Source: Escherichia phage D6
DNA: 64,000 bases
Reading direction: 5' to 3' (one strand)
Sequence record: NC_050154.1
The notes below the pieces were generated by a model. That model was given only the letters and a program-made list of their open reading frames with translations, had not been told where the DNA came from and ran no database searches. Position numbers and translations under genes: made by a program. Positions 1 through 64,000 of the stretch are shown here, in pieces (the stretch's first letter is position 1; each line of letters starts with the position of its first letter).

Positions 1-98
1 CAATTATTTAAAGTTATAAAATGCCGATTTTTTTTAATCCATCATAGATTGATGATGACCAGTAACACGTTGCCTTCATGGTCTTTAATTAGCGAAGT

Positions 99-127
99 GT
101 GGTTTCTACGGTTGGTTTTCTAAAATT
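99..127 (+). promoter_or_regulatory. Tandem operator-like motifs (tggtttctacgg, ggttttctaaaatt) about 100 bp upstream of the 227..1264 gene
   Basis: Shares the core TTTTCTAAC seen at 4630, 9075, 10323, 11366, 21267 and 54208; position matches the autoregulatory operators upstream of P1 c1. Confidence 0.4.
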
Positions 128-197
128 GATGACAAAAAATCACAGTTCGATCCTTTACTCACTCTGTTATTCGACATAAATTTGTCATAGTAATTTT

Positions 198-210
198 ATG
201 TTAGAAAACT
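198..210 (-). promoter_or_regulatory. Inverted copy of the operator-like motif (plus strand atgttagaaaact) 17 bp before the ATG at 227
   Basis: Reverse complement agttttctaacat matches the dispersed core; sits over the expected promoter/RBS region. Confidence 0.4.
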
Positions 211-226
211 AAATCGAGTAGGAATA

Positions 227-1264
227 ATGAGTAAGAAGTCGATCGAGAAAGAGTACAAACGGTTCCTGCAAACCGCTGAACGGTGGAAAGAGCTGGTGGT
301 CGCAAACTCTGTTTTCCATGATACCAGTTATGCTGGCGAGGAATTCCGCCATGTTGCATTAACGCATGACCAAAACATATTAGAAGAAGCTGAAAAATGT
401 CTTGCTGAATGGAAAGCCTTCGTTGACATGTGCCGCGATGCCGACGGCAAAGCGTCGAACATTGTTGAGTCTGTATATTCTCCGATCCCATTCATCATTG
501 AGGACACCAATCAAAGCACGCATGTCGTTGTGCAAAGCGCTACAACAACACGTACATTTACACGTGAACAATTGCTAAAAAAATACGACAAAATCATAAA
601 GAAAAGCCTGAAAAATAGGGTTTTTTCTCAAATCGTAGGTGCTCTTGAAGAAGAACAGCGCTTCTTTGAAGCTGAGCCTGAAGGCGAGATCTACCGGGCG
701 CGTAAAGAGGCATATACAGATGTTGTGCTGACAACAAACATCGAAGGCAGCAATGCCCTTTCTCGCTTTAGAGTTGGCGCACATGGCGCATTGGTTTTCG
801 CAAGACTACCGAAGACAACGATCCCCGTTGTCAATAATGTTGGTGAACGCCGGAGCATTACAATTTATTCTGGCGTCGAATCGGTACCTTGCAGCCTTCT
901 CGGCGATTTTAACTTATATCGTGTTCGTGACCTGGAAAAACACCAGCCAAGCTACGTTGCGAAGTCGTACATCTTAAGGAACATCGATATTCGCAATGAA
1001 AGCCTTAAGCAGAAATCCGCTAAGATGCTGGAGGATGCCGATCCGGCTATTCGCCATATCATTGAGCGTAAGATACGTACATCACGTGAAGCAATGGCAA
1101 GGCTGGATAAAATGGATCTGGAATTGTTAGACGTAATGATGGCCTCTGGAGACGACCTGACCGGCATTAAACTGAATGAAGCTCGTAAAAAATACGGCAA
1201 AGCAATCGAAGAACGTTACGGATACACATTCCCCCAAACGCAGTACGCCGCGAAGCTCTGGTAA
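227..1264 (+). CDS. Hypothetical 345-aa protein; candidate immunity repressor (c1-position analogue), function unproven
   Basis: ATG start; convergent with pacB as c1 is in P1; two operator-like motifs immediately upstream; no domain recognisable by eye. Confidence 0.4.
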   Translation: MSKKSIEKEYKRFLQTAERWKELVVANSVFHDTSYAGEEFRHVALTHDQNILEEAEKCLAEWKAFVDMCRDADGKASNIVESVYSPIPFIIEDTNQSTHVVVQSATTTRTFTREQLLKKYDKIIKKSLKNRVFSQIVGALEEEQRFFEAEPEGEIYRARKEAYTDVVLTTNIEGSNALSRFRVGAHGALVFARLPKTTIPVVNNVGERRSITIYSGVESVPCSLLGDFNLYRVRDLEKHQPSYVAKSYILRNIDIRNESLKQKSAKMLEDADPAIRHIIERKIRTSREAMARLDKMDLELLDVMMASGDDLTGIKLNEARKKYGKAIEERYGYTFPQTQYAAKLW

Positions 1265-1271
1265 TCACAAC

Positions 1272-1291
1272 CGGCCCCGCATCGCGGGGCT
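1272..1291. terminator. Bidirectional hairpin terminator between the convergent 227..1264 gene and pacB
   Basis: ccccgc-atc-gcgggg stem-loop followed by T-rich tract. Confidence 0.5.
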
Positions 1292-2800
1292 TTATATATC
1301 CAGATCCGGCATTTCGATATCCGCCAGAACCTGATCTCGGAAAGTTGCCATTTCGGCACCAATATCTTCATTAGCAGGCACATAGTCCACCAGCATAGTG
1401 AAGCAGTAGGTATCCCATCGGTCAGGCGATTTGATGTTTAGCTTTTGCCGCATGTGCTCTTTGCGCATCATCGCCATTTTCCCTTCTTCATTCAGTAAAA
1501 AGGGGATTTTTGACGCTTGCTCTGCCGTTTTAGGGTCACTGTCTATCCGCATACGCCCTGACTTTATGGCATCACGCGCCATAATATTTGCGTAGGCACG
1601 CTGATTAACAAATCGCTCCCTGTCTTTGTTCGCAAACATGGGTTTTCCCCACCGAATACGTACCGGGTTCGCACCACGACGCACCAACTGCGCACACGTA
1701 TCAGAACCAAAACCATCAGCATCAACCGCGATTGTTATATTCGGGTATTTTTCCGGCGTACATTCGTTATATATGAAGTCAGCAAAGGCCAATGGGTCCA
1801 TAGTGCCAGACATCTCCATTACCTTAAAGTTAACAACGCGCCGCTTATCCCTGTGACCTGATACCTTGCAGATGTTGAGGACCGACTTATCTCGCCCATT
1901 ACCAACGTCAGCCGTTGCCACCCATCCCCAGTTTTTCTCCAACAACACCTTGCGGCGAGCAGCGCGATCGCATTCATCACGACCAAGCAAATAGCCGTTA
2001 ATTTCTCGTGGGAACTGACCAAGCACCTTGACCATGTACTCAATAGAATCGCGCCCGCCATATTCCAGAAGCTTCTGCTTGATGAATTGTGGTGTGACGA
2101 ACGGTGATTCTTCCGAGTTAAGAACAATTGCTGTCCAGATCCCTTTCGGGTTGTCTGGGGTTTTTGCTTGAGAATGGTGCGAATCGTAGAAATAACCACT
2201 TGGCCTTGTTGGCTGGGATAGCATCAACATCCGGTTATCTTCTTCAGTAAGAGCACCGGTCATTACGCCGATCGCCTTATCAGATATACCAGATGCTTCA
2301 TCCAGAATTAGAAGCAAATGTGCCGCGTGTTCCCCCGCCAGCGCTTCTTCGTTGCCGAGTCGATAACCTTTGCAGAGAACTTCCCAAATCCCCTTACGGG
2401 AGCGCTCATAAAACATGGTGTCAGAGAGGACAAAATAGGTCTGCAACCACCCATGACGCTTAACTGCATTCGCCCAATACTGTTTAACGTATTTGAATAC
2501 GCCTGTTTTTACCTGGCCTATCTTGTTAGCAACAATGATGACACGGGCATCGGGGAACAGGATCATGAAAATCAACAGCAACATCGCGGTAAGGGACGAC
2601 TTCCCCGTTCCGTGTCCGGACGTGACGGTCGTCCTACTCCCCGTTTCCTGCACGGACTGAATGATCTGCTGCTGCTGGTGGGAGGGGAACATCCCAAAAA
2701 TATCGACAACAGCTTGGGTAAAGTTGTAGCGGTATTTGATTACCATATCGCGCCAGCGTGGATCGCTGGTGACGCATTTAATCTTGCGCCCTCCAGCCAT
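1292..2800 (-). CDS. pacB: Terminase large subunit (PacB-like)
   Basis: 502 aa; Walker A GHGTGKS; start ATG overlaps the upstream gene stop (TAATG); P1 PacB-like size. Confidence 0.85.
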   Translation of the reverse strand: MAGGRKIKCVTSDPRWRDMVIKYRYNFTQAVVDIFGMFPSHQQQQIIQSVQETGSRTTVTSGHGTGKSSLTAMLLLIFMILFPDARVIIVANKIGQVKTGVFKYVKQYWANAVKRHGWLQTYFVLSDTMFYERSRKGIWEVLCKGYRLGNEEALAGEHAAHLLLILDEASGISDKAIGVMTGALTEEDNRMLMLSQPTRPSGYFYDSHHSQAKTPDNPKGIWTAIVLNSEESPFVTPQFIKQKLLEYGGRDSIEYMVKVLGQFPREINGYLLGRDECDRAARRKVLLEKNWGWVATADVGNGRDKSVLNICKVSGHRDKRRVVNFKVMEMSGTMDPLAFADFIYNECTPEKYPNITIAVDADGFGSDTCAQLVRRGANPVRIRWGKPMFANKDRERFVNQRAYANIMARDAIKSGRMRIDSDPKTAEQASKIPFLLNEEGKMAMMRKEHMRQKLNIKSPDRWDTYCFTMLVDYVPANEDIGAEMATFRDQVLADIEMPDLDI

Positions 2801-4164
2801 TAATCATCCTCCGGCGGTTCTATCGCGATATCATCATCTCCGGCGTCATACCCTGCATCAGATGCATCATAATCACCGTAAATATCAGCCGTTGCCGAAG
2901 GGTCAATATCCAGCTCTTCGTCGTTGGCCTCGAATTCTCCAGCTTTACGCTCGCCATTGCGGTCGTAATCTCCGCACCCCAATTCTTCAACAATGGTTGC
3001 CACATCCGCCCGGCGCTCTGCCAGCCATTGCGGATGGTTAGCCTGAAGCGTCGCAAACTCCCTCGCCTCTTTGTCCAGCTGTTCATCATCAACATCATTG
3101 ACGTCAGAAACAGGTGGTTCGAGAAGAGTGATAGCTTTCGCCGCGCGCGCCGCGAGGATAGCCGGGACGCTGACCCCCTGGCGCTCGATGTATTCAGCAA
3201 CACCGATATCATCCAGTTCCTCGCGCTCACGCATACGTATAGCGGCGGCGATAACTCTGGCAGCGCGTGCGTCAGCGCCAATGCGATATTCAATCTCTTT
3301 GCCACGCTGTTCGGCCTGTAGGCGTGCTAATTCGAGTTTTTCTCTGGCCTCAGCCTCTTTGAATGCTTGCTGGCGAGCGCTCTGACGAAGCTTTTCATCC
3401 CCCTGTCGCAGCTTTTGTTCGGACTGATATATAGCTGCCAACCTACTGATAAAATCATTCATGTAGTAGGCCGCGTCACTGATTAGACCGAGAAGGCGCT
3501 GCCCAGGGTGCATTCCTTCTGGCTCTTTATCGCCCAAGGCGTCTATTTCCGCCTGTAGACGTTCGGCCTCCTGATCAACAATGCTTTGATACTGAAGTGC
3601 GCGCTCTTGCGCCATTTGAATTGCTAACCGCAGGTGTTCTTCTGCGCCGTTCTTCATCATATCGCGAGCCACATTCGTAGTGGGCAATGTGGCACGCTGC
3701 ACAGCACCGCCAGGGATCATTGCTGAAGATCCCTCAATTTTTGGGGCGCTTTTATCTTCTTCGGGGATCATTTTCGCCATTTTTTCGCGCAATGATCTCC
3801 TGACAGATTCTTTTATCTCATTGTTATTATTGGTATTACTTTCATGATCCGAAGTTTTCTTTCTTGGCATACTTCGGAAAGAACCTGCACCCTGCGAATT
3901 GTCAATTTCTGTAAATTTTGTTTTTTCTGCACCCTCTTCCAGCTTTTTTGTTGCTCTTCCCGCCCGTTTTTTTTCAGGTGATTTGGTGCTTTTTTTTGTT
4001 GTCTTTACCTGCGACCGCACCTCATTTTTTTTCATATTGAGATGCTTTCTGGCTGTATTGAAGCTAAGGCCATGCTCCTCACAGTATTCCTTTACAGTGA
4101 TCCCTTTTTCTTCACGCAACGCTATAAAGCGGGCGCGGTGCTCCTCCCAATTAACCAGACTCAT
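2800..4164 (-). CDS. pacA: Terminase small / pac-recognition subunit (PacA-like)
   Basis: 454 aa; N-terminal HTH-like segment (KEYCEEHGLSFNTARKHL); acidic C-terminus; translationally coupled to pacB. Confidence 0.55.
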   Translation of the reverse strand: MSLVNWEEHRARFIALREEKGITVKEYCEEHGLSFNTARKHLNMKKNEVRSQVKTTKKSTKSPEKKRAGRATKKLEEGAEKTKFTEIDNSQGAGSFRSMPRKKTSDHESNTNNNNEIKESVRRSLREKMAKMIPEEDKSAPKIEGSSAMIPGGAVQRATLPTTNVARDMMKNGAEEHLRLAIQMAQERALQYQSIVDQEAERLQAEIDALGDKEPEGMHPGQRLLGLISDAAYYMNDFISRLAAIYQSEQKLRQGDEKLRQSARQQAFKEAEAREKLELARLQAEQRGKEIEYRIGADARAARVIAAAIRMREREELDDIGVAEYIERQGVSVPAILAARAAKAITLLEPPVSDVNDVDDEQLDKEAREFATLQANHPQWLAERRADVATIVEELGCGDYDRNGERKAGEFEANDEELDIDPSATADIYGDYDASDAGYDAGDDDIAIEPPEDD

Positions 4165-4553
4165 AAAGCAACACCACGCTTTTTAACGGCGGCATTCCAC
4201 AGCTTATTCGCCATGTCCACCAGCTCTCGTTGCTCTTTTCGCGCCTGTTCGACTGATTTCCTGCTACAGTTTTTAACCAGTAAGCTACCGTATTCAGGCG
4301 TGCGCCCGCGCACCTTGAACTGATATCCGTTCAGACCATGTAGCCAGTATTTTCGTGGATACACACGATCATCCAGCTCACAGATTGCCCTGCTTGAACG
4401 AACAAAATGACGAATGATGTTAGTTACACTTACTCGTGAAACATGGAGATGAGGGTATTTTTCTTTGGCGAGAGTGGTAATTTCAGTGACTGTCAGATAG
4501 CAGTCAGCCCTGATCATGATATCCGCAATTTCTGCGCTGCTGATTTGTTCCAT
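4161..4553 (-). CDS. Hypothetical protein in the late-promoter-activator position (Lpa-like?)
   Basis: 130 aa; overlaps pacA start (ATGA); operator-like motif 77 bp upstream, as for C1-controlled lpa in P1. Confidence 0.3.
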   Translation of the reverse strand: MEQISSAEIADIMIRADCYLTVTEITTLAKEKYPHLHVSRVSVTNIIRHFVRSSRAICELDDRVYPRKYWLHGLNGYQFKVRGRTPEYGSLLVKNCSRKSVEQARKEQRELVDMANKLWNAAVKKRGVAL

Positions 4554-4629
4554 TAATCCCCCGGGCAGGAAATGACCGAGGGGATGATAATGAGAATGTT
4601 AAAACTGTATAGACTGGTAAAAAGATGAT

Positions 4630-4643
4630 TGTATTAGAAAATT
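4630..4643 (-). promoter_or_regulatory. Operator-like motif (plus strand tgtattagaaaatt) upstream of the 4161..4553 gene
   Basis: Read in the gene's direction it is aattttctaataca; ~30-bp block closely resembles the reverse complement of the site at 54208. Confidence 0.45.
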
Positions 4644-4661
4644 AATATTAAATACCTAATG

Positions 4662-5054
4662 CTACCAGCGAGACAAACGAACAACATGTTTCACTTTTGC
4701 GATCCACTTTCCGCGATAACTATTGATTACGGCCTGTGCCAGCTTCAAATTGGCTTCAAAATCAGCCTTACTACCATCAGACTCCACCAGCATTCCTCCA
4801 TCTATTTCTGGTAAACATAGATAATCCTGCTCAACCTGCAGCGGCATTGATGGCTCTCTGAATGGCGTTACTTGCTCTGCTTTCCAGCGAAATCTAACCC
4901 TCATCCCCCTGGTGGTCATTACTAGATAGCCTGTTATAGTGCTTTTATGGCCCACATCAGTACGCGTGGCATTGCATGACACGATCTTACAGTTAGCGAT
5001 AGACCACTCCATATTGGTGGCCTGTTGAGTGCTTAATTTGGTAGTCCCGTACAT
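4662..5054 (-). CDS. Hypothetical protein
   Basis: 130-aa ORF; overlaps the upstream gene by start/stop coupling. Confidence 0.35.
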   Translation of the reverse strand: MYGTTKLSTQQATNMEWSIANCKIVSCNATRTDVGHKSTITGYLVMTTRGMRVRFRWKAEQVTPFREPSMPLQVEQDYLCLPEIDGGMLVESDGSKADFEANLKLAQAVINSYRGKWIAKVKHVVRLSRW

Positions 5055-5629
5055 CAGAAAGCCTCCCAGTCAGTCGCGATAATATCCACACCAGTTGCAA
5101 ACCAGTCTGTCTGCGCCTGTAAATCACCATTCATCATTACCAGGCGAGGCATCACCATCACATCGCACCCTTCCACAATATCGAATGCCTCTTCCGGCAA
5201 GAATTCGAAGAGCTTTTCTTTGCTGCCAATGCTGCCACGGAACATCGATATATAGCTCCCTTTAGGCCATGATGTCCGCCGGGCATCAAGCCCTTTCATC
5301 ATCCAGTAAAAAGCCGAGGAAAAAGGGATATTCTTTTTGCCAATGATTACATTATTCGCTTCTGTGTACTTCAGGAACTTAACTAACCTTACCATTGACT
5401 CGGATAACGCAACGTATGGCTCATGATTGATTGCTGACACGCTTACACCGTGCAATCCAACGCTTACCACTGTCATATCGCCGCTCTGTGCGGTTTCGAT
5501 ATTGACGCCTTTGCGAACTAATGAGGCGTAAAGTTCCTCTCGCTTTTGGGTCCAGCGTTCACGCTTCCCTATGAAGTCACTCAAAATGAGATCTTCTTCT
5601 GCATATGCGTTATCGTTCGCCATTAACAT
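5054..5629 (-). CDS. Hypothetical protein
   Basis: 191-aa ORF with ATG start; no recognisable motif. Confidence 0.35.
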   Translation of the reverse strand: MLMANDNAYAEEDLILSDFIGKRERWTQKREELYASLVRKGVNIETAQSGDMTVVSVGLHGVSVSAINHEPYVALSESMVRLVKFLKYTEANNVIIGKKNIPFSSAFYWMMKGLDARRTSWPKGSYISMFRGSIGSKEKLFEFLPEEAFDIVEGCDVMVMPRLVMMNGDLQAQTDWFATGVDIIATDWEAF

Positions 5630-6083
5630 AACGTCTCCTTTTTTACACGCGCGACTATCCCCCGGAAGTGCCGGTAGTGATGTCGTAACTTCGTATTAAT
5701 TAAGGGGTACAGCCTGAGCGGCTATATGATGAATTGAAAGGAGTTGTGGCGGTGGTGCCTCCACCTGCCAGGTTAGCCACTCCTGGCGACGTCACTTATC
5801 AGAACGTAGTGAATGAAAATGGCTTCGTCACGAGCGCATAGCCGCAATTACCACAACGGAAACGGCGCTCACGCTAATTAAACGCCTTTTCCTGTTGTGC
5901 GCCGTGCTCTTCCGGCTGTCACACCGAATCGCCAGGATGGTGAATCCTCGGTCCGACGATATGAACGGGGCTTGCACATTCCGGCTACCTGGTTTGTTGC
6001 CTGAGCTAGGGGAAAAGGTAACCCCTTTAACGTCACCAGACCGCTAACGACGCATGTGCCAGACGCCGTGTTACAACCAAATA

Positions 6084-6159
6084 TGGTGGCCCCTACCTGA
6101 CTTGAACCGGTGACCGTGCGATTATGAGTCGCCAGCTCTAACCACTGAGCTAAGGGGCC
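6084..6159 (-). tRNA. tRNA with anticodon CAT (Met or lysidine-Ile2)
   Basis: Hand-folded cloverleaf: acceptor GGCCCCT/AGGGGCC, D-arm GCTC..GAGC, anticodon loop CTCATAA, T-loop TTCAAGT, encoded CCA; one mismatch each in anticodon and T stems. Confidence 0.55.
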
Positions 6160-6168
6160 AATTAGTTT

Positions 6169-6279
6169 TTATTTTCGACGCCTGAGATTCTTCGCTACTT
6201 GTTCTACTCCGTATACGATCACAAGCAGAAATAGCAAAGACCATCCAGGGTTCTTATCAATATACGTCCAAAAATCCAT
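6169..6279 (-). CDS. Small hydrophobic protein (36 aa; tciC-like position)
   Basis: Hand-translated micro-ORF below the ORF-track cutoff; ATG overlaps upstream stop (TGATG); one predicted TM helix. Confidence 0.3.
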   Translation of the reverse strand: MDFWTYIDKNPGWSLLFLLVIVYGVEQVAKNLRRRK

Positions 6280-6443
6280 CATGAGTTCCTGAACGCAGCT
6301 TTAATAATCGGCAATAGCAATACCACAGCTACTGAAACCAGTGCCCCATCAGCCAACACCGACATCACTTTGCTGGTGAAATCCACCAGCACGGACAAAA
6401 CGAGAAAACCAATGGCGCACGCAATACGCGCCTTGCCAATCAT
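6279..6443 (-). CDS. Small membrane protein (54 aa; tciB-like position)
   Basis: Hand-translated micro-ORF; ATG overlaps the TerB-like gene stop (TAATG); two hydrophobic segments. Confidence 0.3.
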   Translation of the reverse strand: MIGKARIACAIGFLVLSVLVDFTSKVMSVLADGALVSVAVVLLLPIIKAAFRNS

Positions 6444-6877
6444 TACAGATAATCTTCCACACGAAGGCCCAAACGACGGCCTACTTCTTCCAGTACTTTG
6501 TGTTCTGCTGGCTCGATTTCACCGTCCGCTTCTGCAATCGTCAGCATGTTAACGAATACTTCTTCCGCTTCTTTTGGATCATTTTTGATATCTTCAATTT
6601 CGCGAAGGATATTCATGCGACCAACACGGAAACCAGCTTCCAGTTGCTCAGTAAAACGGGTGATTGTTGCGGTAATTTCGTTGCCAAAATGACTTAAGCG
6701 AGGATTAGAGCGGACAAGCTGATCAAGTTTCGCTGTTTCTTCCTTTTCGATTTCACCATCTGCGGCAGACACCAACAAACAGCCACCGATAATGGCCTCC
6801 ATCAGATCGCGATTCTCAACCCTTTTCAGCTCTACTTTTGCTGAAGCGACTTTCTTACCGAAAAATTTACCGAACAT
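6443..6877 (-). CDS. TerB-family protein (TciA-like)
   Basis: 144 aa; duplicated acidic EADGEIE motifs typical of TerB; P1 carries TerB-like tciA next to its tRNA genes. Confidence 0.55.
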   Translation of the reverse strand: MFGKFFGKKVASAKVELKRVENRDLMEAIIGGCLLVSAADGEIEKEETAKLDQLVRSNPRLSHFGNEITATITRFTEQLEAGFRVGRMNILREIEDIKNDPKEAEEVFVNMLTIAEADGEIEPAEHKVLEEVGRRLGLRVEDYL

Positions 6878-7144
6878 TGGTTATCCCTCAATAAACATGA
6901 CGTATTTATTAGGTTGCGGTGCCTGGTGCCTCCAGGTGACGTTAACCAGTTAACAATTAACGCCGGGATTTTTGACTTAACCACTAAGGAGGATTGTTTT
7001 AACTGTTCCGCGTGCGCTTAGCCGCATTCACCGCAATGGTAAGAGCACTTGGCTGGCTGGGCGGCGATGACGCCTGTACGCATTTGGTGATCCGGTTCTG
7101 CTTCCGGCATTCGCTTAATTAGCCAAATACTCTTAACGTTGCGC

Positions 7145-7231
7145 TGGCGGAGAGTAATGGAATCGAACCATCATCGCTTGCGCAATGGGACGGTTTTCAA
7201 GACCGCTTGAGCACCATGCGCCCTACTCTCC
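7145..7231 (-). tRNA. Atypical type-II tRNA-like gene (anticodon TGA, Ser?) or pseudo-tRNA
   Basis: Perfect 7-bp acceptor GGAGAGT/ACTCTCC with encoded CCA; anticodon arm GCGGT-CTTGAAA-ACCGT; variable arm with GCAA tetraloop; T-arm GATGG-TTCGATT-CCATT; D-arm not canonical. Confidence 0.4.
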
Positions 7232-7378
7232 GGCCGTTGTGGTGGCCGGTACTGAATCTCCGGCATACGGTGCAGCCAATTAGGACTACGGACGATCACC
7301 GCTCGCGAAAGGGAAGATTTGCGGCCGCATTTCCCTAACATCCAAGAAAGCTATCGCATCAGCCTGCGAATCCACCAC

Positions 7379-7466
7379 AACGTTGAGAACACTGGTTGTC
7401 ACGCTGCAACGCAACATTTATTCGTAGATTGGGATATGACCCCGTTACGCCAGTGTTCTCAACGTT
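7379..7466. repeat. Long-stem hairpin H1 (17-bp perfect inverted repeat, 54-nt loop)
   Basis: aacgttgagaacactgg ... ccagtgttctcaacgtt. Confidence 0.7.
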
Positions 7467-7608
7467 GTAGTGCCGGTTACGGTTCCGGCCAGGCCTCTTC
7501 CTCAACGGGGTGTTCTCCGTACGGACTACCGTTTATTGGTCGTTCCTGCGGTTTATGTTGTGAAGCCAGATGCTTATCTTCTGGTTGCTTCAAAGAGCTG
7601 CACTTCAT

Positions 7609-7695
7609 CACAACGGTAAGGGTACTTCGTAGGGATTCGAACCCTCTGCCAAGCTCGGCGATCTCCGACGTCGCAAAATACCCTTACCTGTTGTG
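7609..7695. repeat. Long-stem hairpin H2 (16-bp stem with one bulge) enclosing a T-arm-like GGTTCGAATCC element
   Basis: cacaacggtaagggta ... tacccttacctgttgtg; internal agggattcgaaccct; directly adjacent to tRNA-Thr; does not fold as a complete tRNA. Confidence 0.6.
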
Positions 7696-7696
7696 C

Positions 7697-7772
7697 TGGT
7701 GCCGATTAACGGACTCGAACCGCTGACATCCTGCTTACAAGGCAGGCGCTCTACCAACTGAGCTAAACCGGC
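7697..7772 (-). tRNA. tRNA-Thr (anticodon TGT)
   Basis: Clean cloverleaf folded by hand: acceptor GCCGGTT/AATCGGC, anticodon stem CCTGC/GCAGG, loop CTTGTAA, T-loop TTCGAGT, encoded CCA. Confidence 0.9.
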
Positions 7773-7774
7773 AT

Positions 7775-7850
7775 TGGCGATGGTGGATGGATTTGAACCA
7801 TCGACCCGTTGATTAACAGTCAACCGCTCTAACCGCTGAGCTACACCATC
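7775..7850 (-). tRNA. tRNA-Asn (anticodon GTT)
   Basis: Clean cloverleaf: acceptor GATGGTG/CACCATC, anticodon stem GTTGA/TCAAC, loop CTGTTAA, T-loop TTCAAAT, encoded CCA. Confidence 0.9.
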
Positions 7851-8353
7851 ACTTGCCGGGTACGTCTCCGGCGAGGGCTTCCACCTCCGTATGCTTTTCG
7901 GCGCACCGCGCCCTGGCTGCAATTCGGTAACAGGGGATGCACAACCCTGGCTTCCAGCGTGATTAGCGCCTTCAGCATGACGGGATATACCCGTTACAAG
8001 AAATTCCCCCAGGATGCCATTAAGCAATGGCTGTTACGCGGGAGGGACGTAACAGGTAAGGGCGCTGACCAGAAAGACCTGACCCTTCTCATTCATCTGG
8101 TTAATCACACCAGCGCCCTTGCCTGTTATGCCTCCCCGTTCCCTAATACACAGACGGGGACACTCTGCGGTCGATTTTTTGACGGGGGACGACTCATACC
8201 CCGTGGCGTCTGGCTTCTTAGGCCGCTACCATCATCAGATCATCGTTTGCATTTACTTTAATGGTCGGTTTCTAAACCGCCGCAAAGTCGCTAACCATGA
8301 CGAAAACCCTAAAAAAGCCCACCCGAAGATGGGCAAATACGCTACATCTCACA

Positions 8354-8432
8354 CAAGAAAGAAGCCGACTGCCTGAGCTGGATTCACTTTCAAATGCCCG
8401 CTGAAAGGGATCACAAGTCGGCTTCTTTCTTG
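8354..8432. repeat. Long-stem hairpin H3 (17-bp perfect inverted repeat, 45-nt loop)
   Basis: caagaaagaagccgact ... agtcggcttctttcttg. Confidence 0.7.
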
Positions 8433-8648
8433 ATGCGGCACTCTCTCCGCCCGTCACCGCTCTGTCTCGGTTGTCGCGTTTGCCACGCCAGCCATAACGA
8501 GGTTTAAAGTCTTTGCACGTTCCCATCACTCGACTGCCGTCTGTGGCTGTTCGTTGCAGCGGGGGTGCCTCCCCCTGGGGATATCCCCGGCCTTACCCCA
8601 TTCTTTCAAGACACAATGCAAGGCCACATCCGCATAGGTGCATTACCG

Positions 8649-8713
8649 CAACATTAAGGAGACTCAGGGCAAAAGGTAACCGCCACAAAAATCCCTATGC
8701 CTCCTTAATGTTG
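8649..8713. repeat. Long-stem hairpin H4 (13-bp perfect inverted repeat, 39-nt loop)
   Basis: caacattaaggag ... ctccttaatgttg; loop contains aaaaggtaacc, also present at 6013. Confidence 0.65.
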
Positions 8714-8941
8714 AAGATGTGCATTGATGATTAGATGCAGCATGTACCGTTACTCTCTGCCGGACCATCATCAATGAACACCTTAAAAAGACCTTCCGTG
8801 GCTCAACATGTATTGTCGTTTACTCCGCAAAGTGCTCTCTCTGAAACCACTTTCCGCACTAAACCTGCTGAACTTTGGCCTGCACGGTGCCAAAGCGTGC
8901 TCTTGCATTACTATACTTTTCTAACACTTTAATTTGTTAAA

Positions 8942-9015
8942 TGCTGGTGGGCGAACAATAACCAATAAGTGACTATCAAGCCCAGCAAGCGAAACGTGGG
9001 TACCGCCCACCAGCA
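8942..9015. repeat. Long-stem hairpin H5 (12-bp perfect inverted repeat, ~50-nt loop)
   Basis: tgctggtgggcg ... cgcccaccagca. Confidence 0.65.
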
Positions 9016-9074
9016 AGGAAAATTCTATGTTAAGTTACCTTCACAATCAATACATTCGAATTGTGATTTTAGAT

Positions 9075-9087
9075 TTCTAACACATTA
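9075..9087 (+). promoter_or_regulatory. Operator-like motif (tttctaacacatt) at the 3' end of the 407-aa gene, facing the ORF-free hairpin region
   Basis: Core matches the dispersed motif; preceded by gtgatttta as at the 54208 site. Confidence 0.4.
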
Positions 9088-10308
9088 TTTCCCGTAAAGA
9101 TCTTCTACACCCCCATTATTCTTATCCCATTCGTTCGCCCATACCCGGCAAGCGTCAATGATTTCCTGACGACGATCTCCTTGCATGAACGGAATGCTTT
9201 CATGGAAACAGCTTGGAATGCAGGCCACACTGAATACAGTATCAAACTCCGTCTGCTTGATTGCCTCCAGCGTCTCCGGACGCATTTTTAATTCATCGAT
9301 TGGCGCATCCTTAGAGTCCATAATCCGGCGATATAAGCACGGAAAATCCGTCTCCAGGTACGCCATAATTTTATCTGCGAGACATTCGTCTATGTCGGTA
9401 TTCCAGTCCTTTTCGAAGCCCGGCAGGCGATAGTAAAGCGGCGTTCCCCATACCGATGGGATCACATCCATCGTTAACAGGCGATTGGTTCTGATTTGTT
9501 GATGGTAATTAGCCGTCAGCAGTGCTTCGCCACGCTGCCCAGTTTCCGCAACCAGGCCGTGCGGATACTCATGGATGTAGGCAATGGCATCCCGCCCATC
9601 ATACATAAGTGGAAATGTCTCTGGTCTTTGTCCCATGCCACAAGCACGGTTCAGATCGTGACCAAGCTGTGAGCACTCTCGCTTTAATGTTTCGATAATG
9701 CTCTGCGCTGTAGCCAACTTTTTACGCAGTGTGACGCCTTCGCCTTGATAATCAATGCATTGCTGATTGAGCTTGGTTAAACGCTCTTTTAGTTCCCGGC
9801 GCTCTCTTTTCAGCGTGCGGTTATCCTTCTCCGCAACATCCAGCCGCTTTGTCAGGCTTGGCGGATAGTCTTTTTTGTAACGGTTCAAATCGGCTTCGGC
9901 AGATTTACGCAGTGTATTTGCCTGTTCAAGACGCGCTTCCAGATTGCCGATCTCATTACGCATATTCGCGGCAAATTGATTAACTGCATCACCCAGGCTT
10001 TCAACTGTCGCTGATACGCCTGTGACTTGTGAAAAACGGATCAAGCCATCATTAACGGCTTGTTGGTATTCCTCAAACTGATCCACCAGCTTATTGTAAT
10101 CAACTGCCCCATCATCAAGCAGCTTGTTGATTTCCGCCACCAGGTTATCTGTAGTGGCAATGACACTCTCGTGCAGTCGCTTTGACAGGTCATCACCAGG
10201 ATTCCGTTTCTGTATAAGAGCGATTTGTGTGCGCAGCGTTTCAATTGCTGTCGAGATAATTTCCAGATTAGAAGTATCAGTGTGTTGACTCATTGCTGTT
10301 CCCGTCAC
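9085..10308 (-). CDS. Hypothetical coiled-coil protein with a C-terminal globular domain carrying an HExxH motif
   Basis: 407 aa; N-terminal ~200 aa heptad-rich; HEYPH in AIAYIHEYPHGLVAE; several conserved-looking Cys; operator-like motif ~15 bp upstream of the start. Confidence 0.4.
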   Translation of the reverse strand: MTGTAMSQHTDTSNLEIISTAIETLRTQIALIQKRNPGDDLSKRLHESVIATTDNLVAEINKLLDDGAVDYNKLVDQFEEYQQAVNDGLIRFSQVTGVSATVESLGDAVNQFAANMRNEIGNLEARLEQANTLRKSAEADLNRYKKDYPPSLTKRLDVAEKDNRTLKRERRELKERLTKLNQQCIDYQGEGVTLRKKLATAQSIIETLKRECSQLGHDLNRACGMGQRPETFPLMYDGRDAIAYIHEYPHGLVAETGQRGEALLTANYHQQIRTNRLLTMDVIPSVWGTPLYYRLPGFEKDWNTDIDECLADKIMAYLETDFPCLYRRIMDSKDAPIDELKMRPETLEAIKQTEFDTVFSVACIPSCFHESIPFMQGDRRQEIIDACRVWANEWDKNNGGVEDLYGK

Positions 10309-10322
10309 TTTGTTAAATTAGT

Positions 10323-10335
10323 TTTCTAACATATT
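10323..10335 (+). promoter_or_regulatory. Operator-like motif (ttttctaacatat) immediately upstream of the 407-aa gene start
   Basis: Core match; lies between the upstream terminator and the start codon. Confidence 0.45.
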
Positions 10336-10375
10336 TTATTAGTTTGATGACGGTATCGGAAGATGCAATAAACAA

Positions 10376-10400
10376 AAAACCCGCTAATTGGCGGGTTTTT
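10376..10400. terminator. Rho-independent terminator (bidirectional)
   Basis: aacccgc-taatt-ggcgggtt followed by TTTTT, flanked by A-run. Confidence 0.6.
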
Positions 10401-10406
10401 ATGCAA

Positions 10407-10721
10407 TTACTGTGTTGCAGCCTGATAAATAAGATACGCGATAAATACAGGTACGATGGCCCATTGCAGCAATGAAAGTAGCCTCATTACTGTTATTGGG
10501 GTAACTCCATCCACGTATTGTTTCTCTGACATTTTCCCTAACCAACTAACCGACAACAGTGCCGAGTTTTCACCCAATTCCAGCTCTCTGAGAGCTTCAC
10601 GGATTAACGGCGCTGTCACAGCCTGAACCGGTGTGCTCAACGTGATACTCCGCGTCCTCCCCGCATCGTCAGCGAACGCCAGACTCACATAATATTTTTT
10701 GCTCAATGTACAAACTCCCAA
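10407..10721 (-). CDS. Hypothetical protein with C-terminal hydrophobic segment
   Basis: 104-aa ORF; C-terminus LLSLLQWAIVPVFIAYLIY is TM-like. Confidence 0.3.
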   Translation of the reverse strand: MGVCTLSKKYYVSLAFADDAGRTRSITLSTPVQAVTAPLIREALRELELGENSALLSVSWLGKMSEKQYVDGVTPITVMRLLSLLQWAIVPVFIAYLIYQAATQ

Positions 10722-10903
10722 TCATCAGCGCTTGCACTTTCCGGGGTTATGTGAACCTTATCGCCAGTAACAATATTGCGAGCTTCAAAACTTCCATTGA
10801 TACGTTTCGAGATCTCAATACATAGAGCCTGCTGCCATGAGCGACGACGAGCGATAGCATTAGTTCCTGCAGGGATAAGTTCTGCCACGTTATGTAAACG
10901 CAA
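10703..10903 (-). CDS. Hypothetical small protein
   Basis: 66-aa ORF overlapping neighbours in operon-like fashion. Confidence 0.25.
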   Translation of the reverse strand: MRLHNVAELIPAGTNAIARRRSWQQALCIEISKRINGSFEARNIVTGDKVHITPESASADDWEFVH

Positions 10904-10917
10904 AACGATTTCTCCGT

Positions 10918-11412
10918 TTAATCAAGACAAACATACTCCGTGATAGCTTTTATGGCTTCAGCGGCACTGCGCGCCTCAAAGCAGTAGTAACCGGCTTCTG
11001 TGAGGCGAGTCATCCAGACGAGTTGTTCGGGAGTCAGGCGATTTCTCCCATGTTTCATCTCAATGCGCATTCCGTGGTATCCCCCACAAGCAAGGTCTAT
11101 AGAAAGATCGGGATATCCCTTCTTTTGGCCCTCTGCCACCATTTTTATTGCCGTCCTTATGCCTCGCAGGCCACCGTTTGGAGTGGCGTGAGTATGCTCA
11201 TACACATAACGCATATTGCGATACATCCAGTCCAGGACGCGAACCTGCTCGTAATGCTCATGGTTCCTTTTGATTAGATCTGGGTTTTTCTCCAGTTCTC
11301 TAAGAGCTGCGGCATGTGGGGATGTTTCAGAATATTCACTGCGACGCCTTCTCTTTCGCGCTATTTTTCTAACACACCCATTGATAGTAAATATGCGAAA
11401 TAATAACAACAA
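10918..11412 (-). CDS. VRR-NUC domain nuclease-like protein (start codon uncertain)
   Basis: GYPDL ... LACGGYHGMRIEMK signature; an operator-like motif sits inside the annotated 5' end, so the true start is probably downstream. Confidence 0.55.
   Translation of the reverse strand: MLLLFRIFTINGCVRKIARKRRRRSEYSETSPHAAALRELEKNPDLIKRNHEHYEQVRVLDWMYRNMRYVYEHTHATPNGGLRGIRTAIKMVAEGQKKGYPDLSIDLACGGYHGMRIEMKHGRNRLTPEQLVWMTRLTEAGYYCFEARSAAEAIKAITEYVCLD
11366..11377 (+). promoter_or_regulatory. Operator-like motif (ttttctaacaca)
   Basis: Exact core match; upstream of the VRR-NUC coding core. Confidence 0.4.
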
Positions 11413-11548
11413 CGTTAGATTTGTAAAACAAGAGAGATACTACTCAAGGATGGTCTATATGCAACAGGTCGGATTTGCTTTTAGAGTAAAGAGCGACCTT
11501 AATCAACAAGGAGGGTAAATCGCATGGCATTTACCCAACCTGTTATTT

Positions 11549-11809
11549 TTAAAGGGTTATTTTATCCTGTTCGGATAATTCTTTGATTGTCTTGTCGATT
11601 GCGATCAACCAACCTTCATAGGTTAAATCATCAACAAGTTCTACCAACTTATCATCGGTGTGAGGAAAGTATATCCAGCTCCAGTTCGCAGGGTTTTCTG
11701 CTTTTCGCAGCGTAAAAACCTTCTTGTATCGGTGGAACTCAAGGATATACCCCTTCGATATGGAATATTCCTTTAGGTCTTCGACCGTAAACCTACGATT
11801 CTTTCGCAT
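11549..11809 (-). CDS. Hypothetical protein
   Basis: 86-aa ORF downstream of darB in the same orientation. Confidence 0.35.
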   Translation of the reverse strand: MRKNRRFTVEDLKEYSISKGYILEFHRYKKVFTLRKAENPANWSWIYFPHTDDKLVELVDDLTYEGWLIAIDKTIKELSEQDKITL

Positions 11810-11811
11810 GG

Positions 11812-12246
11812 CTACCCCATAATTCGATATTTCTCTATAGACTCGTCGTAACTTGTGTACACGTATGGCTCTGTATCATCGGCATAAGGTGCGACTTCCA
11901 GAGCATGAACAGGATTGTATACCGCGTCATTTTCCAGGCGATCGCTCGAATACAGATGCCCAGCCAAAACCGTAAGCGCCGGGCGACTCATTTTGTAGAT
12001 CTCTGCCACATCACTATCTACCACTTGTCCAAATGATATGTCGCCGCGCTCCAGCAATAACGTTTTAAGCGCAGGCCACCACGGCCCATAAAGGTGATAA
12101 AGCTGTGGATCTCGTTTCAGCCTTTCCACCATGCCATTCAGATATGCATCCAGAAACGCCTCTTCACTCCTGCCATTGAGCGCCTGCGGCAAAATGTCCT
12201 CAAGGTAGGATTCCGTCGGTTTTACAGTGTCAATTAATGTCGTCAT
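11812..12246 (-). CDS. Hypothetical protein
   Basis: 144-aa ORF immediately downstream of darB. Confidence 0.4.
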   Translation of the reverse strand: MTTLIDTVKPTESYLEDILPQALNGRSEEAFLDAYLNGMVERLKRDPQLYHLYGPWWPALKTLLLERGDISFGQVVDSDVAEIYKMSRPALTVLAGHLYSSDRLENDAVYNPVHALEVAPYADDTEPYVYTSYDESIEKYRIMG

Positions 12247-12282
12247 TCAAATTCGGCCCCGGTTGGGGCCGCTCCTTATCTG

Positions 12283-15200
12283 TTAGGCCGCATCGGCGAT
12301 TATTTTACGCAGTTCATCTACCGAGTAACGCGTAGATACCATCCATGCAGGACGGTCAAAGTTCACATCAGCAACCGGGTTTGCTTCAAAATTCCAGAAA
12401 CGCCCGCCAATCTTCTTAATCGCGTCTTTGGCGTTCCGTATTGTCGAGGAACCTGGTTGGTCGGCAATGAGATAAACCGCGCCAACGTCCTCGCTGACGC
12501 TCCACCAGCGCCCGCGAACACGCGCCTTAGCGCGAATCGGCTTATCATTAACCACAATGATATAGTCATCATTCGCCGCTTCATCAGCTCTGGCTTCAGC
12601 CACTGCCGCCTGCTCTTCTCTTTTGCTTTCAGCCTGCTCAAGCCTTTCCGCGATCTCTGATTCAGTGGCCCCGCCGTTTTTCAGCGATACATAGTCCTGC
12701 CACGTTGACGATTTGAGCGTATCCGGCAACTCATTCACATAGTCGCCGTCTTTCAACTCACGGGCGCGGCGGGTAGCCATTTCGACCAGGCGATTAACAG
12801 AAACAGCATCAGCAAAATCGTCCTTACTAATGTGTTTTTCATCAAATGCATTGATGACAGCCCCCACCTTAATCCACTGTGCTGCCGGTGATTCCAGGGG
12901 GTTATCAGCCTGAACAATGGCGAGTTTCGCTCCATCTACCCCATTATTCGCCAGCTGTTCCAATGCCGTCCATCCATCTGCATCACTGAGTGATTTATAT
13001 TGCTCAAACAATGCATCGCGCCAGGCCACCAGCGCAGAACGTGTTTTTTCGATCTTCGCCTTAATTTTCGCGATCTTGACCTGATTAAACATCCGTTCAA
13101 TATCATCGATATTGCTAAAGGCTTTCATCCTGCCCTGGAATAAACGGTATGCCAGCACGGTCCTCCAGAATGATTCCAGACCTTCTCCGGACGGTTTGCG
13201 GAACAAGCTAAGAATATCTTCAGAAGTGACTTTATTAAGCGAACGACCTGACAGACCACGCCCAGCCATCCAGTTTTCGAACTCCTGGGTAACATCATCC
13301 ATCGTTGCCTGTGCGCCCCATGCCTGCATTCCCTGGGTGTAATCATACCCATACAATGCCTGGAGGAATCCCTCGCCGTCCACGATATTCAGCGGGTTAT
13401 CACTGGCTTGTATTTTTGCCACTTCACGCTTCAGCGCCTCGTCGTTGCCATCAGGATATATCCATCGCTCAGGTGCTATATCCGATGCTCGCCCGATTTT
13501 TTGGCCTATCACGCCATCATAGGCCGATGACAGCGCGATCTGACCATCATCTGTGCGATATGCCCAGTATTTAATAGCTGACCCACCGCCCCATGCATTA
13601 CCAGGTTTACCAGCAATAACATTCATTACCCCATTGCGAATAGCATCATAGAACTGATCGCGAGTAAGTATTGTTGATAGCTGGTGGCACTGAACACCAC
13701 GCGCAGCCGTTGCGCGCGATTCAGCTACCCCCTCTTCAAAAGTTACCGCTTCAATCACAGAGTCAAACGGCAATGTAACGATTGCCCCCGGTGCTCGAGC
13801 GTAACGACTTGCTCTATCCAGCCAGGCGATACGGCAGAGGTATTGTGCTTTTTCACCGTCAATTTTTTCCACCCGGACAATCGCTGTTGTTTCGCGATCA
13901 TCAATGACTGCACGGTAATAACTACCTTTATGCAACAGGATATTCTTGTCAGTGCGCATATATTCCTGTGGGTTCTGAATAACATCGATACTGATATCCA
14001 GCACACCAGACTTAATAGCGCGCTCCACATCACCACGAGAGCGTTTCATTATGGTATCCGCGTCTTTTGCCCTGGTGATCGCAAACCGCAGCACCCGCGC
14101 ACGTTTTCTGTAGCTACTCAACTGCTCAAGCGCGTATTTTTGCCCATTCCTGTTCGTACCCGCTTTTATCAGGTCGTCAAGATTTCGCTGGTAATACTCT
14201 ATCTGTTCCATCGCGCTTTTCAGTTCTGTCTCCATCATGCCGATATCTTTTCCGGCGGCGTTTGCCGCTTTCAGGTAGATATCGAGAGCATTGTTGGCCT
14301 CGCGCTGTGCTTTCAGTTTCAGACGTTCTTCACGCTCTTGCGCCTGGCGAGCCATGATTGCGCGGCGTTCTTCCGGGTTTGCCGCCAGCATAATGGCGCG
14401 TTCATCAGCATCATCCGCATCACCATTGGCGATCTCTGACATGTCGGAGGTCATCACCATCTTGATCCAGTCTTTCTTACGTTTAAGCGTATCCAGACGG
14501 AAGTCATCGAATGTGCCTTTGCCACAATAGTAGTGAACATTGACCTTTTCTTGCGGTGAACCTACGCGCGCACCGCGCCCATTTCGTTGGTCGATACTGG
14601 CTGGTGTCCAGGGTAGTGTCAGGTGGTGGATATCGGTTGTCCCGATGTGCAGGTTAATACCTACTTCAGCCTTCTTGTTACAGATTATGATGCGCGTGCG
14701 ACCTTCGTTATAGTCGGCGGCAATACCTTCCATGCCCTCAAGGCCAGCATCATTTTTAGCGGAGAGATAATCCTCATATTGGGCAAGTTTGCTGTAGTAG
14801 GTTTCCCATGCCCCTTCTTTGTATTCACCGTTTTTGTTTGGAGTAGGTTCGGTCGGCTTATTCACCTTCTTCAGTTTGATGCCACCAGCCTGGCTAACTG
14901 TCGTCGCATTGATAATGCCAATCTCCTGCTCCGGCATTTGCAGTGCACTGGCGATAATACGGCGCAGCTTCTGGTGCTGGGCTTTTTCATCAATAAAGAC
15001 GATCTGCTTACCGTTCTTCAGACCTTCACGAAGATTTTCGATCAGCGCGGCATACTTCGGCGGGATGGGGTGCGATACCTGCTGCATATCAATGCCGGCA
15101 GCCGCAATGGCCTTCAGTATTTCAGCTTCCAGTTCAATGCTGGCACGTATTTCAACATGCGTCGGATGTTCACTAAAAGCGGTCTTCACTACCTTGCTGG

Positions 15201-18200
15201 TACGCGTACTGACCAGCCCGCCAGCGCCGTCTTCCTCGGCCTCATCAACATCATCTGCCACTTTACCGCCAGCTACTTTTGGCAAGGCATCAGCAATAGC
15301 TTTTACCTGGTCTGCAAGCTCAACGGGGAACTGGAATGTAATCGCACTGGCATACAGATCCGGGTCTATAGCAACCTTATCCATGTCACGGATGATGGAG
15401 AAGATGAAATCATCCGGTTTGTCGTTAGTGATATGCCCGTTTTCATCGACTGTCAGCTCATCATTGCGACTTAACTCCTGAGCACGCTTACGAAGCTCTT
15501 CATAAGCAGTCTCCTGCTCCCCTGTCATCGGGATCTGCAAGGTGTTCTCGATGATGTCGGGAATTTTAACCGTCGCTCCGACATCTGCAGCAGTCTTCAG
15601 AGTGGCCCAACGATGGAAAATACCACGCAGGCCGTCAAGGTTCTGGAAGCCCACCAGCCCCTGCTTCTCTTCCACTTCCCCGGAAATTTTCTGGACCTGA
15701 ACTGTGGCTGTTTTGCCAAACACACGAACGAAATCATCAGGCGTAATGATGCCCATACGCATCCACTCTTCCTGCGGAATGACAGTAGACAGCATGTTGA
15801 AGGCATCAATCGGACTGTTCACCAGCGGTGTTGCCGTCAGCATGACTACACCACGCCCGTTGTTGCGTTTCATCATGTACGCAGCTTTTACAGCCATGTC
15901 GCGGGCCATCTTGGATACTGCCGGGTTAGGCAAATATGCCAGTTGTCCCGCTTCACGCCCGGCATTAAAGGAGTTGCGGTAGTTATGCCCCTCGTCGGCA
16001 ATCACGCTATCGAAGTTCATATCCTCAAAGTACGGGATATTTTGCTTCTTCGTTGTACCGGTATTCGCGGCCTGATCCTTAATCTTGTTCTTCTTCTGCG
16101 CATCACGGTGTTTACCGGACGCCAGGTCAAGACGCCCCATTTCCACAGCATTAAAGACAGCTTGCTGTGAGTTCTCCTCGATGGTTTTTTCTCGTAGCGG
16201 GATAGACGCGAATTGTTCTTTTGTCATGATGACCGTTCGCCAATTTGACGACGGGATCATGTTCATACGCTGAACGATAACGGCGCTGGAGGACTCTTTC
16301 ACAACATTTCTGGTAAGAGGCTGCCCGTTACTGTCGAGGCGTGGTTCGCCATTTTCATCAAGCACCGGCGCGGTCAGAATATTTCCGCTGTCATCACGAA
16401 CTTCATCCAAACCGATAAACATCATATTGGCGAAGGCATCAGCACTGTAGAAACTCTGTGCCTCGTGATACCAGTTCTGATAAACCGCCTTCGGAACAAC
16501 AATACACGTGCGTTTAGTGCGACCTGTTTCGAAGTTATACGCCTCAAGCGCAAGCGCGGTCGTGGTTTTACCCAGCCCGGTACCAAATCCCATGATGCCA
16601 CGCCCATCTTCTGACAAGCGCCGAACTTCTTCATTCTGATAAGTCAGAGGAATGCGCTTTCCACTAATCCCTTCCAGGCCAAGCGGTGCGTCAGAATGTG
16701 TGAACGGAATGAAACCATTGAATGCGTCGTTATAGTCACGGGCTATCTGATCCGCCTGCGGGTGGGTGCGTAACCAGTCGTTAAAGCTAACTTCCAGTTG
16801 AGCAATTTTATCCAGGTACTCGTTAGCGTTCTGCCCACGCGGTTTAACACCGTTCAGGTAGTTTTCTAACTGGTTCAGGAAGCCGTCTTTATTGTTGGCC
16901 TTCTTGAACTCATTCCCGTTTTTGCCGTTTACGGTTCGTAGCTGATAGCCGGTAAATACCCCGTCCTTACCTTCGTAATCGTCCGGAGATACCAGAATGC
17001 CATCGACGACCTTCAGATCAGGTTCAGTGTACTTAAACTCGTCATAGCCCTGCTCTGCCAAGAACTCTTTTATCAAGCGGCGATCCAGCCAGCGGGCATT
17101 CAGATTAACGGTGACTTTATTTAGTGGCGTGAAAATGCGTTTCTCTTCGATTTTCGCCAACTGACGCTCAAAGTTCGCTTTCTGCTCACCTGTTGACGCA
17201 TCACGCCAGCCCACCAGCAGTGCTGTTTTGGTTGCAACATCGCCGCTGGTGGCGCGGTCCATCGGCAGCAGACAGCCATACCCATCAATAGCGATATCAT
17301 CAAATTTCGCCAGGTATTCAAGGACCGCGTCGTCGTCCTCTGGCAGTTCACCAGCAAACGCCTCACGAAAGTCGCCCAGCGTTATAGGATTAAGGGCTAC
17401 ATCACTAAAAAGATGTGCTATCACTTGTTCAGGACGTGTAAAGTCAATACCGGCAGCACCATCCGTTACATCAAGTCGCCCTGCCAGAAGGTCAGAAGTG
17501 GAACCATCCTGTTTCACATTGCCAGTGAACGTCATCCAGTTTTTAGCGCCAGCTTCAGCAAGCCCATTCAGCTTAATGGCGTGCGGTGGTCCATACTTCG
17601 CAACTTCTGCTGCCGCCAGGCGGGATGCATCTGCCAGTTTGTCATCAACGTTCACACCCAGGTTACGCAAATCAAGTGCCTTGTTGATCAACTGACCTAT
17701 CAGCGCACCGCGCATAACGCGCTCCCTGTCTTTTTCTCGCTGCTTGCCAGCAAAGCGAATCATTGCTGCCACTTCATCACTGACAACCGATGGATAGTCG
17801 GACGCGATCGCCGATATCTGGTCCCATGACAAAGCCAGAATCCCGTTTGTTGACTGGAACGCGATCTGCAGATCGCCAAACGTCGAAACACCATATCGAC
17901 TTACATCAAGCGCGGAGGATTTGGTTGTCGTGTCCTTAACCCATTTCAGACCATCAAACTCATGCCAGATACCGCCTACAAGGCGTTTATCGCCCACTTT
18001 CGCGCCCTGCCATGCCTGAGTAGTTACGCCGAGCAAATCCCAATTGATGCGACTATCAAAGCGACGAGATAGCGCGGTTTTCATCGACTCATTGGATACA
18101 CGACCGTCTTTTTTCACCACCAGGGTATTGCGGAAGCTGGTACGTTCCATGTCGCCGTAAACAAATCGCTTCCCTTCGGTTGTAAACCATTTTCCTTTGA

Positions 18201-19119
18201 GGAAGGTATCCCAAAGGACGTTTGCCGATTTGAGTGTTGAATCATCCGTGTCGGGGATCATCTCCAGGAAGGTTTCCGGGTGTTTACGCAATACCCATAC
18301 GTCCACCACGGTATCTGTACCGGATTCGCTGAACGTACCAGAAGGCATACGATGTGCGCCCAAAAATTCCGCTTTACGGCTGACTTTATCGCGCAATTTT
18401 TTATATTTCGCACCATCGGTCATGCCATTCGGCACCACCAATACGATAAGCCCACCAGGCTTAACCTTGTCGATCGTGCGCAGCACAAAGTAATTGCCAA
18501 CGTTCTTCTCGTTTGCATATGCCGGATCAAGACCGGCGACACCGGAACGCCCTTCACCAAACGGTACGTTACCAACAGCGTGATCATACATTGCGTCTTT
18601 CGCCGCCAGCGCCTCAAACGCCCCGATATTCACATCGTCTTCCGGGTGCAAAAGCTGGTTTATTCGACCGGAAATCGGAGACAGTTCGGCGCTGGTCATT
18701 ATCATGCCCTGCCGTTTTGTCTCCTGGAAAATACCTGTGCCCGCTGATGGTTCCAGTACGTGCCCGCCATCAATACCGTAGTCAGCAAACAGATCCCATA
18801 TACCTTCAGCCATAAACTGTGGCGTGTAGTATTCGTATTGGCTGCCCTCACCATCTGTCAGGCCGCCTTCACCGGTATACCCGGCAAGAATCTGACGTTG
18901 TTCGTCAGTTAATTTCGCCCCATCGAAGCCGGGCGGAAGGGAATTAAGAAGATTTACTGCGGCATTATTTGCTGCCCGGCGTGTTTTCTGAATACTGACG
19001 CCATCGGCTTTCCTGACGCCAAAGGTCGCAACAGCACGTAATTTATGCAACCGACTAACAATTTCAATCAGTTCGCCTAAGCTGGAGGCTTCACTGATTG
19101 AATGAAGTAGTTTGTCCAA
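12283..19119 (-). CDS. darB: DarB-like antirestriction protein (N-terminal adenine-methyltransferase domain plus superfamily-2 helicase)
   Basis: 2278 aa; MTase-like NVPFG and SAM-binding region; helicase motifs GFGTGLGKTT and DEGH; TTG start with strong RBS (GAGGGGG); size matches P1 DarB (~2255 aa). Confidence 0.8.
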   Translation of the reverse strand: MDKLLHSISEASSLGELIEIVSRLHKLRAVATFGVRKADGVSIQKTRRAANNAAVNLLNSLPPGFDGAKLTDEQRQILAGYTGEGGLTDGEGSQYEYYTPQFMAEGIWDLFADYGIDGGHVLEPSAGTGIFQETKRQGMIMTSAELSPISGRINQLLHPEDDVNIGAFEALAAKDAMYDHAVGNVPFGEGRSGVAGLDPAYANEKNVGNYFVLRTIDKVKPGGLIVLVVPNGMTDGAKYKKLRDKVSRKAEFLGAHRMPSGTFSESGTDTVVDVWVLRKHPETFLEMIPDTDDSTLKSANVLWDTFLKGKWFTTEGKRFVYGDMERTSFRNTLVVKKDGRVSNESMKTALSRRFDSRINWDLLGVTTQAWQGAKVGDKRLVGGIWHEFDGLKWVKDTTTKSSALDVSRYGVSTFGDLQIAFQSTNGILALSWDQISAIASDYPSVVSDEVAAMIRFAGKQREKDRERVMRGALIGQLINKALDLRNLGVNVDDKLADASRLAAAEVAKYGPPHAIKLNGLAEAGAKNWMTFTGNVKQDGSTSDLLAGRLDVTDGAAGIDFTRPEQVIAHLFSDVALNPITLGDFREAFAGELPEDDDAVLEYLAKFDDIAIDGYGCLLPMDRATSGDVATKTALLVGWRDASTGEQKANFERQLAKIEEKRIFTPLNKVTVNLNARWLDRRLIKEFLAEQGYDEFKYTEPDLKVVDGILVSPDDYEGKDGVFTGYQLRTVNGKNGNEFKKANNKDGFLNQLENYLNGVKPRGQNANEYLDKIAQLEVSFNDWLRTHPQADQIARDYNDAFNGFIPFTHSDAPLGLEGISGKRIPLTYQNEEVRRLSEDGRGIMGFGTGLGKTTTALALEAYNFETGRTKRTCIVVPKAVYQNWYHEAQSFYSADAFANMMFIGLDEVRDDSGNILTAPVLDENGEPRLDSNGQPLTRNVVKESSSAVIVQRMNMIPSSNWRTVIMTKEQFASIPLREKTIEENSQQAVFNAVEMGRLDLASGKHRDAQKKNKIKDQAANTGTTKKQNIPYFEDMNFDSVIADEGHNYRNSFNAGREAGQLAYLPNPAVSKMARDMAVKAAYMMKRNNGRGVVMLTATPLVNSPIDAFNMLSTVIPQEEWMRMGIITPDDFVRVFGKTATVQVQKISGEVEEKQGLVGFQNLDGLRGIFHRWATLKTAADVGATVKIPDIIENTLQIPMTGEQETAYEELRKRAQELSRNDELTVDENGHITNDKPDDFIFSIIRDMDKVAIDPDLYASAITFQFPVELADQVKAIADALPKVAGGKVADDVDEAEEDGAGGLVSTRTSKVVKTAFSEHPTHVEIRASIELEAEILKAIAAAGIDMQQVSHPIPPKYAALIENLREGLKNGKQIVFIDEKAQHQKLRRIIASALQMPEQEIGIINATTVSQAGGIKLKKVNKPTEPTPNKNGEYKEGAWETYYSKLAQYEDYLSAKNDAGLEGMEGIAADYNEGRTRIIICNKKAEVGINLHIGTTDIHHLTLPWTPASIDQRNGRGARVGSPQEKVNVHYYCGKGTFDDFRLDTLKRKKDWIKMVMTSDMSEIANGDADDADERAIMLAANPEERRAIMARQAQEREERLKLKAQREANNALDIYLKAANAAGKDIGMMETELKSAMEQIEYYQRNLDDLIKAGTNRNGQKYALEQLSSYRKRARVLRFAITRAKDADTIMKRSRGDVERAIKSGVLDISIDVIQNPQEYMRTDKNILLHKGSYYRAVIDDRETTAIVRVEKIDGEKAQYLCRIAWLDRASRYARAPGAIVTLPFDSVIEAVTFEEGVAESRATAARGVQCHQLSTILTRDQFYDAIRNGVMNVIAGKPGNAWGGGSAIKYWAYRTDDGQIALSSAYDGVIGQKIGRASDIAPERWIYPDGNDEALKREVAKIQASDNPLNIVDGEGFLQALYGYDYTQGMQAWGAQATMDDVTQEFENWMAGRGLSGRSLNKVTSEDILSLFRKPSGEGLESFWRTVLAYRLFQGRMKAFSNIDDIERMFNQVKIAKIKAKIEKTRSALVAWRDALFEQYKSLSDADGWTALEQLANNGVDGAKLAIVQADNPLESPAAQWIKVGAVINAFDEKHISKDDFADAVSVNRLVEMATRRARELKDGDYVNELPDTLKSSTWQDYVSLKNGGATESEIAERLEQAESKREEQAAVAEARADEAANDDYIIVVNDKPIRAKARVRGRWWSVSEDVGAVYLIADQPGSSTIRNAKDAIKKIGGRFWNFEANPVADVNFDRPAWMVSTRYSVDELRKIIADAA

Positions 19120-19270
19120 AGGATTTCCCCCTCTAAACCGTAAAAAATTCCGCTATGCGGTACGGTTGAGAGGGTATGGAGAATGTTATTTTCAGGGGGA
19201 CGATACTACCGTCAAAATCACATACTCCCCATAGTTTGCCTACTTATTAACCCATGACCGGGAGAAAAAT

Positions 19271-19756
19271 ATGGCAAACATTGAACCTCGCTGGCTAATT
19301 GAAGCCCGTAAGCACATTGGCCTGACTGAAATAAAAGGCGCTAAACACAACCCTGAAATCGTTCAGTTCTGGCGCGACATCAAGCGCGGCGGAATTAAAG
19401 ACGATGAAACGCCGTGGTGCGCAGCATTTGTCGGTGCAATGCTGGAACGTGTAGGCATCCGCTCAACAAGATTTGAGTCGGCAAAATCCTATCTGGATTG
19501 GGGCGAGAAATTAGATACACCGGCATACGGATGTATCGTTGTATTTACCCGCGTAGGCGGTGGGCACGTAGGCTTCGTTGTCGGACGCCGCGCCAATGGC
19601 GATCTGCTTGTCCTGGGTGGGAACCAGGGGGATGCGGTTAATATTCGCGCATTCCCAACATCAAGAGTGTCTGGCTATCGCTGGCCTGCTGGCGAACCAC
19701 GCAATACCGCTCTGTTACCAGTCGGAGACGCAGCAACCTCAACTAATGAGGCATGA
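19271..19756 (+). CDS. NlpC/P60-CHAP-type peptidoglycan hydrolase-like protein (TIGR02594-like)
   Basis: 161 aa; catalytic-type Cys (ETPWCAAFV) and His (GGGHVGFVVG) spaced as in CHAP/NlpC-P60 enzymes. Confidence 0.5.
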   Translation: MANIEPRWLIEARKHIGLTEIKGAKHNPEIVQFWRDIKRGGIKDDETPWCAAFVGAMLERVGIRSTRFESAKSYLDWGEKLDTPAYGCIVVFTRVGGGHVGFVVGRRANGDLLVLGGNQGDAVNIRAFPTSRVSGYRWPAGEPRNTALLPVGDAATSTNEA

Positions 19757-19780
19757 AAAAAGCCCCGGCCAGGCCGGGGC
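19755..19780. terminator. Hairpin terminator (T-run on minus strand) ending the icd/ant-like operon
   Basis: gccccggc-cag-gccggggc preceded by AAAAAA on plus strand. Confidence 0.55.
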
Positions 19781-19788
19781 ATCACGCT

Positions 19789-19989
19789 TCAAGTCACGAT
19801 CCAATCATTACCGACTATATCAGCCGTCGATAAATCAACTTCCCGGATCTGGAGTCCATTAATACAAAACCATCCGGTAGTAGAGTAATTATCAGGCCAG
19901 GCCCATACACCAACACTCCATGCTTTACGGCGGCACACTTCAGCCTGTCCTTCCCTGATTTTTTTTACCGCCTGCATGATGTCCATCAC
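19789..19989 (-). CDS. Hypothetical small protein
   Basis: 66-aa ORF, start overlaps stop of the upstream gene. Confidence 0.3.
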   Translation of the reverse strand: MMDIMQAVKKIREGQAEVCRRKAWSVGVWAWPDNYSTTGWFCINGLQIREVDLSTADIVGNDWIVT

Positions 19990-20693
19990 TCACCTCCCCA
20001 ACCGATCACCTGGAATTGCCCCATTTTGGGGTGATACCAGCGTTTTCCTCGGTGTTCAGCCTCCGACATCATCCGGTTAAAAGCATTCATGAAGGGAGAT
20101 AAGGCCACGATGGAACGACGCGACAATACCCCCTCTGGAGTTAAAAACTCATGCGTATCGGTGGGAATCCGGTAAGCGTTGACCAAGTTGCGACATTTGG
20201 CTTCGGTCAGGCCACATTTCGCCGCCAGCTGGCGGTAGCCAATGTAGCCTTCCGGCATATTGCCCTTCTTGATTTGCTCGACGGTTTCAGCGACCTGGCT
20301 AACCTTTGACTCAACAGCATGAAGCCGCTTTTGCTGCTGAACTGCATTTGCAGCCATTGCGGCGATCATCTCTATTTCGGTCAACGGCTGGCGTACTTGT
20401 TCTTCCAGTTCGCGCCAGCGGTCCACCAGCCGGGCGGTAAATTCGGGAGAAAGCTGCGCAACGACAATGATACTGTCACGCTTGCCTTGCTCGCCTTCGA
20501 AGACGTAGTGTGAATTTTTAACTTTAAATCCTAAGTTATTGATATTTTCGGAAACCTCCATTGGAGGAAGTGGAATAACACCTGATTTACTCAAGCGTTC
20601 AATAGTGCGTTTAACGTTATCCGGGCGACTTCCCACCAGCTCCGCGATCTCAATGCTGGTCATTGATGGCTTTTCAAGAATGCAGATTTCCAT
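19986..20693 (-). CDS. Antirepressor-like protein (Rha/ORF6N-type N-terminal domain)
   Basis: 235 aa; SIEIAELVGSRPDNVKRTIERL resembles phage Rha/Ant N-termini; strong RBS GGAGG; sits where ant sits in the P1 c4-icd-ant operon. Confidence 0.45.
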   Translation of the reverse strand: MEICILEKPSMTSIEIAELVGSRPDNVKRTIERLSKSGVIPLPPMEVSENINNLGFKVKNSHYVFEGEQGKRDSIIVVAQLSPEFTARLVDRWRELEEQVRQPLTEIEMIAAMAANAVQQQKRLHAVESKVSQVAETVEQIKKGNMPEGYIGYRQLAAKCGLTEAKCRNLVNAYRIPTDTHEFLTPEGVLSRRSIVALSPFMNAFNRMMSEAEHRGKRWYHPKMGQFQVIGWGGE

Positions 20694-20917
20694 CAGTGTG
20701 CCTCCGCAATTCCGGGATTGGTAATATTGCGATACCAGGGATTAGTGTTTGGTTGTGGGGAAGTAGAGAAACGACCAGTAAGAACACCATACTGATCAGG
20801 GATCAGAGAACGGGCTTCTTTTTCGGTTGCGGCAATTGCGAAGTGATCGCAGTGTTTTTGCAGGGAGTGGAAACGCCAGATGAATTCTGGGCGTGAGCAA
20901 GGATTGGCATTAACCAT
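20693..20917 (-). CDS. Icd-like small protein (position and size analogue)
   Basis: 74 aa (P1 Icd is ~73 aa, from memory); start codon lies 11 nt downstream of an antisense-target element; coupled to the ant-like gene (ATGA overlap). Confidence 0.35.
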   Translation of the reverse strand: MVNANPCSRPEFIWRFHSLQKHCDHFAIAATEKEARSLIPDQYGVLTGRFSTSPQPNTNPWYRNITNPGIAEAH

Positions 20918-20974
20918 AGTTACGGCCTCGTAAGTTGATAAACAACCTGCGACCCGCTGTCAAACAGGTGGCAG

Positions 20975-21015
20975 GACGTGACAGGGTTGACAGACTGGCA
21001 CTTACGAAACCAGCA
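20975..21015 (-). ncRNA. c4-like antisense RNA core (boundaries approximate)
   Basis: Transcript would carry CGUAAGU and CUGUCAA, complementary in the correct antiparallel order to two repeated target pairs (GUUUGACAG ... ACUUACG) at 21112..21134 and 20928..20965, the latter overlapping the icd-like RBS. Confidence 0.4.
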
Positions 21016-21266
21016 GGCCGAAGCCTCCCCATCACGCCCCACCATAATTCGGGCGTAACGTGGTTTTACGGACACAAAAATACCGCAATATCGGAAATGT
21101 GCGGTTGTCCGCGTAAGTATTCAGGCTGTCAAACCCGGTCGCAGAATTTGCTACGACGGCATGAATATAAGCCTGAAAACATGGAAGATCAACTAAAAAT
21201 TTCAGCAATGGATGACTTCAGTCGATGATGCAGATCATACATTCCGATTTAGAAACAGCAAATTAA

Positions 21267-21284
21267 TTTTCTAACACAAATCAT
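21267..21284 (+). promoter_or_regulatory. Operator-like motif (ttttctaacacaaatcat) upstream of the c4/icd/ant-like operon
   Basis: 18-bp identity with the site at 54208..54225. Confidence 0.5.
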
Positions 21285-21330
21285 CGAGCGAGCATTTTCC
21301 GATCATTGGGATGTTTTGTAGACACACAGG

Positions 21331-22293
21331 TCATCCCCTAAATCCCGCAGGGATTGACCAATCCTCACGGTCAAATTCAGACCGATAGCCACGCTGTTTC
21401 ATCAGGTCAAAGGCTTCACCAATGGTTGCACACCCCTGGGAGCCAGAATAATCCATTGAGAAATCCAGGGCACTGGATTGTTTAGGCTTATTCACTGCGG
21501 TAGCGGCACTACGTATCCATGCAAATTTTTTTGCCAGCTTTTCAGCGGTACGATACAGAGCCTGCCGTTTTGCGTGCCCCTCGTCTGAACGACGCTTTGC
21601 AGCTCTCGCTTTTGCCGCCGCCAGGCAGTGGTTGGTATGTTCTTCCCTGATTACTGGTTTTTTATCCAGTACCACGTTATCCGTTTGAGAACTATCTGCT
21701 GGTGAAGCCTTTGGCTGAACCGCGCATGATCTTTCTCTTCTTTTGGCTATAGAGTGACTCTTATTTTCTATTGGCTGTTCATTTTGAACATGGGGGGACT
21801 TGTTCAATTTGAACAGGGGGTTCCCAGTTTCAAAAAAATAACGAACCTTTGAAATCAACTGCTTAACCAGTTTTGTGGCGTTGGCAAATTTGATGCCCTG
21901 CTTACCCCCTATCTCCATTGCTACATGAATGAAGTGGAGAAATTGTGTCGTAAACCGATATACGTTACACACCTGGGCATTGTTATTCGCTACCTGATGT
22001 TGCTTAACAAGCATTCCGCACTTCGTCGCTTCAGTAAATGCCCGGCGCACAGTAGAAATACTGCGCCCTGTAATCTCAGACATATCAGCATATGAGCGAC
22101 GGATCATGTATTCATCGGTAGCCCCTGCAAGGTTGGCGAACTCGGCAATAATGGCGCTATGTGAAGGGGAAAGAAGACCGCTATGACGAGCAAAAAAACT
22201 CAACTGATGACCTTTGATTTTTTTGTGGTATTCAGTGTTGTTTTTATACTCAGAAGTGTTGAAAGTTACTGAAACTGAATTTAAAATATTCAC
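21331..22293 (-). CDS. HTH-containing hypothetical protein (possible replication or regulatory protein)
   Basis: 320 aa; HTH-like MSEITGRSISTVRRAFTEATKCGML; basic C-terminal half. Confidence 0.3.
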   Translation of the reverse strand: MNILNSVSVTFNTSEYKNNTEYHKKIKGHQLSFFARHSGLLSPSHSAIIAEFANLAGATDEYMIRRSYADMSEITGRSISTVRRAFTEATKCGMLVKQHQVANNNAQVCNVYRFTTQFLHFIHVAMEIGGKQGIKFANATKLVKQLISKVRYFFETGNPLFKLNKSPHVQNEQPIENKSHSIAKRRERSCAVQPKASPADSSQTDNVVLDKKPVIREEHTNHCLAAAKARAAKRRSDEGHAKRQALYRTAEKLAKKFAWIRSAATAVNKPKQSSALDFSMDYSGSQGCATIGEAFDLMKQRGYRSEFDREDWSIPAGFRG

Positions 22294-22354
22294 CAGATAG
22301 TTCCGTGAAAAAATCTATCTACCGTATAAATCTATGCCAGTGGATTTATACACC

Positions 22355-22388
22355 AAAAAGCCGCTTCTCAGCGGCTTTTGCTTTTTTT
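22355..22388. terminator. Bidirectional rho-independent terminator downstream of the protease gene
   Basis: gccgc-ttctca-gcggc followed by T-run; A-run upstream. Confidence 0.6.
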
Positions 22389-22493
22389 GGCAATCGCTAC
22401 CGGAGCAGTGACCGCGATCCTACTCGATCACATCGGACAGGATCAACAGTGTATATAAATACACTATGTTAGCAATTTAATTTCATACAGCGG

Positions 22494-23492
22494 TTATGCC
22501 CGTCGCGAAACGAAGAGTAATGGGGTAGTATTTTTGCTCTCCTTCGGCGATAACTCCGGCTCTTTCTTGCCTGATATCGGCAAGCCATAAGTCGCATTTG
22601 CCCCCATAGATTCAAGCATCGCAGCCACTATGCGAGCATCATCTTCAGACTGCATACGGCAGAGCGCCCGACGCTGTTCTGCGCTGATAAAAACAGGCAT
22701 TTCCTGGATAGCGTCACGCAAAATCCGGCGGCATTGCTTTGCATTTTCCCCCTGGCTTTCCATCATCGCTGTTTGAGCGCGCAGCTTATCTCGAAGCTGT
22801 ATGTTTTCCACTTCAAGGAGCATCAATTCTGATTCCAGGGCTTCACGATGTGCAGATTCGAGCATGGCTTGCTGATTTTTCATTGCTGAAAAGTGGTGAA
22901 CCAGATCCGTAGCAGCGTTATCGGTAAAACCTTGTTCGATAAGTGCTGCATGAATAGCCGCATCGCGCTCTTCTGCTGATTCAAGCATCAGGCTTTTCTT
23001 GTCGAGGCTGATATAGTTAGGCACAGTTACGTAATCAAAGCCGTGGAAAGACTTTACCAGGGATACCGATGAATCTGGACCAGATGTAGCCCACGACCAA
23101 CCACCAGCACCAGAATTAATCATGCCCTGAACAATACGCCCGGTGTCTGTATCCAGTATTTCCTGCGTATGAGTAACAATGCCGTTGTCGTCAATCGAAA
23201 TGTCGATAGTCCTGTTTGACGGCACGTTCTCCAATACAACAGGCTTCCCATCTACCATCACAACAGAGACTTCCGGCAAGTTCAGGCTTTTCGTTTTGTT
23301 ATAGTGCATCGCCCGGCGACCATGACCGTAATAACCATACATCTCACCCAGCGCGATACGCTCTTTTGTTTCTGGCGAGTTGAATGTGTCTCGTACCGAC
23401 TGAATGACGTAATTTCGGTTGTTCTGCGGTGTGTGTTTGCGGATTTTCTCTACCAGGGAGAAGCGATCCGTAACAGTATTCAGTGATTGCAT
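22494..23492 (-). CDS. Prohead protease/scaffold-like protein (Pro-like)
   Basis: 332 aa directly downstream of the portal-sized gene; GYYGHG motif; C-terminal coiled-coil-like region. Confidence 0.45.
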   Translation of the reverse strand: MQSLNTVTDRFSLVEKIRKHTPQNNRNYVIQSVRDTFNSPETKERIALGEMYGYYGHGRRAMHYNKTKSLNLPEVSVVMVDGKPVVLENVPSNRTIDISIDDNGIVTHTQEILDTDTGRIVQGMINSGAGGWSWATSGPDSSVSLVKSFHGFDYVTVPNYISLDKKSLMLESAEERDAAIHAALIEQGFTDNAATDLVHHFSAMKNQQAMLESAHREALESELMLLEVENIQLRDKLRAQTAMMESQGENAKQCRRILRDAIQEMPVFISAEQRRALCRMQSEDDARIVAAMLESMGANATYGLPISGKKEPELSPKESKNTTPLLFVSRRA

Positions 23493-23505
23493 TATTTCCC
23501 TCCGG

Positions 23506-25188
23506 TTAATTGCTCATCACAAATTTTGCAAAGTTTATTAACTGTTCTGGCGTCCAGTTTTCCGGATCGTCACCGGACGACAACGGCGCGGATTCGTACA
23601 TACCATGCTCGTTGTTTTGCTCTGATTCATTCGCCTTAAACTCTTTGATCATGGTGTTGAGAGTGTCATCGTCGATGTGCAACTGCTCAGTGAACAGATA
23701 ACGCATAAACGCGTCGCTACCAGCCAGTTTCGGGTTGTTCTGGATCTGGTCCATAATTTGGGAGATGACAGCAACAAAGTTGGCGCGTGCATCCAGTTCT
23801 CGGTTTTCCTCTTCCTGGATAGCAGTGTTCATTGAGTTGAATTGCACGTCATAAGGGCGGTTTGTTTCGGTGTAAACCTTGCCGTATTTATAAGCGAGGT
23901 GAATGTCCAGAAGCCGATAAATAGTTCGCTGGGCGGCCTGTCTGATCCAGTTCGCACGCAATGCAGCCTGGATAGCAGTTTGCTGCCAGCCGCCTTCTCC
24001 AAGCCCTCCGCTCATCTGATCAGCCCAGCCAAGCATTGTTGCGTCAATGCCGAGGCTTGCAGCAAGCTGCCGGAGGTGAAACATAACGTCTTCGATACCA
24101 CTGATATCTGCGGGTATGGATTGCGTATCAATGGTGATGCCGTTCTTCCCGTCTCCCATAACAGGTATCAGATGGTTAAGCACAGTCGGAATAGCGTTGG
24201 CATTAATCGACCTTTGCGCCACCAGGTCACTATGACGCTTCAATGCCTGGCTGACGCCACGCGTATAGTTCGCCGCATTAACCGGGTCCAGTGTGTTCGT
24301 CGTAAGAGCAATCAGGCGGTCAATTTTGGCTGCATTATTTCGCGTTGATTTCAGCGCGGCGAGCGAAGCACATAAATTAAGGTAAGGTTCATAGCTGTAT
24401 TCCAGGAATGAAGTTCCGTAATTCTGCGTCTCCATTAACGGCTTATCAGCCTGATCACTTAACAGTGAGTACCCTTTTGTGCCGTAGCTAACCGGAATAA
24501 CTTTATGCTGTGGCGTCCAATAGGGATTTTTCATGGAAACCAGATTCCACGGTTCGGTTATTACTCTGCGCAAACTATGCGTATCCAGAATGTAATCACC
24601 ACTGAAACCTACCAGCTGGCTACCACGATAAAACTCCTGGACGAAGTGTGGCAGAGTGTAATAACTGGACTCAATGCCTGTTATCCCCCTGCCCTGTTCA
24701 GCATAAGGTCGGACATAAGACACCCCAAAGATAGCCATAATCATGGCCCATGAAGGAAGTCCGTCATTAATCATCGCCCCCAAATCAGCGGTTAACTCTT
24801 CACATCTACTTACTGCCTCAGCATCGGAACCATCCTTTGGCGAAAGGATGAATGCTTGTCCGGTTTTTTTTGAAGGCGCAAGCGCATGTGCAATGTGAAT
24901 GTTTAAAGCCGTCGAGATAGTCGGGCTTTTAGCCATCGTTTCCAGGATGTTGTACTTTTGCAGGCGCTCGCCGGGCAGTTCAGCGGATAAAGAAATTGAA
25001 TCTGCTGCACTCGTCATGCCATCGCTGTTGCTCCCCAGTATACCTGGACGTAAAGCAGACAGGCCGGAACGAGCAACGACACTATGCCCGCTCGTAAAAA
25101 CGACCGGATCGGCGGGCGTAACATCACCACCGTTGAAGGCTTTCTTCAATGCTGACAGAAAGCCTTTGTTTTTGTCTTTCGTTGCCAT
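23506..25188 (-). CDS. Portal protein (Prt-like)
   Basis: 560 aa; immediately upstream of the protease-like gene; size and position as P1 prt. Confidence 0.5.
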   Translation of the reverse strand: MATKDKNKGFLSALKKAFNGGDVTPADPVVFTSGHSVVARSGLSALRPGILGSNSDGMTSAADSISLSAELPGERLQKYNILETMAKSPTISTALNIHIAHALAPSKKTGQAFILSPKDGSDAEAVSRCEELTADLGAMINDGLPSWAMIMAIFGVSYVRPYAEQGRGITGIESSYYTLPHFVQEFYRGSQLVGFSGDYILDTHSLRRVITEPWNLVSMKNPYWTPQHKVIPVSYGTKGYSLLSDQADKPLMETQNYGTSFLEYSYEPYLNLCASLAALKSTRNNAAKIDRLIALTTNTLDPVNAANYTRGVSQALKRHSDLVAQRSINANAIPTVLNHLIPVMGDGKNGITIDTQSIPADISGIEDVMFHLRQLAASLGIDATMLGWADQMSGGLGEGGWQQTAIQAALRANWIRQAAQRTIYRLLDIHLAYKYGKVYTETNRPYDVQFNSMNTAIQEEENRELDARANFVAVISQIMDQIQNNPKLAGSDAFMRYLFTEQLHIDDDTLNTMIKEFKANESEQNNEHGMYESAPLSSGDDPENWTPEQLINFAKFVMSN

Positions 25189-25272
25189 GAATCACCGCAA
25201 ATTGTTTCCAGTTTTGCGGCAGCATAATCAGTATGTGATTTGATAGGAGAGTTTTATTGGTGCTGTTAATGA

Positions 25273-25605
25273 TTACTTACACGCTTCCCTGCCCACATAG
25301 TCAGCGATGGAACCACTTACAATCCCCCCCATTTTGGGATCAGGTTTTGAATTTTTCATCTGTTCAAGCGTCTCCCCAGAACCAAGATACTTCACTTCAT
25401 TTGTCATGCAATTATATATTCTCTTCGAATATGCTTTCCCAGATGGGCCTTCCCTTTTTGTAATGATAGTTTTATATTCACCTTCACGACCAATATCCAG
25501 CACTGTATAAGTAGCTTTTGGATCAGAAGGGATTTTTATCTTATAGGGCGCAGCACAAACTGATGCAGAAGCTAATAAAGCACAAACCAGGATTATATTT
25601 CTCAT
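25273..25605 (-). CDS. Secreted small protein with signal peptide (possible MliC/PliC-like lysozyme inhibitor)
   Basis: 110 aa; signal peptide MRNIILVCALLASASVCA; SGSIADY resembles the MliC SxSGAxY motif; lies in an AT-rich island. Confidence 0.35.
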   Translation of the reverse strand: MRNIILVCALLASASVCAAPYKIKIPSDPKATYTVLDIGREGEYKTIITKREGPSGKAYSKRIYNCMTNEVKYLGSGETLEQMKNSKPDPKMGGIVSGSIADYVGREACK

Positions 25606-25649
25606 AACTATACTCCATGTTATAAATTATCAAAGCTAAGTAAGTAAAA

Positions 25650-26207
25650 CTAATCTGGATCAACAATAAGTTGTGAAACCTTCGCTGCAAGTCTTATATA
25701 GCGTTCAGCTTCATTTCTGGTGATTTCAAAATCCAGAAAGTGCGCGGCTTCATTTCTTAGCGAGCGAAGCCGTTTTAACAGCAAAGCAGCGGAATCTTCA
25801 AGTTTTCCTTCTTGAATCAACCAGTCAATGAATAGTTCTGGATTCCGTTTCGGCTTTAACCCTCCCTGTATAAAACCAGAGCGCCCGGCAGCCTCCTCTA
25901 CCATCAACCATGACTCCATAATAGCAGCTCTAGGTGAAAAATCAGCAATTCTCTCTAATTGTGCGATTTTATTTATATATTCAGAGTTATTATTACCATT
26001 GTTAATATTTCTATTCCCAACTGATGCTTCTGTTGCTAATACTTCTGCTGCGGTTAGTCCCGCATTAAACTCAGCTTCAGCTACTCCAATCTTGAATCTA
26101 CTCAGACGTACTATTAACTCCTTAATATCAACCCCATACTTATTAACAAACCACACAAACACCAATGGCCATGCAAGAGCTGAAACCAAATCTGTAAATG
26201 ATGACAT
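25650..26207 (-). CDS. Membrane-anchored HEPN-like protein (candidate toxin / abortive-infection effector)
   Basis: 185 aa; ATG start; N-terminal TM helix (LVSALAWPLVFVWFV); C-terminal LRSLRNEAAHF fits the HEPN R-x4-H motif; about 30% GC against ~45% in flanking genes. Confidence 0.4.
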   Translation of the reverse strand: MSSFTDLVSALAWPLVFVWFVNKYGVDIKELIVRLSRFKIGVAEAEFNAGLTAAEVLATEASVGNRNINNGNNNSEYINKIAQLERIADFSPRAAIMESWLMVEEAAGRSGFIQGGLKPKRNPELFIDWLIQEGKLEDSAALLLKRLRSLRNEAAHFLDFEITRNEAERYIRLAAKVSQLIVDPD

Positions 26208-26332
26208 CGGTTATCCTCATTCATTATATTTTCAGCTAGTTTACATATTATTAAACAGGAACAAAAATGAATTATGCGCCCATCTTCAGATATGTGATGA
26301 ACGCACAGAAAGAGCATTAAGTTACATTGATG

Positions 26333-27709
26333 TTACCCAACAGAGGTTGGCTCAAACATAGAAAAAATTAACCCTTTACCTTCGCCAAACTCAGTCTCAA
26401 TTTCATCAGAAACGGCAGATAAAATGCTACGCAGATCGACATCTCCGCCGCCGAACATATCGCCTAACGCTTGTTGTTGGTGAATAAGTTCATCGTTAAT
26501 TTTTTGCGCCAGTTTCTTGAAAGCGGCCCCCATTCGCTTAGCGCTTCGGTTGTTGGCAACAATAAACAGAGCAAGCGCTTCTGCTTCCGGAGTGCTATCT
26601 CCAAACAATCCACGCTGTGCGATCACCTCTTCTACTGCCTGACCGTTATCTTTTGCTTCACGAACAAGGTTAATTGCTTCCTGTAGCGCTGCAATAGCCT
26701 GTTTATCCAGACCATTCAATTGCTCTATACCGTCTACCAGTCCGGTTACCGTGTCATGGTGAACATCGCCAGACAGCGACTGCATTTGCGCAAAATCGCT
26801 GGCTGCCGTATTTAATGCGGTCAGGATATTACGCATTTCCGGATCTGGCTCTTCCGACACCAGCCGAACAAGCCTTTCATCCTTGTACGCTTTGGCAAAA
26901 ATTGCATTCTGGATGCGATCGATAAGCTGTTTCGTGGGACGCCCATCGGCAGTAAGCAAGCCTGCCGTCGCTGTATCGCCAATTTCGCGCAAAAACGCAC
27001 GAATAAACGCATCATTGGACCGCGCCAGCAGATTTCCATCATCTGAAGGATTAAATAGCGCCATGACGCTCTCAGTGAGAAATTGCGCATCCGCATACGC
27101 TTTTTCACTTGCTGCCATCTCTTGCAGATCGCTAATGTTTGAATCGCGGGCAAATTGAGCGCGGTCTACATCTGTGAGTCTTTCTCGCACCAGTACGGGC
27201 ATAGACATTTGCGAAATTTCGTCAGGATTCAGACCAAACTCTTTCGCATGGTCGATCAGGTACTGGCGATACTCATCCGCCTGTCCTTGCTCATAGGCAC
27301 GCCAGATACCCATACTCCTTCCGTTGCCGGATTCAACAACGTTGTCCGGACCAACTATCGGCGCTCCGTGGCTGCTCATACCGGAATCCATTAATTGTGC
27401 CGGGCGTAAATCGGAGGCAATACGGTTAACCTGGAGTTTGCTGGATAGCCGGGTACGATCTCGTGGTTGGAGTTCTTCCGGGAAGGCCGGGTTAATCGTA
27501 CCGTCAAGGTTGTTCGAAATGATCAGACTGCTGGCATCAACGACCTTAAAAGCCGTCTTTACCTCTGCACCTTTGCTGGTGACTACGTAGCTACTTCGCC
27601 CCAGGCGTGTTTCTTTCCTCTCTAATGAAGAAACCAGAGCAATGACGCTGTTAATATCTGCGGCCTCGGAAAGCGCAGAAGTAACTGATTTGTTCAAAAT
27701 ACACTCCAA
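26333..27709 (-). CDS. Hypothetical virion-associated protein (Ddr-like position)
   Basis: 458-aa ORF downstream of the darA-like gene. Confidence 0.3.
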   Translation of the reverse strand: MECILNKSVTSALSEAADINSVIALVSSLERKETRLGRSSYVVTSKGAEVKTAFKVVDASSLIISNNLDGTINPAFPEELQPRDRTRLSSKLQVNRIASDLRPAQLMDSGMSSHGAPIVGPDNVVESGNGRSMGIWRAYEQGQADEYRQYLIDHAKEFGLNPDEISQMSMPVLVRERLTDVDRAQFARDSNISDLQEMAASEKAYADAQFLTESVMALFNPSDDGNLLARSNDAFIRAFLREIGDTATAGLLTADGRPTKQLIDRIQNAIFAKAYKDERLVRLVSEEPDPEMRNILTALNTAASDFAQMQSLSGDVHHDTVTGLVDGIEQLNGLDKQAIAALQEAINLVREAKDNGQAVEEVIAQRGLFGDSTPEAEALALFIVANNRSAKRMGAAFKKLAQKINDELIHQQQALGDMFGGGDVDLRSILSAVSDEIETEFGEGKGLIFSMFEPTSVG

Positions 27710-27791
27710 CTATAGAGAAAGCTGTGAGTGTAAAAAGAGTGTGATTTATGTGAGAACAGAGAAGTGAAAGGGGCATTTCACCCCCTTTTGA

Positions 27792-28166
27792 TTACCCGGC
27801 ATAACCGTTGGCTTTCACCCAGCTTATGGTCTGCTCTTTAGCCTGCTCCAACGTAAGGAATTCACCAACATAGTTTGAGATCCCACGCAGCGCATCAATA
27901 AATTCCATTTGTGTGGACTTTGTGAACACGCCGCCCAGGAAGTCAGTCACTATCTTAGGAACTTCATCTGCAACAGGATCAGACTGTGGTTGTGGTTGCG
28001 GTTCCGACATCGGTTGAGCGGCAGTACCCAACCCCAGTTTAAGCATCAGATCAACAATCTGCTTACCAATGGCGACGCGTTGTAATACTGGCGCGGTTTT
28101 CTGCGCCTGCATTAAATCTGATAGCTCTTTACCCAATTTCAGACGGTCTAAAACAGAGATAGTCAT
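27792..28166 (-). CDS. Hypothetical protein (DdrA-like position)
   Basis: 124 aa, start/stop coupled to the darA-like gene. Confidence 0.3.
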   Translation of the reverse strand: MTISVLDRLKLGKELSDLMQAQKTAPVLQRVAIGKQIVDLMLKLGLGTAAQPMSEPQPQPQSDPVADEVPKIVTDFLGGVFTKSTQMEFIDALRGISNYVGEFLTLEQAKEQTISWVKANGYAG

Positions 28167-30142
28167 TAAGCACCTCCCTGCTGAATTTCAGCCAGAATGT
28201 TGATCAGGTAGTCAACTGCTGCGCCAACCGTTGATTCGTTCTCGTCGTATCGACCAGCACTGATAAGAGCGTTTGCAGCTTCCTGCACATGGTCAAGTTC
28301 GGCACTGATTACCGTCAGATCGCGAGATGTAAACTGCACCGGGACGGATTTAAGGTACTCCAACGCTTTATCTGCTTCCTGATCAGCTTCAGTTGCCGCT
28401 TCTTCAGCGTCTTCCGGCGTTGGCTGTTGCTCTGGTGCTGTTTGTGGGTGTGATTCTGGCTCAACTACAGGTGCTAATTCAGGATCTGGCGTTACTTCGT
28501 TTGAATGATTTTGAAGGGCGTTATATACGTCCATAATGAAAAGGTTCTCCCCATCACCAAGTGGATACGCCACGTTTGGAAACGCTTTGCGGAAAAGAAT
28601 TTTCACTTGCGCCTTGAATGTTTTCAGGTCACTGCCAAACAGGTCTACATAGCCATCAATATGTTTCGACATGCTGGACACAACCAATTGGCCTGCAAAA
28701 TCTTTCAGCTCATCTTCATCAGGAAGATAGAGCAACTCGTACTGGCTGACTTCTTCATCTGTCAGTTTACGGTCATACGTAATGATACCGTGACGAGCAT
28801 ATTCGTAATACTGATCAGCCTGGTCAGGACGATCAAGCACGGCTTTATTTCCATCCGGCACAGCACCAACACCAGCCGGGCGAGATAGAAGTGCATAGTG
28901 GTATTTACCTACATCCTGGCTCTCTGGTTGTGATACTGGGTTCGTCTCGGGGTCTGTCTGTGGTGGTTCGGGGTCTTCCTGCTGGCCTGGTAACACATCA
29001 ACTTTATATTTATCTGCGTTATGCTCTCGGTAGGCTTTAAGTAATTTGGTTGCAGCATCTGCCAAACTGCCTCCTTTGACAGCACTGGCATTAATACTGA
29101 ATTTACCTTCAGGTGCTACTATCGTAACGAAATTGTCACTGCCGGACGTGACATAATTAACTTCAGCGCCATTATCCAGCACTGTTTTTCCGTCAATGGC
29201 AAGATTATGTTTTACATGTCGCAGCTGGTCGCTAAACGCTCGTTCTTTCGTTTTTTCACCTTTAGCAGACAACAATTTATCGCGTGTTGCTTGTAATTCC
29301 TCGTTGATGGCTTTCTGGGCATCAAGTTTTTTTTGCATCTCCGTAAGAGCAGCACGCTTTTCAGTCAGCCCACGTTGCGCAACTTCCACCTGATCAATCA
29401 TTATTGACCGTTCTTCTGCCAGTTTATCTGCTTCATTGAGATAACTCTCAATATCTGCCTTCATTTTGTCCTGGCGCTCTTTTGCTTTCTTAAATTTTTC
29501 GCTGTTACGCTCAATCAAATTAGATAGCGCCTGGCATACCTGGCTTAAAGAAACATCTCTCCCACCAATCGGGGCGACAACGTGAGTTACGTTACGCTTA
29601 TTAAGTAAAAACTGAAATGCAACAAGCTCGTCGTTACTCTTTATTTTTGCCCCGTCAGCTGTTGGAGAGTGGAAAATTATGCTTGTACTCTGCCCGTCAG
29701 TAAGCGGTATCTGCGCGGTCAAAACAGGGATATTAGCTACCCGACGTACACGACCGATAATCGCACCACCAATACAATTACGTCCATTTTCATCGGTCCC
29801 AGCTTCATCAGTCCCTGCCATAATATTCGTACCATTCAGGCCACGATTCAGCGCACGGACGAAAGCTCGCATTGTTTGAGCTAACCGAATTCTGGTTGTA
29901 GTTATGGACTCAAACATAGCTTCGTCAGACACAACCAGAATTTCATTGCCCATATAGGCAAGCTCAATATCTTCTAAGGTCGCCGCCTCAAAAATCAGGT
30001 CATCTTCGCTTAATTCTTCTGAAGACCAGCGACTTGGCATATAGCCGGGGATCGTATCAGCAAAAGTAGACTGAATATTAATTCGTAAAGGATTGTTAAT
30101 CATGCTCATCCTCCAGGCGCGCGATTTCTTCTTTAAGAGCAC
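28166..30142 (-). CDS. DarA-like antirestriction/head-internal protein
   Basis: 658 aa (P1 DarA ~639 aa); downstream of holin/antiholin-like genes as in the P1 lydA-lydB-darA operon; acidic Pro/Glu-rich segments. Confidence 0.4.
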   Translation of the reverse strand: MLLKKKSRAWRMSMINNPLRINIQSTFADTIPGYMPSRWSSEELSEDDLIFEAATLEDIELAYMGNEILVVSDEAMFESITTTRIRLAQTMRAFVRALNRGLNGTNIMAGTDEAGTDENGRNCIGGAIIGRVRRVANIPVLTAQIPLTDGQSTSIIFHSPTADGAKIKSNDELVAFQFLLNKRNVTHVVAPIGGRDVSLSQVCQALSNLIERNSEKFKKAKERQDKMKADIESYLNEADKLAEERSIMIDQVEVAQRGLTEKRAALTEMQKKLDAQKAINEELQATRDKLLSAKGEKTKERAFSDQLRHVKHNLAIDGKTVLDNGAEVNYVTSGSDNFVTIVAPEGKFSINASAVKGGSLADAATKLLKAYREHNADKYKVDVLPGQQEDPEPPQTDPETNPVSQPESQDVGKYHYALLSRPAGVGAVPDGNKAVLDRPDQADQYYEYARHGIITYDRKLTDEEVSQYELLYLPDEDELKDFAGQLVVSSMSKHIDGYVDLFGSDLKTFKAQVKILFRKAFPNVAYPLGDGENLFIMDVYNALQNHSNEVTPDPELAPVVEPESHPQTAPEQQPTPEDAEEAATEADQEADKALEYLKSVPVQFTSRDLTVISAELDHVQEAANALISAGRYDENESTVGAAVDYLINILAEIQQGGA

Positions 30143-30731
30143 GTGTCTTAGCTACTTCCTGAGACAAGGCAGCTTTAACATTACCCGTATCTTGCATTAC
30201 TTTGTCTGACTTGCTCTGGAGTTTAGACAGTTTGTCGTTAGCATTAGCGATATCTTCACGGAGTGCATCACGTGATTCTTTCGCTTCAGCTAATTTCTGA
30301 GCGTTAGATTTAACTCCCTGCCGCTTCTTATTTCCGTCATCAATATTTTTTGCTGCACGAGCAAGTTTTCGAGCTAATGACTTCTGGAAAGAAGTTGCTC
30401 CACGATTAAATAAAGCCGCAAGAGATTGCCCCAAAGCCGACATTGTTTTTACTGGCTTGAACGGTACTGTTTTACCATTCAGTTTGATCCCAGATATATC
30501 ACCGGTATCGTTAACCTGAACTTCCATTGTCTGTTCATCAATACCAATAAGGGTAAACGTGCGCGTCATGATCCCATCTTTCTTCCTGCCATTACTTGCA
30601 GGGATCACCCTCGCTATCTTGTAACCACCTTTGCTGATTTCTTTGACGAGTTTTGACAGCCCCTTTTCGTTTAACTCATCATAATTAAGAAGAACATAAT
30701 TATTTTTATTTGACATCCCAGTCTCCTTCAC
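30096..30731 (-). CDS. Hypothetical protein (Hdf-like position), coiled-coil C-terminus
   Basis: 211-aa ORF between antiholin-like and darA-like genes. Confidence 0.3.
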   Translation of the reverse strand: MKETGMSNKNNYVLLNYDELNEKGLSKLVKEISKGGYKIARVIPASNGRKKDGIMTRTFTLIGIDEQTMEVQVNDTGDISGIKLNGKTVPFKPVKTMSALGQSLAALFNRGATSFQKSLARKLARAAKNIDDGNKKRQGVKSNAQKLAEAKESRDALREDIANANDKLSKLQSKSDKVMQDTGNVKAALSQEVAKTRALKEEIARLEDEHD

Positions 30732-31152
30732 GCTTTTCGATCGTAAACTGGCGCTCTATGCAGTCATTGATAGGGAAAATGCGATAAAGCGGATTCAGTC
30801 GGCAGTTACCGTTAGTCAATGTGACTTTCAGATCCCACTTCGTTGGCTCAAGATATTTCGTATCGATGAGCAAATACTCTTCTCTCTCACCGCGTTTTGA
30901 GGCGTCAACTGGTCGCGTTTTCCCTGAAATAACCACAGATGGATTTTTCAGGTCTTGCAACCAATATTCGATTTGAGCATTGCTCACCCAGCTTCGCTTA
31001 ACACGTAGCGAAACAGGAAATGCTATAGCGGATTCTTTCACTACAGCGTCACCAATACTCAAAATCTCAACACTCTTGCGACGAAAAATGAAACGGTCAA
31101 TGATGGCAACAAATGCCATGATAAAAATGAAATAATTTCCAAAGTTACCCAT
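30706..31152 (-). CDS. Antiholin-like protein (LydB-like), one N-terminal TM segment
   Basis: 148 aa; N-terminal hydrophobic helix; directly follows the holin-like gene. Confidence 0.35.
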   Translation of the reverse strand: MGNFGNYFIFIMAFVAIIDRFIFRRKSVEILSIGDAVVKESAIAFPVSLRVKRSWVSNAQIEYWLQDLKNPSVVISGKTRPVDASKRGEREEYLLIDTKYLEPTKWDLKVTLTNGNCRLNPLYRIFPINDCIERQFTIEKREGDWDVK

Positions 31153-31478
31153 TATTTCTCTCCACCTTTTCCCCCATTCGCTATTACGCTTAAGAGATTC
31201 AAGACGTTACTAGCTCTGGACTTCAAGCCCTGTAAAATTTCACTACCGTTGTTACTGGCAATCAGAACAACGCAGAAAATGATACCTTCAGGCCATTCTT
31301 GGCTAACCGCCACCCCATACCCCGCAAGCCCGGCTGTTACCGCAGTAAACAATTCACTCGCAAGATTGAGCAGGGACGCAGAAATGCGCCCGTCTCTAAC
31401 TCCGAGAAGGAATACGCCGGTTCCACTTAGTAGGGATGTTATGACTACTACAGCCAGATTTTCATAATCTGCAAACAT
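31152..31478 (-). CDS. Holin-like protein (LydA-like), three predicted TM segments
   Basis: 108 aa with three hydrophobic helices and a charged C-terminus. Confidence 0.45.
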   Translation of the reverse strand: MFADYENLAVVVITSLLSGTGVFLLGVRDGRISASLLNLASELFTAVTAGLAGYGVAVSQEWPEGIIFCVVLIASNNGSEILQGLKSRASNVLNLLSVIANGGKGGEK

Positions 31479-31556
31479 ACCCCTCCAGAAATAACATCTA
31501 ATGCGCCACTAACTTAGTCAGTTTGTTATTTCCTTACAGGACATCTTCTAGAATCT

Positions 31557-31579
31557 CCCCCCTTAACATACAAGGGGGG
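31557..31579. promoter_or_regulatory. GC-rich palindrome that would sequester the cin RBS
   Basis: cccccctt-aacatac-aagggggg; the GGGGGG run is the only SD-like sequence, 5 nt before the cin ATG. Confidence 0.35.
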
Positions 31580-31583
31580 ACAT

Positions 31584-32144
31584 ATGCTTATTGGATACAT
31601 TCGCGTATCAACTAATGACCAAAACACCGCTTTACAACGAAACGCCCTTGAAAGCGCAGGATGTGAGCTAATTTTTGAGGATAAGGCGAGCGGCAAAAAG
31701 GCTGAACGCCCAGGGTTAAAAAAGGTTCTGCGTATTCTTTCCAGAGGTGACACCCTGGTCGTATGGAAGTTAGATCGCCTTGGGCGCAGCATGCGTCACT
31801 TGGTTGTGCTGGTGGAAGAGCTGCGTGACAGAGGCATTAACTTCCGGAGTCTCACTGACTCCATCGACACCAGTACACCAATGGGGCGCTTTTTCTTTCA
31901 CGTAATGGGTGCGCTGGCAGAAATGGAACGTGAGCTTATCATTGAACGTACACGCGCTGGACTTGATGCAGCTCGCGCAGAAGGTCGTATAGGTGGGCGT
32001 CGGCCTAAATACCAAGAAGAAACATGGCAGCAAATGCGGCGATTGCTGGAGAAGGGCATCCCTCGTAAGCAGGTTGCAATCATCTATGATGTGGCTGTTT
32101 CCACGCTTTATAAGAAGTTTCCGGCATCATCATTTCAATCCTAA
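31584..32144 (+). CDS. cin: Cin-type serine DNA invertase
   Basis: 186 aa; near-identical N-terminus to P1 Cin/Mu Gin/Hin (MLIGYIRVSTNDQNT ... GDTLVVWKLDRLGRS); catalytic Ser in RVSTNDQ. Confidence 0.9.
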   Translation: MLIGYIRVSTNDQNTALQRNALESAGCELIFEDKASGKKAERPGLKKVLRILSRGDTLVVWKLDRLGRSMRHLVVLVEELRDRGINFRSLTDSIDTSTPMGRFFFHVMGALAEMERELIIERTRAGLDAARAEGRIGGRRPKYQEETWQQMRRLLEKGIPRKQVAIIYDVAVSTLYKKFPASSFQS

Positions 32145-32160
32145 ACCTTGGTTTAAGAGA
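32135..32160. promoter_or_regulatory. cix-type crossover site (left)
   Basis: aaaccttggtttaagagaa with AACCTTGGTT centre typical of cix/gix/hix sites; overlaps the cin stop codon. Confidence 0.6.
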
Positions 32161-32762
32161 ACTCGGTACCAGTGGTGAAAAGATCCCCCTGTTGAGTACG
32201 GCTAACACATGGAGTGCGCGCCAGACTTTCAATGGCGGGATCACCGGGGCGCTGATAGGGAACGCCGACACCGCGACGAAATTGAAAACAGCCATAAACA
32301 TTAATGGCGTCAGGTTCGATGGTTCGGCTGACATTAATATCAATACTCTGGTATCGCGTGGTCGCGTAACGGCTCTGGGGGCGAATGCACAGGGGACATC
32401 CGGGATTCAGCTGTATGAGGCATACAACAATGGCTATCCTTCCCCCTATGGCAATGTGCTTCACCTTAAAGGTGCCACCGCTGCTGGCGAAGGTGAATTA
32501 TTCATTGGCTGGAGTGTCTCGAGCGGTGACCATGCGCCCGTACATATCCGTTCGCGGCGTGATATTGATTCTGCCAACTGGTCTGAATGGGCACAGGTCT
32601 ATACGTCAAAAGATTCAGTTCCCGGCGTTAATGCCAAAGGGAATCAGGATACCTCTGGTAATGCGGCTACAGCGACCAAATTGCAGACGGCGTGTACTAT
32701 CAACGGTGTCTCGTTTGATGGTTCTAAAAACATTGAGCTAACGGCGGAAGATTTAAATCTTG
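32146..32762. repeat. Left inverted repeat of the C segment
   Basis: Encodes LLSTANTWSARQTFNGGITGAL ... ELTAEDLNL, mirrored at 35800..36413. Confidence 0.8.
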
Positions 32763-33712
32763 AGCAAACCGTAGAATTAGCCGCAGGAGCATTGCAGAAA
32801 AACCAGAACGGTGCAGATATTCCGAATAAAGATAAATTCATACAAAACACAGGGGCCTGTCGTGCATTTAGCGGTCAGACTGATATCGATGGTTCACAAG
32901 GTGAATGGTCGACAGTTGCATTTATCTCGTGGCTGGAGAATAACGGAGCTTTCCGACATCCATACTGGATGTGTAAAGGGTCATGGTCCTATGCCAGAAA
33001 CAGGGTTATTACGGATACCGGTTGTGGAAATATCTGCCTTGCCGGAGCCGTGATTGAGGTTATGGGAACCCGCGGCGCAATGACCATACGCGTTACCACG
33101 CCGAGCACGTCCAGCGGTGGCGGAATCACTAACGCTCAATTCACTTATATTAATCATGGTGATGCTTACGCTCCTGGCTGGCGACGAGACTACAACACGA
33201 AAAACCAGCAGCCTGCATTTGCTTTAGGGCAAACAGGACGCAGGGTCGCAAATGATAAAGCTGTTGGCTGGAACTGGAATAGCGGCGTTTATGATGCAGA
33301 TATCAGTGGCGCATCGACATTAATCCTCCACTTTAATATGAATGCGGGGAGTTGCCCTGCTGTACAGTTCCGCGTGAATTACAGAAATGGCGGTATCTTT
33401 TATCGTTCAGCGCGTGATGGTTATGGCTTTGAAGCTAACTGGTCAGAGTTTTACACCACAACACGCAAACCCTCTGCGGGAGATGTTGGTGCATATACGC
33501 AGGCAGAATGTAACTCAAGGTTTATTACAGGTATTCGCCTTGGCGGTCTGTCATCTGTTCAGACATGGAATGGTCCTGGCTGGTCTGACAGGTCAGGTTA
33601 TGTCGTTACTGGTTCAGTTAACGGAAACCGTGATGAATTAATTGATACAACTCAGGCAAGGCCAATTCAGTATTGCATTAATGGAACGTGGTATAACGCG
33701 GGGAGTATTTAA
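32192..33712 (+). CDS. Alternative tail-fibre variable segment Sv' (promoterless, silent in this orientation)
   Basis: Shares the N-terminal ~200 aa with the S variable part and then diverges; no independent start codon. Confidence 0.7.
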   Translation: MSTANTWSARQTFNGGITGALIGNADTATKLKTAININGVRFDGSADININTLVSRGRVTALGANAQGTSGIQLYEAYNNGYPSPYGNVLHLKGATAAGEGELFIGWSVSSGDHAPVHIRSRRDIDSANWSEWAQVYTSKDSVPGVNAKGNQDTSGNAATATKLQTACTINGVSFDGSKNIELTAEDLNLEQTVELAAGALQKNQNGADIPNKDKFIQNTGACRAFSGQTDIDGSQGEWSTVAFISWLENNGAFRHPYWMCKGSWSYARNRVITDTGCGNICLAGAVIEVMGTRGAMTIRVTTPSTSSGGGITNAQFTYINHGDAYAPGWRRDYNTKNQQPAFALGQTGRRVANDKAVGWNWNSGVYDADISGASTLILHFNMNAGSCPAVQFRVNYRNGGIFYRSARDGYGFEANWSEFYTTTRKPSAGDVGAYTQAECNSRFITGIRLGGLSSVQTWNGPGWSDRSGYVVTGSVNGNRDELIDTTQARPIQYCINGTWYNAGSI

Positions 33713-33714
33713 TT

Positions 33715-34248
33715 ATGATGCACTTAAAAAATATTACTGCTGGCAACCCTAAAACAAAAGAGCAATACCAGCTAACAAAGCAATTTAACATCAAATGGCT
33801 TTATTCAGATGATGGAAAAAACTGGTATGAGGAACAAAAGAATTTCCGGCCAGACACTTTGAAAATGGTCTATGACCATAACGGCGTTATTATTTGTATT
33901 GAAAAGGATGTTTCAGCAATTAATCCGGAAGGCGCAAGCGTCGTTGAATTACCTGATATTACAGCAAATCGCCGGGCTGATATTTCGGGTAAATGGATGT
34001 TCAAAGATGGCGTAGTGATAAAGCGAACTTATACCGAGGAGGAACAGAGGCAGCAGGCAGAGAATGAAAAGCAAAGCCTGTTGCAACTTGTCAGGGATAA
34101 AACCCAGCTATGGGACTCACAGCTACGGCTGGGTATCATTTCCGACGAGAATAAACAAAAATTAACCGAGTGGATGCTCTATGCGCAGAAGGTCGAATCC
34201 ACAGACACCTCCAGCCTGCCAGTAACGTTTCCAGAACAACCAGAATGA
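33715..34248 (+). CDS. Tail-fibre assembly protein U' (silent alternative)
   Basis: 177 aa; highly similar to the minus-strand U ([22 protein letters not shown] ...). Confidence 0.75.
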   Translation: MMHLKNITAGNPKTKEQYQLTKQFNIKWLYSDDGKNWYEEQKNFRPDTLKMVYDHNGVIICIEKDVSAINPEGASVVELPDITANRRADISGKWMFKDGVVIKRTYTEEEQRQQAENEKQSLLQLVRDKTQLWDSQLRLGIISDENKQKLTEWMLYAQKVESTDTSSLPVTFPEQPE

Positions 34249-34251
34249 AAC

Positions 34252-34278
34252 AAGGCCCGCTATCGGGCCTTAATTTTT
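34252..34278. terminator. Bidirectional hairpin between convergent U' and U
   Basis: ggcccg-ctat-cgggcc followed by T-rich tract. Confidence 0.5.
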
Positions 34279-34807
34279 ATTCAGGCTTTTGTGGCCATTC
34301 AGGATTTGCCGTATCCACACGGCTGACCAGAACACTGTAGCGTTCCCATGACTCCAGTCGTGCGCGTTCCTCATCCGTCGCCATATTCAGTCTGACAGCG
34401 CGTTCCAGTGGCTGAATAACGTTTTCTGCTTCGGAAAGTAACGCGGCCTTTTGTGATTCGGCCTGTTGTTGTTGCTCGTCTGCCGTATAAATCCGTTTAA
34501 CCACAGCTCCGTCCTTAAACATCCACTTCCCTGAATCATCGGCACGACGATTGGCTGTTATATCTGGAATCTCAACGACGCTAAAGCCTTCGGGATTAAG
34601 CGTTGAGGCATCTTTGGTTATGGCAACAATAATATTATTTTCGTCGTATACAATCTTTATGGTGTCGTCCTGAAAGTTATTTACTTCTTCATACCAGTTT
34701 TTACCGTCTTCGGACCATAACCAGATAACATCAAAATTCTTTGTTAGCTGATATTGTTCTTTCGTTTTAGGATTTCCAGACTTAATATTTTTTAAATGCT
34801 GCATCAT
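34277..34807 (-). CDS. U: Tail-fibre assembly protein U (expressed orientation)
   Basis: 176 aa Tfa-like protein directly downstream of S. Confidence 0.75.
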
Positions 34808-37633
34808 TTACACCTGTGCGACGTTATACCATGTGCCATTGATGTATTTTTGTATTGGCCTGAAGATGGCTTCATCATCGCCATCTACTTCACCAATGAT
34901 TCTTAATCCGGTAATTGCGTGTCCGGCTTTTTCATAACGACCACCACGCGCCATCAATTGAACAACACGTGTGCCAAGTCGGACATCTCTCACATAGCGT
35001 GAGTCAAAATTGCCATAATTGCCGGGAATAACTTGCGCACCACAAAGCCAGTTACCGTTATTATCCATGTACGCCTGACCATCGGTGCCATTGGCTGTCC
35101 TTGAGTTATTAATCATGTAGATGCCAAATTGCTTGTTCCCCAGTCCACCTATCATGAACTTTCGGTCGGCGTGATTCTGGCGAAGTAACGCCTGAGCGCT
35201 ATCAGTGTTAACTATATTTTTCCCAAAGATAGCGTTGTTATCGCGCATCTGAATCCACATACCATTACTGCTGTTAATAGCAAAACGGTCTGAAAGTGTC
35301 TCCCCTGAAACATTAAGACCACGTCCCATCGAAACAGCGCCAGTAGCGTTATTAATCCATAATGGCCTTAATCCGTTATAAGTCCCCATGTTGTCACCGG
35401 AGTTTGTCAACATGAAGTATGTATTTGAACCATCATTACGAATAAAGAATCCGTAATTACCATAAGCAATACGTAGGCCGTTTGCTGATTTTGATATGAC
35501 TTCGCCATTTACAATGGCATTGACAAGAACATACAAAGCATCCCATTTAAGATTCATCAGGTCTTTTGTTGTGGTACTTTGTTTGCTTCTCCATTTGAAA
35601 TATTCATTGCCGTTGTCGCCTGTCTCAAACCACATGTATGAATCAGTATCGCTGTCGGCATCATTTTTAAAACCAATCTTCGCCCAGTCAGTATTCCGAA
35701 TCCAGGCAAGGATTGAGTCGTTTTCAAAAGTAAGTCCACCGGACAAGGTATCGCCTGTCTTTTGAACCGCGTTATCAGCCTTGTTTACCGTTTCCTGTAG
35801 ATTTAAATCTTCCGCCGTTAGCTCAATATTTTTAGAACCGTCAAACGAGACGCCGTTGATAGTACATGCTATCTGCAATTTGGTCGCTGTAGCCGCATTA
35901 CCAGAGGTGTCCTGATTCCCTTTGGCATTGACGCCGGGAACTGAATCTTTTGACGTATAGATCTGTGCCCACTCGGACCATGCCGCAGCAGTGCTATCTC
36001 TTTTGGATCGAATGAAAGCAGGTGCATGAGCGCCATTTGTGCCACTCCAGCCAATGAATAACTCACCTTCGCCAGCAGCGGTGGCACCTTTAAGGTGAAG
36101 CACATTGCCATAGGGGGAAGGGTAGCCATTGTTGTATGCCTCATACATCTGCAATCCAGTAGCAGCACCTTGCGTTGTACCGGTAAGCGCAGTAACGCGT
36201 CCTCTAGACGTAATTGTTGGTATCGAAATGTTCGTAGAACCATCGAACCTGACGCCATTAATGTTTATGGCTGTTTTTAATTTCGTCGCGGTATCGGCGT
36301 TCCCTGTCAGCGCCCCGGTGATCCCGCCGTTGAAAGTCTGGCGTGCACTCCACGTGTTAGCCGTGCTCAACAGGGGGATCTTTTCACCGCTGGTACCGAG
36401 TTCTCTTAAACCAAGGTATTGGATAACGGCCAGTGTGCTTGTTTTAGCCAGAATATCGCGACCGACTGACGTTAAATCAGTCTGCGCTACCGTATCCTTA
36501 CCGGTGAAATAAGGCAGTTTGTTTGCACCAGTCGCAAGGCCAGCGAGCGCGGTTAAAGTTGCATCCAGAGGCTGTTTGCCTGCCAGCGCATTTGTCATTG
36601 TTGTCGCAAAGTTCGGGTCATTACCAAGTGCTGCGGCAAGCTCATTCAGGGTATCAAGAGCTTCTGGTGATGAACCAACCAATGCGGATATGGCAGCTCT
36701 TACATAAGCGGTCGTAGCAATCTGCGTGTTATTCGTACCCTGTGCAGCGGTAGGCGCAGTAGGTATTCCCGTTAATGCAGGACTTGCTAAAGGAGCTTTA
36801 AGAGCCAGAGCATTGTTGATAGTTGTGCTGAAATTCGGGTCGTTATTGATCGCAGCCGCTATTTCTTTCAGCGTGTCCATCGTTCCCGGAGCACCATTGA
36901 TAAGCGCATTTATAGCAGCATAGACAAAGGCCGCATTTGCGATCTGTGTGTTGTTTGTACCGGGTTCAGGTGTCGGCGAAGTCGGCGTACCTGACAGATG
37001 CGGACTATCGAGCGGAGCTTTTGTATCAACCAAATCATGGAGAGTTTTGACAGCCAGAGGTGTAGCCGCTTTTCTTTCTTCTGTACTGCTTATTTCATTA
37101 GAGAATTCGACACCAACAGCACGGTTAACCCGGTATTTAAGCACAATCATTTCTTTAGTCACAGCCGTTGCGCCGTTAGGCACGATAACTCGACATAATT
37201 CAATTTGATTCTGCCCAATAGTATTGTCCGTACGCGCGTAAATTCTTGCAGCACTGACAGAAGATGCGCTATCTACCTGTGTCGTTTTTACACCATGTTC
37301 AAAATTGGCTTCCAGCACAATAATGTTGGTAGCCCCAGCCTTTACCGAGACAGTCACATCTTCTATTTGCTGAACGGATATCTGAACATTATTTACATCT
37401 ACTGAAGCAGCCCCTTTACCTTCTGAGTTTTCAGAAGTTATACGAACACTCAACCCTGTGCCGGGAACTGGTTCAAATCCACAGTAAAAGCCAGGCAAAA
37501 CAATATTTTTAAGTTTTCTGTTAAGAGCCGAACTACTATAGAGTTCGAAATATTGAACATCAGCAAGCAAAGGCTGTGAGACACCAGAGGATAGTGTCAT
37601 TATGTTGTTCGTTTTATCAGCCCCCATAATCAA
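34808..37633 (-). CDS. S: Tail fibre protein S (constant part fused to the currently selected variable part)
   Basis: 941 aa; spans cixR; C-terminal half includes the inverted-repeat region. Confidence 0.8.
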   Translation of the reverse strand: MIMGADKTNNIMTLSSGVSQPLLADVQYFELYSSSALNRKLKNIVLPGFYCGFEPVPGTGLSVRITSENSEGKGAASVDVNNVQISVQQIEDVTVSVKAGATNIIVLEANFEHGVKTTQVDSASSVSAARIYARTDNTIGQNQIELCRVIVPNGATAVTKEMIVLKYRVNRAVGVEFSNEISSTEERKAATPLAVKTLHDLVDTKAPLDSPHLSGTPTSPTPEPGTNNTQIANAAFVYAAINALINGAPGTMDTLKEIAAAINNDPNFSTTINNALALKAPLASPALTGIPTAPTAAQGTNNTQIATTAYVRAAISALVGSSPEALDTLNELAAALGNDPNFATTMTNALAGKQPLDATLTALAGLATGANKLPYFTGKDTVAQTDLTSVGRDILAKTSTLAVIQYLGLRELGTSGEKIPLLSTANTWSARQTFNGGITGALTGNADTATKLKTAININGVRFDGSTNISIPTITSRGRVTALTGTTQGAATGLQMYEAYNNGYPSPYGNVLHLKGATAAGEGELFIGWSGTNGAHAPAFIRSKRDSTAAAWSEWAQIYTSKDSVPGVNAKGNQDTSGNAATATKLQIACTINGVSFDGSKNIELTAEDLNLQETVNKADNAVQKTGDTLSGGLTFENDSILAWIRNTDWAKIGFKNDADSDTDSYMWFETGDNGNEYFKWRSKQSTTTKDLMNLKWDALYVLVNAIVNGEVISKSANGLRIAYGNYGFFIRNDGSNTYFMLTNSGDNMGTYNGLRPLWINNATGAVSMGRGLNVSGETLSDRFAINSSNGMWIQMRDNNAIFGKNIVNTDSAQALLRQNHADRKFMIGGLGNKQFGIYMINNSRTANGTDGQAYMDNNGNWLCGAQVIPGNYGNFDSRYVRDVRLGTRVVQLMARGGRYEKAGHAITGLRIIGEVDGDDEAIFRPIQKYINGTWYNVAQV
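35800..36413. repeat. Right inverted repeat of the C segment
   Basis: Reverse complement of 32146..32762 at high but imperfect identity. Confidence 0.8.
36399..36426. promoter_or_regulatory. cix-type crossover site (right)
   Basis: ttctcttaaaccaaggtattggataa, mirror of the left site with the same AACCAAGG centre. Confidence 0.6.
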
Positions 37634-38076
37634 CCCTCAACTTGCTCGATTGTCATGAGAATACTGTAACGTTTACCTTTATAGAGGGTATCTTGCTGGG
37701 TGCAAAGCACACCAAAAGCCCGTTCCTCAGCATCAACAAGCACAAGCGTGTTAAAATCGTAAGGCGTGTTATCCGGCATTCTTTCTTGTGGGAAGGCTGC
37801 ATTGATAGTGATAATCCCATCCACGCTGGACAATATCAGATCGGACACAGCAAACTGTTGAGCGTCACTCAATTTAAAATCGAGTGGAATGTCCGCTATA
37901 TTCCAGCCTCCTGCACCATTAGCAGTTACCAGACTAGATTTGCACCAATACGCCTTAGAGATAACAAAACGCGCACCTTTGCCGATCGCCGACTCAGCGC
38001 GGCGTGAATAATAGTAGGAAAGCAATTGTGCCTTATACAGGCGGTTACCATCTCTTGCCTTTAAATTTTCAGCCAT
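37630..38076 (-). CDS. Tail fibre / baseplate-associated protein (R-like)
   Basis: 148 aa; immediately upstream of S. Confidence 0.4.
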   Translation of the reverse strand: MAENLKARDGNRLYKAQLLSYYYSRRAESAIGKGARFVISKAYWCKSSLVTANGAGGWNIADIPLDFKLSDAQQFAVSDLILSSVDGIITINAAFPQERMPDNTPYDFNTLVLVDAEERAFGVLCTQQDTLYKGKRYSILMTIEQVEG

Positions 38077-38170
38077 ACGAACATAGCTCCTTCATAAGCA
38101 ATGAACCAAAGGAGAGTATGCTCAGTTTGTGATTTCCGTTGTTCTTCCCCCAAATGCGGGGGAGGAATTA

Positions 38171-39016
38171 TTAAACAGGTTGAAGGTGGTAATCCAAAGG
38201 CCACGCATCGAGTGGGGTTACATCAAGATGTAATTGCTTTTCTGCCGTTCGGTTCGGTATGGCGTTAAGAGAAATATTGTCTACCTGGCAGGAGGTATCA
38301 CTACGGGATAGCATATCAGCCATACTCTCAGTAACATAAACACCTTCAATTACCGAAACATCCGTAGACAAGCAATTTAGTATTTCTGCCACTTCAGGGA
38401 ATACAGCACTAAGCCGAAACGAGACGCCATCAAAAACAATATGCAATGGCAATAAAGGGGCTATTACTGTTTCGAAGTCAGATAACAATTTCTGTACAGC
38501 GGCTTCTTTATCCTGCTCTCCATATGAGCGATATAGCTTGTTCTGATCAACAACGACCAGCCCCCTTGATGTCAGGAAGAACTCACCGAATTGAGCCTGT
38601 GCCGTAGGTATTTCTATTTCGGTCGCAAAATATGAACCATAGGGGTGTTTTTCTATATTTACAGGTGCATACAGCGGTTCCCAACTAACAGGAATACAAC
38701 CGAATTCACGCCAGAATGTCTGCTCAATTGGCAAGATAGTGCCTTTAAAGTGCACTTCATCTAAACGTTGTGCCAGCAGCATTGGCCTACGAGCCTTATC
38801 TTTTTCAGTGATAACGAAAAAACGCCCGTATTCAGCAATGCGGGCATCCATGTCCTCACTGTCCATAGTGAAGAAGGATTTTCTGTTACTTATTCTTGTT
38901 AATATTGGTTCTACTGCCTCATTCCAGACATCCTGTAAAGCGTCTATAAATGCACTCCAGAGATGTGAATCCTGTTTTACTTTAGTTAATCGTTCCTTAA
39001 GCCAATTATCTTTCAT
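38171..39016 (-). CDS. Baseplate protein (gene 16-like position)
   Basis: 281-aa ORF between baseplate J-like and R-like genes. Confidence 0.35.
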   Translation of the reverse strand: MKDNWLKERLTKVKQDSHLWSAFIDALQDVWNEAVEPILTRISNRKSFFTMDSEDMDARIAEYGRFFVITEKDKARRPMLLAQRLDEVHFKGTILPIEQTFWREFGCIPVSWEPLYAPVNIEKHPYGSYFATEIEIPTAQAQFGEFFLTSRGLVVVDQNKLYRSYGEQDKEAAVQKLLSDFETVIAPLLPLHIVFDGVSFRLSAVFPEVAEILNCLSTDVSVIEGVYVTESMADMLSRSDTSCQVDNISLNAIPNRTAEKQLHLDVTPLDAWPLDYHLQPV

Positions 39017-39026
39017 GCTAACCTCA

Positions 39027-40457
39027 TTACGGGTAAGAAATGCTGAACGTTGAAGATTTCACGTCAAGATAAATGAAGTCATTAAAGTAAACTGCATCTT
39101 TCATATTTTGTATTGTTATGTCATAAGAGAGAAACATATCCAGCGACTCTATTACTCGCCAAATATCTTTAACTTTTACCTGTGCATAACATTGCTGAGA
39201 ATCATCATCACTCTGTAGTAATAAACTGAATGATGACGAATCACGACCAAAATTTTCTTCCAACGCTGCTTTAATAGCATTTTGAGCGTCGTCTATCAGA
39301 ACATTTTTACGTGCAATACCTGTAAATTTTATAGTAAATGGTTGTTCATTTGTATCTACATACTCAAACCGCTTGTTCAACTCATTTGGAACATTCTCTA
39401 GAGCTTTCAGTATTTCTGATTTTAGCTGAGCCTGGCTTACACCTGGCTTATGTCCGCAAAAGAAAATCTTGTTGATGTTTCGAACGTCAAACCCAGTTAT
39501 TTTCTCTTGCAACGCTTCGCCCCAAACGTTCAACCATGAAGTTCCATGAACAACATTCTGAATGAATTGGCGATAATCACCGCCCCATACCACTTGTTCA
39601 TCGTATGCAACATAATACTGAGCACGATTTCGAGTTTCTTCTGTAGTTTCCATACCACTACCACCGGTAATGATCGAATCAGTTTTAAACTCTAGTGACT
39701 CCACATATTGAGCGATATTTCCAGCCGGTTCTAACTTTTGTCCTTCAGCCAAAGTATAGTCGCCAAGGCTAGCCATAACATCGATTCGAACCTGACAGCC
39801 TGCTGGAGGCATCATACCCATAGAACCATCACCAAACTTGACTCCAAGTTGTTCTGTAGGTTTATATGCCAATGAATAGTGCTTACTCTTGTCTCTGGAC
39901 ATTCTAAATAATGGGTTATATGTCCATTTTTCTTCTACGCCATCTGTAATAACATAAACATCCAGGCTAGAGACTTCTTTTGTTAATTCTCTGGAAAGCA
40001 ACAATGTCAGAAATAAAGTTTCCTTCTCAATATCAAATGTAACGCTAACAGCTTCATGCTGTTTAGTTTCTACGCCAGAAACAGTTCCTCCAGCAGGAAT
40101 TACAACACTGTTAATAATTGCCAAAGGTGTTTGGTCATTGGCAAGCAATTCAGCCCCGGCTGGTAACGTAATATCCCGATCAGTTTTATTGGTTATAGAC
40201 GTTGTTCCGTATGAAGCACTAACAAATCGCCCTACGTAGCTACGGTCTTCAGCAACCGCTAAAATACTTGAGCGGCGCGTAGCCGTTGAAATAAGTCCCT
40301 CAGTGAGGCCGCGGCTTGCAAATGTACGGGCAATATAAATAAGCTGTGATCCGAATATAGCGTGCATCTGCACAAACTGACTATTTACAAATCGTGACCA
40401 CCATGTGTTTTCATTTAACTTGGCGTTAAATTTGTCCAGTAATTCTGTAATCGTCAC
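39027..40457 (-). CDS. Baseplate J-like protein (BplA-like)
   Basis: 476 aa downstream of the W/gp25-like gene; classic myovirus baseplate order. Confidence 0.45.
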   Translation of the reverse strand: MTITELLDKFNAKLNENTWWSRFVNSQFVQMHAIFGSQLIYIARTFASRGLTEGLISTATRRSSILAVAEDRSYVGRFVSASYGTTSITNKTDRDITLPAGAELLANDQTPLAIINSVVIPAGGTVSGVETKQHEAVSVTFDIEKETLFLTLLLSRELTKEVSSLDVYVITDGVEEKWTYNPLFRMSRDKSKHYSLAYKPTEQLGVKFGDGSMGMMPPAGCQVRIDVMASLGDYTLAEGQKLEPAGNIAQYVESLEFKTDSIITGGSGMETTEETRNRAQYYVAYDEQVVWGGDYRQFIQNVVHGTSWLNVWGEALQEKITGFDVRNINKIFFCGHKPGVSQAQLKSEILKALENVPNELNKRFEYVDTNEQPFTIKFTGIARKNVLIDDAQNAIKAALEENFGRDSSSFSLLLQSDDDSQQCYAQVKVKDIWRVIESLDMFLSYDITIQNMKDAVYFNDFIYLDVKSSTFSISYP

Positions 40458-40828
40458 GCGCCCACCCCACTTGATTTCTGCATAACAATATCCATGCTCC
40501 CACCTTTCGCATAAAAACTAATTAATAAAGAATCTTCAGAAATTGATGTGCAACGAATCCCCTGCACATCCAAACCTGGCAAGTCTTGTCGTAGTTTTTT
40601 CATCATTCTCCCTTCAATAGCCACTTCAACTATGTGCGAAGTTTCAGAGCCGAATGGTTCATGCTTAAATTCTTCCATTGGATTCCCCCAAGAGGGTAAA
40701 CCATAAACACTCCCTTCAGGGGTTCGTAGCCACTCGTCAAGTCGGGCCATCCATGCTGCGGAACTTCCTTCTGCAATAATGACACCGCTCTCATTCGTTT
40801 GAAGTCTTGCGTCTATTTCATAAAGCAT
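40454..40828 (-). CDS. Baseplate wedge gpW/gp25-like protein
   Basis: 124 aa; directly downstream of the tape-measure gene and coupled to the J-like gene. Confidence 0.45.
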   Translation of the reverse strand: MLYEIDARLQTNESGVIIAEGSSAAWMARLDEWLRTPEGSVYGLPSWGNPMEEFKHEPFGSETSHIVEVAIEGRMMKKLRQDLPGLDVQGIRCTSISEDSLLISFYAKGGSMDIVMQKSSGVGA

Positions 40829-40833
40829 CTTTA

Positions 40834-43800
40834 TTAATCCTCAAGCAGAGCATCCAGCGACGGGTCATTAATAGTTGTGCTAGCACGTGGTCGCGGTTGC
40901 GGCTGCGATGTTTTGACAACCTTATCCGGATCGCCTTTTGTATTGTTCTTGTTCACATTCAGAAGATCGTTCAGGATAGAGCAGATGTTATCCAGCGCCT
41001 TCAACATAGCAGGATCGTTATTTATAGTGTCAGTAGTTAATGGTTGTCTTATTCCGCTTCGTGCGAGATCTGTTACAGTAGGAAGCTGTGGTGGCATAGC
41101 AAGAAAAGGTTCTTGCACGGCTGACGCAGAGCCAAATATGGCATTATTGGCTTCGTTTGATATACCTCTAATGCTATCTGCGGTTTGTTGAATACCATTA
41201 TTCAGCCAACTACCGGCGCTCCTGGTAAGCGGGCTAATAGCCCTAGCAATTGTTGAGTTCTGCCCAGTAGCCTGATAAACCAAATCATTAACAATGCCAG
41301 TGCCATCTACCCCACCAATAAGTCGTGAAACGTTATCGCCAATTGCAGGTAACACAGCAGAGCTAATACGTTTCAGACCTGTTAATGACGAGTCAAACAA
41401 AGAGCCAAGCACCCCCTTATCTTCACCATCAATTACCTTGTATCCATTGTCATAAACTGGAATCCCCCTTGAGTTTACAGGGATTTTTTCACTCTCACTT
41501 GCCGAAGAAACACCGGAAAGAAGATCCACTGAAGGCATATCGCGTTCAGCTTTTGGTCTTTTTTGTAAAGCGTCTCTTATATCAGTTACCTGGCTTGCTT
41601 TTTGAAATCCAAAAGATTTACCGGTTAAGCTGGATATCTTTTCAGTAAGAGCCTGATCCATTCCTTTCGCTTTTTCGGAAAGCGAAGATATAGAACCAAA
41701 CGAAGTCGCCGACGCAAAATCCTTAATCAGGCCAAGGCTTGTACCAGCAAGGCTGGTAGCCGCACCTCCAAATAAATTACCTACCCCGCTGTCATTTATA
41801 GCGATTAATCTCTCAAGCAGACTTGATGGAGAGCCAGTATTAACATCAACGTTCTCTGGATTAATCGGTTGCGATTGATTGCCTGTTTTTTGTGGCTTTT
41901 TGACTGCCTGGGCATATTGTGCAACCTCAATTGGCTGTTGTGTTGCTGTCGGAACGGCATTCAAAACTGGTTGAGCTGGAGATTTTCCATTAACATATTT
42001 TATCTTGCGACCAACACTATATTGCGAATCGCGGGCAATTAGCTGACCACCATTTTCTTTCTGAATTTTATTAATCCGCGCCAATGTTTCGTCAGAGAAT
42101 TGTCCCTCCCATCGACCAGTATTTGTGTTAAATGCCCCAAGAGCATTCTTTATGAACTCATTGTTAACCGCCGGGTTTCCACCTTCTTTCGTCGCTATTG
42201 CACGAACTAATTGCGTCATAACCTCTGGGTTGCTGACGTCTATTTTTTCATTAGGCGAGACGCCAAGATATTTGCTGACGTTATCAATATATTGATTAGT
42301 ATTGTTCTCCTTTGGGGGTGCCCATTTGGAAATAATACTGGATACCGTCTGTAGCTTCTGATACCCAGCAGCGGCGCTGGTGCCGTTGTAATAGCTTGAC
42401 ACCTGGTTTGCCAGCGCCCTGATCCCTTCTTCAGGCGTGTTAAATCGCGCAAAACGTTGTTCACCTTTTGCATTTGGTGCTTCCAGCGTCGCCCCTTCCT
42501 GATTAGCGAAAACAAGGTTGCCGAGATTATTATTCCGGTAATTGCGGTTTTTGGCGTTGCTGCCACCAATATTCAGATCCGCTGCAATGGTGTTGCTGGT
42601 AGGGGCATTAAATTCAGCCGGGGAAGTATACCCGTGCTCACCAACACCATCTTCACCATCACGCCCGCCTTGTAGCTGCTCACCTAAAGAATGAATCGCA
42701 TCGACAGTTTTTTTGGTGCCGTCTTCAACAGCTTTTTTTACTTGTTTTGTGTTTTCGTCAGTGGATAAAAATGTATCCTTAAGGCTACCAAAAACAGATT
42801 TTGTGATATCTACCGCGCCGTTAACACCACGAGCAATATCTCCGGTATCAAAATTCTGAAGTTTTTCACCTGCTCTTTCAAATCCTAGCGCAGAAATTCC
42901 TTTCCCTATCAAGTTTGTTGCGCCCGACACCAAGCCCCCCATATCGAGCACATTAGCTGTTGCGTAAGCCGTTTTTTGCTGTTCGGATACAGCATCATCG
43001 TCACTTAAACCAAAGGCTGCCTTTTGCGCCTCTGTATCTGTGTAACCATCTATGGCGTCATATCCAGCCATTGCCAGCGAACCGATGATAGGGACCGCTC
43101 TTGCCGCAGTGGATGCTGCTGATTTAACTCCTATTTTTGCAGCACTTTTGAGGGCTACAGATTCAGTTTTTTTCTTTGCAATGGCTTCGCCGGTTTTAAT
43201 GGTGGCATCTTCAGCCACAACACCAGCTGACTTCACGGCCTTAGCAGTATTTTTTGTTTCCTTTGCAATCCCCTTTGATGTATCGCTGATAGTGCTTACA
43301 TCTTTGGGTTTGCTGATCTCATTTTTAACTACTTTTGCTGCTCCGACACCAGTGCCAGCTGCAGCGCTACCGGCAGCAACTTTTTCGCCAACGGAGAGTG
43401 CTTTTTTCCCAAGATTGCGGCCTTTCCTTTTCGATTTATTCCGTTTATTTTTTCCCGTTTGATCACCAATATTGATTTTATTTCTTCTGCTTGCTCGATT
43501 TTTCCAGAGATCACTTAAGCCGAACTTATTTCCAGAAGACACTGATTTCCGAAGCTTAACTATCTCGTCAGAAACATTTTCCAGACCATCAATTATTTTG
43601 TTGTCATTGGTCTGAAGGATTTTGGTTTGCTCTTCTACTGCTTGTGCGGATTTTGTCTCAACAGCGTTATTGAACGCTTTTGCAGATGTTGCTTTTTGAG
43701 AATTCACCGCCGCCGGATAAGTAATTACTGGTGATATCGCTTTCGAGGTTGATGTTTCTTTTTTCCCCTTTTCTACCCATTCTTTAAGAGATTCTGCTTT

Positions 43801-44616
43801 ACCTGTGATCTCTTTAGTTATGTCGTACATGCCTCGAGCCGCCATCCATAACGGCCCACCAGCACCGACACCAGCTGCATTTGTTAAAGACTCTTCACTG
43901 GAAGACTGATTGCCATCTACCCCCATAATGGAACCTAGCTTTCTGAGAAAGCCAGCTTGTAATTTTGCGTCGGCTTTACGTGCGTTCTGCAATTCTTTTT
44001 TTCTGGCTATATCCTCATTGCTTTTTTGGGATACAAAACGTCCATTACTATCCCGCAGCGGGCCTTTTAGACTTTGGGGGGATTGTGGTTCAAGAGGGGC
44101 TGAATTAGCCGCTACCGGTATAAAACCGTCCGATTTTCGGATGGTCTGACGTGATTGCACGGAGCGAACACTTTCTGGTGTGTTCGTTGCAACGATAGCG
44201 CGGTCCACGGTTTGGTTTATCGGTGCCCTTTCCTTTTTAGCAGGGAGACGTTTTTTATATGGGTTAGTTTGGGCATCTCTAACGCTATCAGATGTACTTT
44301 GCTCGTAGTCTTTACGCCTGCGTGATAGTCTGTTGCTAACTCTGCCTTGCTTTTCGTCCTGTTGAGTTATGGTGCCTACCCCAGAAAGAATGGCGTCTTT
44401 TACCTCAGCAAGAGCTTTAAGTTCGTTTGTGCTCGCCTCCTGAATAGCGTCAATTATTGCGATACGGTCTTTATTCTCTTTCAAAATAACCTCTCTTTTA
44501 CCAGCGCGATCAACGTTTCCCGGCTTGAGCTTTGTATTTTTCTTCCAGGGCTTTTGACATATGGAGTGCTCGCCATTGCGGTAATTGTTCAACGTCGCTA
44601 ACGGGCTGATATCCAT
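40834..44616 (-). CDS. sit: Tape-measure / structural injection transglycosylase (Sit-like)
   Basis: 1260 aa; Ala/Gly/Ser-rich repetitive body; central region resembles lytic transglycosylase domains; position before baseplate genes. Confidence 0.55.
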   Translation of the reverse strand: MDISPLATLNNYRNGEHSICQKPWKKNTKLKPGNVDRAGKREVILKENKDRIAIIDAIQEASTNELKALAEVKDAILSGVGTITQQDEKQGRVSNRLSRRRKDYEQSTSDSVRDAQTNPYKKRLPAKKERAPINQTVDRAIVATNTPESVRSVQSRQTIRKSDGFIPVAANSAPLEPQSPQSLKGPLRDSNGRFVSQKSNEDIARKKELQNARKADAKLQAGFLRKLGSIMGVDGNQSSSEESLTNAAGVGAGGPLWMAARGMYDITKEITGKAESLKEWVEKGKKETSTSKAISPVITYPAAVNSQKATSAKAFNNAVETKSAQAVEEQTKILQTNDNKIIDGLENVSDEIVKLRKSVSSGNKFGLSDLWKNRASRRNKINIGDQTGKNKRNKSKRKGRNLGKKALSVGEKVAAGSAAAGTGVGAAKVVKNEISKPKDVSTISDTSKGIAKETKNTAKAVKSAGVVAEDATIKTGEAIAKKKTESVALKSAAKIGVKSAASTAARAVPIIGSLAMAGYDAIDGYTDTEAQKAAFGLSDDDAVSEQQKTAYATANVLDMGGLVSGATNLIGKGISALGFERAGEKLQNFDTGDIARGVNGAVDITKSVFGSLKDTFLSTDENTKQVKKAVEDGTKKTVDAIHSLGEQLQGGRDGEDGVGEHGYTSPAEFNAPTSNTIAADLNIGGSNAKNRNYRNNNLGNLVFANQEGATLEAPNAKGEQRFARFNTPEEGIRALANQVSSYYNGTSAAAGYQKLQTVSSIISKWAPPKENNTNQYIDNVSKYLGVSPNEKIDVSNPEVMTQLVRAIATKEGGNPAVNNEFIKNALGAFNTNTGRWEGQFSDETLARINKIQKENGGQLIARDSQYSVGRKIKYVNGKSPAQPVLNAVPTATQQPIEVAQYAQAVKKPQKTGNQSQPINPENVDVNTGSPSSLLERLIAINDSGVGNLFGGAATSLAGTSLGLIKDFASATSFGSISSLSEKAKGMDQALTEKISSLTGKSFGFQKASQVTDIRDALQKRPKAERDMPSVDLLSGVSSASESEKIPVNSRGIPVYDNGYKVIDGEDKGVLGSLFDSSLTGLKRISSAVLPAIGDNVSRLIGGVDGTGIVNDLVYQATGQNSTIARAISPLTRSAGSWLNNGIQQTADSIRGISNEANNAIFGSASAVQEPFLAMPPQLPTVTDLARSGIRQPLTTDTINNDPAMLKALDNICSILNDLLNVNKNNTKGDPDKVVKTSQPQPRPRASTTINDPSLDALLED

Positions 44617-44630
44617 ATAGAGTCAGGTTG

Positions 44631-45452
44631 TTAATAATGGTTAGCCATCCATTCAGATCTAATTGATGGGATAAACTCTCTATTGAGAAAGGGGACGTAC
44701 AGTGTGGTTGTCACATCTGCACCCTCCTTAGCGTTTTTGCAATGTTGCGGAGGCAGGATCAGTCGGCTTGTGCCTCTCTCAATAGACATTTTCAGGCCGT
44801 GGCGTAGGTCTTTTTGCATAAGCTGTATGCGAGCCACAAGCGGAGTAAATTCGGTTTCAAGCGCCATGCTTTCAATGATGTCAAAGCGTCGGTTAGCGGC
44901 CTGCGTGAAGTCCTCCGGATCGTCTTCAAGCGCCGTGCATAAAGCGAGTTCAGCAATTCGCATCCGTGCCACGCCAGCACTGTATTCGGGGCTTTTCATA
45001 TCAGGAAGTGACGCTCGCATTCGTTCAAGGAGTTCCGCGCCTTTCCCGGTTAATGGTTTAAGTATCCAGTCAGTTGGTATTCCATTTACTGGTACGTTGG
45101 TTTTCACGTAAGGAGGTACAGTGAGTATTTCTACTGTTTGGGCCAGGTCGCTCAGGTTAATATCTGCATGATGCGTATTACCGCAGTGACTGCACTCATA
45201 GGAGTAGGTCATTACTGCATCGGGGCGCGAATTAACAAATATCCACCAAAGAGCAGTTCTGCGATCCTGAACTGTCCAGTTAGCACTGTCGTTAATTTCA
45301 CCATCCTGCATAGAGTTAAGGTACTCTGTAGTAGTTGCCTCATCTTCTGCCGGGTTCAGGTCAGAATATTTCAGCGCATCCTTCACGGTAGGGGCGTGGA
45401 ACTGAATTTCTGTCTCAGGACGGGAAGGCAATGGGAATTTTGGAATGTTCAA
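44631..45452 (-). CDS. Tail-assembly-associated protein with Zn-ribbon (PmgB-like position)
   Basis: 273 aa; CSHCG motif; first gene of the tail operon. Confidence 0.3.
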   Translation of the reverse strand: MNIPKFPLPSRPETEIQFHAPTVKDALKYSDLNPAEDEATTTEYLNSMQDGEINDSANWTVQDRRTALWWIFVNSRPDAVMTYSYECSHCGNTHHADINLSDLAQTVEILTVPPYVKTNVPVNGIPTDWILKPLTGKGAELLERMRASLPDMKSPEYSAGVARMRIAELALCTALEDDPEDFTQAANRRFDIIESMALETEFTPLVARIQLMQKDLRHGLKMSIERGTSRLILPPQHCKNAKEGADVTTTLYVPFLNREFIPSIRSEWMANHY

Positions 45453-45698
45453 TTATTCCTCCGAAAAGCAGGTATCTGTTCATTTTCCAGAGGATAGGGA
45501 GTGTGTGATTTGCGATGGGGATTGAATGAAGATCTTTGCCGGTCGAGAAGCGATTATTGAGGGTGATTTTTACACCTTAAGTGACGCTACTCACATATCC
45601 ACAGAGTATTTTTATAAACCTTTTTCCATTTTTAATCCTTTTTAGATCCTTTTTAGGCGTCGCTGGAGCCAGTAGTGGCGCGGGCTGTAGAGGAGGCT

Positions 45699-45816
45699 GG
45701 TGTAAGATTTGCCCTCAATTAAATACGATCGGTGTAAGATTTGCCCTCAAAAGGTGTAAGATTTGCCCTCAAAAGGTGTAGTAATTGCCCTCAAAGTGAT
45801 GTAAAAATTGCCCTCA
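45699..45816 (+). repeat. Five direct ~20-bp iterons upstream of repA (origin / incC-like)
   Basis: ggtgtaagatttgccctcaa x3 then ggtgtagtaattgccctcaa and gatgtaaaaattgccctca, at ~22-bp spacing. Confidence 0.8.
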
Positions 45817-45840
45817 CCATTTGAAGGATCACACAGGGTT

Positions 45841-46596
45841 ATGAACAGAGCGGAATTAACAGCAAAAGCCGTCAGCCTGATTGAGTCAGCGACACCTATT
45901 AGTCGTAGTTTGGCACAAGCCAATGAGATCACGGAGGCTGCTTATCACCTGACTCGCGACCAAAAGCGACTGTTGTTTATTGTGGTGGGAAGACTTCGCT
46001 ATGCTTCTAAGGATGGCGTTCTTGGTTCAGGTGCCTGTGAGTTGACGGTCAACGAATATGCAGAGATGTATAATTTGCCCTCTGCTGAAGCCAGCAAGGA
46101 TATTCGTAAGGCCATTTCAGGTCTTAGCGAGAAGAAAGTTACGATATATAACCCTGATGAATCGACCGAATCAGAAGACAGTTATGAGTCTTATCCTTGG
46201 ATGATTAAGGATGCCTATTCACCACGGCGCGGGACTTACATTATTCATCTTAATCCATATCTCATGCCGTTTTTTACTCTGCTTGATAAGAGATTCACAA
46301 GGCTGAATTTTACCGAAGTATCTCGCCTTACAAATCCTTATTCTATGCGGCTTTATGAGTCCTTATGCCAGTACAGGAAGGATGATGGAAGCGGCTTTGC
46401 CATACTTGGCGTCGAATGGATGCGGGAGCGTTATGGGTTACCAAAAAGCTATCAGCGGTATGCCGAATTTAAGAGAAGTTTTTTAACGAAGGCTGTAGCA
46501 GAGATTGAAAAAAATACAAAAATGAAAATAGTCTTCTCAGAGGTGACGGAAGGCGGCAAAGTTACCAGGATAAAATTTACCTATCAGCAGTCTTAA
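45841..46596 (+). CDS. repA: Iteron-binding plasmid replication initiator (RepA-type)
   Basis: 251 aa from the first ATG (track ORF begins at an upstream TTG inside the last iteron); flanked by iterons on both sides as in the P1 R replicon, but different iteron sequence. Confidence 0.6.
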   Translation: MNRAELTAKAVSLIESATPISRSLAQANEITEAAYHLTRDQKRLLFIVVGRLRYASKDGVLGSGACELTVNEYAEMYNLPSAEASKDIRKAISGLSEKKVTIYNPDESTESEDSYESYPWMIKDAYSPRRGTYIIHLNPYLMPFFTLLDKRFTRLNFTEVSRLTNPYSMRLYESLCQYRKDDGSGFAILGVEWMRERYGLPKSYQRYAEFKRSFLTKAVAEIEKNTKMKIVFSEVTEGGKVTRIKFTYQQS

Positions 46597-46889
46597 GGGC
46601 AATTTTTACACCCTTCTCAAGGTGTAGAATTTGCCCTTAACGATCGGCAATTGAGGGCAATTTTTACATCTTAATTGCATGTATCTTGTTATTAGCAAGT
46701 TGTGTTTTTATATAACGTATTGATATATAAGGGTTATGTAAAAATCACCCTCAACCAATATCGTGCGTATCGTGCATTCTTATTGCGCTTTTTTATTATC
46801 ATTCACTGTGTTAACTGATTGATATTATTGAAATGTGTAAAGAATGCCTTCATTACAGATGAATTGATGATGTAAAAAATGCCCTCAAA
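46593..46889. repeat. Downstream iteron array in mixed orientation (incA-like copy-control locus)
   Basis: ttaagggcaatttttacaccc, ggtgtagaatttgcccttaa, ttgagggcaatttttacatc, tatgtaaaaatcaccctcaa, gatgtaaaaaatgccctcaa. Confidence 0.7.
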
Positions 46890-46977
46890 ATTGCGCTACC
46901 TTCCCTACCCGCTATCGTTGAGGGCGTGGGTGCTGACGGGAAATGAGCAACCCTCCAGCACACATAATTAAAGCGCT

Positions 46978-47685
46978 TCAGAATTTAATCACTCCACTCA
47001 CAGCTCCCTTTAACGCACTTGTAGCCATGCCTGCGGCACCGTTGACCAAAGCAGAAACACCTGAGCCTGCGGATGTGTATTTCTGGAAAGTGATTGGGTA
47101 TGACAAGAACTCTGACACCTGATCACGTGAGCGAGTGATTTCCCCAAGTTGTGTAGGAAATACGCGCATTTCTTCTTCCAGTTCTTTTCCGCCGTCCTGA
47201 GTTACCCGGTAGACACGGATTTTCATCAGATATTCCGGAGGAAGGTTTATTGTTCCATCAGGATTTGTTACACGAGAACGACGCTCTTTGAACCAGTCCA
47301 TGATCTTGCCATCTTCGGTATCCCTCACGGTCATAGTGACCGGTCCGGCGCTAACATAGGTTGGCTTGCTGAATTCTACGCTGCCGATCACCTTGCTTTC
47401 TGTCTCGATGTTCCCACTGCTGTAGGTGATATCCTTCACGAACATATCGAAGCCGTTCAGACCATCCACTTCAACGGTCCACTGCCACCCCTGGGCGTAA
47501 CGGATACGCATAGCGGCAGCAACAATATTTTTCCCGTAGGCAATATCGCTACTGTAATTCCCGCTTACCCCGCCGCCTGATATGGCTTTATCAAGAATGT
47601 CGCTAATGAGGTTGCTGGTGAATGATTTCGTGTTAAATGACAATGCGGTGGTCAACGTTCTACCAACGCTGCTGAAAATACTCAC
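46978..47685 (-). CDS. Hypothetical structural protein
   Basis: 235-aa ORF at the end of the head/sheath operon. Confidence 0.3.
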   Translation of the reverse strand: MSIFSSVGRTLTTALSFNTKSFTSNLISDILDKAISGGGVSGNYSSDIAYGKNIVAAAMRIRYAQGWQWTVEVDGLNGFDMFVKDITYSSGNIETESKVIGSVEFSKPTYVSAGPVTMTVRDTEDGKIMDWFKERRSRVTNPDGTINLPPEYLMKIRVYRVTQDGGKELEEEMRVFPTQLGEITRSRDQVSEFLSYPITFQKYTSAGSGVSALVNGAAGMATSALKGAVSGVIKF

Positions 47686-47700
47686 TCTGCGCCTCCAGCG

Positions 47701-48252
47701 TTAAAAAATGGTAGCCCCCGGAATAATGGCCCGGTTTGAGGACATTTTTTCCTCAATCTCCTGCACGCGGGCATATAGCGTGGCTTCATCGGGCAGATCG
47801 GAGTAGTCAAATTTCCCGTCGATGGATGCTCTACGCTGCCGGGCGACATTTCTTACGTTGATAAGCGCCTCCAGATATTCCTCCAGCATTCCAATGATTG
47901 CAGGAGGCACTTGCCATTCATCCAGCTTTCTGTCGCGTAGATTAACCAGATACAGCATTCGAAAAGGCCAGCGTTCTGAACCTGTTAGCTCTAATTCAAT
48001 AAAGCCGGATAATTCATCCGAATAGACCAACAGGCCGTTGTTGTCGGTAACATGAACCAGAGAGAGATAATCTTCTGGCAACGGGATTGCAGTACCACCA
48101 GCTCTTTCAAGTTTTAACGTTTTCACTACCCCTGCCCTGTCCTGATACGTGGTCAGAGCTTTGATCAGGAATGCTTTCAACGTTTCTTCTTCACGCACAA
48201 GCAGCGGATTAAATCGCTCTTTAACGCTTTCTAATAATTCAATTGGTGTCAT
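47701..48252 (-). CDS. Hypothetical structural protein
   Basis: 183-aa ORF. Confidence 0.3.
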   Translation of the reverse strand: MTPIELLESVKERFNPLLVREEETLKAFLIKALTTYQDRAGVVKTLKLERAGGTAIPLPEDYLSLVHVTDNNGLLVYSDELSGFIELELTGSERWPFRMLYLVNLRDRKLDEWQVPPAIIGMLEEYLEALINVRNVARQRRASIDGKFDYSDLPDEATLYARVQEIEEKMSSNRAIIPGATIF

Positions 48253-48306
48253 TGTTGCCTACAACTCAATAACAAGGATGTTCCCGCCACAAGGGCGGGA
48301 TAGGGA

Positions 48307-48798
48307 TTATTCCGCCCAGTTGTAAACAATGCGCAGGGAAGGTTTAACGACCGCCGTTACGTCTTCGGATGAGAAGTCCACGGCGTCGGAATACACTTTG
48401 CAATGAGAATATGTGCGGATCAGACCTTTATGGTTACCGCTATTCGATTCAGCCGCCGCCTGTAAGGTAATTTCCAGATATTCTTTTCCGTATACCATCT
48501 GTTTTACAGCGGCGAGAACTGCGCCTTCGATAGTTTCCGCGCATGTGACCTGAAATTCACCAGAGTTGCGTAATGGTCCGTGCTGGTTGAATTTCATGCC
48601 ACCAGGGGCGTAATCCTCCACATCTTCACGTGTCATTTCTGGTAACTGAGCTGTACGAACTAGTACAGACAGATGTTCGTAACCCTTAATGGTCATCCAA
48701 TATTCAGAACCAATAAGTTTTTCGCCTGCAGCCAGGTTTTTATTAAACCGGGATTTTAGAAAGGCCATATCGGCTTTTGTATTTGCAAAACCGGACAT
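48307..48798 (-). CDS. Hypothetical structural protein (possible tail tube)
   Basis: 163 aa; size and position downstream of the sheath-like gene. Confidence 0.3.
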   Translation of the reverse strand: MSGFANTKADMAFLKSRFNKNLAAGEKLIGSEYWMTIKGYEHLSVLVRTAQLPEMTREDVEDYAPGGMKFNQHGPLRNSGEFQVTCAETIEGAVLAAVKQMVYGKEYLEITLQAAAESNSGNHKGLIRTYSHCKVYSDAVDFSSEDVTAVVKPSLRIVYNWAE

Positions 48799-48806
48799 AA
48801 ATACTC

Positions 48807-49397
48807 CTACACAAAAACAGATGAGATATTGCTACGGTTGATCGATGTGTTACCGCTGCATTGCAGGGTTACCGTGTTATGAGTGAAATAGCCTTCCGGT
48901 GTGCGCGGGGCGTCCAGTTGGTAACTCACGCTTTTGATAACAACGTCGGTAAGGGCTATGTTCCTACCTATGTTTAACGTTACTGTCTCCGGGCGACGAC
49001 CGAATGGCGCTACATTGTTCAGTTCCGGCGATTCCATCTTCAGCAATGCTGTAATGGCTGCGTTCACTTCAAGTTGCGCATTCACTGTCGCCATGAAATC
49101 AATTACCAGATTAAATTCAGGCGGTTGCTGACCTTCCCAAACAAGCATTGAGTTGAAGAGGGTTTTTGTTGTTACGCCGGTTGCGGTCTGAAGCGTATCT
49201 GCAAGAGAGCCAGCCGCAGCGCTAATACCGCCAAGCAAACCTCCTACTGACTGGTTTTCAAATGGTGATTGCCACATTGATGACAGTTCTGCGGTAGATC
49301 CTTCACCGATATAACCGACGACCATATCCTCTGAAGAGAGGATATAAACCTTCATTAACGGACTTATTCCGTCAGGCATTATCGCGCCGCAAATCAA
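48807..49397 (-). CDS. Hypothetical structural protein
   Basis: 196-aa ORF. Confidence 0.3.
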   Translation of the reverse strand: MICGAIMPDGISPLMKVYILSSEDMVVGYIGEGSTAELSSMWQSPFENQSVGGLLGGISAAAGSLADTLQTATGVTTKTLFNSMLVWEGQQPPEFNLVIDFMATVNAQLEVNAAITALLKMESPELNNVAPFGRRPETVTLNIGRNIALTDVVIKSVSYQLDAPRTPEGYFTHNTVTLQCSGNTSINRSNISSVFV

Positions 49398-49446
49398 ACG
49401 CTATTTCTCCCAGGTAGAGGCCACCTTTGCAGGCGGCCTGTGTCAC

Positions 49447-50187
49447 TTACAAACCGCGTTTTTTGCGAATGCGCATTGATTTTTTGCGGTTGATATTCGC
49501 TACGGATGTATGTGCTTTGCGGCGTGCTTTTTTCAGCGCCTGTTTTTGCAATGACGTCATGCGGCGAGGACGCGGGCGTTTACGGATGATGGTAACCTTG
49601 CCATCACGAACCACTTTTTTACGTACCGCTTCCAGCATTGCGCTATCACCACCAGCAACGGTGTAAATGGCAATAGCTGTTTCCATCATGTCGGTGTCGC
49701 TTTCGGAAAGAGCGTCATAAACACGTTCGGCAGCTGAGTCATCTTCATCGTCGATCATTTCGGTTACATCGTCCTGATCAGCGCCAAGCGCAACAGCTGC
49801 ATCAGCAAGAGCTGCGAGAGCATCGTTATAAGCATCGATTTGCTCATCGGTGAAATCGGTGTCTTCATCGATATCAGCCAGGCCAGCCATAGTGATTGCT
49901 AATGCATCAAATGAGTCAGCCTCCGGATCACCATCTTCAACCCAACCAGCAAGCATGGAAGCTGCCAGGCTGCGCATATCACCTTGTGCACGGGATTCAA
50001 CCGCTTCCATCATCGCGGTTTCAATGTCGTCTTTGGGCTTTGGTTGAGTGTCCTTTCCTTTCTGTCCTGCGCTTTCCAGCATGGCGTTATCATTATTGTC
50101 CTGCGTGGATTTATCACCGCTTTCAAAGCAGCCAGAACCGAAAATCGCACGCATAAAAGGATCAGCAGTATAATTTTTCATATTCAA
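49447..50187 (-). CDS. Acidic protein with basic C-terminal tail (scaffold or internal-protein-like)
   Basis: 246 aa; Asp/Glu-rich body, RKRPRPRR and KKARRK C-terminus. Confidence 0.3.
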   Translation of the reverse strand: MNMKNYTADPFMRAIFGSGCFESGDKSTQDNNDNAMLESAGQKGKDTQPKPKDDIETAMMEAVESRAQGDMRSLAASMLAGWVEDGDPEADSFDALAITMAGLADIDEDTDFTDEQIDAYNDALAALADAAVALGADQDDVTEMIDDEDDSAAERVYDALSESDTDMMETAIAIYTVAGGDSAMLEAVRKKVVRDGKVTIIRKRPRPRRMTSLQKQALKKARRKAHTSVANINRKKSMRIRKKRGL

Positions 50188-50224
50188 ACCTCTCTCCCCC
50201 GCATCATTTAGCGGGGGTTATAAA

Positions 50225-51883
50225 TCAGCGCATCAGAATTGGCTTACCGACGATTCGGCGAGCTGTACCGGTCGGACAAACAGACCAGGACACTTCCCAC
50301 AGATCGATGTCCTTTTGGACAACCTGAACAACATATGGATCTTCACCCTGGGACTTGTCACGTGGAGTAACCAGCGCACCGGCTGCAACGTAACGGTCAA
50401 GCAATTCAGTCATTGCTTTCATTAGCGTTTCTTTGGTAATGCCATCCGGTTCGTGCTTAATCGCCTGAGCTACTTCATAGAAATCTCTGGCGATGGCGTT
50501 CATCAAGGAAGACACATGCTGGAATCGCAGATAGTTGTTTTTGCTGTAAGTTGTTAAAGAGTCGTCAATGTAAACGGACCCGTCAGCAGCAACTGAAACT
50601 GGATTAATGCGCGCAAGAACGAACGCTTCACGATCAACTGCACCGATATTTGGAATTCGGGCAATGTTCTGTCGATCAATAATCGCGCGTGATATACCTG
50701 CCGGTGCGTAATGCCAACCACCAACATCCGGTACCAGCGCCACTCCTTTTGCTTTCGCTACGAATGCGTCGCAGCTAATGCCATAGACGACATTCATTCC
50801 AGTGAAAGTATCTCGGCAGGAGAGCGGGAAGTAGTAACGGCTTGGTTGATGTGAGCCGCCAAAACTATGGCTTTTCGCTTCTGAAATAGCGTTTTCAGGT
50901 GTCTGGTTGCCCTTCAGGTCATAGAACATGTCTACGCGAACATCTTCAGCCAGCTTTTTGATTGCGGCTAAGGCGGATGCGTCATAACAACCCAGTGACA
51001 GCAATGCGGTGTAATTAACCTCTGAAGCTTCGAGAACCTTTAATGCTTCCAGATAGTCTTCAGTGTCAATTTCGGACAGATCTCCATCAGTACCACCTTC
51101 AAAAGCTACATCCTCAAAAATGAGTTGAGCAGCGGATGCTTCTGCATTATCTGCCAGTACGGCACCAATGCGAGTGGACTGGCTTTCAAGCAGTGTCGGA
51201 ATCCATGCTGGTTGGCCCATGTCGTTAGTGCCTTCTGGATTGAAAGACACTTGGTGGCTTTCCAGCACCTCAATGGACCCATCGGTTTGTTTTTCTTTCA
51301 GCGTCAGCGTAAAGAGTTCGCTTTCTTCATCATCGCGAGTTAGTGATAACGTGCGATTTTGAGATGCATCACCATCTTTGATGAAGAATAATGCCTTCTC
51401 TTCACCTTTAATCTGGGGCGTCTCTTTGGGTGTGAAGGACACTGATTGAGTCGTTGCAGTTGAAGCAACACCAACGCTTAATGTGTCACCTGGATTTACT
51501 GTGGTTTCAGTAGGTTCAACGGAAAGTTCTTTGCTCGCCTTTGCCGCTTTTGCTTTGCCCACAACGGAAACAGAAATACCCGGCACCTTCATGTCTTTAG
51601 CGCAAACTCGAACGACATATCCAGATCCGCCTTTTACTGCACGCTCCACGTGGCGATATGGTTCAAATGCCGCGCCCTGGCGAGGGTGAATCGGTGAACC
51701 TAATACGCTTTGATAAGTCGTATCGTCAACTTTCAGTACCTTACCCGGTGCGCCACGACGCGATATTACAAGCCCAGCAAAGACGGATGCGCCACCGCTG
51801 GTATTGGTGAGGGTAGCGTCAGCATTTACTGACATTACAGCAACGCCAGCTGCCTGCCCTACCGAAAAACTAATCTTATTCAT
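50225..51883 (-). CDS. Tail sheath-like protein
   Basis: 552 aa (~59 kDa); size and position as P1 gp22. Confidence 0.4.
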   Translation of the reverse strand: MNKISFSVGQAAGVAVMSVNADATLTNTSGGASVFAGLVISRRGAPGKVLKVDDTTYQSVLGSPIHPRQGAAFEPYRHVERAVKGGSGYVVRVCAKDMKVPGISVSVVGKAKAAKASKELSVEPTETTVNPGDTLSVGVASTATTQSVSFTPKETPQIKGEEKALFFIKDGDASQNRTLSLTRDDEESELFTLTLKEKQTDGSIEVLESHQVSFNPEGTNDMGQPAWIPTLLESQSTRIGAVLADNAEASAAQLIFEDVAFEGGTDGDLSEIDTEDYLEALKVLEASEVNYTALLSLGCYDASALAAIKKLAEDVRVDMFYDLKGNQTPENAISEAKSHSFGGSHQPSRYYFPLSCRDTFTGMNVVYGISCDAFVAKAKGVALVPDVGGWHYAPAGISRAIIDRQNIARIPNIGAVDREAFVLARINPVSVAADGSVYIDDSLTTYSKNNYLRFQHVSSLMNAIARDFYEVAQAIKHEPDGITKETLMKAMTELLDRYVAAGALVTPRDKSQGEDPYVVQVVQKDIDLWEVSWSVCPTGTARRIVGKPILMR

Positions 51884-51950
51884 GCTGGTTCTTATCCTCT
51901 AAAGCGAGAGAACGAGGCAAGGCTACCCACGGTTAATGGGCAGCCTCTGA

Positions 51951-52229
51951 TCAGGATTCGCTTACCGTGAAGTTGTCGCCTACGGTTACTTCTTTCGTAG
52001 TTGGTTCAACACTGACGGCGCTTACGCTTTTAGGTGCCTCCCTAACAGTGACTGTGCACTGTGCGGTTTTATTGCCGTCATTTGTTTTGATTGTCAGCAC
52101 TGCCTGCCCGGCCTTAAGAGCGGTACATGTAGTGCCATCAACCTGGACAATTTCAGGGTGATCTGACTCAACAGTGAAAGATTTGTCTGTTGCGTCAGAT
52201 GGCGTGATAGTTACTTGAATGTTTGCCAT
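51951..52229 (-). CDS. Ig-like (Big_2-type) domain protein
   Basis: 92 aa; TITPSDATDKSFTVESDHPEIVQVDGTT ... TVTV pattern typical of bacterial Ig-like folds. Confidence 0.35.
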   Translation of the reverse strand: MANIQVTITPSDATDKSFTVESDHPEIVQVDGTTCTALKAGQAVLTIKTNDGNKTAQCTVTVREAPKSVSAVSVEPTTKEVTVGDNFTVSES

Positions 52230-52376
52230 TCTTTTCTCCTGAACGCCCCTTATTCAGGGGCGTGTTTTTGCCTTACTTCTGCTTTGTTTTTTTCTGTGCC
52301 TTTGAAGTGTTCGCGGCGATAGTTTCACCTTCATCTACGTCAAGTGACGTTGGTGATACCGACACGTTCGCCACCA

Positions 52377-54074
52377 TCACTTTTTTTCGTTAACCTTGCC
52401 TGTCAGCATGTCGATAGCACCTTCTTTGGCACGAGTCAGACGCAGGCGGGTGAAGTAGTTTTCACCGTTGCGAGGATGTACTTCGTTGATGGCACTGCCC
52501 CAGAGAGTGGTACGGTTAACGAGAGACGGATTGGTTTCGTGCACGTAAGGGATTGCTGGGACTGCATCACCAGCAATCAGACCGGCTTTACCGATGCCTT
52601 CGCCACGCCCATAGAAGAAGATGTCATCCAGCCCGAAGTCATATCCCTGTGCCTGGAATTGCTCACAGACAGGTTGCGGCACTTCGTAAATACGAATCGT
52701 GCCAAACAGGGTGCCGATGTACTGTACATACGGCGACTGAACGTAACCTGGTGCGATCTGGAAGTGCTGTGGAGGCAGAGAGCGCAGGAAGTTCGCGGCG
52801 TCACCACCAGCAAAGCCGCCACGAATACCCGTTGTCAGGGTACGATTTGCCATTTCTTGAGACAGAGCGTTTACTACGTGACGCAGGAGGCCGACCCAGG
52901 ACTCATAGTTTTGAGCTTCCGGCAGAGCCACATCAAATTCACGACCATAAACGGTATGGAATACCAGGGTGCGCAGACGCATGATGTCGGTTTCATGGGA
53001 GATCCAGTTACGCATCGCGGAGAACTGAAGTGCCGCTAATTCAAGGCCGTGCTCACGGCTTAAATCGGATGCGGACATTACCGTGTGTTCGGAAGCAATT
53101 ACGTACTGGGACGGACGAACTTCGTACTTACGCATAGCCTGGTTGATCACCGGAATCAGGCTTGGATTGCGCTCGATGTTAATTTCGACCTGAACAGCAA
53201 TTTCAGTACCTTCTGGCGGAGCCTGGGTAAATGTAATGTCAATGACACCAGTGTCATAGGCAACTTTGGCAGTCGCTGAGAAAGCATTACCTTTGCTGTC
53301 TTTAGCATTGAAATAAAGGTTGCCATCGCCGTCGTCAACTTTGGACGGTTTGCGGTTGATCAGCAGTTTGTTATAACCAGCGCGAAGCGGGCAGGATTGT
53401 CCCTCAAAATTTTGGATGTCGAACTGGAAGGTTTTGGTGCTGCCATCCCCTTTAGTGGAAAGGGTATACAGGCGCTTCATTTGAGAATAAACACCAGCTG
53501 ACTGCATATTCAGTTCGTCACCTTGTTTGAAGGTGCCGAATTTTGTGCCTGCTACGTTGACCAGTTCATAAATATTTGACTCGTCACGATCACAAGGAAC
53601 AAAAGTACAGGCATCACTGGTAGCAGCGCCCAGAGAGGCAGGCAGAATTAGAGCAGCATATTGAGCAACTTTCATTACGCCGTCAGAGCTACGCATTGAT
53701 TGCGCGACAGACTCAAACATTGCCTTACCCGTGCCTTCATGGGTATCACTGGCACATTCAGTCATCAAGCGTTCAAGAGCCATGTGTGCGTTCGCCAGGA
53801 TGTCACTTGCCGGGTAATGACCATGTTGACGTTTATACTCATGCAGAGACATAGCCCACCCACCAGTGATCTGACGAGCGACCTCTGGATTTACGCCTTC
53901 AAACATAGGCACTTTCTGGATTGCTTTATCCAGGTTTTCCATCATTACTGCCTGGTCAGCAATCATGTTTCCTGCTGCATCGGTGGTCGGATCGACGGTC
54001 ATAGCCATGACGCTTGCCGCCCGATTCATAATCTCGCGCTCGCGATCACGAGCTGGCTGAATGTTTTTATTCAC
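52377..54074 (-). CDS. Major capsid-like protein
   Basis: 565 aa (~62 kDa), as for P1 gp23 precursor; first gene of the head/sheath operon. Confidence 0.4.
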   Translation of the reverse strand: MNKNIQPARDREREIMNRAASVMAMTVDPTTDAAGNMIADQAVMMENLDKAIQKVPMFEGVNPEVARQITGGWAMSLHEYKRQHGHYPASDILANAHMALERLMTECASDTHEGTGKAMFESVAQSMRSSDGVMKVAQYAALILPASLGAATSDACTFVPCDRDESNIYELVNVAGTKFGTFKQGDELNMQSAGVYSQMKRLYTLSTKGDGSTKTFQFDIQNFEGQSCPLRAGYNKLLINRKPSKVDDGDGNLYFNAKDSKGNAFSATAKVAYDTGVIDITFTQAPPEGTEIAVQVEINIERNPSLIPVINQAMRKYEVRPSQYVIASEHTVMSASDLSREHGLELAALQFSAMRNWISHETDIMRLRTLVFHTVYGREFDVALPEAQNYESWVGLLRHVVNALSQEMANRTLTTGIRGGFAGGDAANFLRSLPPQHFQIAPGYVQSPYVQYIGTLFGTIRIYEVPQPVCEQFQAQGYDFGLDDIFFYGRGEGIGKAGLIAGDAVPAIPYVHETNPSLVNRTTLWGSAINEVHPRNGENYFTRLRLTRAKEGAIDMLTGKVNEKK

Positions 54075-54207
54075 GGTTAAGCCCTAAATTCGGGCGCGGC
54101 GTGAAGGTTCTTTTGACGGGCTAACAATACCTACTTTGTGATTTAGTCAATAGGTTTAGTAAAATAAAATCTATTAACACTCATGTTGTTATGTGATTTA
54201 ATTTTGG

Positions 54208-54225
54208 TTTTCTAACACAAATCAT
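54208..54225 (+). promoter_or_regulatory. Operator-like motif (ttttctaacacaaatcat) 8 bp upstream of the 54233 start
   Basis: 18-bp identity with the site at 21267; preceded by gtgattta. Confidence 0.5.
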
Positions 54226-54232
54226 TAGAGTT

Positions 54233-54625
54233 ATGGCGTATCGAATCTTTGTTTCGTATAAAAATGGCGCTAAGAGCCACTCTCTGAACACAACAAGTCG
54301 CTTTCTTGTTGAGGCGCAGTTGGCATCAATTCTTGCCGAAAGTGAGATACTCTCGCTCGCTGAACGGATCGTTATCCAGTTTTCTGGTAGAGATATACTC
54401 AATGCCCCCGCCCTCACTCCGGCCTCCGAAGTTATGGAATCAATTAAATGGCCTGTATGCGGATGTCCTGCCAGGGTTGAAGAGCCGGTAACAGCAACGC
54501 TCTACATGCCGAAAGCAGTAAGAGATTGGCTTGCTATGGTTGGTAATGGGAAAGTCAGTGCTGGACTTCGCAAGTTAATTGAAATGGCAGATATTCCTGA
54601 GTTAAAAAATGCATGGCGACAATGA
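54233..54625 (+). CDS. Hypothetical protein, possible DNA-binding C-terminus
   Basis: 130 aa; ATG start; CGCP motif; C-terminal KAVRDWLAMVGNGKVSAGLRKLIEMA. Confidence 0.35.
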   Translation: MAYRIFVSYKNGAKSHSLNTTSRFLVEAQLASILAESEILSLAERIVIQFSGRDILNAPALTPASEVMESIKWPVCGCPARVEEPVTATLYMPKAVRDWLAMVGNGKVSAGLRKLIEMADIPELKNAWRQ

Positions 54626-54641
54626 GTAAACAAGGGACAAA

Positions 54642-55100
54642 ATGAGTCACGTTAACCCATCAAAAACACAATATCGCTTAATGCTGGCGATCGCGTCAGC
54701 TATACCAACCAGCCTGAATCCCCCGGCAGGCTATCCCGCTGTTGTTGATGATTGTTTTCAGTATTACGGAGAAGACATCCTGAGCCAGTCAAAAGCGCTC
54801 AAGCAGTTATGTAAGGCAGGTATTCTTCACTGTATCGGAGATCCGGACGATTTTGTTGTTATGCTGGCGGATCGTGACTCTTTTCTACTGTCCTGGAAAG
54901 CTGGTGCGCGCGAAGCACGTTTGGGGAATGGTATTGGTTACATAGACTATAGCGATTGTCCGCTGGCATTTGCTGGTGGATATATGCATTGGCATGAGCG
55001 AAATAGGGGCCGTCAGCGTCAGTATCGTTTGAGTGACTTTAACGTCTGTCACGGTTTCGAAGAAGCTGACAGCCAGGACATCTGGCTTCAGGAGCCTTGA
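54642..55100 (+). CDS. Hypothetical protein
   Basis: 152-aa ORF 17 bp downstream of the previous gene. Confidence 0.35.
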   Translation: MSHVNPSKTQYRLMLAIASAIPTSLNPPAGYPAVVDDCFQYYGEDILSQSKALKQLCKAGILHCIGDPDDFVVMLADRDSFLLSWKAGAREARLGNGIGYIDYSDCPLAFAGGYMHWHERNRGRQRQYRLSDFNVCHGFEEADSQDIWLQEP

Positions 55101-55420
55101 TCCCCCTTCCCTTCCCAAATCTCCCTGTTTCTTTGGTTATTCAGTGCGTTTCGTTGGTTGCATTCGTCGATCGTGCTGAATAACTGTTCAGCGTATGTCG
55201 GATACTTGTTTAACAGCACTGGCGTGTCTTCTGGCACTAAACAAGGGGAGTAATCAATCAGATTTGCCTGCGGCTTGCTGGTGGCTTCTACGGTAATTTT
55301 CACTGGCACGCTGGTTGATGGCTTTTGCCCGTTCCCGCTGCATCCTGATAACGTCATCAGGCACACGCACATCGTTAATCCCAGCACGGCGTAACGCATT
55401 TTCAAGGCGAGTGATTTCAT
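55088..55420 (-). CDS. Outer-membrane spanin lipoprotein (Rz1-like), overlapping the i-spanin gene out of frame
   Basis: Lipobox LSGC after a hydrophobic signal; Pro-rich mature region with Cys; RBS GAGAGGAAAG before ATG at 55420. Confidence 0.55.
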   Translation of the reverse strand: MKSLALKMRYAVLGLTMCVCLMTLSGCSGNGQKPSTSVPVKITVEATSKPQANLIDYSPCLVPEDTPVLLNKYPTYAEQLFSTIDECNQRNALNNQRNREIWEGKGDQGS

Positions 55421-55727
55421 TCTGGCTTTCCTCTCGTTGTTTGATTAGGTTGGCATTCAGTTCTGCTGTTTTGCGCTGGTACTCCTTTTCCAGTGCTTTA
55501 ATTCTTTCGTTTTCGGTCAGCATGGCTGAGCGAGCGTTCTCACTTAACTGTAATGCGGTAGAAAGCGTGTTGTTCGTGCTTTCCAGTTGTGATTTTGAGT
55601 CTTCAAGCGATCGGACATACCTGATGTGTTCGATAACTGCCGTCGTTGTTCGGTAAATTCCAGAAATGGCTAAAAGCGCAATTACAATCAAAATTATCTT
55701 TTTCAAAACCATCCTCTTCAGGTTCAT
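55254..55727 (-). CDS. Inner-membrane spanin (Rz-like)
   Basis: 157 aa; N-terminal TM helix followed by coiled-coil periplasmic domain; contains the Rz1-like frame. Confidence 0.55.
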   Translation of the reverse strand: MNLKRMVLKKIILIVIALLAISGIYRTTTAVIEHIRYVRSLEDSKSQLESTNNTLSTALQLSENARSAMLTENERIKALEKEYQRKTAELNANLIKQREESQNEITRLENALRRAGINDVRVPDDVIRMQRERAKAINQRASENYRRSHQQAAGKSD

Positions 55728-55782
55728 TTTCGGTGTTAAACATGTACCAAATTACATCCTTTTGTGTGCCTAAGTGGTGTTG

Positions 55783-56589
55783 CTATGGTTCCTTTTTGGT
55801 GTTCTTTTGGAGCGCATCGATAACGCCTTGTGGCATGATTAAACTGATTGCCGGACTCATTACTGCATCATCCAGTAGAGAACCAGTTAACGTGATGGCG
55901 ACAGCGTTCTCTAAACCTTTGGTTGCCTGAGTGGTTGACGTTTTAATGCGACCTGTAAGGGCTACGACACTCTCACTTGCTGAGTTAATTTCGGAGAGTA
56001 AAGCTTCGGCGGCTGTCACTGCTTCCCGTAAAGCATCAATTTCATCCTGAGTAATGACTGGAGCCTGAGCGCCCCCAGCACCACCCTGTCCACCATTGCT
56101 ATCACCACCACCAGCACTTCCGGCAGCTTCAATTTTTGCGTTAATGGCGTTCATGGCGGTTTTCAGAGCATCAAGTTTTAGCGCCGTCAATGCGTCCGTT
56201 AGAGATTGCGGAATGGAAACATTCCCCATTCCCTCAACAAGGGCGAAAGCAGGTATGGGGGTCAGCTCGTTACCTTTTGCGTAGCATTCCCAGCCAATCT
56301 TCATCTGTAACAGCTCTGATGGCTTGGTGTATGGGGAAAGAGAATCAGCCAGTAATGAAGACGCTTTGCTGGCCTCATTGAGCTGTTCAGAAAAGCCAAG
56401 CAATTGAGTAGTCCAGGCCGAAACAGAATCAGGATAGGTTTTATCGGCGTGAACTATTCCCTGTATGGCGCTGGCGAGCGATGAGGCTTTTACAGAAGCT
56501 GCTCGGCTTATGGTTATAGATTCTGGTGTAGAGATACCGGCATCTGACAGAATTTTGAAGGCTTTAACTTCACCTATTGAATCAAGCAT
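55783..56589 (-). CDS. Hypothetical Ala/Gly-rich protein
   Basis: 268 aa from ATG at 56589 (overlaps PAAR stop, TAATG); the track's longer ORF uses an upstream alternative start. Confidence 0.35.
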   Translation of the reverse strand: MLDSIGEVKAFKILSDAGISTPESITISRAASVKASSLASAIQGIVHADKTYPDSVSAWTTQLLGFSEQLNEASKASSLLADSLSPYTKPSELLQMKIGWECYAKGNELTPIPAFALVEGMGNVSIPQSLTDALTALKLDALKTAMNAINAKIEAAGSAGGGDSNGGQGGAGGAQAPVITQDEIDALREAVTAAEALLSEINSASESVVALTGRIKTSTTQATKGLENAVAITLTGSLLDDAVMSPAISLIMPQGVIDALQKNTKKEP

Positions 56590-56873
56590 TATGCAACCTG
56601 AAAAATATCCTCGCCGTTGGCGATAACAGAACCACAAGAAAGCAGATCGCCTACACAGACAACTCCCTTTCCACCTATCGAAAACCATGCTCGCGTCGAT
56701 ACAGCTGCCCCTGGATGTGCACTGTTACCGTCAGTGTGACTGGGAAACATGGCACCATCTACAACAACTGGCTTACCGTTAACGGTGAACCAGGGAACGG
56801 TTTCAGCTACCAGTCGCGGCGGAAATCCTCCGTGACCAGAACAAAGGGTGTCGCTGGTGGCTATTGCGCTCAT
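56589..56873 (-). CDS. PAAR-domain spike-tip protein
   Basis: 94 aa; CSGHGGFPP and VCVGDLLSCGS pattern typical of PAAR; strong RBS AGGAGG. Confidence 0.7.
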   Translation of the reverse strand: MSAIATSDTLCSGHGGFPPRLVAETVPWFTVNGKPVVVDGAMFPSHTDGNSAHPGAAVSTRAWFSIGGKGVVCVGDLLSCGSVIANGEDIFQVA

Positions 56874-56957
56874 TCTTCACCTCCTGGTTATCCTTCTATT
56901 GTCATCACTTTGTTATTTCGTCATTCAAACGGAGAGTTAAATTTCGGAATATTTTTG

Positions 56958-57116
56958 TATTCTCAATTCGCTCTCAAATTTATCTCACTATCAGACCATC
57001 ATTCGGTGGGTGATTAAGATATTCTCAAAATAAACTCAACAAGCGCCCTTTTTTATCTCGTTTGGTGTGGATTTTTGGGGGCTTCTCTTTTAAAATTACA
57101 TTTTGATTCTCAAATG
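56958..57116 (+). repeat. parC-like centromere region with repeated TTCTCAA(A) motifs
   Basis: tattctcaattcg, gctctcaaattt, atattctcaaaat, tgattctcaaatg upstream of parM. Confidence 0.4.
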
Positions 57117-57139
57117 TGTCTCAGAAGTGGAGCAAGAAG

Positions 57140-58096
57140 ATGCGCATTTTTATCGATGATGGTTCAACCAATATCAAAATGCTGTGGGAGCACGACGGGG
57201 AAACTCGCACTCACATCAGCCCTAACAGCTTTAAGCGCGGATGGTCAGCAACATTTGGTGCGGGCAAGCCGTTTAACTATGTCATTGACGACGAAAAGTA
57301 TTCATACGACTTGATATCGCCAGATGTTCTGCCGACGAATAATGTGGAATGGCAATACAGCCCGCTTAACGTCCTGGCTGTTCACCATGCCCTGCTGACA
57401 AGCGGTATTGAGCCGCAGGAAGTAGAAATTGTGGTCACGCTGCCTCTGGCAGAGTTTTACGACGACGACGCGCAATACAATCTCGATAACATCGAGCGCA
57501 AGAAAGCCAGTCTTATGCGCCCCGTCACGCTGAATAAAGGCAATGTATTCACTATTAAGAAAGTTACGGTACGCCCGGAGTCTATCCCGGCGGGAATTAG
57601 CCTGTGCGACAATCTGAACCCTGCCCACTCTGTTCTTATCGTCGATTTGGGTGGAACTACCCTTGATGTTTCAATGGTCGCTGGACAAATGACGGCAGTT
57701 TCCCGTGTTTTTGGCGATTCGAATCTTGGTGTATCACTGGTCACCAGGGAAGTAAGGCAAGCACTTGCAAGGGCCAATACCGAAACGTCAAATTACAATG
57801 TTGATCAGCTCATTATTAACCGCCACGATGAAGATTATCTGAACGACAATATCAATGACCCATCAGCGATTGGTGATGTGAAAAAGGCCATTGCCGCAAG
57901 CATTGACCGTCTGCGTACCCGCGTTCTTGATGTGATTGGCGACTTTAAAGGATATACGCATGTCATGGTGATCGGTGGTGGCGCACCGCTGGTGGCAGAT
58001 GCAATTCGCGAGCAAGTTAATATTCGTGATGACCGTTTCTTCGTGGCGGATGACCCGCAACTTGCTCTTGTTCATGGCCTGAAAGCAATCGGTTAA
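57140..58096 (+). CDS. parM: Actin-like plasmid segregation ATPase ParM (StbA)
   Basis: MRIFIDDGSTNIK ... ISPNSFKRGW ... VAVHHALLTSG closely parallels plasmid R1 ParM; ATG at 57140 with GGAG RBS. Confidence 0.85.
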   Translation: MRIFIDDGSTNIKMLWEHDGETRTHISPNSFKRGWSATFGAGKPFNYVIDDEKYSYDLISPDVLPTNNVEWQYSPLNVLAVHHALLTSGIEPQEVEIVVTLPLAEFYDDDAQYNLDNIERKKASLMRPVTLNKGNVFTIKKVTVRPESIPAGISLCDNLNPAHSVLIVDLGGTTLDVSMVAGQMTAVSRVFGDSNLGVSLVTREVRQALARANTETSNYNVDQLIINRHDEDYLNDNINDPSAIGDVKKAIAASIDRLRTRVLDVIGDFKGYTHVMVIGGGAPLVADAIREQVNIRDDRFFVADDPQLALVHGLKAIG

Positions 58097-58102
58097 CGAG
58101 GT

Positions 58103-58447
58103 ATGTCCATGTCTCAGGAACGTAAGAAAGTGATGATTTATCTTCGCCCAGAGGCTTATGCCAATGAAAAGGCGGCGAGCGAGAAGATAAAAAAACATAG
58201 CGATATGGCAAGAACTGCATTGTTGGCAGGGCTTGCGCTGGGAGAAGTCGATAGCAGGCTTCCAGGATTACTGGCTTCCCTGCTGACCGAAGACAATAAC
58301 CCGGAGCTGATCCGAAAAATGCTGGCATCCTTCTTGGAACTACCAGCTGCGGTTGAGGAGCGCCCTGCCTCCATTGAGCCAGTGAAGGAGCAATTTGTTG
58401 CCAAAAGCGCGTCGGCGCGCAATCTGGCTGACTCTCTACCTGATTGA
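58103..58447 (+). CDS. parR: ParR (StbB) centromere-binding adaptor
   Basis: 114 aa; RTALLAGLAL matches R1 ParR RAALTAGLAL; directly downstream of parM. Confidence 0.7.
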   Translation: MSMSQERKKVMIYLRPEAYANEKAASEKIKKHSDMARTALLAGLALGEVDSRLPGLLASLLTEDNNPELIRKMLASFLELPAAVEERPASIEPVKEQFVAKSASARNLADSLPD

Positions 58448-58465
58448 CAGAAGATGTGCTGGTTT

Positions 58466-58490
58466 AAGGCTGCAAATTGCAGCCTTTTTT
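58466..58490 (+). terminator. Rho-independent terminator after parR
   Basis: aaggctgca-aat-tgcagcctt followed by TTTT. Confidence 0.65.
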
Positions 58491-58500
58491 ATGCCTTAAT

Positions 58501-58570
58501 GGTGTCTAATTAGTGTTAATCTGGCACCAGTTAGGTGCTGTTATGGTGCAATTTTGTATCTGGTTCCAAT
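58501..58570. repeat. GGTGC/GGTTC-type repeats at ~11-bp phasing upstream of parA (putative centromere/operator)
   Basis: ggtgtc, ggcacc, ggtgct, ggtgca, ggttcc spaced about one helical turn apart. Confidence 0.4.
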
Positions 58571-58734
58571 TTGGGGCTGCTTTCGTGTTAAATAGGATGC
58601 AATATAAGGTGTATTTGGTCTGATTGATGTTATACTTTGCCAAACATTCATGACTCCATTATAGAGCCTGTCCCGCATCAAAAAGGCTCTTATCTGGAAC
58701 CGTTTTGATACCAAAATCACACCGAGGAACGGAT

Positions 58735-59376
58735 ATGATTATATTGGTAGTCAGCCAAAAAGGTGGCTGTGGAAAATCAACCACAAGCGTAAACATCTGT
58801 GCGGAGCTTGCCCGCGAAAATAAGGATGTAGTGTTACTAGATGCAGACAAGCAAGGAACAGCTGCCCGCTGGGCAGCTGACCGTAACACGGCAGAGGTTT
58901 CTCCTGTAATTCATTGTGTCCAGAAGTTTGGTAATATTCGAGAAACACTTCTCGATCTGGATAAGCGTTATGAATTTGTAGTTGTTGATACAGCCGGGCG
59001 CGATAGCAAAGAGATGCGTACAGGCATAACCGCTGCAGATATTGTGTTGGTCCCATTCAGACCATCTCAACCAGATTTAGACACGCTGGCACACTTTGTT
59101 GAAGTGTTTGAAGAGGCTTTGGACCTGATGCCTAATCCTAGCATCAAGGCGTTCGCAGTCTTAACAATGGCCCCATCCAATCCGGTTGTGAATGAAACCA
59201 ATGAGGCCAAAGAGTACCTGGCTGAATATCCGCAACTGAAGTTGCTGAAAACCATCATTCGTGATCGTAAGGTTTACCGCGATTGCATGGCTGAAGGGAA
59301 GGGCGTTGTTGAGATGGACAACGGGAAAGCTAAAGGTGAAATCCAGATGTTGGTTAAGGAGTTATTAAGTGATTAA
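58735..59376 (+). CDS. Small ParA-family partition ATPase (type Ib)
   Basis: Walker A KGGCGKST; 213 aa from ATG at 58735 with GAGGAA RBS. Confidence 0.75.
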   Translation: MIILVVSQKGGCGKSTTSVNICAELARENKDVVLLDADKQGTAARWAADRNTAEVSPVIHCVQKFGNIRETLLDLDKRYEFVVVDTAGRDSKEMRTGITAADIVLVPFRPSQPDLDTLAHFVEVFEEALDLMPNPSIKAFAVLTMAPSNPVVNETNEAKEYLAEYPQLKLLKTIIRDRKVYRDCMAEGKGVVEMDNGKAKGEIQMLVKELLSD

Positions 59377-59656
59377 GCCTCGTAAATCGGTAAAAGCCCC
59401 CGAAGTAAAAGACCCTGATCTTGAACGCCGAATTGAGGATTTTGCCAGTAAGGCTGATTTGGTGCCGGGTGAGCAACCAGAAGACAACAAAGTGCTCGAT
59501 AAGGACGCTCCACGTGATTTTAAATCTATTCGTGTTGGTTTCAATGAATACGAGTACCAAGTACTTGATGCGTTAAGTAAAAAGCATAATCGCAGCAAAT
59601 TGAATATGATCCGCCATGCTATCCTCATGTTAGCGGAGTCTGAGGAAGCAAAATAA
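59369..59656 (+). CDS. ParG-like centromere-binding protein (ribbon-helix-helix C-terminus)
   Basis: 95 aa; GTG start with AAGGAG RBS overlapping the parA stop; C-terminal IRVGFNEYEYQVLDALSKKHNRSKLNMIRHAI is RHH-like. Confidence 0.5.
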   Translation: MIKPRKSVKAPEVKDPDLERRIEDFASKADLVPGEQPEDNKVLDKDAPRDFKSIRVGFNEYEYQVLDALSKKHNRSKLNMIRHAILMLAESEEAK

Positions 59657-59690
59657 AGTCTTTCAGGTTGGTTTTAGAACTTAAAAAGTC

Positions 59691-59760
59691 TTGAACCAAA
59701 GGTGCACCAATACACCACTAATTTGGTGCACCTTTACATCCTTTTTGGTTCCAATTGTGT
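59691..59760. repeat. Second block of GGTGCACC / TTGGTTCC repeats downstream of parG
   Basis: Palindromic GGTGCACC twice (25-bp spacing) plus ttggttccaa; includes a terminator-like hairpin. Confidence 0.4.
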
Positions 59761-59924
59761 ACCATTTGTCATTAATTTACTTATGCGCAAAAGTGGGCTT
59801 CATGAAAAAGCTCATTATTGAAATAACGATAGAAAGCAATTTCTAATCAACTAGTGGTTGTCAGCCTATTCGGCTTATAAGATCATACGCTGTTATACGT
59901 TGTTTACGCTTTGAGGAATCCACA

Positions 59925-61586
59925 ATGAGTGAGGCAGAAGCCCGCCCGACTAACTTTATTCGTCAGATCATCGATGAAGATCTGGCCAGTGGTAAGCACA
60001 CCACAGTACATACCCGTTTCCCGCCGGAACCGAATGGCTATCTGCATATTGGTCATGCGAAATCTATCTGCCTGAACTTCGGGATCGCCCAGGACTATAA
60101 AGGCCAGTGCAACCTGCGTTTCGACGACACTAACCCGGTAAAAGAAGATATCGAGTACGTCGAGTCGATTAAAAACGACGTTGAATGGTTAGGTTTTCAC
60201 TGGTCTGGCAACATCCGTTACTCCTCCGATTATTTTGACAAACTCCATGCCTATGCTGTTGAACTGATCAACAAAGGCCTGGCGTATGTTGACGAACTGA
60301 CGCCGGAACAGATCCGCGAATACCGCGGCACCCTGACGCAGCCGGGTAAAAATAGCCCGTACCGCGATCGCAGCGTTGAAGAGAACCTGGCGCTGTTCGA
60401 AAAAATGCGTGCCGGTGGTTTTGAAGAAGGTAAAGCCTGCCTGCGTGCGAAAATCGATATGGCTTCGCCGTTTATCGTGATGCGCGACCCGGTGCTGTAC
60501 CGCATTAAGTTTGCTGAACACCACCAGACTGGCAACAAGTGGTGCATCTACCCGATGTACGACTTCACCCACTGCATCAGCGATGCGCTGGAAGGTATTA
60601 CGCACTCTCTGTGTACGCTTGAGTTCCAGGACAACCGTCGTCTGTATGACTGGGTACTGGACAACATCACCATTCCTGTTCACCCGCGCCAGTACGAATT
60701 CTCGCGCCTGAATCTGGAATACACTGTGATGTCCAAGCGTAAGCTGAACCTGCTGGTGACCGACAAGCACGTTGAAGGCTGGGATGACCCGCGTATGCCG
60801 ACCATTTCCGGTCTGCGTCGTCGTGGTTACACTGCTGCTTCTATTCGTGAGTTCTGCAAACGCATCGGCGTGACCAAGCAGGACAACACCATTGAGATGG
60901 CGTCGTTGGAATCCTGCATCCGTGAAGATCTCAACGAAAATGCGCCGCGCGCAATGGCGGTTATCGATCCGGTGAAACTGGTTATCGAAAACTATCAGGG
61001 CGAAGGCGAAATGGTCACCATGCCGAACCATCCGAACAAACCGGAAATGGGGAGCCGTCAGGTGCCGTTTAGCGGTGAGATTTGGATTGATCGCGCCGAT
61101 TTCCGCGAAGAAGCTAACAAGCAGTACAAACGTCTGGTGCTGGGTAAAGAAGTGCGTCTGCGTAATGCTTATGTGATTAAGGCAGAACGCGTCGAGAAAG
61201 ATGCCGAAGGTAATATCACCACCATCTTCTGTACTTATGACGCCGATACCTTAAGCAAAGATCCGGCAGATGGTCGTAAAGTCAAAGGTGTTATTCACTG
61301 GGTGAGCGCGGCACATGCGCAGCCGGTTGAAATCCGTTTGTATGACCGTCTGTTCAGCGTGCCGAACCCAGGTGCTGCGGATGATTTCCTGTCGGTGATT
61401 AACCCGGAATCGCTGGTGATCAAACAGGGCTTTGCTGAACCGTCGCTGAAAGATGCGGTTGCGGGTAAAGCATTCCAGTTTGAGCGTGAAGGTTACTTCT
61501 GCCTCGACAGCCGCCATTCTACGGCGGAAAAACCGGTATTTAACCGCACCGTTGGGCTGCGTGATACCTGGGCGAAGTTAGGTTAA
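59925..61586 (+). CDS. glnS: Glutaminyl-tRNA synthetase
   Basis: 553 aa; HIGH motif (HIGH at residues ~40-43), VMSKR motif; near-identical along its length to E. coli GlnS as I recall it. Confidence 0.95.
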
Positions 61587-61611
61587 TAGGTATTTCGCCA
61601 CATAAAAAAGT

Positions 61612-61636
61612 AAACGCCGCTACTGCGGCGTTTTTT
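61612..61636. terminator. Bidirectional rho-independent terminator between glnS and dam
   Basis: aacgccgc-tact-gcggcg followed by TTTTTT; A-run upstream. Confidence 0.7.
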
Positions 61637-62540
61637 ACTTCATTATTGCAATTATATCGTTAGCAACTACACGTGTTGACGCCTTGCAGGACACCGACCG
61701 TCTGGCTGCCATATGATGTACTTTAAACCCGTTTCCTTCATATAGTTCACGGATGTTTGGCGCACCACTATTTGTTATCACTACCTTAGCGCCGCGCTGG
61801 TGGGCTTCCACCAATAGAGATACCAGCCGTTTCTGTTCGTCGAAACGGAAGCTATTTCCTGAATAACTGGTAAACCCTTCTGTATCCGGCAGCGGTTCAT
61901 ACGGCGGATCGCAAAAAATCACATCGCCTTCACCAGCCGCCTCGATGACGCCAGCAAAGTCACCTGATACAAAGGACGTGTTTTTGAGTACGTCATCAGC
62001 CAAAAATGCCTCCATCTCTGCATGTGGGAAGTAGGGCGCTTTGTATTTGCCATACCCCACGTTGAACTCGCCATTTTGGTTGTACCGCGTTACGCCATTA
62101 AAACAGTGCCGATTAAGGTACAAAAAGGCGGCAGCATGATGTAGCTGGTCATACTTTCCTCTGTTAAATGCCTCACGCACTTCGAGGTAAGCGTCAGCGT
62201 TGTTGTAATTTTGGAAAAAACTATATGACAGCGTGACGAGCGAATGTCCTTCTCGCTGCAATGTCTGATAGAAGTTAATCAGGTCACCGTTAATATCATT
62301 AAGCAGGTTGTGGCGAAATCCTGCATTCGTAAATACGGAACCGCCACCAACGAATGGTTCTATTAACCGCTTACCGTGTGGTAGATGCTCAAGCACTGTA
62401 GGCAATTCTGAGAATTTACCACCTACCCATTTGAATATCGGACGCTCATATTCATCCGGAGTCCGAATGGTGCGCATATAGCTAATTTCAGCCATCGTAT
62501 CCTGTTTTTCTATGGCTATGCTTGCTATAGATTTACTCAT
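61635..62540 (-). CDS. dam: Dam-family N6-adenine DNA methyltransferase
   Basis: KWVGGK, FLYLNR, EFNV and DPPY motifs aligned to E. coli Dam; ATG at 62540 overlaps the upstream gene stop (ATGAGTAA). Confidence 0.8.
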   Translation of the reverse strand: MSKSIASIAIEKQDTMAEISYMRTIRTPDEYERPIFKWVGGKFSELPTVLEHLPHGKRLIEPFVGGGSVFTNAGFRHNLLNDINGDLINFYQTLQREGHSLVTLSYSFFQNYNNADAYLEVREAFNRGKYDQLHHAAAFLYLNRHCFNGVTRYNQNGEFNVGYGKYKAPYFPHAEMEAFLADDVLKNTSFVSGDFAGVIEAAGEGDVIFCDPPYEPLPDTEGFTSYSGNSFRFDEQKRLVSLLVEAHQRGAKVVITNSGAPNIRELYEGNGFKVHHMAARRSVSCKASTRVVANDIIAIMK

Positions 62541-63213
62541 AGAGCACCCCCTTATTCGCTTCGAAAACTGCCTTTGCGAATCCATGTGGAGTAGCACTTC
62601 GAAAATTAGCCCTGTCAGGCCCTGGTGGCGCGGCATGGATTCTGTTATCTGGCTTGCCTAATGATTCGTCCATTAGGGCATCAGGCATGACAAAGCCCTG
62701 GCCGCTCCAGAGGCATGTTTTTTTGGTGTAGTTATCTTCCTGACAATATGCAGTGAAGAAGTAAGGGTGAAAGATGTGATCTGGCTTACGCCAGAATGTC
62801 GATATTTTGCTGACCGGATTTTCAATCATGTACGGACAACCGATCATCTTTGCAATGTCATAACACTGCCAGACAACCTGCATTGCTTTGAACTGGAAAA
62901 CCGGATCTTTATTAGCCTTGTCCGAAAACCAGCGCGCGCCGGAAACAGCCAGGTCAGTACACGGTGGGAACCCGGCCAGAAACACGATGCGCTGCAAATT
63001 CTTACGGAGAAAAGCGTATACTTCATCGCTATCGATGATCGCACTAATACGCGTCAGAACGGCACCTGATTGCATCCGCTCGTCACTGGTCGATAAGTGC
63101 TGTGGATCGACGATAGCGGCATCGACACCGTATTCCAGCCAGGGGGCAACCATTGCCCCCGTAAAATCACAAAGACTCACAACAAGCGGTCGGTTATTAT
63201 CGTTCTGCTTCAC
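62533..63213 (-). CDS. Compact C5-cytosine-methyltransferase-like protein (start uncertain)
   Basis: [12 protein letters not shown] (PC motif IV-like) and YMIENP (ENV motif VI-like); candidate GTG start at 63213 with GGAGG RBS; too short for a full C5-MTase with target-recognition domain. Confidence 0.4.
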
Positions 63214-64000
63214 CGCCAATGGCCTCCACCAGCGCGTTAAACAGTGCAGATAATTCGCCCGTAAAGAGCACGAAATCAGCATCAAATCGTTGTGCTACAT
63301 CCTCCCGGTCGATATCGTCGTTCTGGTCATAGAGATCATCACAGAATGTCAGGGCTTTGATACTCATATCATCGTTGACTCTGAACGACGCGCGGTCCAT
63401 CCAGTTAATTGCAACGGTCGTAGCTACTTTCCCCGCCTCAATGTGAGACATAATCTCGTCGGACTGTAGATCAACTTTGTTGCAGCGAACGGCACCACCA
63501 TTATCGAGCAGACCCTTTAATGTGGCGTCTTCACCTGCTGTAAATCCGGCAGGGAAGCCGTTTTTAAACCACTCGGTCATTGTAATTTCCAGCGGTTCGC
63601 GTGGTGTGAATGGAATGACAGGCAGGCTGCCGAGCGATTTTCGCAATAAAGCCAGCTGGTCCTCTGCCTTTTTGGCGCTGCTTGCCTCAACGAATACCAG
63701 ATGGTTTCTGCGGTCGATCAGGATTTTGGCGAGTGATTTTCTCGTGAAAGCACGAGGAAGAAGAGAGTGAAGCACTTCATCCTTCAGCGAATCTTTTTCG
63801 GTCTTCTTCAGCTTTCTGTCTTGCTCTTCTTCAAGTGTCAGGATTTTTTTCTGTAACTCTTCTTTGAGCACTTGAGAAGGTAGGATTTTTTCCTCTCGTT
63901 TATGCTGTATCAGAAGAAAACCCTGGTATTCATGGGTGAGGTTGTCACCAAGAACGGAGGTCCAACCAGCTTTAGCCATATCCTGAGAACCGCATGGGGT
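63197..64000 (-). CDS. rdgC: RdgC-like recombination-associated protein (5' end beyond window)
   Basis: EEKILPS ... [21 protein letters not shown] ... [20 protein letters not shown] matches E. coli RdgC over its C-terminal ~260 aa; P1 carries a homologue (hrdC) next to dmt. Confidence 0.85.

Follow-up and report, generated by a model that had tools for sequence, protein, structure and literature searches.

The question raised by this locus is how a D6-like phage has arranged the DNA methylation genes that P1 carries next to its rdgC homologue. In P1 the order is uhr–hrdC–dmt, where the rdgC-like hrdC is followed by a single gene whose 754 amino acid product, Dmt, is a bifunctional methyltransferase (MTase). 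At the equivalent position of Escherichia phage D6 (NC_050154.1) two separate, overlapping ORFs follow the rdgC homologue, and a sequence-only reading of this DNA took them for a split pair. We analyzed the stretch of 64,000 nucleotides that contains them (the window), which belongs to a D6-like plasmid prophage of E. coli and Salmonella, a distant relative of P1, based on plasmid matches and on published work (PMC6799933). The explanation that best fits the data, with a probability of about 0.8, is a three-gene operon in a D6-like prophage that encodes an autonomous compact cytosine-C5 MTase and a complete Dam. The features of the locus are listed here by position:

61612–61633, no strand assigned: bidirectional intrinsic terminator, common to the convergent glnS and Dam genes (stem and T-runs)
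61635–62540, minus strand: Dam-family N6-adenine DNA MTase, 301 amino acids, ATG start (PF02086, E = 2e-56)
62466–63196, minus strand: exchangeable cassette of 731 bp, containing the compact MTase and the first ~25 Dam codons (blastn breakpoints against the sibling plasmids L011 and L012)
62533–62540, minus strand: 8-nt overlap of the compact MTase TAA and the Dam ATG (ATGAGTAA; sequence reading)
62533–63213, minus strand: putative compact Dcm-like DNA cytosine-C5 MTase without a target-recognition domain (TRD), 226 amino acids (PHROG 757, E = 4e-78)
63197–63213, minus strand: 17-nt overlap of the rdgC 3′ end and the compact MTase GTG (sequence reading)
63197–64000, minus strand: rdgC, homologue of P1 hrdC (PF04381, E = 8e-88, profile positions 39–298 only)

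From the ORF reading, the order on the minus strand is rdgC, the compact MTase and Dam; the 3′ 87% of rdgC lies within the window and its start is beyond the window end at position 64000. An 11-bp inverted repeat sits directly upstream of this start, outside the window. In the terminator between Dam and glnS, 6 of the 9 stem pairs are GC, and on either strand the stem runs into a stretch of T. The 17-nt overlap has identical boundaries in GenBank CP082672 and in the published annotation of pYU39_89. At the other junction, AAGGGGG lies just 5′ of the Dam ATG/compact MTase TAA overlap and the two ORFs share the 8 nt ATGAGTAA, so this is a plausible site of translational coupling between the compact MTase and Dam. 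The first estimate of 215–250 amino acids for the upstream protein stems from alternative starts. The best supported form, of 226 amino acids, starts at a GTG with GGAGG 9 nt upstream and agrees with the family alignment and with the published annotation, while a 250 amino acid TTG form falls inside rdgC. In the RefSeq entry the N-terminus is truncated to a 206 amino acid ATG form, which loses the conserved motif-I region.

The presence of two MTase genes is real but largely ordinary and had already been annotated. In the re-annotation of pYU39_89 (CP011430) the same genes appear as rdgC_2, a 681-nt ‘putative DNA-cytosine methylase’ and a 906-nt dam_2 (PMC6799933); this plasmid is 99.9% identical across the region and the published gene boundaries are the same. 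Megablast of the 2.5-kb region against a phage genome collection that does not hold D6 (MF356679) gave no match.

One explanation for the two ORFs is that they are a single bifunctional gene, as dmt is in P1, which a frameshift has recently broken or which was misread in sequencing. Such a gene has precedents: the slot holds one fused gene in P1 and in 21 sibling D6-like plasmids, and a compact-MTase::Dam fusion protein is known elsewhere. Yet at least 97 independently assembled plasmids keep the rdgC/compact MTase/Dam arrangement, with two frames, a TAA in frame at the end of the first and a separate Shine-Dalgarno sequence for the ATG of the second, and the trio is also found in relatives of only 63–75% identity, whose overlap sequences are different (4 nt in L015 and L016, 19 nt in L013). 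Both ORFs are also under purifying selection; dN/dS is 0.07–0.08 for all three genes, measured against an allele that is 88–99% identical. The fused alleles themselves argue against breakage, since their N-terminal module is a different, non-homologous one. In the 21 siblings a 1441-bp P1-type PF00145 module stands in place of the 731-bp cassette and is fused in frame to Dam, giving 762 amino acid products that carry PF00145 and PF02086. The C5 module of L011 shows 94% protein identity to P1 Dmt, and 94–97% nucleotide identity to P1-like plasmids. The fused and separate alleles thus differ by a cassette swap and not by a frameshift, no P1-type single Dmt polypeptide is present in the two frames of the window, and we regard a broken gene as extremely improbable.

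The word ‘split’ also fails for the short protein itself. When the pair was aligned with P1 Dmt, the Dam protein matched residues 478–753 with 69% identity, but BLASTP detected no similarity between the compact MTase and the Dmt N-terminal domain. The two are assigned to different PHROG families (757 for the compact MTase, 116/363 for the Dmt N-domain type), and hhalign of the family profiles against the Dmt N-domain gave a probability below 1%, with an N-domain alignment of 4 sequences that is too shallow (Neff 1.6) to make this a true negative. Judged by these comparisons, the compact MTase is a non-orthologous replacement of the Dmt C5 domain.

For the downstream gene the expectation of a full Dam-like enzyme was confirmed. 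The protein matches PF02086 with 192 bits (cut-off 22; E = 2e-56) and TIGR00571 with 249 bits (cut-off 115), it contains an FVGGGS motif and a DPPY motif (61899–61910), and its dN/dS is 0.080. By these profile matches and the alignment to Dmt, it is a complete Dam-type N6-adenine MTase and an orthologue of the C-terminal domain of Dmt. The annotation of P1 Dmt gives GATC as its methylation site, and by its identity to the Dam domain of Dmt the D6 enzyme is presumably GATC-specific as well.

The PC and ENx motifs that were first noticed in the short protein are real. F82-P83-P84-C85 (motif IV, with nucleophile Cys85) is encoded at 62959–62970, the Cys85 codon being 62959–62961, and E131-N132-P133 (motif VI) at 62815–62823. 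Among 107 diverse homologues C85, E131, P133, K164, T166 and W169 never vary; a second set of 122 diverse sequences shows the PC and ENx motifs to be invariant as well, with N132 present in at least 90%. Other motifs deviate from the canonical form. The motif I position reads L-C-D-x-T-G-x-M, with one glycine only, the second glycine of F-x-G-x-G being absent, and the motif VIII position reads Y-T-K164-K-T-C-L-W, with lysines where QxRxR has arginines. The C-terminal helix carries R-S-A-T-P-x-G-F-A, and only ~35 residues separate K164-W169 from R205-S-A-T-P in the slot where canonical C5 enzymes have a TRD of 80–175 residues. The dN/dS of the gene is 0.084, and one homologue has an intein directly before the catalytic Cys.

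Profile searches place the protein, on its sequence, among the compact cytosine methylases of phages, a large family that had been recognised before. It matches PHROG 757 with E = 4.3e-78 (residues 2–224 on profile positions 8–222 of 247). At E < 1e-5 the number of homologues exceeds 7900, and grouping at 50% identity gives 2635 clusters, almost all with lengths of 200–280 amino acids; homologues occur in 1578 phage records. No model in Pfam or NCBIfam recognises the protein, PF00145 gives no match even at E ≤ 1, and none of the PADLOC or REBASE-type MTase models matches it. PF00145 is reached at a sub-threshold level by 9 of 107 family members (best E = 0.0039). A search of PDB sequences with the protein and the family profiles gave nothing significant, the best match being DNMT2 at E = 0.89. 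In profile alignments to canonical C5-MTases, PPC nevertheless lines up with PCQ and ENP with ENV, in register.

The structure prediction points the same way. An AF2 model built from an alignment of 122 diverse sequences has a pLDDT of 96.4 and a pTM of 0.91, and the best 50 Foldseek matches listed from the PDB are all DNMT3A/3B/3C catalytic domains, 49 of them at E ≤ 1e-3, with a best E of 1.4e-5 and a TM of up to 0.54. Structural matches in BFVD are phage and viral cytosine methylases. The predicted fold is the class-I Rossmann-like catalytic fold of C5-MTases. An AF2 model with a pLDDT of 86, built on a shallow alignment, had matched DNMT3 and DNMT1 weakly. With two genes in two frames and an MTase fold in the short protein, the two-MTase finding is therefore favoured.

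Does the short protein act on DNA, or does it only serve Dam? It had been suggested that it could be a degenerate domain or a regulatory partner, and one hypothesis makes it a remnant without activity, or an accessory subunit without catalysis of its own that modulates Dam, for instance by DNA binding or altered specificity. The missing TRD, the lack of a canonical motif I or VIII and of a Pfam match would suit this hypothesis, as would the tight coupling to Dam in all D6-like relatives examined and the existence of a natural single-chain fusion of a compact domain to Dam (P0121, 563 amino acids). Degeneration is contradicted by a dN/dS of 0.08, by a catalytic Cys, Glu and Lys that are invariant over 2600 clusters and by an active homologue, in which mutation of C82, E128, K175 and K176 abolishes the effect (bioRxiv 10.1101/2023.08.16.553469). 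A regulatory role is unlikely, since in phages the great majority of the family stands alone: in Drexlerviridae, Phapecoctavirus and one Klebsiella phage there is no adjacent Dam, and any Dam lies elsewhere in the genome, as in KarlJaspers at a distance of 7 kb. Moreover, sibling plasmids put a canonical C5 domain in the same slot, which suggests that the slot is selected for C5 methylation. A remnant or accessory is therefore improbable in our view, and of the options first proposed it is the minimal C5-MTase without a TRD that fits the evidence.

The active homologue is the Dcm of phage K42, which corresponds to the Dcm-like protein of KarlJaspers (Bas06 gp55). BLASTP aligns the KarlJaspers protein (711-bp gene) to the compact MTase with 37% identity over 213 residues (E = 2e-41), and its catalytic Cys, Glu and Lys-Lys are in register with C85, E131 and K164/K165; its C82, E128, K175 and K176 are the residues mutated in K42 Dcm. 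It matches the PHROG 757 profile with E = 6e-86, and PF00145 with E = 0.27 over motifs I–IV. K42 Dcm is reported, from LC-MS, to place 5mC on the msDNA of retron Ec86, by which the retron is triggered, and in dcm+ MG1655 the host Dcm leaves msDNA poorly methylated while the phage enzyme methylates it (bioRxiv 10.1101/2023.08.16.553469). The phage Dcm was itself toxic, and its CCWGG target was assumed, not mapped, in the preprint (bioRxiv 10.1101/2023.08.16.553469).

Another hypothesis is that the enzyme is active but is not a sequence-specific 5mC MTase of duplex DNA, acting instead near-non-specifically or on a short motif, on ssDNA or hairpins, on RNA (m5C), or by transfer of another alkyl group. 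The absence of a TRD speaks for it, and so do the toxicity of the phage enzyme and its msDNA methylation (bioRxiv 10.1101/2023.08.16.553469); since host Dcm methylates msDNA poorly and the phage enzyme well, we find plain CCWGG specificity hard to reconcile with the data. The compact MTase is also missed by the PADLOC and REBASE-type models, and its best PDB profile match, though not significant, is the tRNA m5C enzyme DNMT2. On the other hand, the product of the homologue was 5mC in DNA (bioRxiv 10.1101/2023.08.16.553469), the structural neighbours are DNMT3-type DNA enzymes and not RNA enzymes, and the alternative occupant of the slot is a canonical DNA C5-MTase. We consider such another substrate or reaction unlikely.

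A somewhat less unlikely, but still tentative, option is that the compact enzymes methylate cytosines with relaxed specificity, or gain specificity through oligomerising or docking to a partner, which in D6 would be the coupled Dam. Without a TRD they might not read a conventional 4–6 bp motif alone. M.EcoGII is a non-specific adenine methylase, and a relaxed compact enzyme would be its C5 counterpart. If this is true, the D6 pair would be a two-subunit broad-spectrum anti-restriction methylase and not two independent enzymes. Motif counts show GATC at expectation and CCWGG enriched (146 observed, 91 expected); we take this enrichment to be the usual pattern of enterobacterial DNA, and therefore to be uninformative on MTase specificity.

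To return to the autonomous enzyme, which we prefer, rdgC, the compact MTase and Dam would form a three-gene operon for DNA metabolism, of which the window contains the 3′ portion. By analogy with its homologue and with its catalytic core kept, the 226 amino acid protein would be an autonomous SAM-dependent DNA cytosine-C5 MTase, co-transcribed with Dam, and translation of the two is probably coupled through the 8-nt overlap. The pair would methylate phage or plasmid DNA on C and A, perhaps during lytic growth or establishment, which may protect it against restriction; by analogy with P1, GATC sites for packaging and replication could be methylated as well. The locus would then be a site where C5 modules replace one another before a conserved Dam core; the module is of the compact stand-alone type here and of the P1 type, with a TRD and fused to Dam, in the siblings.

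The practical value of these observations is modest. A phage cytosine methylase family of 2635 clusters is without a Pfam or NCBIfam model, which is why PGAP labels the protein ‘hypothetical protein’, and surveys that connect methylomes to genes through PF00145 will miss the compact family. The D6 and P1 prophages offer a clean natural experiment, in which a free C5 module and an unrelated fused one stand before the same Dam core, and the swap is useful for asking what benefit the C5 activity brings and how a TRD-less methylase picks its sites. It is also conceivable, as a family member triggers Ec86, that this retron might sense the carriage or induction of D6-like prophages.

The closest known systems include pYU39_89, whose description (PMC6799933) offers no analysis of the MTase family, of its lack of a TRD or of the fused allele that can stand in its place. 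The Drexlerviridae Dcm of KarlJaspers and K42 is of the same PHROG 757 family, with 236 amino acids against 226 here, and shares the DNMT3-like fold of the compact MTase model; the activity data belong to this homologue only. It differs in the stretch that links motif VIII to the C-terminal helix (a mini-loop), and because of this the target specificity of the D6 enzyme need not equal that of KarlJaspers Dcm. The Drexlerviridae gene also stands alone, whereas the MTase gene in the window overlaps Dam. The closest solved fold is the catalytic domain of mammalian DNMT3A/3B, with 10–15% sequence identity and a TM of 0.4–0.54. DNMT3, too, is a C5-MTase whose TRD is unusually small, but with ~280 amino acids it keeps motifs VIII–X and works as a dimer or tetramer with DNMT3L. 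Like the D12-class Dam enzymes of E. coli and T4, the D6 Dam is a full-length PF02086/TIGR00571 protein with FVGGGS and DPPY; it stays under the cut-off of the host Dam equivalog NF008152 (240 against 441 bits) and has an N-terminal extension of 25–30 residues, which is part of the exchangeable cassette.

P1 HrdC is 52% identical to RdgC (compared as the full 301 amino acid gene, from the identical plasmid L001), and the place of dmt in the operon matches that of the MTase pair. The P1 operon has uhr and a C1-controlled promoter upstream, whereas the D6 operon follows baseplate genes, and the P1 C1 operator consensus ATTGCTCTAATAAATTT, with up to 3 mismatches, was not found within 26 kb around it. 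In the Dmt C5 domain, motif VIII (Q207-R-R-x-R) and motif IX (R385-R-L-T-P) lie ~175 residues apart. Dmt holds its N-terminal PF00145 domain and its C-terminal Dam in one polypeptide, where D6 has two, yet both loci offer the same pairing of a C5-type with an N6A-type MTase.

As the sequence-only reading had described, a short C5-like gene and a Dam gene lie beside rdgC in the region 61635-64000, and this layout is confirmed by family matches to three co-directional genes on the minus strand:

63197 to past the window end, minus strand: rdgC (PF04381, E=8e-88)
62533-63213, minus strand: short ORF of 226 aa, GTG start at 63213 with GGAGG 9 nt upstream
61635-62540, minus strand: Dam gene (PF02086, E=2e-56; TIGR00571, 249 bits with the cut-off at 115)
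61612-61633, no strand: bidirectional terminator that ends the operon, facing the convergent glnS

Since the PF04381 match begins only at profile position 39, rdgC is cut by the window end. A 17-nt overlap joins the rdgC stop to the start of the short ORF, and the Dam ATG overlaps the TAA of the short ORF by 8 nt (ATGAGTAA), preceded by a Shine-Dalgarno-like run, AAGGGGG. For the short ORF the GTG at 63213 is the best start; the 226-aa product retains L-C-D-x-T-G, an N-terminal segment that is near-invariant in the family, and GenBank CP082672 uses the same start. The RefSeq/PGAP model WP_044862276.1 (13034-13654 in L001, a plasmid identical in this region) begins at an internal ATG, is called a 206-aa hypothetical protein and loses this motif-I region.

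We estimate at about 0.8 the probability that two independent, co-expressed methyltransferases modify the DNA of this element at cytosine-C5 and adenine-N6, with GATC as the probable adenine site of Dam. The short protein has no match among the Pfam, NCBIfam and PADLOC models and matches PHROG 757, 'DNA methyltransferase', with E=4e-78. It has more than 7900 homologues at E<1e-5, and the family, clustered at 50% identity, comprises 2635 clusters whose lengths lie almost entirely within 200-280 aa. Family members are found in 1578 phage genomes (including Drexlerviridae, rV5-like phages and Phapecoctavirus), and in the phages inspected the gene stands alone among early or replication genes. The lack of a curated profile in these three collections is a practical gap, and m5C surveys based on PF00145 (e.g., PMC11954522) would miss a compact family of more than 2600 clusters.

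C85 (in F-P-P-C), E131 and P133 (in E-N-P), K164, T166 and W169 are invariant in 107-122 sequences, each only 33-51% identical to the query. Only ~35 residues separate the K164-W169 block from the C-terminal R-S-A-T-P-x-G-F-A helix, whereas the N-domain of the P1-type bifunctional C5 and Dam protein, Dmt, has ~175 residues between motifs VIII and IX. A conventional target-recognition domain (TRD) could not fit here. The AlphaFold model (pLDDT 96.4, pTM 0.91) has 49 PDB matches at E<=1e-3, and each of the best 50 listed is the catalytic domain of a DNMT3A, 3B or 3C (lowest E=1.4e-5, highest TM 0.54). An earlier model of lower confidence (pLDDT 86) matched phage and giant-virus cytosine methylases in a viral structure library. 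With PHROG 757, the predicted DNMT3-type fold and the ~35 residues in the TRD position, the proposal of a minimal C5-MTase without a TRD holds at the level of sequence and predicted structure. It is quite improbable that the protein is inactive or regulatory; the idea of a degenerate domain fails on the invariance of C85, E131 and K164 in homologues and on a dN/dS of 0.084 against a sibling allele of 88% nucleotide identity (Dam, 0.080; rdgC, 0.071).

One family member of 548 aa, P0222, carries a Hint and LAGLIDADG intein between F-P-P and the catalytic Cys. The intein runs from CFTGDT to VHN, after which the methylase sequence resumes with C-T-N-L-S-V-S-G. Inteins tend toward the active sites of functional enzymes.

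Experimental data exist for a homologue. Phage K42 is closely related to KarlJaspers/Bas06, and its mutants that escape retron Ec86 are reported to be altered in a 711-bp 'dcm' gene; expression of this gene raised 5mC in msDNA, as measured by LC-MS, and the C82A/E128A/K175A/K176A mutant was inactive (preprint 10.1101/2023.08.16.553469). KarlJaspers gp55, also 711 bp and in PHROG 757, has C82, E128, K175 and K176 at exactly the mutated positions. The window protein is 37% identical to gp55 (E=2e-41) with C85, E131 and K164/K165 in register; its link to the K42 data runs through the Bas06 homologue and not the K42 sequence itself. Its segment from motif VIII to the C-terminal helix differs from that of gp55, and the CCWGG target of K42 Dcm was taken over from host Dcm, the one test being mutation of the msDNA site (10.1101/2023.08.16.553469); the D6-type enzyme may therefore have another target. 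That the protein is active on an unconventional substrate or with unconventional specificity is an unlikely reading.

Over the window as a whole there are more CCWGG sites than expected (146, with 91 +/- 9 expected), and GATC occurs about as often as expected (232 against 240). CCWGG excess is the usual pattern of enterobacterial DNA, and the excess seen here is provisionally attributed to it rather than to the plasmid's methylase. By analogy with P1 and general phage biology, the two methylases may protect the element's DNA from restriction, and GATC methylation would act on packaging and replication sites.

E. coli plasmid NZ_CP122910.1 matches the 2.5-kb region at 100% identity and Salmonella pYU39_89 (CP011430) at 99.9%; in all, 129 non-mobilizable plasmids of ~90 kb have it, their hosts being Escherichia, Salmonella and Shigella. 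Tail, capsid, Icd and Ref genes of the P1 kind are present on these plasmids, and with P1 gp23 the capsid protein shares only 44% identity. Phage D6 and pYU39_89 were reported to be 99% identical, and the re-annotation of the latter shows rdgC_2, a 'putative DNA-cytosine methylase' of 681 nt and dam_2 of 906 nt at the same boundaries (PMC6799933). The literature thus already contains the arrangement, named in a table of that paper without analysis; the annotation stands in a published D6-like prophage, and the family is recognised and partly characterised.

The neighbouring glnS (59925-61586, plus strand), convergent with Dam, encodes a full-length glutaminyl-tRNA synthetase of 553 aa and is a cargo gene ('moron') in all D6-like genomes (PMC6799933). 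Two adjacent partition/stability modules occupy 57116-59656 on the plus strand:

57116-58447, plus strand: parM/stbB-like module
58705-59656, plus strand: parA with a small 'cop'-like ORF

Just upstream of the rdgC start, ~110-150 nt past the window end and inside the 59-bp gap between gp5 (baseplate) and rdgC, lies a perfect 11-bp inverted repeat, TTTGTGTTAGA-N17-TCTAACACAAA (L001 14612-14650). It is a candidate operator or hairpin; in the 26 kb around the operon, with up to 3 mismatches allowed, nothing matched the consensus of the P1 C1 operator.

In 21 plasmids of the same replicon type a single 762-aa PF00145+PF02086 gene stands between rdgC and glnS. The blastn breakpoints fall at 62465/62466, within the first ~25 Dam codons, and at 63196/63197, at the rdgC stop, and exchange 731 bp in the window for 1441 bp in the fused-gene plasmids. 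In one of these, p13ZX28-90, the Dam side is 99% and rdgC 82% identical to the window, and the C5 module shows 94% protein identity to P1 Dmt and 94-97% nucleotide identity to ~480 P1-like plasmids. Because the Dam side is 99% identical and the C5 module 94-97% P1-like, this points to a recent recombination with P1-type elements that would have brought in the fused C5 module. The two-gene arrangement is shared by far more distant relatives (proteins 63-75% identical), where stop and start overlap in a way particular to each, and is thus old in the D6 lineage. A frameshift origin was rejected, given the different cassette in the fused alleles and the age of the arrangement; that the two ORFs are a sequencing artefact is extremely improbable. 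Plasmid pGMI14-002_2 (L017) shows sharp mosaicism against window 61500-64000 (Dam 99%, compact MTase 88%, rdgC 82%), and an apparent hotspot of recombination lies at the 5' end of Dam.

In P1 the gene order is uhr-hrdC-dmt, and in Dmt (754 aa) the N-terminal part is a PF00145 C5-MTase and the C-terminal part a Dam. The alignment with Dmt, proposed beforehand as a check, matches in the Dam half (69% identity to residues 478-753) and not in the N-terminal half; the window RdgC is 52% identical to the P1 homologue HrdC. Neither BLASTP nor profile-profile comparison with a shallow four-sequence alignment of Dmt N-domains found similarity of the short protein to the N-terminal half, and the PHROGs differ (757 against 116/363). 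The earlier suggestion of a split dmt is therefore rejected for this pair. Between hrdC and a fused Dmt of 836 aa, the P1-like Cronobacter phage JK004 has an extra 191-aa ORF (L010 1752-2327) that matches no family. P1 Dmt has a compact analogue in P0121 (563 aa), the best-scoring representative of the compact family, in which a compact C5 domain (residues 2-253) and a PF02086 Dam domain (residues 303-546) are naturally fused in one chain.
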